This document shows positions 1 through 64,000 of a stretch of DNA of 64,000 nt, in pieces. The stretch is from the NCBI GenBank assembly GCA_014905635.1, contig JABVCE010000003.1, positions 868,001 through 932,000 on the forward strand, in the 5' to 3' direction. How positions within the stretch are numbered: the stretch's first letter is position 1; each line of letters opens with the position of its first letter. The stretch comes from Scenedesmus sp. PABB004 (taxonomy: Eukaryota). The notes under the pieces are model-generated. The model saw only the letters and a program-made list of their open reading frames with translations. It did not search any database and was not told the DNA's origin. The position numbers and the translations under genes are program-made.

Positions 1-1701
1 CGTCGGGCCGTTTGCACGCGGCGGCGGCGGCGGCGACAACCTGGCAAGCGTCGGGCCGTTTGCCCGCGGTGGCGGCGGCGGCGGCGGCGACGACAACCTG
101 GCGAGCGTCGGGCCATTTGCCGCAGCAGGCAGGGCCCCGCCCACCAGCATGGGCGCGTCGCCGTTCGCCACCTCGCCGCGCTCGCACCCCATCGCGGTTG
201 CCGGCCCCGGCGGCCAGCCGGGTCTGGGCGGCGGCTACGCGGGCGGCGGCTACCTAGGTGGGGCGTACCCTGGCGGGGCGCACCCTGGTGGCGCGTTCCC
301 GGGCGTCATGATGCCGCAGCAGGCGTACCCGCCATACGGCTACGGCCCTGGCCCCTGGGGCGGCGCCGCCATGGCGGCGCAGGGGCACATGGCGCCGCCG
401 GCGATGCCGGGCCAGCCCGGCGGCCCCGGCGGGGCCGCGCCCGGGGCGCCTGGGCCGCAGGCCGCGCCCGGCGGCGCCCGCCAACCCTCGCCCGCGCCCC
501 GCGGCCCGCAGCCGCGCAGCCCCGTGCTCGGCGCCGGCGGCGGCGGCGGCGAGCACCCGCCGCCCGGCGGGCTGCCGGGGACGCCGCAGGGCAGCCTCAC
601 GCCCGGCGGCGCGGGGCCGGCGTTCAACCGCCCCCTGGATGATGCCTGCCTGAACAGGCGCCTGGGCGCGGCAGACGAGGGCGAGGACCTGATGGAGAAA
701 GCTCAGCGCGACCTCGCGGCCTGGCAGCGCACCGGCGCGGCGGGCAGCCGCTCGGGGCGGCAGCGCGCCGCGTCGGGCTCGGCCGACACGGTGCGTGGCA
801 GCCAGGACGAGCTCGCGCGCGTGTCGGGCGACGGCAGCGGCGCCGGCGGCGGCTTTGCGGGCGCGGGCTGGGCGCCGCCGGGGCGAGCCGGCAGCAGCTT
901 TGACGCGCCGCCCGACGCCGCGACGCTCGCGGCGCTGGGCATGCCGGGCGGCGTCGTGCCGCCGGCCGCGTTTCGCCAGATTGCCCCGGGGGAGCGCGTC
1001 ACCGTGGTCAACCGCCCCGGCGGCCCCGGCGCTGCGCCGCCGGGCATGGACGGCCTGGGCGGCGGCGGCGGCGGCGCGATGGCGCCCTTGGGCCAGGCGC
1101 CGTGCTGGCCGCCGCCCCAGCTGGGCGCGGCGCAGCAGCAGCCCGGCGGCGGCTACGCGGACCCGGGCCAGCTGCAGCAGCAGCTGCAGCAGCAGATGCA
1201 GCAGATGCAGCAGCAGATGCAGCAGCTGCAGATGCAGCAGCAGGGGCAGCCGCCGCTGTCGCCCACGGCGCAACGCACTCAAAGCGGCTTCGGCCCGAGC
1301 GGCCCCCCAGCGGCGGCGCGCAGGCCGGCTGGGCGCACGCGTGCCTGGGCAGCGGCGAGGCGCCTGCGGTGCCGACGGACGGGCAGGGCACGGCGGCGCA
1401 GCAGCAGATGATGTGGGCGGCGATGCAGCAGCAGATGCAGCAGCAGATGCAGCAGCAGATGCAGCAGCAGATGTTCATGGCGCAGCAGCAGCAGGCGATG
1501 CAGCTCAGCCCGGGGCCGCAGCAGCAGATGATGATGCAGCAGATGCAGCAGCAGGTGCTGCAGCAGATGCAGCAGCAAATGCAGCAGCAGATGCAGCAGC
1601 TGCAGCTGCAGCAGCAGGGGCAGGCGCAGGCGCAGCAGCAGGTGCAGCAGCAGCAGGGCTACTCGCAGCAGCAGCCGCAGCAGTGGCCGCCCAACGCCTG
1701 A
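1..1701 (+). CDS. 3' part of a low-complexity Gly/Pro/Gln-rich protein with a polyQ(M) C-terminus (5' end outside window, function unknown)
   Basis: Open frame from nt 2 (VGPFARGGGG...) through ORF 149..1411. It shifts near 1293-1300 into the QQQM-repeat frame, which ends QQWPPNA-TGA at 1701. Confidence 0.6.
2..122 (+). repeat. Coding tandem repeat, about 48-54 bp unit, about 2.5 visible copies (NLASVGPFARGGGGG[G]D[D])
   Basis: gcgtcgggccgtttgc and gacaacctggc(a/g)agc recur directly in the sequence. Confidence 0.85.
1172..1685 (+). repeat. CAG / CAGCAGCAGATG polyglutamine-coding tracts
   Basis: Two blocks (about 1172-1243 and 1400-1685) of CAG runs punctuated by ATG or CTG. Confidence 0.9.
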
Positions 1702-2159
1702 CACTGACGCAGCGTCCACTGCGGGACGGGTGACTGTTGCCATCCCACGGCGGGGCGGTGATTGGCGCTGAACGTGCTGAACTTACCGCAGCCCCCGCAC
1801 CCGCAGACACTGCTCACCCGCGCGCCGAGGCAGCCCGAACATGGCTCTCAGCGCCACGCCCACGCCGGCCTGCTCGCAGCGGCGCGGGTCGGGGGCGGGG
1901 CCGTTCCAGGGCCCGCGAACAAACGTTGTCGCCACGCAGCAGGACAACAGAACACCGCATATCACGCTCAAGCGCCGCCTCGCGCGCTGGGCGCGCGGGC
2001 GCGCCCCGCGGGGCAGGCCCCGCGACAGTGCAGTCACCAGGGCTCGTCTCGTTGCACACACACACACACACACCCCGCACGCCTCGCCTCGTGTGTTGCC
2101 GCGCGCGCCGGACGGCGCCGCGCCGCCGCTCCTCGCGCCTCCCAGCCGGTGCCGACAGC

Positions 2160-4099
2160 TCACAGCTTGGGCATCGACTTCTGCAGGTTCTCGCCCCACT
2201 GCGCGCCCGCGGCGGCGGCGGCGGCGGCGGCGGGGCTCGCTCAACGCGCGGCCGCGTGCGCCCCGCGGGCCCCGCCTCGAGCGCGCTGGCGTGGCGCGCG
2301 CGGCCGCCGGACGCCCGCCGCGCAGCCCGTCACGCAGCCTGGCGCCCGCCTACACCCTAGCCGCCGCCGCCGCCGCCGCCGCACCTCGAGGACCTTCTGG
2401 TAGGCGGCGGTGATTTTGCGGATCATAAAGGTAAGGAACACGATGCTCACCAGGTGCGCCAGCAGCGTGTTGGCGGACGCCTGCGCGGGGCGGCGGCACA
2501 CCGCGCCGCCGGGGTGAGGGGCGGGGCGCGCGCCGGCGCCCCCGCGGCGCGCTGCGGCGCACGTGCTGCGCGGCGCGGCGCCCCGCCGTGCGCTGCGGCG
2601 CGGCGCAGGGCGCGCCTGCGCGAGGGCCTCGATCGCGACGCTGCTGCCCTTCTTGAGCACGCCGCCGGCCATCATGGTGCCGACCTCGGCCTGCAGCGCG
2701 AGGATCGCGGCCGCGGCGCCGACAAAGTTCACGGTGAGGTGGTCGTAGAAGAGCTTCATCTGCGCCCACCCGCCGAGCACGTCGAGGCCCTGCGAGTTGA
2801 CCTGCGAGGGGTTTTGGCGCGGGCGCGGACGGCGGCGGCGGCGGGTGGTCAGGTCGGCAGGGCGCGGCAGCCGCGTGAGCGGGAGCAGGAGGCCGCGGGC
2901 AAGGCCTGTGAGAGCGGCCAAGCCAGGGCCACAGGCCCCCTGGCCTGTGTGGCGTCACACGGGCGCCACCCAGTGCACCACCACTCAATGAACCTAACAG
3001 GGGCGCCACACGCGCGCACACCTTGAGGAGGTAGGTGTAGCTCAGGTAGGCGCTGTAGCCGCTCAGCAGCACGCCCACCATCAGCAGCGCAGTCGTGGGG
3101 TGCACGCCCGCGCCCTGCGCGGCACCGGGCGCGGCGGCGGGCATCGGCGGCGTCGGCGGCGCGCGGCGCGGCGCGGCGGCGGCGGCGCGGGGGCGGCGGC
3201 GGCGGCAGCGGCAGCACGGGCGCGCGCGCCTTGGCCATGGTCGCGTGGCTGGTGAAGAACGCGATGGCCCAGGAGACCGCGGTGAGCGCGAGCTGGGCGA
3301 GGAAGTTGTAGGTCACGCTCTTCTTGATGTCCACGTCGAGCTTGGCCATGTCAGGGACCTGCGCGGCAGGCGCGGACGCGCGGCAGACGCAGAGGCGCGC
3401 GTGGGCGGCGGCGCGGCGGCGCGGCCGCACGAGCGTGGTGCGCGCAGCCGCGCCGTGTCTGTCAGCCCGCGGAGCAGAGCAGGGGAGGCCCGGCCCACCT
3501 GGAAATTCTTGACCGCGTCCTTGGCGGCCGCGGCGGCCGACGCGGCGGCATCCTTGGCGGCGGTCGCGGCCTTCTGCAGGCTCTCCTGGGGGTTGACCGA
3601 CGAGCTCTCCGCGCGCACCACCTGCGGGAGCGGCGGGGCCGGGCGGGGGCCTCGGGCTCGCGCCGTCTGGCGGCGTCACCGGCGCGCCGACCAGCTGTCG
3701 CTGCTCGCGCCGCGTTTGAGCGGCGAGCCGGCCCGGGCGGGGCCGCGCCGGCTGGGTGCGGCGTGGGAACGACGTGGAGCGCGAAGGCGGGGCGCCGCGG
3801 CCCCCGCGACCGGGCGGGGCGCGCGGCAGCATCGGCGCTGCCCACGGCCCGCGCTGTGCTCCGCGGCCGACGCCCGGCGACGGCGCGCCCACGCGCTGCG
3901 TGTGGCGACGCGTTCACGAACGAGCGGCGCGGGCATGCATGCGGGCGCGGGCGCGCCGATCTTGGGCGCCGAGTGCGCGGTGCCGAGCCCGCGAGCTCAC
4001 CAGGCGCTGGCGCAGGCCCAGGGCGGGGCGCAGCGCCACGGAGCGCAGGGCGCTCCGGACGATCGTCGCGGTCGCGACGGGGGCGCGCTGCAGCATCAT
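2160..4099 (-). CDS. TIC21/PIC1-like (DUF3611) chloroplast envelope membrane protein, about 7 exons
   Basis: Transit-peptide-like MMLQRAPVATATIVRSALRS. Exons give NFLAQLALTAVSWAIAF, VNFVGAAAAILALQAEVGTMM and LAQ|ASANTLLAHLVSIVFL, matching TIC21 segments (FWGQL, QATVG, QASANTLLSH). Last exon is WGENLQKSMPKL*. Confidence 0.75.
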
Positions 4100-4565
4100 G
4101 GCGGTGGGCGCGACGGGTTGTTGGGCGCGCGACGCTGATCGCTGGAGCGCGGGGCGGACTTCGCGTGCTGTCGGCGGCGTGCGACGCGGCGGGCCGCGGG
4201 TCGCCTGCCGCACGGGGCCGCGCTGCCCGGGCTCCCCGAAGTGATGCTCGGTTGACTCAGGCGCCAATGAAAAGCCCCCAGCGCGCCGCACACACGGCCT
4301 GGAGGCTGGATCAGGGCCTCCCACGCGCCGGCGGGGGCGGCCGGCCGGCGGCACCGCCGCCGCCGCCGCTGCTGCGCCGACGACCGACGCCCGCGCGCCG
4401 CCGCCGGCCGGCCCTGCTGCCGCGCCGGTCCCATGGGGCCGGCCCCGGCGCAGCTCGCCGCGCGCCGTCGGGGCGCCCGCGCCGCGGGGCGTGTCCGGCG
4501 CTGCTCGGCGCTCGCGCCGTGCTGCGACGCGCGCTCACGCGCTCGACAGGCGTGGTGGCTCGCGC

Positions 4566-7500
4566 TCACGCGACGTAGAGGCTCGCGGCAAACACGATGT
4601 CGCGGCGTATCTTGGCGCTCGCCGCCTCCATGAGCCCGAACAGCGCGGTGTCGCCCATCACGCGCGCCGCGTCCATGAGCTCGCGGCAGCACTGGTCCAG
4701 CCGCACGACCGCGCGCACGATGCTGCCCTCCATCACGTCGGTCAGCGGCGTGATCGCGCTGAACGGCGTGCCGCGCGCCCACTCGTACACGACCTGGAGG
4801 TGTGGCACGGCGCGCGCGCGCGGGGGAGGGAGAGGGATGGGCGCGCGGGAGGTGAGCAAGGCGAGGCGCCAGCGGGGCGCGGGCGCGCGGGCGGCGGCGG
4901 GGCGCGGGCGCGGGGCGCGGGCGCGCGGGGTTCGCGGGCGCGGGCGCGCGGGTTCACGGGCGCGGGCGGCGGCGGGTGCGCAGGCGCGGCGCACCTGCAT
5001 GAGCCCTGGGTGCAGCACCTCGCGCAGGTACTCCTCCTCGCCCACCGGCAGCCCCGCGGCCGCCTGCAGGCGCGCGAGCTCGCCGGCGAGGCCGTACAGC
5101 TCGCGCCGCGCGCCCGCGAGCGCGGGCGGCAGCTCCGGCTCGACGTCGCTCTTCTCCTGCGCAGCGCGCGCGGGCGGCGTGGCGGGGCGGGGACCCCGTC
5201 GGTCAGCCGCGGGCGTCGTCGTCGTCTCCGGCGGCGGCGGCCGCGGCGGGCCCAGGCCCCGCGTCGCCGCCGCGCGCCGCGCGCGCCTGGAAGACGAGCG
5301 CGCTCATCAGCGCGACCGCCTCCTCAGGCGCAAGCCCGCTCAGCAGGCCCCGGAAGAGCAGCTCGGTGGACAGCAGCTCGTCCTGCGCGCGCGGCACGGG
5401 CGGAGCGGCGTGGCGCGGTGCGGCTGGCCCCGCCGCGCCGCGCCGCGCCGCGCCGGCGCCGCGCGCCGCGCCGCGCGCTGCGCTGCGCGCCGCGCCGCTT
5501 GCCTGCGTGCTGTTGATCTCGCACGCGGCGCGGCCCTTGAGCGTGACGGTGCCGTCAGGCGACACGTAGCCGAGCTGCTGCAGCACGCCCACGCGCTGGT
5601 GGAACTCAGGCATCTGGCAGGCGGCGGAAGGCGGGCGGGCGGCGAGCGTTAGATGTGCGTCAGCTTTGCGTCACTGACAGACGACATGCGCGAGCCGGCG
5701 GCGGCCAAGGCCGGCGCGCCTGCTGCAGGCTCGCGTCCGACAGCTGGTGCGACAGCTCGCCCAGCCGCGCGCCGAGCAGCAGCTCGCTGCGCACGAGCGC
5801 CGCCTGCTCCGGCGTGCCTGCGCGGTGGCGGGCGCGGCGCGCGGCTGCTTGGCGCGCGGGTTCGGCGGCGCGGCGCGCGGGGGCTCGGCGGCGGCGCGGC
5901 GCGCACCCGGGCAGGTGTGCACGGGCAGCGCTGCGCGCGCGTTGAGCAGCGCCGCGCGCTCCGCGGCAAGGACGGCGAGGTCGAGGCTGGTCAGCTTCAG
6001 GTCCGCCCGCGCGTCCAGCTGCTCCGGGTCGCAACCCTGCGCCGCGGCCTCCTCCTGCGCCGACGGCGGCGGCGGCGGCGGCATGACGTCAGCGCGGGGG
6101 GCTCTGAGCGCACACGCCCTGCCGCGCGGGGCTCACGCGTGCGCGCCGCACCTGAATCTTCTGCAGCTGGCGCAGCGCGGGGCCGATGCCCGGCCCGCCC
6201 TCTCCAAGCACCTCCAGCGGCTCGAGCTTCACGCGCGCCCGGCACAGGCCCACCACCTGCTTGGCGGGCGCCGCGACGAGCATCCACTGCAGCCCCGCGG
6301 CGGCGCCGTAGCGCGGCAGCGGCCCGGCACGCCCGCGCCGGCGCCGCCGCGGGCGCCGCCCTTGAGCACAAAGCCCTGAAACTCCTCCTCTGCGCGGCGC
6401 GGCGGGGCGGCGGGGCGGCGGGGCGGCGGGGCGGCGGGGCGGCGGGGCGGCGGGGCGGCGGGGCGGCGGGGCGGCGGGGCGGCGGGGCGGCGGGGCGGCG
6501 GGGCGGCGGGGCGGCGGGCATCAGAGGCACACGGGGCTGCCGGCGGGCGCCGACGGGGGCCGGCCCGGCCAGCGCCGGGCGGGGGCGCGCGCGCGCGCGC
6601 ACCGATCACCGCCGCCGTCGCGGCGCCGCCGTCGCCGGCGTCGGCGGGCGGCGGGTCGAGCGGGCCCGGGCGGTGCAGCAGGAGGAACCAGAGCACGCGC
6701 TCCGCGCCCGCGCCGCCGCCGGCGCCCGCGCCGCCCCCGCCGCCGCGCCCGCTGCCCAGGGGCGCTTTCTTGGGCCGAGTCCGCCGCCAAAGCCCAGCCC
6801 GCCGCCGCGGCCGCCGTCGGCGGCCGCCGCGGCGGCGCGCAGCGCGTCGAGCGTGTCGGGCGAGCCCACCACGGCGCCGAGCTCGGTCAGGCCGCTGCCA
6901 GGGTGCTGCAGCAGCACCACGCGCCCCGGGGTCAGCAGCCCGTGCACGACGCGGCTGCCCATCACGGCGTCCTGCGAGCCGCGGCGCGGCGCGGCGCAGC
7001 GCCGTGAGGTTTTGGGGCTGACGGCGCTCGGCGCGCACCGGCCTCGGCGCGCCGCCGCCGGCGCGGTGCGGGGAGGCGCGAGCGGCCGCCGGCGCGGTGC
7101 GGGGCAGCCGCGGGCGCGCCGCGCCTGGAGCTGCTCTGAGAGCGCGTCGATGCGCTGCCCCAGGCGCACATACTCCTCGACCGCCGGCCGGCCGCAGCCG
7201 CGCATGCAGGCCGGCCACGGCGCGGCCGCGTACGCGGCGAGCTGCGCCTGCCCCGCCGCGAGCGCCGCGCTCTTGCCCGGCTGCGCGCGCTGCGCGTGGA
7301 ACTCCGCGAACGAGCGGCGCAGCATGTCCTCGACCTGGGCAGCGGCGGCGGCGGTGGAGGTGGTGGTGGTTGCGGGGGTGGGGGGGGGGCGCACGTGGCG
7401 GGTGGGTGTGGGTGGAGTGAGCGGCGTGCGACGAGCGGGACACGCACGCCCGCACACTCACGCGCATGTTCAAACCAAACAAACACGTGTTGTAAAACAC

Positions 7501-9696
7501 ACTCAAGCCCTAGACCCCACCTTGAGGTCCTCCACGCGCAGGAGGTTGAGTATCATGCTGTACGTCAGCCGGAACTGGCTGCTCAGGCTCACGCCCGCGC
7601 CAGTCAGCAGCACCTTGAGCTCGCCCTCGCCTGGCGGCGGCAGCGGGGGAGGCGCGGCGGCGCACGGCGCGGGGCGCGGCGGCGGCTTGGAGGCGGCAGC
7701 CGCACAGCCGCGGGCGCGCGCGCCGGGCACGGCCGCGGCGAGCGGTCGCTCGCCGCGGGCGGGCGCGCGCCGGCCGCCGCGCACCCGGCGGCTCCTCCCA
7801 GGCGGCGATGATCACGACGCCCACGGCGTCCAGCCCGCGGCGCCCCGCGCGGCCCGCCATCTGCGACGCGGTGGCGGCCGCGGCGGGCGATCCTTTGCCG
7901 CCGCGCCGCCTCCACGCACCCGTGCATCTCCCCCGTCTCTCCCGTCCAGCCCCCGCCCCCCCCCAGGCGCCGCCTGCTCCGCCCCGCTCGCGCAGGCGCC
8001 GCCGCCTGCCCACCTGCGTGTACTCGCCGGGCAGCAGCGTCCTGAAGCCGCGGCCGTCGTGCTTGCGCAGGCCGTGGAAGACCACGGTGCGCGTGGGCGC
8101 GTTGACGCCCATCGCAAACGTCTCGGTGCAGAACAGCACCTGCGCGTGGGCGTGTGCGCGGCGGCCGCTGGGGGTGGGTGTGCGCGCGCGCGTGCGCTGT
8201 GCTGCGAGGTCGCGGCCGTCGCTGGCTAGGCGCCTGCGCTCGGCCCCAAGCCCCGCCGCTGCTGGGCGCCGCGCCACGCTAAACCCCGCGCCGCCACGCA
8301 AAACCCTGACGCGCCTTGATGTAGCCCTGGCAGAAGAGCATCTCCACCGTCTCTTTCATGATGGGCAGCAGCCCCGCGTGGTGCACCGCGACGCCGCGCC
8401 GCATGAGCTCGCGCAGGCGCAGGATCTGTGACGGCGCGCGCGCGCGCGCGAGGAGCGGGAGCGAGAGCGGGAGGCGCCAGCGGCGTCGGGCGGCGGCGCG
8501 CGGCGGCGCGGGGCGCCCGGCGGCGGCGGCAGACGCGCGGCGGCAGCGGCGACAGCGCGGCGCGCGGCGGCGGCACGGCGGCGGCGGCGGCGCGCGCGCC
8601 TGGGGCAGGTCTCGGTCGCCCTCGCGCAGGCGCGCGAGCACGGCCTGCACAAACGCGTGGATCGTGTGCTTCTCAGCCGCCGTGGTGAGGTCGAGGCCGC
8701 CGCAGCCGTCGGCCGCGGCGTCGCAGCGCTTCTTGCTGAACGTGAAAAACGCGACCGGCAGCAGGTCGCGCTTGCGCAGCAGCGCCAGCAGCTCCGCGAC
8801 CTGCCCGCGCTCGCCCGCGCCGCCGCCGCCGTGCCGCCGCCGCCGCGGAGGGCGGCGCGGGGGCGCGGCGCGGGCGGCCGCGCGCGCGCGCGCGCGCGCG
8901 CGCGCGCGCGCGCGCCGCCGCCGCGCCGCAGCAGCCGCCCGCCGCCGCCGCCGCCGCGCACCCTGCAGCTGGCGCCGGAAGCCGTCGGCGCTGCCGCCGC
9001 GCCCGCGCCCGCGCCCGCCGCCGCCGCCGCCGCCGCCGCCGCGGTTGCCGCGCCCGCCGCGCCGCCCCGTCGGCCGCGCCGCCGCGCCGCGCCGCCGCGG
9101 CCGCCGCCGCCGCCGGCGGGCGCGCCGCGCGCCTTGTGCGCCGCGGCCGCGCGGCGCAGGCCGTCGGTGAGGAAGGTGCTGTCGCCCGCATGACCTGGTA
9201 CAGCTCGCCGCCGTAAAACACGTGGTGCTCCAGCGGCACCGGGCGCTTCGCCGTGCCTGCGGCGACGCGGTGTGCGGCGCCGGGGCGCGGGCGGGCGGCG
9301 CACGGCGCACTCGCGGCGTCCGCACCCGACTCGCGTTCCGCGCCCCGCACCGCGCCCGCCGCGCCGGTCGCCGCTGCCGCCCTCTCAACCCCTAACCCCT
9401 AAACCCCCGCCCCGCCGCACCCGTGACGTAGATGACGCGCTGCTTGGTGCGGCCGACCCAGTCGGCAAAGTCCATGACGTTGGGCACGGTGGCGCTGAGC
9501 ATCACGATCGTCACGTGAGGGGGGAGCATGATGATGACCTGGTCGCGCGTGTGTGAGGGCGTGGGCGGGTGTGAGGGCGGGTGTGCGTGGGTGTGTGGGT
9601 GTGAGCGTGGTGGGCAGGGGCGAGGGAGGGAGGGAGGCGTGGCACGGCGCACGCGGTGGTGCGTGTGTGCGCGCGCGGTGCGTGTGTGTGCGCGCG

Positions 9697-9728
<32 letters not shown>

Positions 9729-12700
9729 CGCCTCACCTCCTCCCAGACGACGCCGCGCTCTGCGTCGTTGACGTAGTGCACCTCGTCAAAGACGACGTAT
9801 TCGATGTCACGGATCACGTCAGCGCCCTGGGTGGTGGGGGGGGGGGTGGAGAGTGGTGACAGGAGGCGGCGGTGAGGGGCGGTGGTGAGTGGTGGAGAGT
9901 GGGGAGGGGGATGGCGCAAGGAGGGAGGCAGGGAGCGAGGGGGGCGGTGGTGTGGGCGGGGCGAGGTGACGGGCGGGGAGGTGACGGGGCGGTGACGGGG
10001 AGGTGAAGGGGGAGGGCGGCGGGGGGCGGAGTGCAGCGGGCGCCGTCCGCGGGCGCCGCATCACCTTGTAGAGCATGGAGCGCAGCACCTCGGTCGTCAT
10101 GATGAGGCAGGGCGCGGCGGGGTTGATCTGCACGTCGCCCGTGAGCAGCCCAACCTGCGGCGGCAGGAGGGAGGAGGCCTCGGCCTTGCGCGCGCCGCAG
10201 GGGGCTGCGTGGCATGTGCCGCGTTGTTTCCCTCCCTCCCCCGCCCCCCTCCTCCAGCCCACGCGCACAGGCAGGCACGCCCCCCCCCCCCCCCACACAC
10301 ACAGCCAACCTCACCTCGAACTTGGCGCTGAAGTCCCTGAACTTCTGGTTGCTGATCGTCTTGATGGGGCTCGTGTACACCGCGCGGCTCGCGTGCGCGC
10401 CAGCGAGCGCAAACGCGTACTCCGCGACCACAGTCTTGCCCGCGGACGTGTGCGCCGCGACAAAGACCTGCGCCGCGTCGCGCGGCGCGGCGCGGCGCTC
10501 GCGGCGGCGGCGGCAGGGCCAGCAGACCAGGCCGGGCGCAGGCCGCCAGGCCCCGCCTTCAGAGCGCAGCGCAGCGCCGCGCCCGCGCCGCACCGAGTGC
10601 CCCGCCTCCAGGTGCAGCACGGCCTCCTTCTGGAAGGTGTCCAGCTCAAACGGCCACGTCAGCGCGGCGCGCGGCGCGAGCGCCGCCCACGCGCCGGCGA
10701 GGTTGTCGATGCCGCCCCGCACCGCAAACTCCAGGTCCCCGGGGCGGCCGCGTGCGGGCTGCGGCGCGGCGGCGGCGGGTGAGCGCGGCGGCGCGGCGGC
10801 GCGCGCAGCTGGGGGAGGCACGCAGGGGCGGGGCAAAGCCCGAGTGGTGGGGCGGGGGCGAGGCGGCGGCGCCGCCGCCCCCACCTTGGCGCTGGCCGCG
10901 AGCGCCGCGGCGGCCGCCTGCCCCGCCGCTGCGACGGCGCTGCTGCCGTCCAGCAGCCCGTCGACGCTGTCGGCCGCGGGGGCGCCTGCGCCCGCGCCCG
11001 CGCCCGCGTCGGCGGCGGCCGGCAGGCCGGCGACCTGCTCCAGCGCGGACGCGCCGCCGCCGGCGGCCAGGGCCGCGGCGCCGGGGTCGGGCTCGCTCTC
11101 CGCCTCCCCCTCCTCCTCCTCCTCCTCCTCACCCTCCGCCTCCGACTCTCCCTGCCGCCGCGGCGGGCGGGGCAGGGTCAAGGCCGCGGCCGCCGCCCGA
11201 CAGGCTCGCGCTGCGCCCCGCCCGCCCGCCCGCCCGCGCCGCACCTGCGCCGCCTCCTGCTGCAGCCGCCAGAGGCCATCAAAGATGCCGCCCGGGTTGT
11301 CCGCGGCCGCCCCCGCCGCGGCCTTGGCGCCGAGCAGCGGCGCGGCCTGCACCGCCGCTGTGGGCGGCCGGGCTGGCGCCGGCACCGGCGCCGCCCTGAC
11401 CGGCGCCGCGGCCGCGGTCGCAGGCAGCGCCGCCAGCAGCTCATCCTCTGTCGGCCGCAGGTCTTCGGGCATGTTCCACGCGCCAAACAGCCCCCGGCCC
11501 AGGCCCGGCGGCGCGACGGCGGGCAGCAGGCCGCTGTCTGCGCGGGGCAGCGGCAGCCGCGGCGGCGGCGGCGGCGGCGCGTTCAGCGGGGCGCGCGGCG
11601 CGGCGGGCCGGCGGACCGCGGCCGCGGCGGCGCGGGCCGCGCGCGCACCTGCGCCGCTGCCGGCGGCGAGGTGCTGCTCCAGCAGCCCCAGCCACGCGCC
11701 GCTGCTCGCCGCCTCGGCCGCCGCCAGGCAGCTCGTGGACATGCTCGCCAGCAGCGCCTCGCCGCCTGCGCGGGGGCGGCCGGCCGCGCACGTGCGCGCG
11801 CAGGGTGAGGCGCGGCCCCGGGGCGCAGCGCGACGCCCGGCGGCAGCCGCCCGCGGCGGCGGCGGCGCGGGCGGCCCTGGCCCGCCAGGCCAGGGCGCGG
11901 CCGACCACCTGGCAGGAAGGGGCTGCTGACGCTGAAGCCGCGCCACGTGTCGGTGCCGGGCTGCCGCGCCGCCAGGCGCTGGCTCAGCGCCAGTGCGTCG
12001 GCGCCGCCCGCGTCCAGGCCGGAGAGCGCGACCTCGCGGTGGCCCACCTGCGCCGGCGCGGGCGCGGCCGAGCCGTGAGCAAACAGGGCAGAGGCTGCGC
12101 CTGGCGCGACGCCGCGCGCGCGCCCGCCTGCTGCGGCGCCGCGCCCACCTGCCCCGTCTTGGGGTCCGGCAGCGCCGGCAGCACCGCCGTCTGCGGCAGC
12201 GAGGGGCAGCTGCGCGCCGCGACGGGCTCGAAGAACACAGCCGACAGCACCGGGCCTGCGCGCGGGGCACCGGGCCGCAGCACGCGCGGCGCGTGAGCGG
12301 CGCGCGCGTGCGCGTGCGTGTGCGCGTGCGAGTGCGCGTGCGCCGGCGAGCTCACCCCGGTCGCCGACATCGCCCAGCGTGTCGGGCAGGTCCCAGCCGC
12401 AGTAGCGGCGGCGCAGGTCGTCGAGCAGCGCGCTGTCCGGCTGGCGCGGGTACGGCGGACCCTGCGGGGCGCGCGGGCGGCGGATCAGAGCGCGCCGGCC
12501 GGCGCTGCAGCGCGACGGCCCGCCGCCGCGGCCGTGCGGGCGCCGCCACGGGCGGAGCTGCTGCCAGCAGCAGCGAGCGCGCCGCGCCGGCCAGGGGACG
12601 CGTCCGCGCGCGCCCCGCGCCACGCCACAGGTCGGGGTCACGCTCACGACTCCGGATCCCGACGCGCGGCAGCGGCGGCGCGCCGCGGCAGCGGCGGGGC

Positions 12701-12849
12701 AGCGGCGAGCGCGCCGCGCCGCGGAGTCGCAGGTGCCGCCGCCGTGCCTGGACCAACGGAGGCACGGGCTCGGGCTGGCCCTCCACCACGTGCGCGCTGC
12801 CGCCCCAGCCGTAGGCCAGCCCGAAGGCCGGAACCCCCGACAGCGGCAT
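4566..12849 (-). CDS. SKI2: SKI2 DExH-box RNA helicase (SKI complex, cytoplasmic exosome cofactor), multi-exon
   Basis: [80 protein letters not shown] and the DSHCT end [13 protein letters not shown]. The long N-terminus has a PFLPGG motif typical of Ski2 rather than Mtr4. Confidence 0.93.
6400..6517 (+). repeat. Intronic minisatellite (CGGCGGGG)n, about 14 copies
   Basis: Clear 8-bp periodicity inside a SKI2 intron (about 6390-6603). Confidence 0.9.
8880..8914. repeat. (CG)n dinucleotide tract, about 17 units
   Basis: Pure alternating CG in a SKI2 intron. Confidence 0.9.
9703..9728 (+). repeat. (GT)n microsatellite
   Basis: About 13 GT units in a SKI2 intron. Confidence 0.9.
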
Positions 12850-13035
12850 GGGCGCTGCTCGCAGACGCGGTCACGCGTGGCGGCGCCGCGGCATCGCGTG
12901 CGGCGGCGGGGGCTGTGCGCTAGCGTGCGTGCGCAGGGAGTGCTTGTGCTGCGTCAATCGCGCACAAGCAGCCGGTCGGTGGTTCAACAGGGCACGGGAG
13001 CACGGCGGGGTTTTGACCCCCGCGCCCCGGCGCGG

Positions 13036-13827
13036 TCACAGCAGGCCCGCGTCCGCGAGCCAGCGGCGCAGCAGCGCGCCGCAGCGCGCGTTCTGCTCGG
13101 CGCGCGCGGCCGCCACGGCGGCGCGCGCCGCCGCGAGCGCGCCCGCCGGCAGCGCGGCGACGCGGAACATCGCGTTGAGCGCGGCCTCGCCCGGCTCCTG
13201 GCGCAGCGCGGCGGCAGCGGGCAGCAGGCGGTAGGCTTGCAGGAACGCGCCGTCCGCGAGCAGCGGCGTGTCGGTCATGAGCGACGTTATGATCGCAGAC
13301 GTGAGCTTGCTCTCCAGGTAGGCGGCGGTCGCGATCGCCGGCACGATCGCGGCGCAGGCCGCGTTGACCGCGTAAAACTCGGGGTCGGGCGGCGTCGCGT
13401 GCAGCGACACGAGGTCGGCGACGTCGCCTGCGCGTCGCGGGCGCGGGCGCGGGCCCGGGCAGGGCGCGGCGGGGCGGGCGGCGGTGCCGTCGCGCGGGCG
13501 GGGCCGCCGCGTCGGCTGCGTCGCCGGCGGCGGCGCGCGCACCCGGCACGGTGAACCCCGGCAGCACCTCGCCGATGATGTGAAGCCGGAAGTTGGCCAG
13601 CCCGGCCGGCCCGGCCGCCGCGCGGCGGTCGCGCAGCTGCTGCCACAGCGCGCCGTAGTTTCGCAGCGCAGGGTCGGTGCTGCCGGAGATGGCAAAGCCC
13701 TGCCACTGCCCTCGGCGGCGGCCGGGGGGGGGGGGTCGGGAGGGAGGCGCGGGCGGCGGCGGCGCGTCAGAGAGGTAGCGTCTGCGCGCGTGACGGCGCC
13801 CGCGGCCGGCCCAGCCCGCGGCCGCAC

Positions 13828-13872
<45 letters not shown>

Positions 13873-14560
13873 GCCTCCAGTGCCGCCAGGCTGCGGCTGC
13901 GCCGCGTGCGGGCAGTACCGCATCACCGGGAACAGCCAGTCCACCTCCCGCTCCCCGACGCTCGGCGCGGCGTCGAGGCGGCGGCGCACGTAGTCGGCCA
14001 CGTGCGGCGCCATGCCCAGCAGCGGCGCGGGCGGGCGGCACAGCGCCGCCAGCGCGGCGAGGTCGGGGTCGGGCATGTGGCCGTTGTGCACGTAGAGCAG
14101 CGGCACCCGCGGCGACAGGTGGCCCGCGACGCGCTCCGTGAGCCCCACGTCCCACTCCGGGCTGCGCGGCGGCGGCCCGCGGCGCAGCGTCGTCGGGCGC
14201 GGCGCGCGGCGCGCGCCGCGGCAGCCCTGGGCGCGCGCCGCGGCAGCCCTGGGCGCGCGCCCGCCTGCCGCCCTGCCGCCAGCCGCCGCGCCGCGCCGCG
14301 CCGCGCCTGATGAACCAGACCAGGTCAAACGCGCCGGGCGGCGCGTCCTCGTAGCTCGCGGCGTCGCGCCAGTCGACGCCGGGCGTCTGCCGGAGCCAGT
14401 CGTCAAAGCCAAACGTGTTCTCGGTCAACACCTTTGCTGGCAGGTACACGGTGACGCGCTCGCTGCTGAGCGGCGCGAGCACCGCGATTGCGCCGGCCAC
14501 CACGTGCAGGTGGAAGGGCACCTGGTTGAACACCGCCAGCCGCAGCGGCCGCCCCGCCAT
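13036..14560 (-). CDS. Uncharacterised protein with a glycosyltransferase (GT-B)-like layout, 4 exons
   Basis: MAGRPLRLAVFNQVPFHLHVVAG..., FDLVWFISPE, LLYVHNGH, FAISGSTDPALRNY, FRLHIIG and YLESKLTSAIITSLMTDTPLLA suggest two Rossmann-like halves. The exons join in frame. Confidence 0.5.
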
Positions 14561-15026
14561 GGCGCAGCAGGAGCACCGTCGATGCGCGGTCGGGCCTGTG
14601 GGTGCGCAGGAGCCGGCCGAGCGCCGACAGGACTCGCCGACGGACGGCGAGCAGCGGCCGGCGCGGCGGTTGCGGTCGCTCGGGGCAACCGCTGCGGCCG
14701 CCCCGAGCGAGCTCGCTGCGAGCTGCTGCTGCTTCGACGGACAGAACGAACGGCGGGCCGCGGCTCGACGGCCGAGCGGCGGCCGGGAGCGAGCCCGCGG
14801 CGGTGCTCGCAGCTCACGTCCGCTGCAACTGTCGCGAGATGCGAGGAGAGGAGGAGGTGCTGTCTAGTGCACCACTCACAAGCTGGATTGCCACCAAGTT
14901 GTTGCCCAGGGTTCAGGAGACGCTGCGCCGCCGCCGCACCGCCCGCCCGGTCGTCGCGACCGAGCCCTGCCTGACCTGCCCGACGCAGACAAGTCCTGCC
15001 CCCCACACCTCCCCCGCTGCAGCCCC

Positions 15027-16767
15027 TCACGCCGCCTTCTTGGCGGCCGCTGCGGGCGCGGGCGCCTGCCCGCCGCAGTAGGAGACGGGGCCGATGTCCT
15101 CGACCCGCACCTTCTCCCACTGCACGCCGCGGCGGTGGCGCCGGCGGCGCTTGTGCTTCACGACCTTGGCCTCAACCCACGCGAGCTCCCAGAAGTGCCA
15201 GCTCCCCGCCGCGCACGCGGCGGTCGCGGCGGCCGCGAGGCGCGCGTTGGCGGCGAGCAGCGCGGCCATGGCCAGGCGCAGCTGCTCCGCGACGAGCGGG
15301 AGGTACTCGCACAGCCGCCCGCCGGGCTCGCCCGCGCGCGTGCCCGGCCGCCCGCACGCAGCGACCTGGAGCTGCGCGGCGCCGGGCGAGGGGCGAGAAG
15401 CTCGGGGGCAGCGCAGGCGGCGCTGCAGCTGGGCCCAGGCGCCGCCGCCGCAGCAGCAGCAGCGTGCAGCCAGCCACCGCACAGCGCAGCGGCCGCACCT
15501 CCGAGTCGACGCCGCTGGGGTAGCACCACGCCAGCATCGCGAGCAGCGCCGTGCCGAGGAGCACCGCCTGTGTGCCGAGCTGGCAGGCCAGCAGCGCGCG
15601 CTTCGCCCGCGCGTCGGCGGCCCACCACAGCGCACCCGCGGCGCCCAGCCCCGTGAGCGCGCCGCCCAGGGAGGCCGCGGGCAGCCAGCCTAGGACCACA
15701 ATGCCCCAGAACCGGTTGATCGAGACCATCGCCTGCAGCGACACCCAGCCGCTGTGCGCCGCGGCGGCCTGCGGGCCGGCGGCGCGCGCGCACGTGGGCT
15801 TGCAGGACGCGCGCCGCGCGGCGCTGCGTGGAGGCGCGCCGCTCGCGCCGGCAGGTGCCCCCGCACCAGCACGAGCACCAGCACGGCGCGCAGCGCCGTC
15901 CGCGCGGGCGCGGTGAAGCCCGCGCCCGCGGCCCAGGAGTTGGCGCACGACGCGAGCGACACGAGCGAGTGCACGTCCGAGTCCCTGCGGCCGCGCGACG
16001 CACGGGCGGCGCACGTGCACGGTCGGCGCGCGCGCAGGGAGGAGCGGGGCCCGCGGGGCGGGCGCGGCCGTGTGGCGCCGCACCGGCGCGGTGCGAGCAG
16101 CTGCTGCGGCGGGCGGGCGGGCAGGCGGGCTTACGGCGCGCTCACCACGCGGAGAGCTCGCTGGAGCAGATGGAGAGGCCGTCGTCGTCGTCCGAGTCGA
16201 TGATCAGGTGCTTGCCCTTCTTCTCGAACAGCCCCTCCAGCCGCGCGCGCGCCTCGGCGCGCAGCGCGGCCTTCTTCTCCTGGCGGCGCGCGCGCGGCGG
16301 CGCGTCGGGCCCGGCGCCCGGCGCCGCCCGCCAGTATGCACCGTCCCCACCTGGAACTCCTCCTCGGACCGGATCTGGTTCTGGTAGAACCACGCCACCT
16401 GCGCCGGCGCCGTGCGCAGGGTGGCTGCTGCTGCTTCTCCGCCGCGCGGCCTACCCCGCGCCCCGCGTGGCTTGCCCACCCACCGGGTCCTTGGCGTACT
16501 CGAACCGGTCGTCCTTCTTGCGGCTCGCCTGCGCCGCAGCGGGCAGGCGGTGGCGATCGGCGAACGCTTCCCGCCAAACCAAACCGCCGCCCGCTCCTGC
16601 CCGTTCCTGCCCCGCCCGCGCCGCGAGCAGCTCACGGCGAGCCCGGGGCAGCCGCCCTTGGCGTCCGGCGCCGCGCCGCGCTTCGCGGCCGCGTCGGCGG
16701 CGGGCGTGTCGTCGGGGTCGGCGTCTCCGCCGCCGCGCGCCGCGGAGAAGCCAAACGGGCACGCCAT
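15027..16767 (-). CDS. Hypothetical multi-pass membrane protein with N-terminal CP motifs
   Basis: Exons MACPFGF..., ASRKKDDRFEYAKDP, VAWFYQNQIRSEEEFQ and EKKAALR...IIDSDDDD, then hydrophobic segments (FWGIVVLGWL, AVLLGTALLAMLAWCY). Ends AAKKAA*. No family recognised. Confidence 0.55.
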
Positions 16768-16908
16768 GGCGGCCGCAGAAGCAAGTCTGGGCCGAGTCCC
16801 GGGCGGCTGAGGACTGGGGCATCGCAGGCGGGCGCAGCGAGCACGCGCGGCGGCCCGCGGCGGTTTTGCGCGCATCACACGGACGTTCCACACATCGATG
16901 ATGCTGTT

Positions 16909-16913
16909 TTACA
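16909..16913 (-). promoter_or_regulatory. TGTAA polyadenylation signal for COX6B
   Basis: TTACA on the + strand, about 90 nt past the COX6B stop. TGTAA is the known chlorophyte signal and is rare at this GC content. Confidence 0.65.
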
Positions 16914-17004
16914 CTGCCTGCAGGCCGCACACGCTGCTGCATGCCCGCCGCCGCCGCCGCCGCCCAACCGACGAGCCGCCGCCCGGTGCTGCGCCGCGTC
17001 GTCA

Positions 17005-18235
17005 TCAATACTTGCCCATCCAGAGGCCCTGCTCGCGCAGCTCCTCCCACTCCTCCAGCTGCACGGTGCAGCAGCGGCGGCGGCGGCGGCGGCAAACGGG
17101 TCGGCTTGCGCAGCGCGGGGCGGCTCGCGCCACGCGGCGCGGCTCGCGGCTGCACGCCCGGCGCGCTCGTCGGCTCTCTCACCCATTCGGGCGGGCAGAG
17201 GCTCTGGTAGGCGCGCTTGTAGAAGGTGCAGCGCTTGTCCTCCTCGCCGCGCTCGAACTTGCACCTGCGCGCCGGCGGCGGGGCGGGGTCGGGCGGCGTG
17301 CCGGGGCGGCGCGCCGGGTCGCCGCCGCGCAGCGGCGCGCCGGCTCTGCTCCCCCTCCCTGCCCCGCCGCCGCCCGCGCCGCCGCCGCGCCGCCGCCGCC
17401 GCGCCCGCCGCCGCGCCCCGCCGCCGCCGCGCCCGCCTCACTCACTTGTAGTACTCGTTGTAGCGGATGAAGCAGTGCCGGTTCTGGTTGGTGGTCGGGA
17501 AGCGCGGGTCGTACGGCGCGGTCACGACCTCGGGCACGATCGCGCCCTCAATCTGCGCGCCGGACGCGGGGAGCGGGGCGGCGTCGGGGGCGGCGCCAGG
17601 GCGCGGCAGGGACGGGACACGGGGGCCGCCGCTGCATGCCGCCGCCGCCGCCCAGGCCGCCCCCGCTGCTGCTGCCGCCCGCCCGCTGCTGCTGCCGCCC
17701 CCGCTGCTGCCGCCGCTGCTGCGCCAGCGCCGCCGCACCTCCGAGAGCTTGTCGATAATCTCCTGCACCAGCTCATTCTTCACCTCCTCCACCTCCGCCT
17801 CGGACAGCTGCGCGGCGGGCCGGCGCGGCGTGGGCGCGGGCAGCTGCGTGCCGATGATCTCGCCGCGCCTCCCTGCCCCCGATCTCGCCCCCCGCGCGTC
17901 ACCCGTGCGCGCCCCGGCTGCGCCCCAGCCCCGTGCGCACCCCCGAGCCCCGCGGTGCCGCGCCGCGGCGCGCCCGGGGCCAGCCCGGGGCCGCATTGCG
18001 CCAGCGCTGCACGCGCCTGCTTCGGCATTGCGGGCTCCGGCGCCGCAGCGGGCGGCTCGGCCTGCTGCTCGGGCTGCGCCTCCTCCTGGGCCGGCGGGGC
18101 GACGACGCCCTCCGGCTCCGCGGGCGCGGGCGGCTCGGCCTGCTGCTCCTCGAGGGCCGGCGCGGGGGCCGGCGCTGCGTCCGCTGCGACGACGGGCTCG
18201 GGCTCTTCAGCGCGCGCAGACAGCCAACGCAGCAT
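17005..18235 (-). CDS. COX6B: Cytochrome c oxidase subunit 6B with acidic N-terminal extension, 5 exons
   Basis: TAPYDPRFPTTNQNRHCFIRYNEYYK|CKFERGEEDKRCTFYKRAYQSLCPPEW|LEEWEELREQGLWMGKY*, the canonical four-Cys COX6B/Cox12 signature. Confidence 0.95.
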
Positions 18236-18352
18236 GGCGGGGGCGCGGGAGCTCTGGCCGCCGCGGCGCGTGCGTCGCCGCTGCTGCCGGCGGCGACGCA
18301 CGAGCGGCTGAAGGGTTCGCCGCGACGCCGACCGCAACAACCGCGCCGCCGC

Positions 18353-20215
18353 TCACTCCAGCCCCGCGAACTCGTCCTCCTCCTCCTCCTCGCCGCCGCC
18401 GCCGCCGCCGTCGACGTCCATCGCCACCGCCGCCGCCGGCGGCTCCCCCGGCCCGCCCTCGGCGGCGCCGGGCTCGGCCTTGGCGGCGCCGGGCTCGGCC
18501 TTGGCGGCGCCGGGCTCGGCCTTGACGGCGCCGGGCTCGGCCTTGACGGCGCCGTGCTCGGCCACGTACGCGGCCGCCGCGTCGGCGCCCACGCCCGCGC
18601 CGGGCGCCTCGGCGTCGCTGATCGGCGCGACGCTGGCGGCGAGCAGCGACGCCCAGAACTCGCCCTTGGCCGGATGGCCCTGCGCGCGGCGCGGCACGGC
18701 GCGGGGGGCGGCTCGACGGGCGTGCACCGGCCGAGCCGCGGCGCGCCGCCCGCCGTGCCTTGTACGCGGCGCGCAGCGCGTCCAGGTAGGCGTTGAACCG
18801 CGGCGCCCGGCCGCGCGCCACCGCCGCGGCGCGCAGCGCCGTCGCGGCCTCGGTCGCGTTGCGGAACTGCCGGCTGCCCGTGGAGCGGTCGACCAGCAGC
18901 CGGATGACGCCCTGCACGCGCGCGCGGGGGCACGGGCAGGCCGGGGTCTCCGGGGTCTGCTCCGCGGCGCGCCGCCGCGCCGCGCCGCGCCGCGCCGCGC
19001 CGTGCGCGCTGCGCTGCCGCGGCGCCGCGCCTCCATGCCGTCAAAGGCCCCGTCCACGTTGCCGTGGTCCAGCAGCGCGGTGAAGGTCGCGACCGGCTGC
19101 TGCTCGTCCACCGCCGCCACCAGCCGCGCGCCGCCCTCGTCCAGCACCACCGCGCCCGCGGCCCCGCAGCGGCGCAGCCACCGCCCGCCGCCTCTGCGGC
19201 GGCGCTGCTGCCGGCGCCGGCGCCGGCGGCGGCCGCGGCCGCGGCCGCGGGCGGCACGTACTCCTGCGGCGCGCGGCGCGTGGGCGCGTGCGGCGCATGG
19301 GCGCGTGCGGCGCCGCGCCGGCAGCGCGGGTCGGGACCAGCCCCCGCGTGCGCGGCCGCCCCCCAGCCCCCCCCTTCCCTCGCCCCGCGCCCCCCCCCCC
19401 CCCCCCCCACCACGATGTTGAACAGCCGCGGCAGCGCCTCCAGCGCGTCGCGCGCGCGCGCCGCGGCAGCGCCTCAAGCGGCGCCTGGTCCAGCAGCGCC
19501 GCCGCGTACGGGTCCTCGCTGGCGAGCGGGACCTGCGCGGGAGGGGCGGCGCGGCGCGCGGGGAGGGGCGGCGCGCGGGGCGGCGGCTGCGCGCCAGCAG
19601 GCGCTGCTGCGCGAGCGGGGCGGCGGCGGCGGCGCGCTGCGACACAAGCACTTGCAGTGCGCGCGCGCAAGCAAACACGCACACACGCACACACCTCAAA
19701 GTGCTCGTCCAGGGCCTTCTGGCCCAGCACCCAGTAGAAGCGCTGCAGCAGGGGGTTGAGCGAGCGCTCGGGCGCGAGCGCCTCGTGCGCCGGCCCCGGC
19801 GCGAGCTGCGTGCCGCGCTGGCTCGCGCCGGGCGGCGGCGCCGCGCGGCGCGAGCCGCAGGCTGGCCACCAGCTGCAGCATCGCCTTGTCCTGCTCCGGC
19901 GTGGGCGCCAGCTGCGGCGCGCGGCGCGGCCGGTCAGCCCTCCCGCGCCTCCCGCGCCTCCCGCGCCTCCCGCGCCGCGTCCCCCCCCCTGGCTCACGTG
20001 CGCCTTGGCGGGGTCGCCGCGGAAGGCCTTGAAGTCCCGGAACTTGAGCCCCCGCAGGTCGTCCTTGAACGGCAGGCGGTTCAGCACGAGCGCGTCCTGC
20101 TGGTCCAGGCTCGCCGCGGGCGCGGGCAGCGGCGTGCCGGCGGCGAGGTGGACGCCGCTGCCGCGGCCGCCCGGCGACACGCGGATGACTGCGCGCGCGC
20201 GCGCGCGGCGACGCT

Positions 20216-20246
<31 letters not shown>

Positions 20247-22589
20247 CGGCCGGCGGCGGACGCGGCGGCGGCGGCGGCACGCACTCGCGACCTTGTTGGT
20301 GCGCTGCAGCGCCTGCACGATCGCCGACAGCGCGCGCGCGTCGTCGGGCGAGCGGGCGAGCAGCAACGACGCCTCCTCCATGTAGTGCCTGCGGCGCGCC
20401 GCGGGCGCCGCGCCGGCCGGCCGGCCGCGGCGCTGGCCGGCGGCGCTGCGGCGCGCGGCGCCGCCGCCGCCGCCACGCGCGCGCGCGCCCGCACCAGCGC
20501 GGCACGTTGGCCCTGTCGGTGAAGCCCACCAGCTCGAAGGCCTTCTCCGGCGCGTAGGTCAGCAGCGGCTCGTCGGAGCTCTTCACCGGCACGATCTGCC
20601 CCCCGTACCTGCGCGGCCGCGGCGCCCGGGCGGGTGGGCAGCTCGCGGCGGCACGCGCGGCGGCGGCGCGGCGGCGCCCGCCCCCCGCCCGGCCCGGGCG
20701 GCGCGGCGGGCGCGGCGCGGCGCGCACGGGAAGCCCTTGGCGCGGTCGGCCGGCTCCAGCACACGGTCGGGGTCGTTTGGGTCCCGGTACTCCGTCTCCC
20801 GCGTCACCAGGCCTGGCGGCGCGGGCGGCGCCGGCAGCAGCACGGAGCGGCCGCGTCGCACGCCCCCGGCGTGCGCCGCGGCCCCGGCGGCGGCGGCGCG
20901 GCCGCGCGCGCACCCGTGCCGCCGGCCGCGGTGGGCGGGTGGAAGAACTTGAGGGAGGGCAGGTGCTCGCGCTTGACCTTCTTGTACAGCTGCACCTGCG
21001 CAGGCGCCGCGGCGGGCGTGGGCGGGCGGCCGGGCGCGGCGCGCCCCGCGCGGCGCTCACGCCGCTCTCGCCGCGGCGCCGCGCGGCGCGCGCGGCCGCG
21101 CGGGTGCACGCGCCACGATGAGGACGCTGGTGCCGATGGTGAGGCTCTGGATCGTGCCCACGGGCGCGGTGTCCTTGGTGGGCCACAGCGCCGACATCGC
21201 CGCCGCGTTGGGCAGCGCCTCGTATCGCCCGTCGACCTGCGCGTGCACGCGCCGGCGAGGGGCGGCGGGCGCGGCGGCACGGCGCGGTGTGGCGCGGTGT
21301 GGCGCGGCGCGTGCGGCGCGTGCGCGGGCCGCGGGGGTGCGGCCGCCGTGACCCGTCGAGGGCCGCGGCGCGCGCCTGCGCCAGCAGGTCGTGCAGGCCC
21401 GCGAGGTTGGCGTCGCGCGCGGCGCCCGCCTCGGGCGAGCGCGGCGGCGCGCCGTCGCCGGCGCAGTAGACCTCCAGAGTCAGGCCGTCGGCCGCGAGGC
21501 TCTGTGACAGCGCGACCGCCGTGACGGCGTCCAGCTCCTCCACCTGCGCCACAGGCGGCCGCCGCGGCGCGGCGGCGGGCGTCACGGCGCGGCGGCGGCA
21601 GAGGCGCGCACGCGCGTGCGCGTGGCCCCGGGCCCGCGGGGCCGGGCGCGGGGCGCGGCGCTGCGCTGCACAGGGCGCACGTCGGTGTCGAACGACCCAA
21701 TCAGCAGCAGGCGCTTGGGGCCGCGGAACGCGCTGCTGCGCGCCGCGATGGCCTTGCGCATCAGGTCCGCGGCGACCATCAGCGCGCTCACGTGGTCGCT
21801 GCGCCCGCGCTCCTCGCCTGCGGTGCGCGCGCGCCGCGGCGGGCTCGGCGGCGCGCTCGCCCGCCCCGGGCGCCGCGGCGCACGCCGCCGGGCCCCGCGC
21901 CGGGCCGCACACTCGAGCGCCGAGATGGTGCGCAGGCAGGAGATGTCGGGGCAGCTCAGCTCGACCGCGACACTGATGTGGGCGTACTGGTCGTCGTCCG
22001 GCTGGTCCGCCGCCACCTCCACCGCGACCGTGTTGTTGGTGCCTGGCGCGGCGCGGACCGGCGCGGGCGTGGCGCGGCGTGCGCGGGCCTGGCGTGGCGC
22101 GCGCGGGCACTGGGGCGGCGCCGCGCTGGGCGCGCGCGCACCGGTGGTGCCGTAGAGGATCAGGGCCAGCTCGTGCGTGGGGTGGTTGAGCAGCTGGCGG
22201 CGGCGGGAGCAGCGGCGGGGGGGGGGGGGGGGGAGGGGCGCGCGCGCTGAGCCGCGCAGCGCCGGCGGCGGGGGCGCCCAGCCGCCGCCGCCTGGCAGGG
22301 CGCAGGCAGGGCAGGCCCTGCAGCAGGGCCGCGCTGCTGGGGCGCGTGCGCGCGCGCCCGCGCCCGCGTCGCCGCTGCGCGGCGCCGCACCCGCGTCTGC
22401 GCCAACACGAACAGCGCCCTGCGCAGCGCCGGCAGGTGCGGCGCCATGTGCGGGCCCACATCCAGCGCCACCACGACGGCCTCCTGCGCGCGTGCGGCGC
22501 GCGGGCGGCAGCGCCGCTGTTGCCGCGCGGGCGGCAGCGCGCAGCGCCGCCCCCGCGGCCGCGACGCGGCGCGCCTTCTTGGCCGCCAT
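18353..22589 (-). CDS. KU80: Ku80 DNA end-binding subunit (NHEJ), multi-exon
   Basis: vWA start MAAKK|EAVVVALDVG, ELALILYGT, KRLLLIGSF. Core YGGQIVP...FELVGFTDRANVPRHY, LVLNRLPFKDDLR, NPLLQRFY. A Ku80-type C-terminal helical domain and acidic tail follow. Confidence 0.9.
18461..18553 (-). repeat. 21-bp coding tandem repeat, 4 or more copies (GA[V/A]KAEP) in the Ku80 tail
   Basis: ggcgccgggctcggccttg(g/a)c repeated; translates AVKAEPGAVKAEPGAAKAEPGAAKAEPG. Confidence 0.9.
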
Positions 22590-22753
22590 GGTGCCTGCTG
22601 CTGTCGCGGGGAGCGGGGGAAGGGACGTTCATTGGGCTGCGCCAGCGGCGTGCACGGTTCGCCGGCGTGACAAGCAGCAGCGGCTGGGACGACGCGCGCC
22701 GCCGCTGCCGGCACGCCCCAGTCCGGTGCTCCGCCGCCGCAGCAGCTGGCGCC

Positions 22754-24084
22754 ATGGCCTCACTCACAGCCAGCGCCCTGCGCGGGGCGGTGCCGGCCGG
22801 CGCGTGTCGGCCGAGCCGGCCGGCGCTGGGGCCGCAGCAGCCGCCCCGCGGCCCGCCGGCGCGCCCGCAGCTGGCGCACGTCGGCCTCCACCGGCCAGCC
22901 TGGGCGCCGCGGCCCGGCGGGCGGCGCCAGAGGCCGAGCGCAGCGTGGGTGGCGCCGCAGCAGCGCCCCGCGCGCGCTCTCCTCGCCGCGCCGCGCCCGC
23001 GGCTCAGCCGCGACGCCCTGCTCGCAGGCGTGGCGGCGTCGAGCGCGGCCACCGACCTGCTGGAGCTGACGGAGGAGAACGTCGAAAAGGTGCTGGACGA
23101 GGTGAGCCCCCGCGGCCCCAGCGCGCCCCCAGCGGCGCCACGCACCCTCCCCGGACGCCCGGCCGCCCGGGGCCGCGCGCAGCGTGCGCCGGCCCCACGG
23201 CGCCGCAGCGCGCGCCGGAGCAGCGGCGCCGCCGCCGCCGCGCGCGCGCCGCCGCGCGCGTGTGCGAGCGCCGCCCGGCCTCCGCGCGCCGGCAGGTGCG
23301 GCCGTACCTCATGGCCGACGGCGGCAACGTGGAGTTTGTGGAGATTGACGGCCTCGTGGTGAAGCTGAAACTCGCGGGCGCGTGCGGCTCGTGCCCGAGC
23401 AGCCTGACCACGATGACGATGGGCATCAAGCGCCGCCTCATGGAAAAGATCCCAGTGAGCCGGCGGGGGTGGAGGGGCAGAGGCAGGGGCAGGGTGGGGG
23501 GGGGGGCAGGAGAGGGCAGGGCAGGGCAGGGGCCTGGCGCGGCGGCAGGGCAGCGGCGCCGCGGCGGCGGGCGGTGGCCGGCGGGGCCGAGCGGCCCTCG
23601 GCCGCGACCTCGGCCCACGCGGCCGCGGCGGGGCGCGCGCGCAGGAGATCCTGGAGGTGGAGCAGGTCATGGAGGAGAGCAGCGGCATGGAGCTGACCGC
23701 GGAGAACGTGGACCAGGTGACGCCGCGCGCGGCCGGGCCGGCACGCGGTGCAGCGCAGCCCGCCGCAGCCCGCCGCAGCCGCAGCCGCAGCAGAGCAGCC
23801 CGGCGGGCGCGCCGCCGCGCTCTCTGTCCGGCCGGCGGCCGCCCCCGCACGCTCACGCTTACGTGCATGTGCGCACGCGTTGCCGGCGCGCCCAGGTGCT
23901 GGGCGAGATCCGGCCCTACCTGGTCGGCACGGGCGGCGGCGAGCTGCTGCTGGACAGCCTGGACGGCCCGATCGTCAAGGTCAAGATCACCGGCCCCGCC
24001 GCCAACGTCATGACCGTGCGCGTCGCCGTCACGCAGAAGCTGCGGGAGAAGATCCCGTCGATCGCCGCGGTGCAGCTGCTGTGA
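22754..24084 (+). CDS. NFU: Plastid NifU-like Fe-S cluster carrier (NFU2/NFU3 type, two NifU domains)
   Basis: Transit peptide, then LELTEENVEKVLDE|VRPYLMADGGNV...GACGSCPSS (CxxC). A degenerate second domain follows: EIRPYLVGTGGG...QKLREKIPSIAAVQLL*. Confidence 0.95.
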
Positions 24085-24365
24085 GCGCCGCCGCGAGCGC
24101 TGCCGCGAGCGCCGAGGGGTGCGGCGGCGCGGCAGGATGTGCGGTGTGTCGTCGTTTGAGGCCGCGCGTGTATTGGCTGCGCATGCGGCCGCGCGGCGGC
24201 GGCTGCCGCGCGGCCGCGCGGCGCATTGACCTCGGGCGTGCCGAGTGGGTTGACAGCACTGCGCACTGTGCACTGACGGTGGTTGCCGAGACTTCAGAGA
24301 GAGAGAGACGGGGAGAGAGGCGCGCGGCGGCGAGAAGCGGGGAACCTCGGGCGCGCGCGCGGGCT

Positions 24366-24370
24366 TGTAA
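24366..24370 (+). promoter_or_regulatory. TGTAA polyadenylation signal for NFU
   Basis: TGTAA about 280 nt downstream of the NFU stop and before the next ATG. Confidence 0.65.
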
Positions 24371-24599
24371 AGTAGGCACACACTCGCTGGCGCGAGGCGG
24401 TTGGCCGCCAGCCTGTGACGGACGCAGGCGGCGTGCCGCGGTGCTGCCTGCACGCAGGCGCGCCGGCAACGCCACAATCGCGCTCTGCTCTCTGCATGCC
24501 CAGCACCTCGGAAGCGCCGCGCGCTGCGGCCGTGAGCAGCAGCGAAGGCCCCCCGCAGCCCGCGCGCGCGCGTTCGCCGGCCCCCCGTTCGGGGGAGCC

Positions 24600-26877
24600 A
24601 TGATGGCGCGCGGCGGGCTGGCGATCTTTCTGCTATTTGCACTATGCAGCTCGCCAGCGCGCGCGGTGCCCGCCTGCGGAGCGGGGCGGGATGCCCGGCG
24701 CGGGCAGCCCGCTCCCGCCGCGTTCGGCCACTCCGGCTCGCGCGGCTCGCTCCGAGTGCTAGCTGAGGTGCGAGACAGCCTTGGGCGCGCTGGCATGACC
24801 GGCAGCGCCGGGGCACGGTGGTTGGCCGCGGGCGCCGCTGCTGCTGCCCTGGCCGCGCCGCCAGGCGGCTGCGCCAGGGCCCGCGAGCTGCCGGCGAGCC
24901 CGCCTGAGCTGCCGCCACTCACCGCCGCCGCAGGTGCAGCCCGGCGGCGAGCGTGGAGGGCAGCAGCGGCGCCCGCTGCCCGTGCTGCACCGCAAGCAGC
25001 TGCGCGGCGGCCCCGCCGCGGCCGGCGGGGCCGCCGGCGGCGGCTGGCTGGACGCGTTCGTCGCGCGCCGCTCGCTGCAGCAGCTCGGCGGCTATGCCGT
25101 TGCGGCAGCGGCCGGCCCCGCGCTGACGCAGCTCGGCGGCGGCGCCGCCGGCGCCATGCTGGCCGGGCAGCAGCCGCAGTCGGGCAGCGACGCGGCGCTG
25201 CACGTCTTCACCGGCGCCAACCTGCCGCCCGGCCTCCTGGCCGGCACGCTGGACGGCATTGCCGACACGGTCTGGGGCAGGGGCGCGAGCATTGTGGGCA
25301 CCAAGGGCGACTCGCTCAGCGCCGCGGGCGCGTCCGTCACGGCGCTGGGCGGCATCGCCAACGGCGGCGCGAGCGCCGCCGCCGACGCGGCGCGGCTGCA
25401 GCGCTTTGGCGCGGCGGGCGAGGACCTCGCGGGCGCGCTCGCGCCGGGCGCGGTCGCGGCGCACGGGCTCGCGCTCGGCGTGGGCGGCGCGCTCGCGCCC
25501 ATGGCGCAGCAGGCGGGCGACGACGCGGTCGGGCTGGCGGTGCAGGCCGCCAACGCGGCGCCCGACGGCCTCGCGTCGCTCACCGAGACGACCGACGACA
25601 TCGTGCGCACGCTCTCGCCGTTCCTGGTCAACGGCCGCGACGGCGCGCTCGACGTCGGCGCGCGCGCGACGGTCGCGGCCGCGGCGGCCAAGCAGCGCTT
25701 CATGCATGGCACGGCCCTGCCCATGGCCTCGGACGCGGTCGCCGTCGGCGCCAACATCGGCGCGCCGCTCGGCGCGGGCTGGCAGCAGGGCTTTGGCGAG
25801 GGCTTCTCCGCCGCGATGGACCGCCGGGCGCCCTACGGCGACGGCCCGCGGCCGCGGCCGCCGCGGCGGCGCAGCCCGCGCTGTACCTGCCGGGCTCGTA
25901 CGCGCCGCTGGGCGCGATGGCGACGATCACCTACCCCTGCCCCATGGGGCTGCAGAACAGCACCACGCCGGCGGGGACGATCGTGGGGCCCGGCATCCCC
26001 TGCGGCACGGCGCTGCAGATGGTGCCGCGCGCGGCGGTGCCGACCAACGCGTTTGCGCCGCCGGTCGTCGTGCCCCTGCCGACGGAGCCGCCGGTGAGCT
26101 CGCGCGGCGCCGGGAACGCGGGCGGCTGGGGCTGGCTGCGCGGTCGGGCGCTGATCAGTCGCTGACCGCCCGCCTGCGCGCGCCCCGCAGGCGCTGCCGC
26201 CGGCGCTGCCGTCGCCCGTCGCCATCCCGTCACCCCGCTGCCGCCGCCCGGCGGCGGCGGCACGCCGCCCGTGGGGCCGCCCGTGTCGTCGCCTATCGTG
26301 CGCCCGCCGGCCGACGGCGGCGTGCCGCCGGTCACGCCGACGCTGCCGCCGGGCACCGTCCCGCCCAACGTCGGGCCGCCGCCCTCGCCGCCGGCGACCG
26401 GGCTGCCCCCGGGGACGGTCCCGCCCATCGTCAACCCCACGCCGGCGCCGCCCGCCGGGGGCGTGCCGCCGTCGTCGCCCATCCCCCGACCGGCGCGCCG
26501 CTGCCTCCCTCGGCGCCGCTGCCGCCGTCGACGCCGATCCCCGCGACGCCGCTGCCCGCGACGCCGCGGCCGTCGAGCCCCAACGTTCAGCAGTACACGG
26601 TGCGGCGCCCGGTCTACATGACCTACGAGGGCGGCACCCAGCTCGCCCCCGGCCCGGCGCCGTACGACCTTATGCGCATGCAGGCCCCCGCGCCGCCGCG
26701 CGCACCGCGCCGGTGCGCGTCGGCGGCCCGTACGCGAGCGCCGCGGAGGCCGCGGCGGCGGCCGCGGCCGCGGCGCGCGGCGCGGCCTGGCGCGGCGCGG
26801 CGGCGCCGCCGGCGGGCGCGGGCGGCGGCTGGGGCGAGGCGCTGCTGTCGCGCGCGCGCTGGGGTCTGCGGCGGTGA
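24600..26877 (+). CDS. Putative secreted Gly/Ala-rich then Pro-rich (HRGP-like) protein; model crosses apparent frameshifts
   Basis: Signal-peptide-like MMARGGLAIFLLFALCSSPARA, an RRSLQ motif, a Gly/Ala helical region, a small Cys pair (YPCPMG...IPCGT) and a long PPVTPTLPPGTVPP tract. The 3' end is uncertain. Confidence 0.5.
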
Positions 26878-27018
26878 GGGGCTCTGCGTCGGGGGCGCAG
26901 TGAGCGGTCGCGCCTGCTGCGAAGCGGGTGGCGCCGACAGCCGGCGGCGAGCTGGGCGGGGCTGTGACAGGCCCTCCTGAAATGCGCTCCCACTCCGTGA
27001 GTGAGTGGTGGTGTTGGG

Positions 27019-27023
27019 TTACA
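27019..27023 (-). promoter_or_regulatory. TGTAA polyadenylation signal, probably for the cyclase gene
   Basis: TTACA on the + strand, about 470 nt past the stop at 27492. Confidence 0.5.
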
Positions 27024-27491
27024 CAGCGAACTGCGTGGCACGCCGCCGGCGTCGGCGGCAAGCGCACGGCCAGGGCGTGGCGTGGCGAATGGCGATTGAC
27101 GACCGCCGCCGCGCACGCAAACAGCCCGGGGGACAGAGCAGGAGGTGTGTGCGGAAGCATCAGACAGGACCGTGGCGAGGCGCGCACGGCCGGCAGCCGC
27201 CACGGCAGCGCCGCCTGCAGCCCCCTCGGCAGTGCACCACTCCCCCGGTGAGTTCTCAAGCGCAGGCACATCCAGGCTCGCAGTCAGCGCGCGCAGGCAA
27301 AGCGGGAGGCGACCACGTGCGCGCCGCGCGTGCCCCAGACAGGCCCCACCCCCGCACCAGGACACACCACACAGCCCTCCCGGCCCACCCGCGGCAGCAG
27401 GTGCCGACCAGTGCGAGTTCGTTTGAGTTGCCAAGGCTCGCAAGCGCCGAGATCGAGCGCTGCCCGCGCCCGCGCCCCCGGGCCCCCGCGG

Positions 27492-30243
27492 TCAAGCAAA
27501 CAGGGCGCCGCCGCTCGCCGCGGCGCGCGCGGCCGCGAGCGCCGGCGGCACGCGCAGCCGGACCTCGGGCAGGTCGCGCACCGGGCCGGTGAGCTGCCAG
27601 CTGAGCCGCTCGCCCTTGCCGCGCGGCGGTGTGAGGGGGAAGAGCCGCCCCGCCAGCGCGGCGTGGCGCACCTCGCACATCTCCCACTCGCCCGCGCCCT
27701 TGAACGTGAAGAGCCCGATGTGCACTGCGCTGACCACGTTGGCCGCCTCGTTCAGCGCGACGCTCTCCGAGAGCGACACCGGCACCGACGGCAGGCGGTC
27801 GGTGAGCTGCAGCTGCGCGACGAGCCCCGGCCCCATGCCGCCGCCCGCCTCGGTCGCGCTCTTGCTGCGCGGCGCGAGGCCCATCGACGTGAGGCTGCCC
27901 TCGCTGCTGCTCAGCACGCGCAGGCCGCCGCCGTTGGCGCGGGCCGCCGGGCTCAGCCGCGGCGGCAGGCCCGAGTCGAGCGGCGGCAGGTAGCGCATCG
28001 CCGCCGTCTCGCTGCGCGCGCTGCGCTGCACGAGCAGGAGCCCGCCGGGGTCGAGGCGGCGCGACTGCGCCGCGAGCGCGCGGCGCGCCTGCAGCGTGCC
28101 CCAGCTCGGCGCCAGCGGCTTGCCCTCCGCGATCGTCGCCTCCGCCGAGCGCAGGTCGAGCAGCGGCGGCGCGCGCGCCGCGAGCTCCGCCGCCGCGCGC
28201 TCCGCCGACTGCAGGCCGAGCAGCTGGTCCTGCAGCTGCTGCTGCGTCAGCACCTCGCCGCCGCCGCCGCCGCCGCCACCGCTGACGCTGCCGCCGCCGC
28301 GCGCGTTGGGCGCGGCGCTGAAGCTGCCGCCGCCGCGCGCGTTGAGCGCGGCGCTGAAGCTGGGCGTGATGAGCCCCTCCTCGCGCTCCTGGCTGACCCA
28401 GTCCATGACCAGCCGGCGCACGAGCTCCACGTTGGTCACCACCTGCCCGCCGTGCGCCGTGGCGTCCATGAAGCGCGACGCACAGTTGATGCTGCTGCCG
28501 TAGTAGTTGGCGCGGCCGCTGTGGTCGGGCAGCACGCTCGTGGGCTGGCCCTCGGCGAGGCCCATGCGCAGGCGGGGGCCGCGGAAGAGCGGCAGCCCCG
28601 TGGCGGGGTCAGGGACCTCCTCAAAGCCCGGGTGCGCCAGCACGTGCGCGGGCCAGGGCACGTACATGAGCGCCTCCTGCGCGGCGCGGCGCGGCGGCGC
28701 GGCGCGGTGGGCGGCGCGGTGGGCGGGCGACGCGGCGTGGCACGCGGCACGCGGCACGCGGCATGCGGGCGCCGCACCTGGACGAGCAGGCACCACTGCA
28801 CCGCGTTGTGGGGCTGCTCAAAGGCAATCATGTAGCTCATGTCGCTCTCCTCGCACCTGGCCGTGGTGGTGAGGCGGCGGCGGCGCTAGGTGAGGCGGCG
28901 ACGCGCGGGCGGCGCAGCGACGCGGCCGGCGGCGGCGGCGCGCGCAGCGGCGGCGGCGGTGCGCGCGGCGTGAGCACGCGGCAGCGGCGCGCGCCTGCAG
29001 AGGTAGCCGTCGCGCGAGGGCAGCGCGTCGAGCTGCGCGACCATGCACTTGACGATCGCGTCGTGCAGCACGCTCGTGTCGCGGTGCGCGCGCCTGCTCG
29101 CGTACGCGGCGCCGCCCGCGACACTCGCAAACACGACCGTCACGTCGGGCAGCGGGCTCAGCGTGTGCCCCAGCAGCAGCGACGTGGGAATGAGGTCCAT
29201 CTGCCGCGCGCCTGCGCGGCGCGGCGCGGCGGCGCGGGGAGGCGGGCGGCGATCAACGCGCCGCGCCGGCGGCGCCGCGGCGGCAGGGCCCGCCCGCGCG
29301 CGCGCTTCGCGGCGCCGCGCGGCGCGCCCCGTGCGGTGGCGCTGCACGGTGCCCCGCCCGCCCAGCGTGGGATCACTCACTCGGCGCGTCAAAGTAGCCC
29401 TTCTGCACCTTGACCCAGCCCGGCTTCATCGTCACGTGCTGGCTCCACCCGGGCATGAGCCCGAGCGGCCCCGCGCCGCCCGGCGGCTTGCGCATGCCCG
29501 GCGCGGCGATGGAGTACAGGTGCAGCACGCCCGTGCGCCCGCGCCGGCTGCTGTTGCGCCCCGCGTTGGCGCGCGCCATGCCGCGCCGGCTGCGGTGCTG
29601 CTTCGCGGCCGCCTCGCCCGCCTCGCCCGCCTCGCCAGCGGTGGCGGCGGCGGCGCCGCCGCCGTCGGCGGCGCCACCGCCCGCACCCGCCGCGGCGGTG
29701 GCGGCGGCCGCCGCCTTGCGCGCCGCGGCCGCCCGCGTCGGCGAGTCGGGGTCGGTGTCGGTGCCCGTCGTGGTGCCGCCGCCCTCGTCGGCGAGGGACG
29801 AGGGCACCGCGTAGGAGCCCATGTGCACCACGATCGCGTCATTGTCGTCGTCCTGCACGCCCCGGTCGTACGCCGACTCGGTGAACGAGCCCTCGCGCCC
29901 CGAGTGCCTGCGGCGCGCGCGCGGGGCGCGGGGCCGGGTCGGGGCGGCCGCAGGGGCCGGCGCGCCGCTGCCGCCGCCGCCGCCGCCGCCTCCGCCGCGG
30001 GTGCCGCCGCCGCAGTGCTTGCCGCCGCCGCGCCGCGGCCGCGGGCCTCACTTTGCGCACGCGCCGCACGCGCGGCCCTTGAGCTTGTCCACGACCTGGG
30101 CGTGCATGAGGCGCTGCAGCATCTTGTCGTCGTAGCCCGCCTCGTTGACCGTGCCGAGCACGCTGAGGCTGTCCTTGATGAGCAGGAACGTGCCCTCGTC
30201 GATCAGCACCTGCCCGCCCGCCGCGACGTCGCTCACCAGCTCT

Positions 30244-30305
<62 letters not shown>

Positions 30306-33300
30306 ACGCGTCGCGCGGCGCGGGCGGCTCGGCCGCGCGGCCAGGGCAGCGCGCGCGCGTGCCGAGCCGCTGCTGCGCCGCCGCACCCTTTGCGCGGTAG
30401 CGCGCGCGGCAGCTGTTGATGTCGGTGCCGTACGTCAGCGTGCCGGACGCGATGCCAATGCGCACGGCGAGCTCGAGTCGCTTCAGGTGCACCGTGCCCG
30501 GCCCGGAGGCGCCGGTGCCGCTGCCGCCCGGGCCGCCGGCGCGGCCGGTCATCGCCGTCAGGCGCTGCATGAGCGAGCTCGTCATGCCGCTGCGCCGCCG
30601 AAACGCGGCCGAGCCGCCGCCGCTGCTGCTGAAGGGCCGGTTGTCCAGCATGCCTGACAAGCCGGAGCCGGCGTGGGAGCTGTTGCGCCCGTCGGGCAGG
30701 CGCTCGCCGAGCCAGCTGCCGCCGGCCTCGAGGTCGGGCCGCGGCTCGCTGCCGCCGCCGATGCGCGGCAGCGTGGCGTCGCTGTTGTCGCGCGCCGAGT
30801 GCGTGTCGCTGTGCACCGAGCCGCGCACGCTGCCGACGCGCTGCTCGCCGGCGCCGCCGCCGTCGCTGCTGGCGCGCGGGCTGCCAAACAGCCGCGCCAG
30901 CGCGCCCGCCGCGCGCGTGCCGAGCGTCTCACTCGGCACCGGCATCACCAGGTCCAGCTGCCCGCTGTGGCTGCTGGTGCTGCTGCACACGCCGTGCCCG
31001 CCGCCGCCGCTGCGGCCAGACGTGAAGCTCGCGATCGCGCCGCCGCCCATCTGGCGCACGCGGTGCACGAGCAGCTCCGGCAGCGGCAGGTCGGCCGAGA
31101 GCGTGCGGTCGACGCCGCGCTCCGCGCCGGGGATGGGGATGGGCGCCGCGCCCGGCGCCGGCGGCGGCGGCGCGGCGGTGCTGTCGTAGCTGGCGCCGCG
31201 CAGGCTGCCGGGCACGCCGCGCGCGGTGACGGGCGCGATGCTGGACGCCGTGTCGCCCGTGAGCAGGCCGCTGGGCTTGCCCGCCGAGCCGGCGCCCTCC
31301 TGGCGCAGCGCGTCAACCAGGATGTCAAGCTGCTGGTTGGCTGAGTGGGGCAGCCGCACATCCCACACCTTGTTGGCGAGCGCCTGCTGGACCTGTGCGG
31401 CGGCGCGGCGACGGCGGCTCGGCGGCCGCGCCGCGGCGGCCAGCCGCCGCGCGCCCGCGCGCTGCAGCAGCCCGCACCCCCGCCCGGGCAGCCGCGCACC
31501 TGCAGGCTGAACGCAACCGCGTCGTCGGCGTCGTGGAAGCCCACCACCCACGAGTCGCCCTCCTGCGCGCACACGCGCGTGTCACCGCGCGGTCCGTCAG
31601 CCCGCCGCCGCGAGCACACGCGCGCGCCCGTGCGAGGGGCGAGGCCGGCGCTGGCGCCGGCCGGCACGCGGCGGCGCGCGGCGCGCGGCGGGCGGCGGGC
31701 GCAGCGCGCGGCGGCGCGGCGCGGCGCGCGCGCGCCTGGTCGAGGACGTATCCGGCGTGCGTGTGGCAGGCCTTGCGGAAGATGGTGTTGTGGTGGCTCA
31801 TCGCCTTGCGCATGAGTCCCGGGTACTGCTGCGTGAGCGCGCTGTAGTCCTTGACGTCCGTCACGACCACGCTCACGTGCAGGCGGTCGCCCGGCTTGAC
31901 CGCGCGCGGCGCGCCCTGCACGCGCTTGGCCTGCATCACGCGCTCGCGCAGCCAGCGCGGCCGCGTGCGCAGGTAGAGCTGCGAGACGAGGACGAGCACC
32001 GACAGCACGCCGAGCCCAGCGATCGCAGCGATCACCGCGACCAGGATGCGCGTCGTGCGGCTGCCGCCGGCCTGCTCGCGGCACGACAGCCGCGTGCCGT
32101 TGTCGGACCAGACCTCGTCAAAGCCCTGCGGCGGCGCGGGCAGCAGGGGGGCGGCGTCGGCGGCGCGCCGCGCGCGCTGCGGGCCGCGTGGCAAAAGTGC
32201 CGGCGCGCCGCCGCCGCCCGCCGCGGGCCCGCCGCGCTGCGCCGCCGCCGCCGCGCCCACCTGCAGGCATGAGCAGCCCTGGTACTGGTAGTATGAGGGG
32301 TCGAGGCCCCAGCTCTGGTCACTGCTGGCGGGCTGTATGTCTGGCAGGTCCTTGGCCTCGTCGGCGAGGCCCCAGATGCCGGCGACTTGGGCGCAGTCGG
32401 CCCGCGCGGCGGCGGGCGCCTTGCGCACAAGGTACTTGCAGCGCATGCTGCTCGCGTCCTCGCGCGGCAGCGACTCCTCGCTGAACGTGAGGAAGCACGG
32501 CAGCGCCTGCTCGCGGCTGCACGCCGCGCCGCGCGGGACCGCGGGCGTCACCTCCGGCGTCTTGCACACGCGCGGGTCGCTGCAGCTCGCGTTTGTCGTG
32601 ATCGTGAACGCCCGCGTCACGCCGGCGCAGGAGAAGCTCGTGTTGGTGAGCTTGGCGGCGCGGAGCTTTTCGAGGAAGCCCATCGTCGGCGGCACGATGC
32701 CGGTGAGGCCGACGTTGCCCGACATGTCAATGTCGCGCAGCGCGCCGGTGAAGCCGATCGCGGTCTCCGGGATGGTGCCGACCAGGCGGTTGGAGCTGCG
32801 CGCGCGCGCGCGCGTGCGCGGCGGGCGGCGCGGCGTGCGTCGGCGCGGCGCGGCGCGCGTCGGCGCGGCGCGGCGCGGCGCACGCCGGCGGTGCGGTGCT
32901 GCGGGTGATCGTTAAGCAATCAACAACTAAAACAATGCGTCACCTGAAGTCGATGGAGCGGATGGATGGCAGGTAGTAGATGTCCTCCGTCATCGTCCCA
33001 GTCAGCTGCCGGCGGCGCGGTGCGGCGCGCGGCGCGCGCGCGGGCGCGTCGGGTCAGCTGGCACGGCGCGGCGTGGCGGGCGGGTCGGCGCTGCGTGCAC
33101 ACCTGGTTGGAGCCGACGTTGAGCGTCTTGAGGCTGCTCAGGAGCGTGATCTGGTTGGGGATGGGCCCCATGATCTGGTTGTGGCTGATGTCCAGGTGCT
33201 CCAGGATCTCGGCGTGCAGGCAGAGCGCGAGCGGGAGCGTCCCGCTGAACGCGTTGTTGGTCGCCTGCGACGCGGGCGCCGGCGCGGCGTGGGCGCGGGC

Positions 33301-34926
33301 GCCGGCGGTGCCGCCGGTGGCCGCGCGCAGCCGGACGCCGCGCCTGGTAGCTGGCGAGGTCCTTCCAGTCCTTGCTGGCCGGCAGGGGACCGTCAAAGGT
33401 GTTGTCGCTGATGTCGAGCTGCACCAGGTTGGCGCAGCGCTCCACCACCCGCGCGCTGCCCTCCAGGCCGTTGGCGCGCAGGTTGATCTGCCGCAGGCTG
33501 CTGTTGGCTGCGGCGCGCGGCGGGCGGCGCGCGGCGGGCGGGCGGCGTCGGCGGCGCCCGCCGGCCAGCGTGTGGCGCCGCGCCGTGTCGCGGCGGCTGC
33601 GGCGCGCACCGCCGTCGTGGCACAGCGACGCCGGCAGCCCTCCTGTGAGGAAGAGGTCCTGCGATTGGAAGAGAGTGAGAGAGGAGGGGCGGGAAGGGAG
33701 TGAGGGTGAGAGCTCAGCCTCAGCAGCGGGAGACGGGGGACGGGCGAGGCGGGGAGGGGGCGGAGGGCCGGCGGCGCGCGCCCGGCGGGCGCCGCACCTC
33801 CAGGTTGAGCTCGCGCAGCTTCTTGAGCCGCCCCAGCGCCTCTGGGATGGTGCCGCCGAGCCCCTCGTCCGGCGTGGGCCCCGTCTGTACGCCCATGTTG
33901 AGCACCTGCAGCTCGCTGAGCTCGCCGAGCCAGCTGGGCAGCGTGCCGGTGAAAAAGTTGTTGGAGAGGTTGATGTTGATCAGCCGCGTCATGCGCCGCA
34001 GCGAGGCCGGCACCTCGCCGTGCACCCACGCATTGGCTGCGCGCCAGCGCCGCGGCGGCGGGCGGGCGTGTGGGCGTGTGGGCGTGTGGGCGCGTGGGCG
34101 CGTGGGCGCGCGCGGCGTGGCGCGCCGCGCGGCGCCGCAGCGCTCCCCGATGCACGAGGGGGCGCACCGATGTTGAAGACCTCGAGGCGGTTCATCTGGC
34201 CCCAGGTGTCCGAGATGGAGCCGCCCAGGTTGTTGGCCTCCAGGTCGAGCACTGCGGCGGCGGGCCCACGGGTTGGGGTTGGTGCTCGCGCCGCCGGCGG
34301 CGGGCGCCGCGACGCGCGCGCGCCCCGCGCCGCCCACGAGGCCGTCGCCGCCAGCCGAGCGCCGACGCCGCGTGCGCGCCGCGGGGGCACCACCGCGCCG
34401 TCCCGCGCCCCGCGCCCCGCGACGCCGCCGCCGTCGCTTTCGCCGCCGCCGCACCGGTGAGGCCGCAGTCGTGCAGCTGCAGCACCGCGCCCACAAATGC
34501 GGGGTCGGCCATGCTGACGTTGAGGTTGTTGATCGGCATCTCGATCGCCGTCACCGCGTTGACGACGCTGCACTCCCGCGCCGCCGCCGCGGCCGGCGTG
34601 CAGCACGAGATGCCGTACCAGTCTCGGCAGTAGGGCGGCGCGCCGGCGCCGGCGCCGGCGCCGACGAGCGCCGAGCAGTTCTGGCGCACCGTGAGCTCCC
34701 AGCCGCGCTCCACATCCCAGGCGCCGTCGGGCGGCTGGGAGACGCGGTAGATCGTGGCCAGCGCCTGGCAGAGCGAGACCTGGCAGGCCGGCCCGCAGCT
34801 GCTGCCGATCGCGCCCTTGCAGGAGCGCGACCCCGGCGGGACCGGCGGTGCCGGAGCCGCGACAGCGGCCCCCAGCAGCACCGGCAGCGCCAGCAGCGCC
34901 GCCCAGCAGCCGAGCCGGCCGCGCAT
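27492..34926 (-). CDS. Receptor-type nucleotide cyclase: signal peptide, LRR ectodomain, single TM, two class III adenylate/guanylate cyclase domains
   Basis: Signal MRGRLGCWAALLALPVLLGAAVA; cap YCRDWYGISCC; LRRs such as LININLSNNFFTGTLPSWLGEL and LDISHNQIMGPIPNQI; TM ILVAVIAAIAGLGVLSVLVLV (about 31985-32047). Cyclase 1: VVVTDVKDYS, QEGDSWVVGF, VRIGIASG, GGQVLID. Cyclase 2: RGPRLRMGL, NYYGSSINCASRF, HGGQVV, GLFTFKG. Confidence 0.88.
28287..28361 (-). repeat. 36-bp coding tandem duplication (SFSAA[L/P]NARGGG x2)
   Basis: Two near-identical units inside the insert of cyclase domain 2. Confidence 0.8.
30245..30305 (+). repeat. (GGC)n microsatellite, about 20 units, intronic
   Basis: Pure GGC run immediately before a 3' splice site of the cyclase gene. 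Confidence 0.9.
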
Positions 34927-35238
34927 GGCGATGCCCCGCCTCGCTACGGCGCCCTTAGCCGCTCCATGGCCGCGCCGCCCGTCGCAGCGGCGGCGCCCAG
35001 TCACGGGAGGCCGTCGGCACGGCACGGAGCCAGCCACACGGCGCTTGGCCAGGCAGAGTCTGTCTTCCGGACAGCGTCTGTTTATATGGTGTCGCGATTT
35101 CGCGTCGCGGTGCGGCGATCGTTGATCGCGTCGGGGCCGGCGCGGCCGGGGGCGCGCCGCAGCGGGAGGACTGCAGCAGTCACCCAAGCCCTGCGCCGCC
35201 GCTGCTCGTTTGTCACCTCCACGCCGGCGGCGCCTGCC

Positions 35239-35309
35239 CTAGCGCTGCCTCTTGCCCAGCGCCGGCGCGGCGCCCTGACCCTCGCCCGTGCCCCAGCGCC
35301 ACCGCCCGC

Positions 35310-35340
<31 letters not shown>

Positions 35341-37017
35341 GCGCTCGCCGCCGCCGCGCGCGTTGCGCGGCCGCTCGAGCGCGGCGCGGCAGTCGAGCAG
35401 CAGCGAGAGCCGGCCAAACTCGCCGCCCCCCGCGCCGCCGCCGCCCCGCATCGCCGCGCGGTACGTGGGCGAGCGGTTGCCGGCGTCCCACTCGCCGTCG
35501 CGCGCGGCGGCGCCGCCGTCGGGCGGGTGCGCGCCGCCGCCCGCCCGGCCCGCGCCCTCCAGCGCGGCCGCGGCGCGCGCGTGCAGGCGCCGGAAGAGCG
35601 ACTCGACGTCGGCGTAGCGGTGGCTGCCGCCCGCGACCTCCCGCCCCGTGAGCGGGTCCTCGAGCGCGAGTATGCCCGGCCGCGTGAACGCGGCGCCGAG
35701 CTGCGCGCGCGGCACGACGCCGCCGCGGCGCACCGCGACGGCCTGCGCCGCGCGGTCAAAGCGCCCGCCGCCGCGGCCGCCGCCGCCGCCAAAGCGGGAG
35801 AGGAACGAAAACAGCATCGCGCCGACATGGTCGACCTGGGCCCCCGCCGCGTCCTCCTCCAGCAGATGCGCGATGACCATGTTGGCCAGGGACCAGCTCC
35901 CCAGCCCGCCCGTCGCCACATCCGCGAGGCCGCGCTGCTTGAGGCAGCACTACGGCGCGGCGTGGGCAGGGGTGAGCGGGGCGGGCGTGCGCGGGGGGGC
36001 GCGGGCCGGCGGCGGGCCTCCGCGCCGGGCGTGCGGCGGCCCGGCGCGGTGCCGCACCTTCAGCACCAGGATGAGCGGCCGCACAGCGCTGAAGTCGTTT
36101 TGCTGCGGGCGGCAAAACCAGGCGCCGCGGGCGCGGCGGCGGAGGCCCCGGGTCGGCGCGGCGGGCGCGCGGGCCGGCGCGGCGGGCGCGCCGCGGCTCA
36201 CAAATGACGACAGGAAGCGCGCCGCGCGGATGCCGGCGTCATCGTTGAGGCTCACGTCCAGCTCCAGGCCCGACTGCAGCTGCAGCTTGAGCACCGGCAC
36301 ACGTGCGCGCGAGATGAGCTGGCTGCCCGCGACCGCGCCGGCGCCCAGGCGCTGCCCGTAGCAGACCGCGCGCTCGAGGCGGCGCAGGCAGCCCACGATG
36401 AGGTGGCGCTGCGCGTCGTCAAACGCCCCGGCGCCCGCGTTCGGCTCGGCGAGGCCTGCGGCGGCGGCGCGCGCGCGTGGGCGGCGCGCGCGCGTGGGCG
36501 GCGGGCGCGCCGCACGCAGGCGGCGGCGGGCGCGCCGCACACCCAGGAGCACGACGTCCATGTCCGAAGACCACAGCGCCATGCCCGCCGCGCCGCTGCC
36601 AAAGAGCGAGACCTGCAGCCGCCGCGCGTGCTCGGGCAGCGTCGACGACACGGCGCGCGAGAACGCCGCGAGCGTCTCGTCGCGCGCCCGCTGCTCCTCG
36701 GCGCTCGGAACAACCAGCTCCGCGAAGCGCGCCGCCTCCGCCTGTAGGCCGTCCAGCCACGCCGCAGCGGCTCGGTCGGCGTCGGTCGACGCCGGCAGCG
36801 CCGCGCGCTGCGGCTGCTGAGATGGCGGCTGCTGCTGGTGGTGGTGCTGCTGCTGCGGGTGGTGGTGCTGCTGCGGCGGCGCCGGCTCCTGGCGCTGCGC
36901 GGCCGCCCGCTGCGGCTGCTGCTGCGCGCCGTCGCCGCCCTCCTCGCCGGGCCGCGAGCGCTTCGCGGGCCTCGGGTTGGGCGTCTGGTGGCCCTGCGGC
37001 CAGGCCGCGGCGGCCAT
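35239..37017 (-). CDS. TRF4/PAPD5-like non-canonical poly(A) RNA polymerase (Pol-beta nucleotidyltransferase)
   Basis: VSLFGSGAAGMALWSSDMDVV (GS...DxD), ARVPVLKL...ELDVSLN (third Asp), RPLILVLK, LKQRGLADVATGGLGSWSLANM and LALEDP...REVAGGS. Confidence 0.88.
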
Positions 37018-37433
37018 CGAGCGGCGCGGCCGCGGCGGCGGCGGCGGGCGGCGGGCGGCGGGCGGCGAGCGGCGAGCGGTGGCGACGGGCAACGCGCTGG
37101 GAGGGAGATCGACTCGCTGTCAGACCGGGCGTGGAGCGGCGTTGTGCGCGCCGGCCGACGACGGCGCTGTGCCGCCGTCGCTGTGCCGCCGCAGCGCCCG
37201 CCGCGCTTTTGCGAAAGCCCTCTCCCTGGCCGCGCCTGTTCAGCCCATCGCCTCAGCCACCAACGAGAGCGCAGCCAAGCGTTCGCTCGCCGCCGCCGTT
37301 GCCGCGCCGCCCGCTTTGAGCGGCCGACAGCGCTCTCGCGCCGCCACCTGGAGCAGCGCTCGCGCCACGCGCACGCTTGCCACATCCCGCGCAGCCACCA
37401 GTGGCAGCGGGCGCGCGAGGCGCGCGGCGCGCG

Positions 37434-38381
37434 ATGGCGGCAGCAGCAGCGGCGGACGGCGGCGGCGCCGGCGGCGAGCCCGCGGCGTTCAGCCAGCTCC
37501 CCGCGCCGCCCGCGTTCTACAAGCTTTACGCCGCCGGCCCGGACGCGGGGCCGCCGCCGCCGGCGCCGGTCGCGGGCGAGATCCACGCGCTGGGCGAGGC
37601 GTTCAACACGGTGCGACCGCGCTGCTCGCCCGCCGGCTGCGCGGCCGCGCGCCGCCGCCCTGCTGCCGCTCGCCGCCGCGCCGAGCGGCGGGCGCCGCGC
37701 CGCACAGGACGAGCCGTTTGTGCCGCCGCTGGACGTGCCCCGGCTCTACGCCGTCGCGCCAGACGGCTCGATCGGTGCGCGCCAACGCGGCGGCGCCCCG
37801 CCGCGCCTGCCGGCGGCGCCGCGCCCACCCCGGTGCCACCCCGGCGCCGCGCCCGCGCCCGCAGCGATCAAGGCGGAGCTGCTGCGGCTGAACCAGGGGC
37901 TGCTGCTGCTGTTCCTCGAGCTGCTCGCGGTGCTGGCGTCGCAGCCGAGCGCGGCCGCGGCGGCGCTGAGTCAGATCGTGGTCGCGCTGCACAACATGGG
38001 GCACCTCATCAACCTCGCGCGCCCGCTGCAGGTGCCCCGCCGCGGCCCTTTGCCCGCGCCGCCACCCGGCCGGCGCGCCAGCAGCGGGGACGGCGAGGGC
38101 CCCGGCGCGGCGCGCTGCGCGGCCGGCCCCGCGCTGAGTTGCTGCTGCCGCCACACGCGCCGCGCCCGCAGGCCGAGGAGACGCTGAAGCACGCGCTGCG
38201 GTCGCAGATTGCCGAGAAGCAGGCGGCGCTCGAGGGCCTGCGCGCGGAGGCCGGCGACGCGCGGCGGCGCCTGCTCGAGCTCAGCGCGCAGCTCGCGGCG
38301 GTCGGCGGCGACGCCGCGGAGTCGCGGCCGGCTGGCGGTGCTGGAGGCGATGGCGGCGCAGCAGCGATGGAGGAGGGCTAG
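37434..38381 (+). CDS. MED7: Mediator complex subunit 7, 4 exons
   Basis: SQLPAPPAFYKLY, PPPPAPVAGEIHALGEAF, KAELLRLNQGLLLLFLELL and NMGHLINLARPLQ|AEETL match Med7 (PPPPxYxxF, NxHHLLNxxRPHQARETL). Confidence 0.9.
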   Translation: MAAAAAADGGGAGGEPAAFSQLPAPPAFYKLYAAGPDAGPPPPAPVAGEIHALGEAFNTVRPRCSPAGCAAARRRPAAARRRAERRAPRRTGRAVCAAAGRAPALRRRARRLDRCAPTRRRPAAPAGGAAPTPVPPRRRARARSDQGGAAAAEPGAAAAVPRAARGAGVAAERGRGGAESDRGRAAQHGAPHQPRAPAAGAPPRPFARAATRPARQQRGRRGPRRGALRGRPRAELLLPPHAPRPQAEETLKHALRSQIAEKQAALEGLRAEAGDARRRLLELSAQLAAVGGDAAESRPAGGAGGDGGAAAMEEG

Positions 38382-38752
38382 GAGGGGCTAGGAGGGGCCG
38401 GCCGGCAGCGTCACCGCCGCGGCGCGCGGCGCGCGCTGCAGCTGCAGCCGACACGCGCGGCGCGGACGGCAACCTGTCCGCACCTCGCCGCGACCGAGGG
38501 CGTCAGCCGTTCGAGAAGGCCGACGGTCATCCACGGTTGCGGACCGCGCGCGCATTCCCGGCCCTCGCGGCGCGCACGGCCACACCCGTACCCCGCCGAG
38601 CCGCCTGTGAGTCGCCGTAGCACCCCGCGCCTCACGCGACGCCTGCCGCCCCCTGCGGAGGCCCTCCGCGCCGTGCACGGCCTCTGCGCAACGGGCTCGG
38701 CAGCTGCGGCGCCCCGCGGCGTCTGCGGCGGCCGCGACGCCGGCGCGCCGCG

Positions 38753-41700
38753 ATGCCGTTCGTCACGGTCGCGGGGGATGACCTGGAGAACCCGGCCATC
38801 CGCAAACTCGGTGCGCCGGGTGCTGCTGCTGCTGGCCGGGTGCCTCCGCCCGCGCCGGCTCGGCGCGGCCGCCCCGGGGCGTGCCGCTGGCGCGTGAGGC
38901 GCGCAGCCTGATGCGTCGCCTCGTCGGCGGTCCCCGCAGGCCAGCCGAAGCACAGGCAGTTCAGCGAGGGCGACGACGCAGCGGAGCGCCGCTGCGGCTG
39001 CGCCTTCCTGCGGAAGGGCTGGTTCTGGGCGTGCGTGCTGGTCACCATCGCCGTATGCGTGAGTGGGGTGGTGCCGCAGCAGCGCTGCCGCTGCTGCGGA
39101 CAAAAGAAAATTCACGCGCGCGCGGCCGGGCCACCGGCGCAGGTGGCGGCGCCGATCGGCGTGCGCACAACGCAGCGCCTCAACGCCCCGGTCACCGAGG
39201 TGCCGCGCTACAAGTTCAACACGGGCCTCAACGTGGGCCTCAACACCAGCACAACGGGCGAGTTCAACGCGACCGCGGGGCTCGGCGCGCCCAACCAGAC
39301 GCTCACCTGCAAGATGGTCGCCGCAGACTTCCCGACAGGTCGGGCGGCGCCGCCGCCGCCCCCGGGCACGGCAGCGGCCACGCCGGCTCGCCCGCTGACG
39401 GCCCTTGGCGAACGCCGCCGCCCGCCGCCCACGCAGCGCCGCTGCCGGCCGGCGCGCCGCCGCCGCCGCTCAAGGTCAGCGGCGGCAAGCTGGTCACCCC
39501 GGACGGCAAGGAGGCGCAGCTGCACGGAGTCAACTGGTGCGCGGGCGCGGCGCGCACGCGCGCGCGGCGGCCGCCAGCACCGGCAGCGGCGCCGACGTGC
39601 GTGCGCGCCGACCCGCCCGCCGCCGGTCACGCGCCCGCCGCCGGTCAAACCCAGGCCTGGGTTTGACCGCGGCAAGACCATGGTCGACGGCCTCGACGCC
39701 GGGGCGGCGCCGTCGTGGGAGGGCGGCGACTTTGCGACGGTCGTGCACACGCTGCGCCTGCTGGGGTTTAACGCTGTGCGGCTGCCCTTCCTCTTCACCG
39801 ACCTGCTCAGCCTGCCGCCCCAGGTGCGGCGGCGGCGGCGTTATCTGTCGCTGTCATTTGACGACACCACACAAACGCTGAGCCGAGCAGCATTGTTGCT
39901 GCCAGCGCGCGGCCCGGCGCGCGGAGTGCGGGGCGCCGAGCGCGCTGCGCCCGCCGCTGCCCCGCGGCCGGCCGCGCGCGCAGGACTACTCCAAGCCCTG
40001 CCCCGCGGCCGCGCCCACCGCGGCGGCGCTCGCGGCGCGCGCGACGGCGCCGGGCGACAAGCCGGACGCGGCGCCGCCCAAGTTTGCGGCGCCGCCGGGC
40101 TCCGCGCCGGCGCGCTGCAACGCGTACGTCCCCAACGACGGCTCCACGCTCTCCCGCTTCCTCTGGGTCGTGCAGTTCCTGGTCGGCCAGGGCTTCTACG
40201 TGGTGGTGCGCCCGTGGCGGCGGCCCCGCGCATGCGCGCGAGCGCGGCGAGCGCGCGCGGCGCGCAGCGAGCGGCAGCGGCCGCCCGAGCCGGCGGCGCC
40301 GCCGCGCCCGGCGCAGGTTGACTACCATCCGCACGGCACCGACCTCGAGCTGGGCGTGGTGGACAGCGTGGACGCGTACGTCGCCGCGTGGCGGCGCGTG
40401 TGGATGTCGCTGACCTGCCTCCCCGCGTGGCAGACGCAGCTCGCGGGCCGCGTCTTCGCGGTGCGCGCCGCGCCGCGCCGTGCGCCTCCGGGCGCCCCGG
40501 CCCCCCTCGGGCGGCGCCGCCGCCGCCGCGCCGTCGCCTCGGCCCTTGAACCGCCGCGGCCCTTGAACCGCCGCGGCGCCCGCAGGACCTGCTGAACGAG
40601 CCCGACGCGCTCGGCCTCGCGTGGGGCGGCGCCAGCGGCGGCGAGGGCCGCGCGCCGCTCGAGGCGTACTACCTGCGCGCGATGGACGCGCTCAACGCCG
40701 CGGCGCCGGGGCAGGGGCTGTTCTTCGTGCAAGGCGGCGGCCAGGCCAAGGTGAGGCGCCGCGGCGCGGCGATGCGCGGGGGCACGCGGCACGCGGGCGC
40801 GCGCTGCGCGGCTGGCCGGCGCGGCGCCGCCGACGCCGCCGCCGACACCGCCGCCGCCGCCGCGCGGTAGCTCGGGACGGCGTGGGGCGACGGCTTCACG
40901 ACCGACCCCAAGTGGGTCGCGGAGCGGGGGCTCGCCGACGCGACGCCGTTCTTTGTCAACCTGACGGCCAAGCCCTACGCGGGGCAGGTCGTGCTGGCGC
41001 CGCACCTCTACGGCGCGAGCGTGACGCAGAGCCCCGACACGGGCGACGCGCAGTGGCAGAAGTACGCGGCGAGCTGGTGCGGCGGCGGCCGGGGCGCGCC
41101 CGCGCACGCGCACGCGCGCTGCGCCGTGCGCGGCGCCGCCGCGGCGCCGCCGCCGCGCGCCGCGGGTGCCGCCGGCCGCCGCGCCCCGCGCCCGCCCGGC
41201 TCGCGCGCGGTGCCCCAACCCGCCCCCTCCCACGCCTCGCCTCGCTCGCTGCGCAGGGGCCACCTGCAGAGCACGGGCTTCTGCAGCGCCAACGCCACCG
41301 CCGCCGCCAACGCCACCGGCGCCAACGCCACGGCCGCCGGCTGCGCGCGCTTCCCGGTCGTCGCGGGCGAGGTGGGGAGCAGCCTCGCCGACCCGCGGGA
41401 CGAGCAGTACTACGCTGACCTGGCGCACTTCATGGCCCGCGCGCCCGCGGTCGGCGCCCACGACGGCGTGCCGTTCAGCAGCTGGTTCTGGTGGGCGTAC
41501 AACGCGAGTGAGTCGCGGCGGCGGCGCGGGGCGCGGGGCGGCCCATGGACCAGGGCCGCGCCCGCGCGGCGGCCGGGCCGGCCGGCCCGGCCGGCCCCTG
41601 CAGCGCGCCGCGCGCGCCGCGCGCTGAGCCGCCTCCGCGGGGCGCCGCGCAGACTCGGGCGACGCGGGCGGCCTCGTGGGCGACGACGGGCGGACGCTGG

Positions 41701-41762
41701 ACTGGAAGAAGCTTGCGTGGCTGCAGGACAACCTGGGGCTGCGGCCCTGGTACGCCAAGTGA
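38753..41762 (+). CDS. Glycoside hydrolase family 5 (endoglucanase-like) with N-terminal membrane anchor, multi-exon
   Basis: LHGVNW, LGFNAVRLPF, VDYHP, DLLNEP (acid/base Glu), APHLYG, PVVAGEVGS (nucleophile Glu), WFWWAYNA and LRPWYAK*. N-terminal exons give GWFWACVLVTIAVC|VAAPIGV. Confidence 0.88.
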
Positions 41763-42544
41763 GGGCCTCACTTCGCCGCGGGCGGCGCGGGCGGCGCCGC
41801 CCGCGCGGGCGCGCGCTGCAGGCGCAGCGCGCGCCGCGCGTGGGCGCGCCCCCGCACGGCCCGCGGCGCACCCAACGCACGGACGCTGTGGGAACGCTGT
41901 TGGGAGGCCATTGAGCGCGGGCGGCGGCGTGAGAGAGACGGCCGGGGGGTGATCTCGCACTGACCTGCAGGATGGCAGCATGGCACGCGAGCGTCGCGCG
42001 CGAGGCCATCTGCGGCTGGCTGCTGCGCTGTGCCAGCGGCGCACGCCTCGACCAGCGGGACTCGCTCCGAGGTAACCGCACTCCGACGTTCTTGCCTGTG
42101 CACCACCACGCCTGTGCCCGGCCCGCCCACCGCCCACCGCCCACCGCCGCCGCCCGACGGCGGCGCAAACAACCACCACCAGCAGCGCGCGCGCGCGCAG
42201 CCTGTTGTACAAGGGCCGTCGCTGCCGGCGGCAACGCCCCCGCGCTGCAAAGCGCCCCCCGCCCCCTGCCCATCCCGCGCTCGCTGCCCTGTGCCCTGCT
42301 GGGCCCTGCGCGCGCAGCGTGCATGTGCCTGCTCTGCCGCCTCCCACCCCATTGCCCCACACGCGGCGCACACGCTCTGCCCTCACACGCCCAAGGAGAA
42401 AAAAGCCCCTGCAACCGTGATCGCGCGCCCCGGCGGCGCGGCCGCCGCCGCGCAGCCCCCTCCCCGCCGCCGGGCCCGTCACGCCTCGTCCGCGCGGGGC
42501 GGGGCGGGGCGCTCACAGCTCACAGCCCACAGCGCGGAGCGCGC

Positions 42545-45500
42545 TCACAGCTCGTACGCGAGCAGCGCGTCGCTGGTGCCCTCGCCGCGCGCGATGGCAC
42601 CCCAGTCCATGACCAGGGCGTCAAAGCGCCCCCGCGGCAGCGGCGGCGACCGCAGCGCGCACTTGGCAAACGCCTCGCAGTCGCCCGGCTTGAGCAGCCC
42701 CGCCGCCATGCCTGCGCGCGGCGCGGCGCGGGCACGCGCAGGGTGAGGGTGAGGAGGGCGGCGCGAGGGAGGGCGGCGTGCGGCGGGGCGGGGCGTGGCG
42801 GCCGGCAGGGCGCGCGGGGGAGCGCGCGCCCAGCGCGCCTGGGAGGTCCTGCGCCTGCAGGGCCGCGAGCAGCCACGCGCGCCCCGCGTCGCCGCTGACG
42901 CGAGGCTGCAGCAGCTGGAACAGCACGCCCGCCAGCGCGCGCAGCAGCTGCCGCGGCGCCGTGTCGGCAGCGCCCAGCACGAGCACGCGCGCCAGCCGCT
43001 CGCCGTGCTCCGCGAGGCACGACTGCAGCGCGCCCGCGGCCGCCGCGGCGGCGGCGCCGTCCGACCCGGGCGCCGGCGCGCCGCCGCCCGCCACGGCGGC
43101 GGCCGCCGCCGCCTCCTCGCACGCCTTGCCCGCCGCCGCGAGCAGGTGGGCCAGGAAGCCGAGCGCCGCGCCCGCGGGCTCCTTCTCGCGCAGCGCCGCG
43201 CCCGCGACCGCCCACTGGAACAGCTGCGGCAGCGCCGCGCCGCCGAGCAGCAGCGCGCGCGCAAACACGAGCTGCGCGTCGCCGAGCGCGAGCAGCGCGC
43301 GCAGGAGGTCGCCCGAGCCCGACAGCGGCTGCCCAGCTGACAGCCGCTGCATGAGAATCGCGCCGGCCTCGCGCGCGGAGCCTGCCGCGGGCGCGGCGCG
43401 GCGCGGAACGGCGCGTCGGCGGCGGCGCAAGCACTGGTGGCGCGGCGCGGCGCGGCTGCGCGGCGGTGACGCGGTGCGTGGGCACGCGTGGCGGCCCACC
43501 TTCGAACGCCGCCTGCTGCGCCGCCGCGACGTCGGGCGCGCCCCGGACCTCGCCGAAGACTTCAGTGATTGTCGACAGCACGTCGAGGCACGCGGGCTGC
43601 TGCGTGGCCGCAAAGAGCCCCGCCACGCCGCCCAGCAGCGTGGTGAGCAGCGGCTTGGCTGCGCCGCGCGCCGTCTGCACCGCGCGCTGCGGCACGGGCG
43701 GGCGGCGCGGGCGGGCGGCGCAGGCGGGCGGCGCGGGCGGGCGGCGCGGGCAGGGGGCGGGTCGTTAAAGCCGCGCGCGTGGCGCGGCGCCGTGCGGCGC
43801 CGCTCGCCGCCGCCGCCGCACCTTGTGCAGCTCGCACAGCGCCTCGACGACGCCGCGGTCCTGCCGGCACACGGGCGCCTCCGCGACCGCGGAGAGCATG
43901 GGCCAGGCCGCCTCGAGCAGCCTCATCGCGGGGTGCGGCAGGCCCTGGCTGCTCACAGCGGCGGCCGCGGCGGCGGGCCCCGGCAGCGGCGGGGGCTGGC
44001 CGGGGAACTCCATGCAACGGATGAGGCCCGCCATGAGCCGTAACTCGTCCGCGAGGCGCAGCAGCAGCGCCTTGGCCGCGGCGCCGCCGCCCGCCGCGGT
44101 CGCGCTGCCGTGGCCGATGATCGCGGCGCCGCGCGCGAGGTGCGGCGCCTGCAGGCTCAGCGCGGCCTCGGTCGCGTCGGCCGGCGGCAGCAGCGTGACG
44201 ACGCGGGCGAGGCCGTCGAGCACGGCCTGGCGGTCCTCCAGCGCGAGCGCCGCGTCGCCCGCGACCTGCCCCGGCGGCGGCGGCGGCGCGACGGCCGCCG
44301 CCGCGACGCCCGCGAGGCCCGCGATCACCGGCGCGCTCGCGAGCCGCGGCGCGCACCGCACGCACAGCAGCTTGAAGCCGCCCGCGGCCGCGTGCGCGCT
44401 GACGGGCGAGCCGAGGCCGTGCAGCAGCAGGCGCAGCGCGCCCTCGAGCGGCGCGGCGGGCGTGGCCTCAAACCACGGCGCGTATGCGCCGACGAGCGCC
44501 GCCGCGGTCGCGCACGCGTGTGGGCTGCCCATCGCGCCCGCGCCGCGGCCGCCGGGGCTGCACAGGTCGTCCATGATCGCCTGCAGCGCCGCGCCGTTGG
44601 CCGCCGCGTCGGCGTGGCGGCCGGGCGGCGCGCTGAGCTGCGCCTTGAGCGGCGCCGCGACGGCCTTGAGCCCGAACAGCGCGCCCTCCGCGGCCTGCCA
44701 GCTGCCCGCCGACGCGACGCCGTCGCGCACGGCCGACAGGAAGGCCGGCCCGGTCATCATGAACGCGCTCTCCAGCAGCTCGCCGAGGCTCTGCTCCCGG
44801 AACCTGGCGGGCGGCGCGGGCGACGGATGGGGCGGTGGGCGCGGCGGCCGCGCGCGGCGACGGAGTTGCGCCGCGGGCCGCGTGTTGCGCTCCGCGCGCC
44901 GCGTCGCCGCGCCGCCGCGCCGCCGCGCCGCGCCTGTGGAACGCCTCTTCGTCGTCGTCGAGCTCCTCGTTCCAGCTCACAAAGCCGGGCGGGTGGCACG
45001 CGTGCTGCGACAGCAGCGGCCCCAGCAGCGACGTGAAGAGCGGCGCGAGCATCTGCGGGTGCCGCGCCTCCGCGGGGAGCGTGTTGACGGCCAGAAAGTA
45101 GTCCACGCCCGCCTCGCACACGCCGCGCTCGGGGCGCGACAGCGCGTGCAGCATCAGCTCCGCCAGCGGCAGCACGTGCGCGCCGCCGCCGCCGTGCGCG
45201 GCGGCGGCGCCACCGCAGCCGTTGGCGGTGCCGCCGCCGCCGCCGCCGCTGCCGCCGCCGGCGCGCCCGCACACGACCTCAGCGTCGCGCTGCGCGAGCG
45301 CCGACGCGACGGCCGCGACCGCGCGCGCGACGCCCGCGCCGGCGGGCCCCGGGCGCAGCGCGGCGTCGCGCAGTGCGAGCAGGGCGCCCATCGCCGCCTC
45401 CAGCGCGGCGCGCTCCTGCGCGGCGTCCGTGCCGTACGTGCCGGGGCCGAGCACCTCGCACAGCAGCTCCGTCGCGAGGCACTCGATGCGCTCCGCGGTG

Positions 45501-46719
45501 ACCGCCTCGGTCGCGGTCGCGCCCAGGAGCGAGAACAGGCAGCGCAGCAGCGCGGGGTGCGCGGCCGCGAGCTGCCCCGGCGACAGCCGCGCCGTCGCGC
45601 CGGGGTCCGCGCTCAGGCGCAGCCAGCCCTGCAGGCACAGCAGCGCGCCGTGGACCAGGCCGTAGTTGCCTGCGGCGCCGCGGCGCGGGTGGCGGCGGCG
45701 GCGCCGGGCGCGCGTCGGCGGGCCGCGCTCCTCGCCCTCGCGCTGCCGCCGCGGTCGCCGCCAACGCCGCGGCCGCGTCTGCCGTGGGCGGCCCCGGCGC
45801 CGCCGCACCCGCCGCCAGCTGCTCCGGGATGAAGCCGGCGGCGAGGGCGGCGATGTCTGCCCACTGCGGCGCCGTCGCGGCGACCAGCTCCGCGCGCCGC
45901 GCCTTGTCCAGGTTGTGCACCTCCTCCGCCAGCGCGGTCAGCATGCTCAGCGCGCACTCGGACATCTGCGGCCAGGCGCAGCGACCGGCAGCGTCGGCGC
46001 GCGGGCGGGCGGGCATGCGGCCGCGGCGCGCCCGGCCCCGTCCGCGCGGGACGCTGCGCTGGTGCCGAGCCGCCGCCGCCGCCGCCGCGGCCAATGCTAG
46101 CGCTGCCGCCACGGGCCGCACTCACCCCGTCCCCGCCGCCGGCGCCGCTGACCATGCCCACGCACTGCCCCGCAAGCGCCGCCGCGCCGGCCGCCCCCGA
46201 CAGCGCCGCCACCGCCGCCAGCAGCAGCCCCAGGCGCTGCAGCGCGAGCTTGGCTTGCGGCACGCCCACAAATCGCTGGAACGCGGCGCTGCGCGGGGGC
46301 GCGGCCGCGCGCCGGCCGCCCGTTGGCCGTGCCGCCCGTGCGTGCGCGTGCGCGCTGCCGCCGCCGGCGCCGCCGCCAGCCAGGCGTGCAGCCCCCGCTA
46401 CGCCGGCCGGCCCGCATGCGCAGCATCGGCGCGCCGCAACCGCCGCCGCCGCCGCGCACCTGATCATGCCGCTCAGCTGCGCCTGCTGATCGCCCGGGAG
46501 CTTGTGCCACTCGGCGCGGACCTTGGAGAGCAGCATGTTGGCGCAGAAGAACGCCACCTCGGGCGGCTCGCTCGGCGCCAGCAGGCCGAGGCAGGCCGCC
46601 CAGGCGTCGGGGCTGCGCGCAAAGGCATTCAACCACGTGTTGGCCGCGCTCTGCGCCGCCCCGGCAGAGCCGTAGAGGCTCTGCACCGCGCTGCGGAGCT
46701 CTGCTGCGGAGGCCGCCAT
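42545..46719 (-). CDS. Importin-beta family karyopherin (importin-13/transportin-SR-like), multi-exon
   Basis: AVQSLYG...AANTWLNAFARSPDAW...EVAFFCANMLLSKVR, LTALAEEV, LLCLQGWL, DDEEAFHRFREQ and SWQAAEGALFGL; helical HEAT-like composition. Confidence 0.85.
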
Positions 46720-47190
46720 CGCCCCGCGATGGCGCCCGCCCCCGCGCCGGATCGCGACGGGCGCCCGCCGCCAGGCCGGCACACGCAGCTGGACGCTGAT
46801 CTATGCAACGTGTGAGCGAGCCGTGGTCCCGCGATCAAACCGGGCTGCCGCGCGGCGCCGGCGGCCGGCGGCCACCCGTGCGCGCGCGCTCTGCCTGCCT
46901 GCTGGCGCTGCCTGCCCCGCGGGGGCCCTGGAAGTTCGCTGACAGCGCTTGCGGAGAGCCGCGCCCGCTGGACGCCACGCGACGAGCGGGCGCGACGCAG
47001 CGGCGCAACGGCGGCGGCACAACGGCGGCGTCCCGAATCCGCTCGCCGGCCGGCGGGCGCTCGCCGCCACCGTGTCAGCTGCGTCGAGCCTCGTGCGCAC
47101 ACCCAGGCGCACGCTGACGGCGCAGAGGCCCGGCTCGCATGCGAAACCATCGCCTCGCGCCCTGAGGGGCCGCCTGGAGGCGCTGACGCG

Positions 47191-50100
47191 ATGGGCTACG
47201 TCCTCCTGGTGGCGCTGCTGGCGCTGCTGGCCGGCCTGGTCGCGGCGGTCAGGTGCGGCGCGGCGCAACCGCCATGCGCCGCGCTCTGCCCGCCGCTGCG
47301 GCCGCCGCCGGCCGCCCAGCGCGCCCACGCGCGCGCAGGCTGGGCGTGCGCAAGGCCAGCTCCGCCCTGGACAAGGCCGGCGTGGAGCTGTCATGCGGGC
47401 GGCTCAGCACGCGCGGCATCAACGGGGTCGCTGTCGCGCTGCAGCGGGTCCGACCGCGGCGCGCGCGGCCGCCGCGCCGCGCCGCGCCGGCGCCCGCCCC
47501 TGATGCCCTCATACCTGCCGCGTCCCCGCAGGGCCCGCTGCAGCGGCTCACAATCGACAGCATCGCATGGGGCGCAGCAGCGCGCGGCGGCGACGCCGCG
47601 GCCGGCAGCGGCGCGGCGGCGGCGGCGGCGCAGCAGCAGCAGGCGGCGGAGCCGGCGGCCGGCTGGCTCCCCATACGCGTGTCGGGCGTGCGGCTGGTGC
47701 TGGCCGCGCCGCCGCCCAAAGGCAGCGGGGCCGCCAAGGCGCGCAAGCCGCGGCGCGGCGTGAGCGCGGCGCGCTCCGCCGCCGCCTGGCCGGCGGTCAG
47801 CAGCGCGCTCGCGGTCGCGAAGCGGCTGCTTCCGGGCGTGCCGCTGCGGCTGCAGGACGTGGCCGTCGAGCTCAAGGTGCGTTTGGGGAGCTCGCCGCCA
47901 GCGGCGGGGCGGGGCAAGCGGGCGCGTGGCGCCCGGGCACGACGCTCGACCGCGCCGCCCCCTGCGCACGCTGCTGCCGCGCCGCGCAGGGCCAGGGCCT
48001 GGTGCTGCGGCTGGGGCGCGGCGCGCTGCAGTGGGCGGCGGGGGACGAGACGGGCGCGGCGCTGAGCGGCACGCTGCGCCTTCACGAGTTCACGCTCGCG
48101 CCGGGCCCCGCTGCAGCGGCAGCGGGCGCCGACAGCGGCGGCGGCGGCAGCGCCGACAGCGCGATCGCCAGCTTGCACTGCCCCGTCGCGCAGCTGGCGT
48201 TTGGCGTGGACGGCGGCCGGGGCGCGCTGCCGGTGAGCTGCACGCAGCTGAGCCTGCAGGTGGGCCAGGTCAAGGTGACGGGGCTCAGCCAGCTGCTGCT
48301 GTTGGCGAGCGCCGCCGTGGAGCCGGCGCAGGCGCCGGCGGCATGGCCAGCAGCCAAGCCGCCGGCAACGGCGGCGGCAGCGGCGGCGGCGCCGGCGCAG
48401 CCGCGTGCGGCGGCCGCCGGCAAGCAGCAGCAGCAGGCGCGCCTGCCGGAGCAGGTGCTGAGGGCTGTGGCGCTCCTGCCTGACAAGGTGGGTGGCGTGC
48501 GGCGGGGTGGGTGGTTGTCGGCCTGTTTTGGCTGGCGTCCACGCGGCGCGCGCAGCGCTCACCCTGCTTCGTCGCTCTGCACAGGTCAAGCTCAGCTTTG
48601 CGGGGCTCAAGGCTGTGCCGTGCGCAGCCGCTGCGCCCGGCGCCGGCGCGCCGCTGCTGGCGCTGCCGCAGCTGACCGGCAGCGTGGGCGCGCTGTCGCT
48701 GGCGGCCAGCAGCGCGCAGCGCCCCGCGGCGGTGCGGCCGGGCGAGAAGCTGCTGAGCGTCACGCTCAGCGTGGGCGCAGTGCAGCTCGCGGCGGCGGCG
48801 GGGCGCGCGCCGGCAGCAGCAGCGGCTCGCGGCGGCGGCAGCGCGGCAGCGGACTGCACGCAGCAGCAGCAGCCGGCAGCGGTCTTCAGCCTCGCGGGCG
48901 TGGCCGCCGGGCTGGACCTGGGCAAGGCGGCGGAAGGCGGCGCGAGCGCCAGCAGGGAGCCTGCGCGGCGCGGCCCGCTGCAGACGCACCTGCTGCAGCA
49001 GCAGCTGCAGCGCCAGCCGCAGCAGCTCAAGGCCACGTGCACCGTGCGCCTGCTGGAGCGCCCGCAGCTGCAGGTGCACGCGGCGCAGGTCGCGTGCGCG
49101 GCAGCGGCCCTGCAGCTGCTGCGGCAGGGCCTGGGCGAGCTGCGGGCGCGGCGCGCGGCGGTCGCGGCGGCAGCGGCGGCGGCGGCAGCGTCTGCCGTGG
49201 CGGCGCAGCAGGACGCCGGCGAGGGCGACCAGCTGCCGCGCATGAGCTCGCTTAGCCCGTCAGGGTCGCTGTCCGGGCTGCCGCGGCCAGAGACGCCCAG
49301 CCTGGGCACGCCGCAGGGCTCGTTCGCGCTGCTGCCAGGCGACGGGGGCGGCGCGAGCGCGGACGGTGCCCGCCCCAGCACGCCGCTGGTGGGCGGCGTG
49401 CTGCGGACGCCGGCGTCGCCGCTGGCTGCAGCCGCCGGGGCGGTGCAGCAGCGGCTGAACTCGTTCCGGCGCGGCGGCGGCCCGGCGGCCATCAGCCTGG
49501 CTGCGGAGCTGGCTGTGGCGGTGGAGGGCGGGCTGAGCGTGGAGGCGATGGACGCGGCGGGCGCCGTGGCCACCTGGGCGTCGATCAAGCAGCTGGAGGC
49601 GAGCGCGAGCCTGGAATGGCGGCCAGGCGACGGCGGCGGCGGCGGCGGCGGTGGTGGGGCGGCGGCGGGCAGCGGCAGCGGCGGCCGGCAGCAGCCTGCG
49701 GAGGCCACCGCGCCGAGCGTGTCGCTGGCCGCGGGCGCCAAGCTGCAGCAGCTGGCGGTGCGCGTCGCACCTCCTGCAGCGGCAGGGGCGAGCGACGCGA
49801 GCGGGGGCGCCCCCCGGGCCGCCATGCTGCAGCTGCTGCTTCTGGACTCGCTGGACGCACGGGCCAGCAGCGTGGACGCCGGCGGCGATGCTCCCGGAGC
49901 AGCCGGGGCAGCCGGGGCGGCGGCCCCGCTCGCGCTGGACGTGGCGGTCACGGCGGGCACGCTGACGCTGGCGCCCAGCGCGCCCTGCCTGTCGGCGCTG
50001 CTCGCGCTGGGCGTGCAGCTGGACCTGCCGCTCGCCCGGGGCGGCGGCGCCAGCGCGGCGGCGGGCCCCGCGGCGCCGCGGCCGAGCACGCCAGGCCTGC

Positions 50101-53100
50101 CCCGGCAGCGGCCGAGGGTGCGGAAGCCCCGGCGCGTGGTGCTGGCGGCTGCGGACGCCGTGCTGCAGGGCTTCGCGCTGACCTACTCTGGCGAGCTGTC
50201 GCTCAGCGCCGGCCTGGCCACGCCCGAGGCGGCGGCCGCGGCGGCGGCCGGCGGCGCGGCCGCGCAGCTCGCGCTGTCGCTGCGCGCGCTGCAGCTCAGC
50301 GCGGCACCCGGCGGCGGCAGCGTGGCGGCGTCGGCGCAGGCGCTGCAGCTGGGCTTCACCGCGTCGCCGGGCCCGGCCGGCGGCGGCGGCCAGTCGGTTG
50401 AGCTGCTGCTGGTGCAGGGCCTCGAGCTGCGACGGTATCTGCAGCCCGGCCTGCAGCTGCTCAAGGCCGCGGCGCAGCAGGTGCGCAGCGACGTGCACGT
50501 CGACGCCGTGCTGGCGGGCGCGGGGCTGGCCGAGGCCGCGCTGCAGCAGGTCGCCGACGCCGCGCAGCGGCTCGCGGCGCGCGGGGCGGCCGCGGCTGCG
50601 GCCGCGGCCGGCCCGGCGGGCGACGCCGCGTCGGCGCTGGCCGCGCTGGTCGCGGCGGTCGGCGGCGGGCCGGAGGGCGCGGCGCCGCAGGCGCCGGGCA
50701 CGCCCCGGTCAGCGCCGGCGGCGCGCTCGTGGAGGCGCAGGACTCGTTCAGCACGCTTGCGCGGGAGCTGCCGCTGCTGCGCCGCGCGGACGAGCCGCCC
50801 TCGCCGGGCGGCGAGCCCGGCACGGCGTCGCCGCCGCCGCTGGGGCGGCCGCCGCTCGGCCGCACCAGCAGCGGCGGCTCGCTGCTCGCCGCGCTGACCG
50901 CGCACGCGGCGGCGGCGCTCGCGCCGCGGCGGCTGCTCGCGGTCGAGGTGCGGCTGCAGGACGTCGCGCTGCAGGCCTCGGTGTGCGCGCGCGACGTGCT
51001 GCTGGTGACGGCGGACGTGGTGAAGCACAGCAGCGTCCTGGAGCAGGGCGTGGTGGAGCGGCTGCGCTTCGCCATCAACGAGCGCCCCGTGGTGGCGGTC
51101 CCGCACCTCGCGCTGCACGGCCTGCCCGGCTGGGCGCCGCCGGGCGCGGGCGCGGCGGCCGCCGCGCTCGGCGGCCAGCGCGGCGTCAGCCCGGTGTGCG
51201 GCGGCAGCGTCGCCGCGGCCGCGGCCGCGGCCGCGGCCGCGGCGGCCGCCGCCGGCGGCGCCGAGGTCTCCCACAAGTCGTGGTCGGTCACCGCGGACGA
51301 GGGCATCCGCAGCAAGGCCGCGAGCGGCGCGGGCGCCGGCGCGGCGGGCCCGCACGACTGCGGCGCGAGCACCGAGAGCGTCCGCTTCTTCGACGACGGC
51401 GGCGTGCAGAGCTGGCAGTCGGTGGACGACCCGGCGCCCTCTGCGTCGCTCGGCAGCCGCCGCCCCGCGCCGGCCAAGGCGCCCGCGCTCTACGCGCGCC
51501 AGGCGGCGCGCCAGGCGGCCGGGCGCGCGCGCGTCAGGGCGCCGCCGGCCGCCGCCGAGGCGCCCAGCGCCGGCGTGGTCAGCCTGGATGTCTACGCGGA
51601 GCGCGTGCTGGTGACGGTGCCGCACGACGAGTCGCCAGGGCGCATCATCCTGGCGTGCGAGACGTGGGCCAAGGCGGTGAAGCAGGTGCTGGTGCCGCGC
51701 GCCCGCGGCATCAAGGCGGCGGCGGCGGCGCTCAAGGCCGCGGCCGGCGGTGGCGGGGGCGGCGCCGCCAAGCCGCCGCGGGCCAAGCCGGCCAAGCCGG
51801 GCTATCTCGAGCTCGTCGCGCACGTGCAGCAGCTGACGTTCTGCCTCGAGCAGCACCCGCTGGAGACGTGGCTGGGCCTGCACGGCCCGCTGCTGCAGGC
51901 GATGGCGGCGGAGCGCCACCTCACCGAGCAGCTGCTCTCCTCCTGCGCCGGCTCGCACGGCCGCGTCAGCCGCAGCGGCGGCAGCGGCGGCGCCGGCGCC
52001 GGGGCCGGGGCCGGCGCAGGCGCGCGCGGCACGCCGCGCGCCGACGCGGCCGGCCGGGTGCTGGACTCGGCGGGCAAGAAGCAGCAGCGGCAGCAGTGGC
52101 AGAAGCGGCGCTGGGGCAGCCTCGGCAGGCGCGGCGCCGCCGTGGCGGCCGCCATCGCTGCGGGCTCCATCACGGACGCCACCGCGGCGGCCGTCGCGGG
52201 CCCGGCCGCCGCGGCGATGGCCGCGCTGAGTGGGCCCGGGCCCAGCCCGCTGCACCCGGCCGCGGCGGCGCCGCCGCACGCCCCCGCGCTGCCCGGCGAC
52301 GGCGAGCCCGGCGCCGCGGGGGGCGACGCTGGGGCGGGCGAGGCGGTCGAGGGCGCCGCGGCCGCCGAGCCCGACCTGGGCGCCAGCGACACCTCGGACG
52401 ACCTCGACTCGTCGGACGACGACGCCGCCGGCGCCATCGACCCGGACGCCCTCGCCGCGGCGCTGCCCAGCAGCGCGGCGGTGCTGGCGGGCGCGCCGGG
52501 CAGCCCCGGCGCGCCGCACGGCGGCGCCGAGCCCGGCGCCGGCGCCGCCGCGGCGGGCGCCGGCGCGGCCGGCGTGGCCGAGGGCAGCGGCGAGATGGCA
52601 GCGGCGGTGCTGCAGGCGCACACCGAGCTGCTTGCGATGTACCGCGCTCGCTGCCGCCCCGCCGCGGCGGCGGCCGCCGACCCGTACCACCACGCGCGCG
52701 GCGTGATGCACGTGTCGCTCGCGCGCGCCGAGGCGGTCGTGCTCATCTGCCTGCCCGGCAACGCGGTCGCCGATGCCGTGGCGGCGGAGACGGTGGAGCG
52801 CGTCGACCCGCCGAGCCAGGGCGTGGCCATGGAGCGCTACCAGACCATCGGCCTCGACGTGGGCCTCACCGGCCCTCACCGCGCACTTTGGCGGCGTCGA
52901 GGAGGTGCGCCCGCCGCGGCGCCGCCGGCCGCCCGCCTGCCTGCGCGCCGGCGCCACGCGCGCGGCAGCGCCCGCGTGCTCACGTGCCCCCGCGCCGCCG
53001 CCGCCGCTGCCCGGCCGCTCGCAGCTGGCGTCCACGATCGGCAGCCTCGGCGCGAGCGGGCTGCTCGTGCGCGCGCGCCAGCTATGCGCGCCGCCGCAGA

Positions 53101-56100
53101 CGCGGCCGCTGCGCATGGCAGTCGGCGCGTGGCACGAGGCGGACGTGCCCGTCGTGGTCAAGGGCACGCGGCCGCCCATGAAGGTGCGGCCGGCGCCGCC
53201 GCGCTGCACCCGGCTGGGCGCCGCGCTGCTGGCCGGCTGCCGGCTGCGACGCAGCGCACGCCGTGCGCCCCGTGCCCGCGCGCCGCCTCACTCGCCGCGC
53301 CCCGCCGCCGTGCCCCGCCGCCGCGGCGCCAGATGTACACGGACGTGCGCGCGGAGCTAGAGGACGTGCAGGGCGGCTTTTGCCCCGGGCTGGAGGCGGC
53401 GTTTGGGCAGCTCGCGCCGGCGTTCAAGCGCCTGACCGTGCCCAACGCGCTGAACGGCGACGGCTCCGTCCCGCCGAGCGCGCACCCGGGGCTGCCCTGG
53501 TGGGACATGATGGCATACATGTGGCGCGGCGTTGCGGCGGTGCGCGTGCGCGGGCTCACCGCGGTGCTCGCCAACGCCCAGAATCCGCACGTCGGGCTGC
53601 GGGACGAGAAGTTTGCGGTCACCGCGGCCACGCTCAGCGTGGGCGTCGCGGCGGGGCGCATCGACCTCACCGCGACGGGGCTGAGCGCGTGCGCGCACGC
53701 GGCGGCGCCCGACGCCGGCCCGGGTGCGCGGCGCAGCGCGCCGCCTCCGGCCCGCGCGCACGCGCGCGGCGGCCGTCGCCTTCGTTGCGCCGCCGCCGCC
53801 GCCGCCGCCGCGCCGCCCCGACGACCGTCCCTCCCCGCCCTCCCCGCCGCGCCGCGCAGGCGACTCGCTGCTGGTGCTGCCGGCGTTCCACCTGCCGCTC
53901 GTGACCGCCGGCTTCACGATCACCACGCGCCTGCCGCGCGGGCGCAGCCCCCTCTTCCACCACGCGTTCCCCATCCTCGCGGCGCGCCCGCGCCCCGGCG
54001 ACGCGGCGCAGGAGGTCGTGGACGTCTTTGCCGCGATGAAGGCCGAGGGCTGGAGCCTCGGCATCGACATCGCCGTCTCCTCGGACCGCAGCCGCGCCGG
54101 CGGCGGCGCGCCGCCGCCACCGCCCGGCGCGCCGCCGGGCGCTGGCCCCGGCGCTGGCGGCGGCGGCGGCGGCGGCGCGCCCCCGCCCGGCGGCGCCGGC
54201 GGGGGCGCGGGCGGGCTGAGCGGCGTCGCGGCGTCGTGCTGGCACTACTTCCAGCCGCAGCACGTCCCGCACGCGTTCATCGGCCAGTTCCAGATCAAAT
54301 ACATCATGGACCTGGTCGACACGCTCGCCAACCCGAGCGCCGTCGTGCGGCTCGCGCGCAAGCTCAAGCCCCACCACGCGCGCGACCGCCGGCCCGAGGC
54401 CGCGGCCGCCGCGCGCGCGTCGGCGGCGGTGCGCGCCGGCATCACGGCGATGCCGCTGTTGAAGCAGGCGGTCGAGATCGGGCTGACCGCGGACCAGTTC
54501 CGGGTGCACCACGACGCGCAGGACGGCGAGGACCCGAGCGACATGGTCTACGCCGCGCTCAGCAGGCGCGGCGGCGGCGGCAGCGCGCGCGCGCGCGCCG
54601 GCCCCGGCGGGGCGGGCCGCGGCGGGGCGGGCGCGGGGGCGCGCTGCTGGCGGGCCGTGTGCGGGGGCGCCGCCGCCCCGCGCCCGCCGCGCCGCCGGCC
54701 CGCCGCGCTCACGCGCCCCCCCCCCCCCCCCCCCCCCCCCGCGCCGCTGCGCAGCGTGCGCTACAGCAACACGTTCACCTACAGCCGCCTCAAGCGCACC
54801 ATCACGACGTCGCGCGGCGCGCGGCTCAAGGACTCGGCGCGCCAGTTCATGGCCAGCCTGAGCGTGGAGGCGTATGAGCTGCAGATCATCAAGCCCACGC
54901 CCAGTGACGCGCTCGCGGCGCCCCCGGGCGGCACCGGCGGCGCGTGCCCGCCGTGGCGGCCGCCCGACGGCGCGGCGCGCGCGCCGCTCGACGCGCGCGG
55001 CGGCGGCGGCCCCGGCGGCACACCCAGCCGCGGCAGCCCGCTCAAGGGCGCGAGCGGCGGCCGCGGCGGCGGCGACCGCGGCAACGCCGGCGGCGCCGAC
55101 GACGACGCGGCGGCGCTGCCAGGGTTTGGGCAGGGCCTCATTGCCTCGGCGGCCTGCTTCCTGCTGCGCCAGGCGCCCGCAGAGGCGGGCGCCGCCGCCG
55201 GCGCCGCCGGCGGCACTGGCGGCAGCGGCAGCGCCGCCGCCGTCCCCATCGACCCGGTGCGGCGCGGCGCGGCGCCCATCGCGCGCGCGCCGCCAGCCCG
55301 CTCGCCGCGGCGCCCGCGCCCGCCCCTGACGCCCGCCCGCTGGCCCGCCCCCGCAGCCGCCGGTGCCGAAGCGCGCGATCCGCATGATTGCTCAGGACGT
55401 GAAGCTGCTGTGCCCCGCGGAGCTGCGCGACACGAGCATCCTGCTGTTCCACCACATGCAGAAGGCCTTTGGCGGCATCACCTTTGGCCAGCCGCGCGGC
55501 CCCGTGCGCATCAGCACGCGCGCCAAGGCCGGCGCGGCGGCCGACAGCGGCGCGAGCAGCCCGCGCGGCCCGCGCGCGCCGAGCGACGGCAGCGGCGACG
55601 CGCCGAGCCTCAGCCGCGTGAGCCCGGGTGTCGGCGGCACGCTGCTGCGGCACGGCAGCACCGACCTCGGGCACGCGCCCGGCACCGGCGGCGGCGGCGG
55701 CCCCGCGTCGGCGGCCGCGAGCGCGGGCGGCGAGGGCGGCGGCGCCGGCGGCGGCGCCGGCGCGGGCGGCAGCATGGTGAGCACGCCGTTCGACGAGGAG
55801 CTCATGCTTCAGCGCCTGCTGCAGGAGAACCGCGCGGCCGAGGCGGCCGCGGCGGGCCTGCGGTCCAAGGCGCGCGCCGGCAGGCGGCGCGGCCTGCGCA
55901 GCGACCTGTCGGCCTGCAGCGCGGGCAGCGCCGACTCGGCCGCGACGCCCACCGACGGCGGCGCGGCGAGCGAGGCGAGCGCGCACGGCGGCGCCGCAGC
56001 CGCAGCGGCGCCGCCGGCGGCCGCGGGCGCGGGGCACGCGGCCGTCGCCGCGCGCGCGCTCAAGGGCGCCGGCGGCAGCCGCGGCTCGCTCGCCTCGGGC

Positions 56101-59100
56101 TCGGGCTCCGACGACGGCGGCGGCGCGCCGCAGCGCGGCGGCGCCGGCGGGCGGCGGCGAGGGCGGCGGCAGCCCGCGCGCCCAGGCCGGCCCGGCCGCG
56201 AGCGCTGGCGGGGGCTTTGAGGAGGTGCTGCTGGAGTATGAGATTGAGTTTGTGCAAGTCCAGGTGCACGCCGGCGGGCGCGGGGGCAGCGCCTGACCCA
56301 CCGGCGCCTGACCCACCGGCGCCGGCGGCCGCGCGGCCCCGCCCGTCGGCGCTCACCCGCCGCGCCCGCGCGCGCGCGCCGCGCCGCCGCCAGGTCAACC
56401 TGGTGAGCGACAGCGCGCGCGGCAGCCTCGTGCTGGGCACCAACTCAGCGCTGCTGCTCGGCCACCTCAACGCGACGCGCCTCGAGCGCAGTGTGTCGTT
56501 CAAGATGGACCAGGTGCGCCGCCGCTGCACGCGCCGGTGAACCCGCCGCTGCTGCGGCCGCAGCGCTGTGCTGCGGCACGCGTGGCACGCGCGGCATGCG
56601 CAGCACGCGCGAGGCGCTGCGCGCGCTGCATCTGTGCGGCCGCGGCGGCGGCCGCCCTGCCGCGCTCAACGCCCGCCCTTTTCCGCGCCGCGCAGGTCCA
56701 GGCGCACGTCGTGTGCAGCGAGGCGGAGCCGCGCCAGCGCGTCGGCGCGCCGCTGTGGCTGGAGATCGCCAACGGCAAGCTCTCCACGCCGCCCGGCGCG
56801 GAGGGCGTCATGCGCCAGGTGCTCCTGCCGTTCAAATGCCAGCTCGTGACGACCAAGCAGGCCGCCAACAGCGCGACCGCGGCCGCGCTCAACAGCGCGG
56901 CGGCCGCCGCGCCCGACGGCGGCCTCGCCGCCGCGCAGCTCAGCATCGCGCCCGCGGCGCCGCCCGGCGGTGGCGCCGGCGGCGCCCCGGGCGCGTCGTC
57001 GCCCGGGCGCGGCGGGCGCCGCAGCAGCAGCAGCGGCCTGCCTCCTGCGGGCTTTGCGCCGTCGGCGGGGCAGGAGCTGCGGCTGCACGTGCCGACCATC
57101 GGCGCGCGCCTGGACAGCCGGCAGTTTGAGGTGCTGATGGACGTGATTCAAAACATCGCCATGGCGCCCCTGCCCACGGTGCGCCCGGCGCCGCGCCCCG
57201 CTCGCCTCTGCGCGCGACCGCGCCCCACTTGCCGCCGACGCGCCCGCGTCGCCGCCCGCCGCCCGCCGCAGTTCCCGCCCTCGGTGCGCGGCCTGTGGCG
57301 CTACCCCGACGGCACGAGCGAGGACGACGACAACCAGGACGTCCAGTTTGCGCTGGAGACGCTGCAGAGCCTCCGCGAGCGCCAGCGCGGCCTCGAGGCG
57401 GAGCTCGCCGCCGTGCTCGCCGGCCACGCGGCCTGCGCGGCGCTCGCGGGTGCCGGCGCGGCGGCGCCACCGCTCGCGCTCGCGCTCGCGCCGCCGCCGG
57501 CCGCGGCGAGCCCCTGGCCGGAGGAGGGCGGCAGCGTGTTCGGCGGGGACAGCGAGTACGGCGTCGCGTACAGCGCGTGCCCGAGCTACAGCGCGCAGAG
57601 CTACAGCGCGGCGAGCTACTGGAGCAGCACGACCGCGTACGCGCCGCAGGCGCTCGCCGGCGCGCCCGGCGGCGCGTCCGACATCAAGGACGCGTCCATC
57701 GCCATGGTCCTCGCCCTCGCGGCGGCGGGCGTGGCGGAGCGGCCCTGGCAGGCGCAGGCGCTGCTCGCGGCGCAGCAGGCGGCGCAGAAGGCGCAGGGCG
57801 GCGGCGGCCGGGGCGCGCTGCCGATGCTGAGCGCCGCGAGCGCCGCGAGCCTCGGCCGCGGCGCCGGCGTCGGCGGCGGCAGCACGGGCAGCCTCGCGAG
57901 CCTCGCGCGCGGCGCGAGCGCGGGCGCGCCGCCGCCGCCGGCGCCGGGGCCGGCGCTCGAGTCGCTGGTGCTGTTTGCGGAGCGCCAGACGCTCGTGTGG
58001 TGGGCGCAGGAGCAGCTGCAGGGCGCGCTGGACGCGATCGCCGCGAGCCGCGTCGTGCTGGCGCTGCTGCGCAGCGAGGCGGGGCTGCTCAAGGTCCGCG
58101 CGCGCGCCAGCATGGGCGTGAGCATCACGGTCGACACCATCGACTGGGCCCTCTCCCGCGGCGCGACCACGATCGTGCAGGGCGACCTGCAGGCGCGGCG
58201 GCGGCGGCGGCGGCGCGCCGCCGGCAGGGCCGCGACGCGCGCGCGGCGCGGGCGGGGCACGGGGGCGCGCGGCGCGCGCGGCGCGCCGACCTGCCGCCCA
58301 CCGCTCACGCCGCGCTCGCACCGCGCGCGCGCTTGCACCACGCCTCGCGCGCCCCGCCCCCGCCGCGCCCCCGCTGCGCAGGGCATTTCCTACCAGAGCA
58401 TACGCGGCGAGGACCACACCGGGACCACCAAGATCCAGCTGCACACCGCAACGTTCAGGGACCCGCAGCAGCACGCGGCCGCGGTCGCCGCCGCGGCGGC
58501 CGCGGAGGCCTCGGCCGGGCGCAGCACGCGCGCGAGCCTCGGCAGCGGCGGCGCGGCGCAGCACGGCGCGGCGCCGGGCGACGCGGGCGGCGCGGCGGGC
58601 GCCGACCCGGGCGGCGGGCTCGGCGGCGGCGGCAGCGGCAGCCTCGCGCCGCTGCTGGGCGGCGCCGCGCCGGGCGCCGGCGGCGCCGCGTCGTCGTCGT
58701 CGGCCGCGCCGCCGGCGCCGGCCGCCCCCGGGCCGGCCGGCGGTGCGCCGCCGCCCGCGCCCGCTGTCGGCGACGAGCCTGGCATCATCCTGGCGCCGTG
58801 GAACCCCGACGAGAGCTGGGAGAGCGACGAGGTGCGGCCGCGCGCGCTCACACCGCCCGCTCCTTCCTTCCTCTCCCCCCGAGAGCGCGCTCGCACGCCT
58901 GCGCATTTACACCCGCCCGCCCCTCGCGGTGCCGCGCGCGCCCAGCTGGTCCGCATCTACGCCATCCACGGCGCGCTGGAGAAGCGGCACGTGGTGTACG
59001 AGCACATCGAGGTGCTGGTGCACCCCATCCGCGTGCACCTCACCTCGGCGCTCGCGGCGGCGCTGCAGGACTACTTCAACCTCCGCGACGAGGACACCAA

Positions 59101-59216
59101 GCTCCTGCCCCCCGGCGCCAAGGCCGGCGCCAAGGCCGCGGGTGCGGCGGCGCGCCGCGGCGCGGCGGCGAGGGGCGCGCGCGAGGCGCGCGCAGGCCAT
59201 GGCGCAGCCAGTTTAC

Positions 59217-59256
<40 letters not shown>

Positions 59257-60977
59257 AGCAGCGGCCGCGCGCGACGACAAGCGCCGCGTCACCGCGCCGG
59301 GCGACCTGGCCGCGGCGGGCGGCGGCGCGGCCGGCGGCGCAGGCGCCGGCCGCGCCGGCGGCGCGCCGCCCGGCAGCACCAGCCCTGTGCTCGGCCCCCT
59401 CGCGGTCGCGGCGGCGCGGCGGCCGTCCATCTTCAGCCGACGCGTGGCCGCGGCGGCGGCGGCCGCCGCGGGCGTGCCCCTCCCCGCGACGCCGCCGCCG
59501 GGCGGCGGCGGCGGCGGCGGCGGCGGCGCGGCCGCCGCGGCCGCGGCCGGCGCCGCGGGCGGCGCGCCGGCGGCGCCGCAGATCGTGGTGCCGGCGCCGG
59601 ACTTTGACGCCGCCGGCATCCACCCTGTGGACGCCGGCGGTTTCGTCACGCCCGCCGACTCGCCCGCCGACGCGACGCTCGGGCTGCCGCCGCCCGGGCT
59701 GTCCAGCGTCGGCGAGGACGGCGGCGCCGGCGGCGACGCGGCGCAGGCCGCCCACCACCACGCGCACAGCGCGTCGGGCGACGAGGCCGCGCTGCTCGGC
59801 GGCGGCGGCGCGCCGGCGGGCGCACCGCTGCCGCCCGCGTCGCCGGGGCCGGCCATGCAGCCCGTGAGCGCCGAGGCTGCGCTCATGATGCGTTACGGCA
59901 CGGTGCGCCGCGGCCGCGCGGCCGCGCCGCGGGCGGCGCCACGCCCGGCACGCCCGGCGGGCCGCCGGGCGCGCCCGGCGGCGCGGGCGGCCACCCCGCG
60001 TCGGCCGCGAGCGCCGGCGCCCCGGCGCCCGCCGCGCCGCCGACGACGCCCGGCGGCGCCGGCGGCCCCGGCGGCGGCGGCCCGCCGCTCACGCCCGGCG
60101 GCGCGGCCGGCGGCGGCACCGCGGCCGGCGGCGCCGCCCCGGGAGGCGGCGCCGCGCGGCCCGCGGGCGCGCCGCCGCCGCCGCCGTCGCGGAGCATCAA
60201 GTTCAAGCACGTCCGCTTCAACCGCGTGCACGCGCGGCTCACGTACGAGGGCCCGCCGCTCACGATCAGCGGCTTTGGCCTGGTGCTCGACAACCGCGTG
60301 TACCGCAACGTCGACGGCGGCTGGAAGACGGTGCTCAACCGGTGAGGGGTCGGAGAGGGAGCGGCGGCGCGGGGCGGGGTGGGGGCGCGCCCGTGCGCGA
60401 GGGAGGGAGGGCCCCGCGGCGGCGGCGGCGGCGCGTGGCGCGGGCCGGGGCGCGCGCCTCTGAGCGCCCGCGCCGCCGCGCCCGCGCCCGCGCGGCGCGC
60501 AGGTACAAGTGGGACGCGATCCGCAGCCTTGTCAAGAGCGCGAGCGGCCTGCAGGCGCGCAAGCTGCAGGAGCTGCAGATCCCCACCTTTGGCCCCGAGC
60601 CGCCCGACACGCTGGAGCTGCGCTCGAGCGGCGGGCTGCGGGCGGGGCTGCTCTCGCTGCTCAAGGGCCGCAAGCCCGCCGGCGGCGCGCGGCTGCGCCT
60701 CGCCGGCGGCGATGCGAGCGGCGGCGGGCTCGGCGGCCTCAGCGGCGGCGGCCTGGACGAGCCCGACGGCGGCGGCGGCGGCGGCGCGCCGCGCGACGGC
60801 AGCGGCGGCGGCGAGGACGGCGGCGCCGGCGGCAGCGGCGGCGGCGCGCTGGGCGGCGGGGCGGACTACATTGACCTCATGCGCGACGCGCTGCGCGCCA
60901 AGCACAAGGCGCGCAAGACGGCGCTGCTGCTCGGCGCGGTGCCGCCGCCGCCGCTGCCGGCGGGCGCGCTCGCGTGA
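47191..60977 (+). CDS. BLTP2: Bridge-like lipid transfer protein BLTP2 (SABRE/KIP/Fmp27/Hobbit family), multi-exon
   Basis: N-terminal anchor MGYVLLVALLALLAGLVAAV. Family blocks LTFCLEQHPLETWL, RPPMK|MYTD, LPWWDMMAYMWRG and LDSRQFEVLMDVIQNI. Apt1-like end FKHVRFNRVHARLTYEG...WKTVLNR|YKWDAIRSLVKS. Confidence 0.85.
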
Positions 60978-61360
60978 GTGGGGCGGCCGAGGCGGGCGGC
61001 CGAGGCGGGAGGCGGGGCGGGGGCCGCACGAACTGGCGGGCGGGGAGGAGAGGGGCTCTGTTCGCCGCGCGCGCCTGGGCGAGCCCAGCGCGCGCAGCGC
61101 TGCCCCTGTCCCTGGGCGTGGGCATCTGTCCCCTGCGTGTCCGCGCGGGGGCCTCGGCCAGGGCGCGTGCGATCGACGGGTGCCATGGGGGGCTTGTTGT
61201 CGCGGTCCGCCCCTCGGCGGCCGGTGCTAGCCAGGCGTGCGAGCGAGCCATCCTGCGGTTGCAACTCGCCGCGCCGCGCGGCCGTGCCCAAGCCCCCCGC
61301 GCCAGGGCGTGAGCGCAGGGCGTGTCGCAGCCCCGGCGCCGCAGCCTCGCGCGCCCGCCC

Positions 61361-61533
61361 TCACTTTTTGCTGCTGCGCCGCCGCCCGCCGCTCGAGCTG
61401 CCGCCGCCGCTGCCCTCGCGCGCCGCCGGCAGCGGCAGCAGCGACGCGCCCTCCAGCTCGCCGTGCCCCTGCACGGTGCGCTGCGCCTCAATCGCAAACA
61501 TCAGGTCGCGCACCTGTGGGGGCAGCGCGCGCG

Positions 61534-61573
<40 letters not shown>

Positions 61574-63613
61574 CGGGTTCAACACACCGCGCCGCGCCCA
61601 CTGTGGCGGCCGCTCCCCCTGCGGCCGCTCCCCGGCGCGGCGCGGCGGCGGCTGGGGCGCGCCTGCTCCTGCAGGTCCGCGACCGCCGCGTCCTTCTCTG
61701 CGATCGCCGCCTGCGCGGCCTTGAGCTGGACGCCAAACTCCTTTTGGTTGGCCAGCAGCGTCTCGTTGAGGCTGCGCAGGAACTCACGCTCCTCGCCGAC
61801 CTTGGCCACGCTCGCGCTCACGTCCGACTGCCGCGCAGGGGAGCCGGAGCGGCGCAGCGCGAGGGGCGGCGCGCGGGGCGGCGTCGCGGCGCGCGGGCGA
61901 GCGAGCGAGCGGGCGCGAGGGCGGCGCGCCCGGCCCCGCGCCGCGCCGCGCCGCCGCGCCGGCCGCGGCGCGCGCACCAGCTTGCGCTCGAGCTGCTGCC
62001 GCCGCCGCTCCGCCTCCTTGGCGGCCGCCGCGTCGGCCGCGGCGCGCGCGCCCGCCGCGTCGGCGGCGGCGCGCGCGGCCGCGAGCGCGGCCGCGCTTCG
62101 CGCCTCGGCCGCGGCGAGGAGGCCTTCGAAGTAGGCCCGCTGGCTGTCGAGCTGCGTGGTCAGCAGGTAGTTGTACTCGGTCGTGATGGCGTCCAGCTTG
62201 CTGCTCACAATGACGTCCTTGACCTGCTGCGCCTCGTCAGCGCACACCGGGCAGCCTGCGGCCGCGCCGCCGCAGTCGCCGGCGCCGTCGTCGCCGTCGT
62301 CGTCGCCGTCGCCGCCGGCGGCGCCGCCCGCGCCGCCGCTCGAGCACGCGCCGTCTCCCGGCGGCGGCGCGGAGCCGCCGCTGCGCGCGCGCGCCAGGTG
62401 GTGGCGCCGCTGCTGCGCGGGGCTGCCGTGGCTGCACGCGGGCGCGGGCGACGGCACCTCCACCAGCTTGCCGTCCGTCTTGGACTGGATCAGCCTGCCC
62501 GCCCGGCGCGGCGCGGGGCACGGCGCGGCGGTGGGCGCGCTGCGGTGACCGCGCCGCGGCTGCACCGTCTTTGCCGCGCCGCGCCGCGCGCCCGCACCGG
62601 TGCACGTAGCCGTCGCCCGCGTAGTCCCACACGCGCTGCGTCTCCAGCTCCAGCGCGTAGCAGTGCGCCGACTCCTGCCAGTGGTCCGACGCGTGGCCCT
62701 GCTTGTACCTGCGGCGCGGCACAGCTCGGGGTGACGCCGCCGTCGCGTGCGCGGCGGCGCGCGCGCGCGCGCTCGCTGCCATGGGCCGCGTGCGGGCCGC
62801 TGCGGCGCGCCGCCGCGCCGCGCAGGGGCGCATGCGCTGCGCGCGCACCTGCCGCAGCCCACGTGGCCGCAGATGAGGCAGATCCAGAGGTTCTGCCCCG
62901 TCCCGCACGCGGCGCAGCGCGACGTCGGCGCGGCGCTGCCGGCGAGCATGCAGTAGCGGCACACGGGGCAGGAGGTGTCGCCCCAGCGCTTGAGGCACTC
63001 GCCGTGGAAGCGGTGGTTGCACACCTGGCCGCGCCGCCGCCGGGGCGCGGCGGCGGGGGGCGCGGGGCGGTGCGCGTGCGCGGGCGGCGCACGTGTGCGC
63101 GGGCGGCGGCGTGGAGCGGGGCGCCACGGCGCGCGGCGGGGGACGGCCGCCGCACCGTGGTGACCACGCCGCTGATGTGCTCGTCGAGGCGCTCCAGGCA
63201 CACGGGGCAGGTGGGCAGCTCGGTCGTGCCCGGCGGCGGCTCCAGCCACAGCAGCGCTGCCGCGGCGGCGGGGGCGACCGCGACCGCGCCGCTGGCCACG
63301 AGCGCGCCGCCGCCGCCGCCGCCGCCGCCGCCGGACCGCGGCGAGCCGGGCAGGCCGGACGCGGCCGCAGCCGCATAGCTCTGCTGCCCGCCCTCGCCCG
63401 CGCGCGGCGACGCGGCGGGGGCCTCGCCCCTGCCGCCGCCCTTGCTGCTGCTGCTGCCGCCGCCGCTGCTGCCGCTGCTGACGCGCTCCTTGCCGTTGGC
63501 CTGCCCGCCGGGCTCGCTCGCTGCCGCCGGCCGCTCAGCGTCTGCTCTGCTGCCCTGCTCCGCCGGCATGCCGCCGGCGGCCTCCGCTTTGCTGCTGCTG
63601 CTCGCGGGACTGC

Positions 63614-63647
<34 letters not shown>

Positions 63648-64000
63648 CGCCGCGAGCGCGGGCCGGCCGCGCGTCGACACGACCTCGACGCTGCGCACAA
63701 ACACCAGCCTGCGCGGGCGGGCGCGCGCGCGCGCGCGCTCGGCGCGCCGCCGCGCCCCGTGCCCCGCGCAGCTGCGCCCCGCGCCCCGCGCCCCGCGCCC
63801 CGCGCCCCGCGCCCCGCGCCCCGCGCCGCCGCGCCCCTGCGCCGCTGCGCCGCCGCGCCTGCAGGGGATGTCCGGCTCGAGGCTGGAGAAGGGCAGGCCG
63901 TTGAAGTCGGCGTGGAACGCCTCGGCCTTGTCGGGCGACGGGAAGGTCAGCAGCACCATGCACACGCTCGGCTGCGTGCCCTCGCGCCGCAGCACCTGCG
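61361..64000 (-). CDS. BRAP: BRAP2/BRIZ RING plus ZnF-UBP E3 ubiquitin ligase (5' end outside window)
   Basis: BRAP2 domain (MVLLTF...[12 protein letters not shown]), RING ([23 protein letters not shown]...CPVCRY), ZnF-UBP ([15 protein letters not shown]...[14 protein letters not shown]) and coiled coil ([20 protein letters not shown]). Confidence 0.95.
63774..63827 (-). repeat. Intronic (GGGGCGC)n minisatellite, about 7 copies
   Basis: gcgcccc repeated on the + strand within a BRAP intron. Confidence 0.85.

Follow-up and report, generated by a model that had tools for sequence, protein, structure and literature searches.

For LRR (leucine-rich repeat) surface receptors, the known outputs are kinases, kinase co-receptors and TIR adaptors. 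A gene in a 64,000-nucleotide stretch of the Scenedesmus sp. PABB004 genome (the window) raises the question of whether an LRR ectodomain can be joined to a nucleotide cyclase instead of a kinase, as a sequence-only reading had proposed, and what such a protein would make. Our analysis points to a single-pass receptor adenylate cyclase, to which we give a probability of about one half. That the architecture is real is close to certain.

Gene model and domain order

Our hand-built model runs on the minus strand from the ATG at 34926 to the end of the TGA at 27492, both ends agreeing with the gene span proposed earlier. It comprises 16 exons encoding 1,807 residues with no internal stops (GC3 0.96; Table 1) and aligns with homologues at 43-52% over long stretches. 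The introns measure 79-203 nt (12 GT-AG and three GC-AG); in 14 of the 15 the A+T content lies below that of both flanking exons or nearly so, with intron 3 (0.24) nearest to exon level. Only one minus-strand TGTAA, presumably the chlorophycean poly(A) signal, is found near the gene, 3' of the stop codon, and none within it; the window holds five matches where 2.6 are expected, so that the motif is weak by itself.

Table 1. Features of the LRR-cyclase gene (window coordinates; residue numbers refer to the spliced protein)
Feature	Position	Strand	Remarks
TATA-like hexamer	35081..35086	-	about 155 nt 5' of ATG; candidate, seen in sequence
Whole gene	27492..34926	-	16 coding exons, 1,807 residues; hand-built model
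Exons 1-8	34926-34455, 34251-34168, 34036-33798, 33658-33610, 33507-33344, 33264-33103, 33005-32944, 32795-32261	-	
Exons 9-16	32125-31736, 31562-31500, 31392-30387, 30241-30052, 29907-29381, 29211-28995, 28856-28778, 28676-27492	-	
Signal peptide, residues 1-24	34855..34926	-	predicted; hydropathy peak 2.2
Cys-rich N-terminal cap, residues 36-155	34462..34821	-	motif kept in homologues; homologue model aligns
13 plant-type LRRs, residues 156-467	32627..34461	-	exons 1-8; Pfam LRR, repeat list, folds
Cys-rich stalk, residues 468-606	32075..32626	-	spans 135-nt phase-0 intron 8 (32126-32260)
Single transmembrane helix, residues 616-638	31979..32047	-	hydropathy 2.9
Basic juxtamembrane helix, residues 639-672	31877..31978	-	candidate transducer; homologue model and conservation
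Cyclase D1, first half	31357..31876	-	metal Asp679 (31856-31858), Asp722 (31554-31556)
Ser/Gly-rich insert in D1, ~290 residues	30484..31356	-	low pLDDT in homologue model; poorly conserved
Cyclase D1, second half	29499..30483	-	phosphate-binding Arg1051 (30460-30462)
Cyclase D2 core	28416..29155	-	Arg1387, Asn1470 (28506-28508), Asn1477 (28485-28487), Arg1481 (28473-28475)
D2 last strands	27591..27737	-	Lys1739 (27699-27701); after ~225-residue low-complexity insert
TGTAA, likely poly(A) signal	27019..27023	-	motif match; about 470 nt past stop codon

The spliced frame carries the parts in the order first described: signal peptide, Cys cap, LRRs, Cys-rich stalk and a transmembrane (TM) helix followed by basic residues. 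The N-terminus is hydrophobic (residues ~5-24), and the cap bears the motif C-x-x-W-Y-G-I-S-C-C (residues 100-109). The expected Pfam LRRNT_2 matched neither this cap nor any of the eight homologues scanned; the cap assignment comes from fold comparison, in which a homologue model aligns to FLS2, MIK2 and PGIP starting at the cap. All fold models reported here were built on homologues, none on the window's spliced protein. Pfam LRR matched exons 3, 5 and 6, as anticipated, and the repeats are mostly 23-25 residues long (one of 31 with a loop-out, one of 27, the last one truncated). The stalk holds 10 cysteines between residues 467 and 604 and a motif kept family-wide, W-x-x-D-P-x-Y-Y...C-x-C-x-x-G. 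Conservation of concave versus convex exposed LRR positions was 0.45 vs 0.42 in six clade members and 0.22 vs 0.24 in 22 members, giving no clear ligand patch.

The proposal of a plant RLK/RLP-type ectodomain thus holds for the fold of cap and repeats. Such a fold need not derive from a plant RLK ectodomain, because plant-type LRRs are also present in many apparently bacterial proteins. This emerged from an LRR-containing query with 6,644 matches, mostly unrelated LRR proteins and many with bacterial-type domains; among the best 120 of these, only the first was a family member.

One internal hydropathy peak (residues 616-634, 2.9), followed by basic residues, marks the TM helix. Most homologues reaching this region likewise have one internal peak, and in P0165 none was called. 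In the homologue model the TM and juxtamembrane segments form one continuous helix. The juxtamembrane segment has a mean pairwise identity of 0.67 within the gene's clade, compared with 0.36 for the TM helix and ~0.5 for the ectodomain, and of only 0.37 family-wide. The cytosolic part spans ~1,170 residues. Neither its exons nor the homologues gave a kinase match and its folded parts are cyclases, in line with a cyclase standing in place of the kinase. We also considered an LRR-RLK with a moonlighting motif and rejected it.

The same full chain was found by homologue searches in Tetradesmus, Monoraphidium, Hariotina and Chlamydomonas eustigma, and chains with LRRs, TM helix and both cyclase domains (D1 and D2) derived from transcripts are available from Enallax (P0019) and Dunaliella (P0145 and P0164). 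Nine further loci in the same genome encode a cap, LRRs and a tandem cyclase in that order, giving at least 10 family loci in 40 Mb. These homologues uphold the claim that ectodomain and cyclase share one chain. It is very improbable that the gene model has fused two adjacent genes, one for an LRR protein and one for a cyclase. The junction is a single predicted intron in the gene itself, known from genomic sequence; however, the last two LRRs, stalk, TM helix and first D1 half form one stop-free frame across this 135-nt intron. Intron 8 is the sole junction between an LRR exon and a TM/cyclase exon, the TM helix and the start of D1 share exon 9, no poly(A) motif falls within the gene, and both the transcript-derived chains and the nine other loci repeat the arrangement. 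We rejected two separate genes on the frame, the shared exon and the transcript-derived homologues.

Judged by sequence, the search for this architecture in green algae identifies a multi-gene family of Sphaeropleales and Chlamydomonadales. A stalk-TM-D1 query found LRR and Guanylate_cyc together in 7/8 matches. With D2 as the only query, LRR domains were present in 18 of 26 matches, and the remaining eight appear to lack part of their N-terminus and have no ectodomain of another kind; no match named Chlamydomonas reinhardtii or Volvox was among these 26 (224 word-matched candidates). A representative search returned 129 matches, mostly exon-sized fragments. Nine longer matches were scanned: two were unrelated and bacterial-type, two had LRRs, and cyclase domains were present in the others, in one case behind an ANF-receptor ectodomain.

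Two cyclase domains and a modelled composite site

On models of the homologue P0007, D2 aligns to 1fx2 (Z 22.0, rmsd 2.9, 212 aligned) and D1 to 4wp3 (Z 19.9, rmsd 2.0, 162 aligned). This supports a class III nucleotide cyclase fold for both cytosolic domains, as originally claimed. The two expected Pfam Guanylate_cyc domains were recovered by this fold comparison and not by Pfam on single exons, where E was only 0.18 and 0.3. PF00211 reached E ≤ 0.1 in 8/8 homologues, scoring above the cut-off in five, and a PDB sequence search with the single protein P0148 returned only 1fx2 (E 0.34).

We compared the residues whose roles in class III cyclases are described in part of PMC7384201 across 39 rows (the gene model and 38 proteins, among them about six pairs of near-duplicates). 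The second half of D1 is without the catalytic Asn and has Lys at the catalytic Arg position, and its final strands are split apart by low-complexity inserts. D2 lacks the first metal Asp (Ala1343 here; Asp in 0/37 rows); the codon of its Arg1387 is split by GC-AG intron 14. By sequence, then, D1 and D2 have lost opposite halves of the active site and complement each other in the manner of mammalian C1/C2; sections of PMC9552081 describe C1/C2 catalysis as split over two domains with one working site. One site could draw on Asp679, Asp722 and Arg1051 of D1 and Asn1477, Arg1481 and Lys1739 of D2.

Conservation bears on whether this site works. The D1 metal aspartates are kept in 32/34 (Asp1) and 32/33 (Asp2) filled rows; in D2 the purine Arg is found in 36/36 rows, the catalytic Asn in 33/37, the catalytic Arg in 36/36 and the phosphate Lys in 33/33, and the second purine position is Asp, Asn or Ser in 27, 9 and 1 of 37. 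In four of the 37 rows, all from the gene's own clade, the catalytic Asn is replaced by Ile or Val, and P0144 is missing both D1 aspartates, so some family members may be dead. These clade replacements, the long inserts within D1 and D2 and the low Pfam scores would fit a pseudo-enzyme receptor, at least in this clade, whose tandem domain binds nucleotide or partners to scaffold signalling. We regard this as unlikely, since the gene's own protein keeps all seven catalytic and binding positions and these are near-invariant across Sphaeropleales and Chlamydomonadales. Together with the loss of the complementary half, such near-invariance fits selection on one working site. On its residues and the modelled site, the protein is probably catalytically active.

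A pair model of D1 and D2 from the homologue P0014 reached a score of 0.66, while the best of three controls reached 0.00; runs share at least 35% of contacts and partner pLDDT is at least 52. The mark used is reached by 51/78 solved and 2/108 mismatched pairs (eukaryotes: 71/105 and 2/126), and the pass may derive from likeness to cyclase dimers already solved. The modelled interface includes 679-682 and 715-719 of D1 and Arg1206, Asn1289, Asn1296, Arg1300 and Lys1557 of D2. D1 and D2 are thus modelled as packing into one composite site, a supported refinement of the sequence-only reading.

The single-chain AlphaFold model of P0007 (pTM 0.52) superposes on human AC5/AC9 over ~320 residues with an rmsd of 15-16 Å and so fails to recover the C1/C2 geometry within one chain, while the separate chains paired. 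An active cyclase might therefore form its site in trans, in a ligand-driven dimer, or the ectodomain might only anchor or localize an internally regulated cyclase. An Enallax ORF labelled complete (P0006) stops short of D2 and has D1 only, and another locus has the same kind of tandem cyclase behind a PAN-domain ectodomain, indicating a portable module. However, the D1-D2 linker appears long enough for cis pairing, and wrong domain placement is common when long disordered chains are modelled at low depth; we consider both variants quite unlikely.

Substrate choice and proposed mechanism

The specificity pair is Arg/Asn here and Arg/Asp in most of the family, as against Lys/Asp; ATP-specific adenylate cyclases have Lys and Asp/Thr at these positions. 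The D2 profile aligns Arg over Lys and Asp over Asp of the trypanosome GRESAG4.3, at a weak E of 0.22; P0270 and P0292 give the same D2 register, and on GRESAG4.1 (E 0.024) the hairpin is shifted. Where the working site would contact the purine, D2 has Arg and Asn and not the guanylate-type Glu and Cys/Ser. We rejected a guanylate cyclase, the function suggested by the database name. An adenylate cyclase making cAMP is likelier, and there is a good chance that ATP is preferred if the enzyme is active.

The same receptor could make cGMP or both nucleotides if the Arg/Asn pair relaxes or switches purine choice, or if an acidic residue of D1 selects guanine. A mycobacterial cyclase with Gln/Asn takes both substrates, Lys is replaced by Arg in all 36 rows, and Asp has become Asn in the gene's clade (support 97/97). 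Nearly all rows have Asp or Glu at the Lys/Glu position of D1, where Glu marks guanylate cyclases according to part of PMC7384201. However, the modelled purine residues come from D2, whose basic residue and Asp in 27/37 rows form the adenine pattern, and the acidic residue of D1, a domain without the catalytic Asn, would lie at the pocket lacking a metal Asp. This alternative is rather improbable.

For the receptor adenylate cyclase, we propose that an extracellular ligand would bind the LRR solenoid; analogy suggests a peptide, a protein or a fragment of the wall. The TM-juxtamembrane helix would then move, or the receptor join a partner, and the D1-D2 site would close and convert ATP to cAMP. 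In the model D1 supplies the two metal aspartates and the phosphate arginine. From D2 come the Arg and Asn in contact with the purine (most of the family has Asp for this Asn), the Asn and Arg used in catalysis, and the Lys that binds phosphate. The second pocket would be unable to catalyse and may be regulatory, and regulation might also act through the disordered inserts. Control of activity through the ectodomain seems fairly probable.

Comparison with known systems

No account of an LRR-TM-tandem-cyclase architecture, and no characterized orthologue that has it, was found in the literature searched, which consisted mostly of the main texts of open-access papers. The closest solved cyclases by fold and profile are the trypanosomatid ESAG4/GRESAG4 (PDB 1fx2, 1fx4). 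Trypanosomatid receptor cyclases also have a single TM helix, a large ectodomain and a multi-gene family (parts of PMC4561360). However, their ectodomain is periplasmic-binding-protein-like and their one complete cyclase domain homodimerizes, whereas the algal protein has LRRs and two half-site domains on one chain.

The top ectodomain folds, cap included, are plant FLS2, MIK2, RGFR1, ERL1/TMM and PSKR1 (Z ~27-31, first seven rows). Plant LRR-RLKs and RLPs share with the algal protein the signal peptide, cap, 24-residue repeats and single TM helix. They differ in its longer Cys cap, which escapes LRRNT_2, its ~140-residue Cys stalk and its cytosolic tandem cyclase, found in place of the kinase of an RLK or the short tail of an RLP. 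For BRI1, PSKR1 and similar proteins, the portions of the literature consulted ascribe the reported cyclase activity to a short motif within other domains, and not to a domain of class III.

Mammalian membrane adenylate cyclases and soluble guanylate cyclase likewise split their catalytic residues around one site (PMC9552081, in part). The membrane enzymes have two six-helix bundles, whereas the algal protein has one TM helix with both domains after it. Because the algal cyclase type is trypanosome-like, its C1/C2-like split is probably of separate origin. Animal single-pass receptor guanylate cyclases and amoebozoan kinase-cyclase-kinase receptors also combine an ectodomain, one TM helix and a class III cyclase (sections of PMC4053784 and PMC4758236); in these a single cyclase domain is accompanied by kinase or kinase-homology domains, none of which was found in the algal protein.

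Fungal Cyr1 has cytosolic LRRs and one cyclase domain, without signal peptide or TM helix. Unlike Cyr1 (LRR, PP2C, cyclase), the algal protein has both and gave no PP2C match; PMC2939053, in part, places the Cyr1 cyclase, too, with those of trypanosomatids. The same 2010 survey of 101 eukaryotic genomes, in the part concerned, gives LRR with PF00211 only in fungi (Cyr1), a statement that the algal family would overturn. Our data suggest that some algal 'LRR-RLPs' in surveys may be cyclases missed through weak Pfam scores. The relevant passages of two surveys place LRR receptor kinases in only one chlorophyte genome among those examined (PMC2939053, PMC3268121), which raises the question of how algae convert outside signals; the LRR-cyclase family is a concrete candidate answer. 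We hold at even odds that chlorophycean algae, mostly without LRR receptor kinases, possess an undescribed, expanded LRR receptor family. These receptors would signal through a self-contained pseudo-heterodimer that makes cAMP, giving LRR surface receptors a third output next to kinase and TIR. The C1/C2 split would have arisen independently in this family, which would also have a purine-site Arg and interchangeable ectodomains (LRR, PAN). Receptor cyclases as such are known; what appears to be new here is one with an LRR ectodomain and a split tandem cyclase on a single chain.

The receptor gene and its encoded chain

The window is intron-rich with a GC content of ∼ 80%, and the gene model was built from the three reading frames of the minus strand. 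The resulting model has a GC3 of 0.96 and introns of 79–203 nt with GT-AG (n = 12) or GC-AG (n = 3) borders. Its stop-free frame bears out the architecture proposed in the sequence-only reading. A hydrophobic, signal-peptide-like N-terminus and a Cys cap precede 13 LRRs and a stalk, which has 10 Cys (counting from residue 467); a single internal hydrophobic helix (TM), basic residues and two cyclase-like regions, D1 and D2, come next. One open frame, interrupted by a single 135-nt intron, holds the final LRRs, the stalk, the TM and the beginning of D1. The Pfam domains anticipated by that reading were recovered in part. A scan of 12 stretches of the gene matched LRR on three exons and Guanylate_cyc weakly (E 0.18 and 0.3), and gave no match to LRRNT_2. 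The sole minus-strand copy of TGTAA near the gene sits ∼ 470 nt beyond the stop.

The frame of the adjacent Cid1/Trf4-type poly(A) polymerase (Pfam MTPAP-like central, E 5e-11; PAP_assoc, E 0.005) ends ∼ 310 nt before the receptor ATG; TGTAA is absent in between. Open frames converge on the receptor 3′ end from the other side, and the one scanned gave a weak Pfam MoeA_N match (E 0.015), probably by chance.

Coordinates of the receptor gene, its neighbours and selected family loci
Feature	Position	Strand	Content
Receptor gene	window, ATG 34926 to TGA 27492	minus	16 exons, 1,807 residues, no internal stops (predicted model)
Poly(A) polymerase gene	window 35239-36699	minus	non-canonical, Cid1/Trf4 type
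Open frames	window ∼24,300-26,880	plus	Ala/Gly/Pro-rich
L011	G000 C24, ∼816,000-823,300	opposite to receptor gene	close paralogue, same contig, ∼75-80 kb away
L013	L013:4431-6438 (G000 C13)	minus	PAN-domain ectodomain instead of LRRs, TM, then tandem cyclase of same kind
L016	L016:2929-8823 (G000 C2)	plus	more divergent LRR-stalk-TM-tandem cyclase; short stalk, domains less degenerate
L017	L017:1760-8513 (G000 C18)	plus	LRRNT_2 cap; roughly three LRRs; extracellular segments rich in beta structure; TM; three or more cyclase-like domains

Family members and their ectodomains

A junction query (stalk, TM and D1) matched eight proteins among 8,000 candidates; seven of the eight had LRR and cyclase matches together and the remaining one starts at the TM end. 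The receptor model is 43–52% identical to these homologues over long stretches that span exon joins. From 224 candidates, a query with D2 only, which contains no LRR, picked out 26 proteins, and LRR domains are present in 18 of them. Two of the other eight retain stalk and TM, six lack a TM call and are apparently truncated, and none shows an alternative ectodomain. By their identifiers, the Enallax and Dunaliella proteins come from transcriptomes, and P0019 (Enallax), P0145 and P0164 (Dunaliella) extend from the LRRs to D2. The coupling of LRRs to a cyclase noted from sequence is confirmed through homologues, and the named sources in which a single chain holds both are Tetradesmus obliquus, Enallax costatus, Monoraphidium minutum, Hariotina reticulata, Chlamydomonas eustigma and Dunaliella tertiolecta. 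P0019 and a second Enallax protein, P0006, form one cluster and are both labelled complete; P0006 ends after D1 and P0019 has an aberrant N-terminus, possibly reflecting artefacts of assembly or splice isoforms that lack D2.

Within this genome the junction query found four further loci, which the cap query also matched. With the D2 query, 14 matches fell at 13 loci, one of them the receptor gene, and at nine of the 12 others profile scans recovered the series cap, LRRs, D1 and D2; these tallies are lower bounds, taken from exon order rather than full gene models. L011 shares 83% identity with the receptor D2 over 98 residues. The L017 cap exceeds the Pfam cut-off for LRRNT_2, and the profile scan found no LRR in the stretch fetched for L020. 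The L013 ectodomain (Pfam PAN_4, E 3e-7, with a possible lectin-like stretch alongside) replaces the LRRs, indicating that ectodomains have been swapped on the tandem-cyclase module.

In the AlphaFold model of P0006 (mean pLDDT 72.9) the LRRs form a 13-repeat solenoid, and TM and juxtamembrane helix are continuous. Plant receptor ectodomains rank best in fold comparison: RGFR1 (Z 30.9, rmsd 2.9, 350 aligned), FLS2 (Z 30.5, rmsd 2.9, 389 aligned) and MIK2 (Z 29.6, rmsd 3.6, 374 aligned), the last two aligning from the cap onwards. Since similar repeats are frequent in apparently bacterial proteins, the likeness of the algal ectodomain to plant RLKs may not reflect common descent. Conservation of the concave LRR face does not exceed that of the convex face and gives no clear pointer to a ligand.

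A predicted catalytic site divided between D1 and D2

Both cyclase domains adopt the class III fold in the AlphaFold model of P0007, a homologue from the receptor's clade (mean pLDDT 61, folded cores high). D2 matched T. brucei GRESAG4.1 (Z 22.0, rmsd 2.9, 212 aligned) and D1, with long inserts left out, matched Ma1120 (Z 19.9, rmsd 2.0, 162 aligned). Residues were tallied over 39 rows, including near-duplicates, with registers set against known cyclases and roles from the accessible part of PMC7384201. D1 retains Asp679, Asp722 and Arg1051; its purine hairpin and catalytic Asn are missing, and Lys occupies the catalytic Arg position. D2 retains Arg1387, Asn1470, Asn1477, Arg1481 and Lys1739, and the first metal Asp is missing in all 37 filled rows. 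The predicted catalytic residues are therefore split between D1 and D2, which is the C1/C2 pattern as described in the available portion of PMC9552081. L016 may show an earlier state of this split.

When D1 and D2 of the homologue P0014 were modelled as two individual chains in the presence of ATP and Mg, the pair scored 0.66 (best of three controls 0.00), with contact agreement of at least 35% between runs and partner pLDDT of at least 52. The pair-score mark is reached by 51 of 78 solved pairs and two of 108 mismatched pairs. In the P0014 model, the split catalytic segments make up the confident interface. However, because no alignment was used and cyclase dimers have already been solved, the pass indicates likeness, not binding, and the single-chain P0007 model, which runs counter to C1/C2 pairing, matched human AC5/AC9 only at rmsd 15–16 Å.

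Adenylate cyclases have Lys and Asp/Thr at the purine positions and guanylate cyclases Glu and Cys/Ser (PMC7384201, in part). Arg and mostly Asp in this family correspond to the adenine pattern, and ATP would be the likeliest substrate. Relaxed nucleotide specificity, or loss of activity, are real alternatives for the receptor's clade (support 97/97, eight of 34 rows), where Asn (Ser once) replaces Asp and four rows have lost the catalytic Asn. P0001, P0002, P0009, P0007 and P0144, with catalytic Asn changed to Ile/Val or both D1 aspartates gone, are candidate inactive co-receptors or decoys.

A putative ligand would most likely bind the LRRs; the change would be carried inward through the TM and the basic helix next to the membrane, and the D1–D2 site would produce cAMP. 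Since both halves share one chain, dimerization is unnecessary for building the site, although D1–D2 pairing in trans is possible. The proposal of a receptor turning ligand binding into a cyclic nucleotide is thus supported for the fusion and class III fold, and sharpened to a split site with ATP likeliest.

Comparison with known receptors

The accessible text of Soanes and Talbot (PMC2939053) reports LRR with PF00211 in fungi alone among 101 genomes; C. reinhardtii and Volvox, both surveyed, have two LRR receptors each and no LRR kinases. Dievart et al. (PMC3268121) report, in the part available, LRR receptor kinases in one of six green algae. The word 'cyclase' is absent from the available main text of that paper and from that of Ngou et al. 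(PMC10834447), and no LRR-TM-tandem cyclase protein was found in the accessible portions of PMC12223298, PMC4053784, PMC4758236, PMC13069868, PMC5159850 and PMC12237933. The literature searched contained no published description of the architecture; an earlier mention elsewhere is possible. Homologues already have database entries with automatically assigned names, for instance 'Guanylate cyclase domain-containing protein', and a query for the architecture would therefore reveal it.

P0276 has a related cyclase half after an ANF-receptor ectodomain and TM, a layout resembling trypanosome receptor cyclases.

By analogy, the algal protein would work like a receptor cyclase. It differs from LRR-RLKs by having no kinase, from RLPs by its long tail and from Cyr1 by its signal peptide and TM, and it falls outside the guanylate cyclases. 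Trypanosomatid cyclases have another ectodomain and, according to the accessible part of PMC4561360, need dimerization to form their site, whereas the algal receptor has two half-sites.
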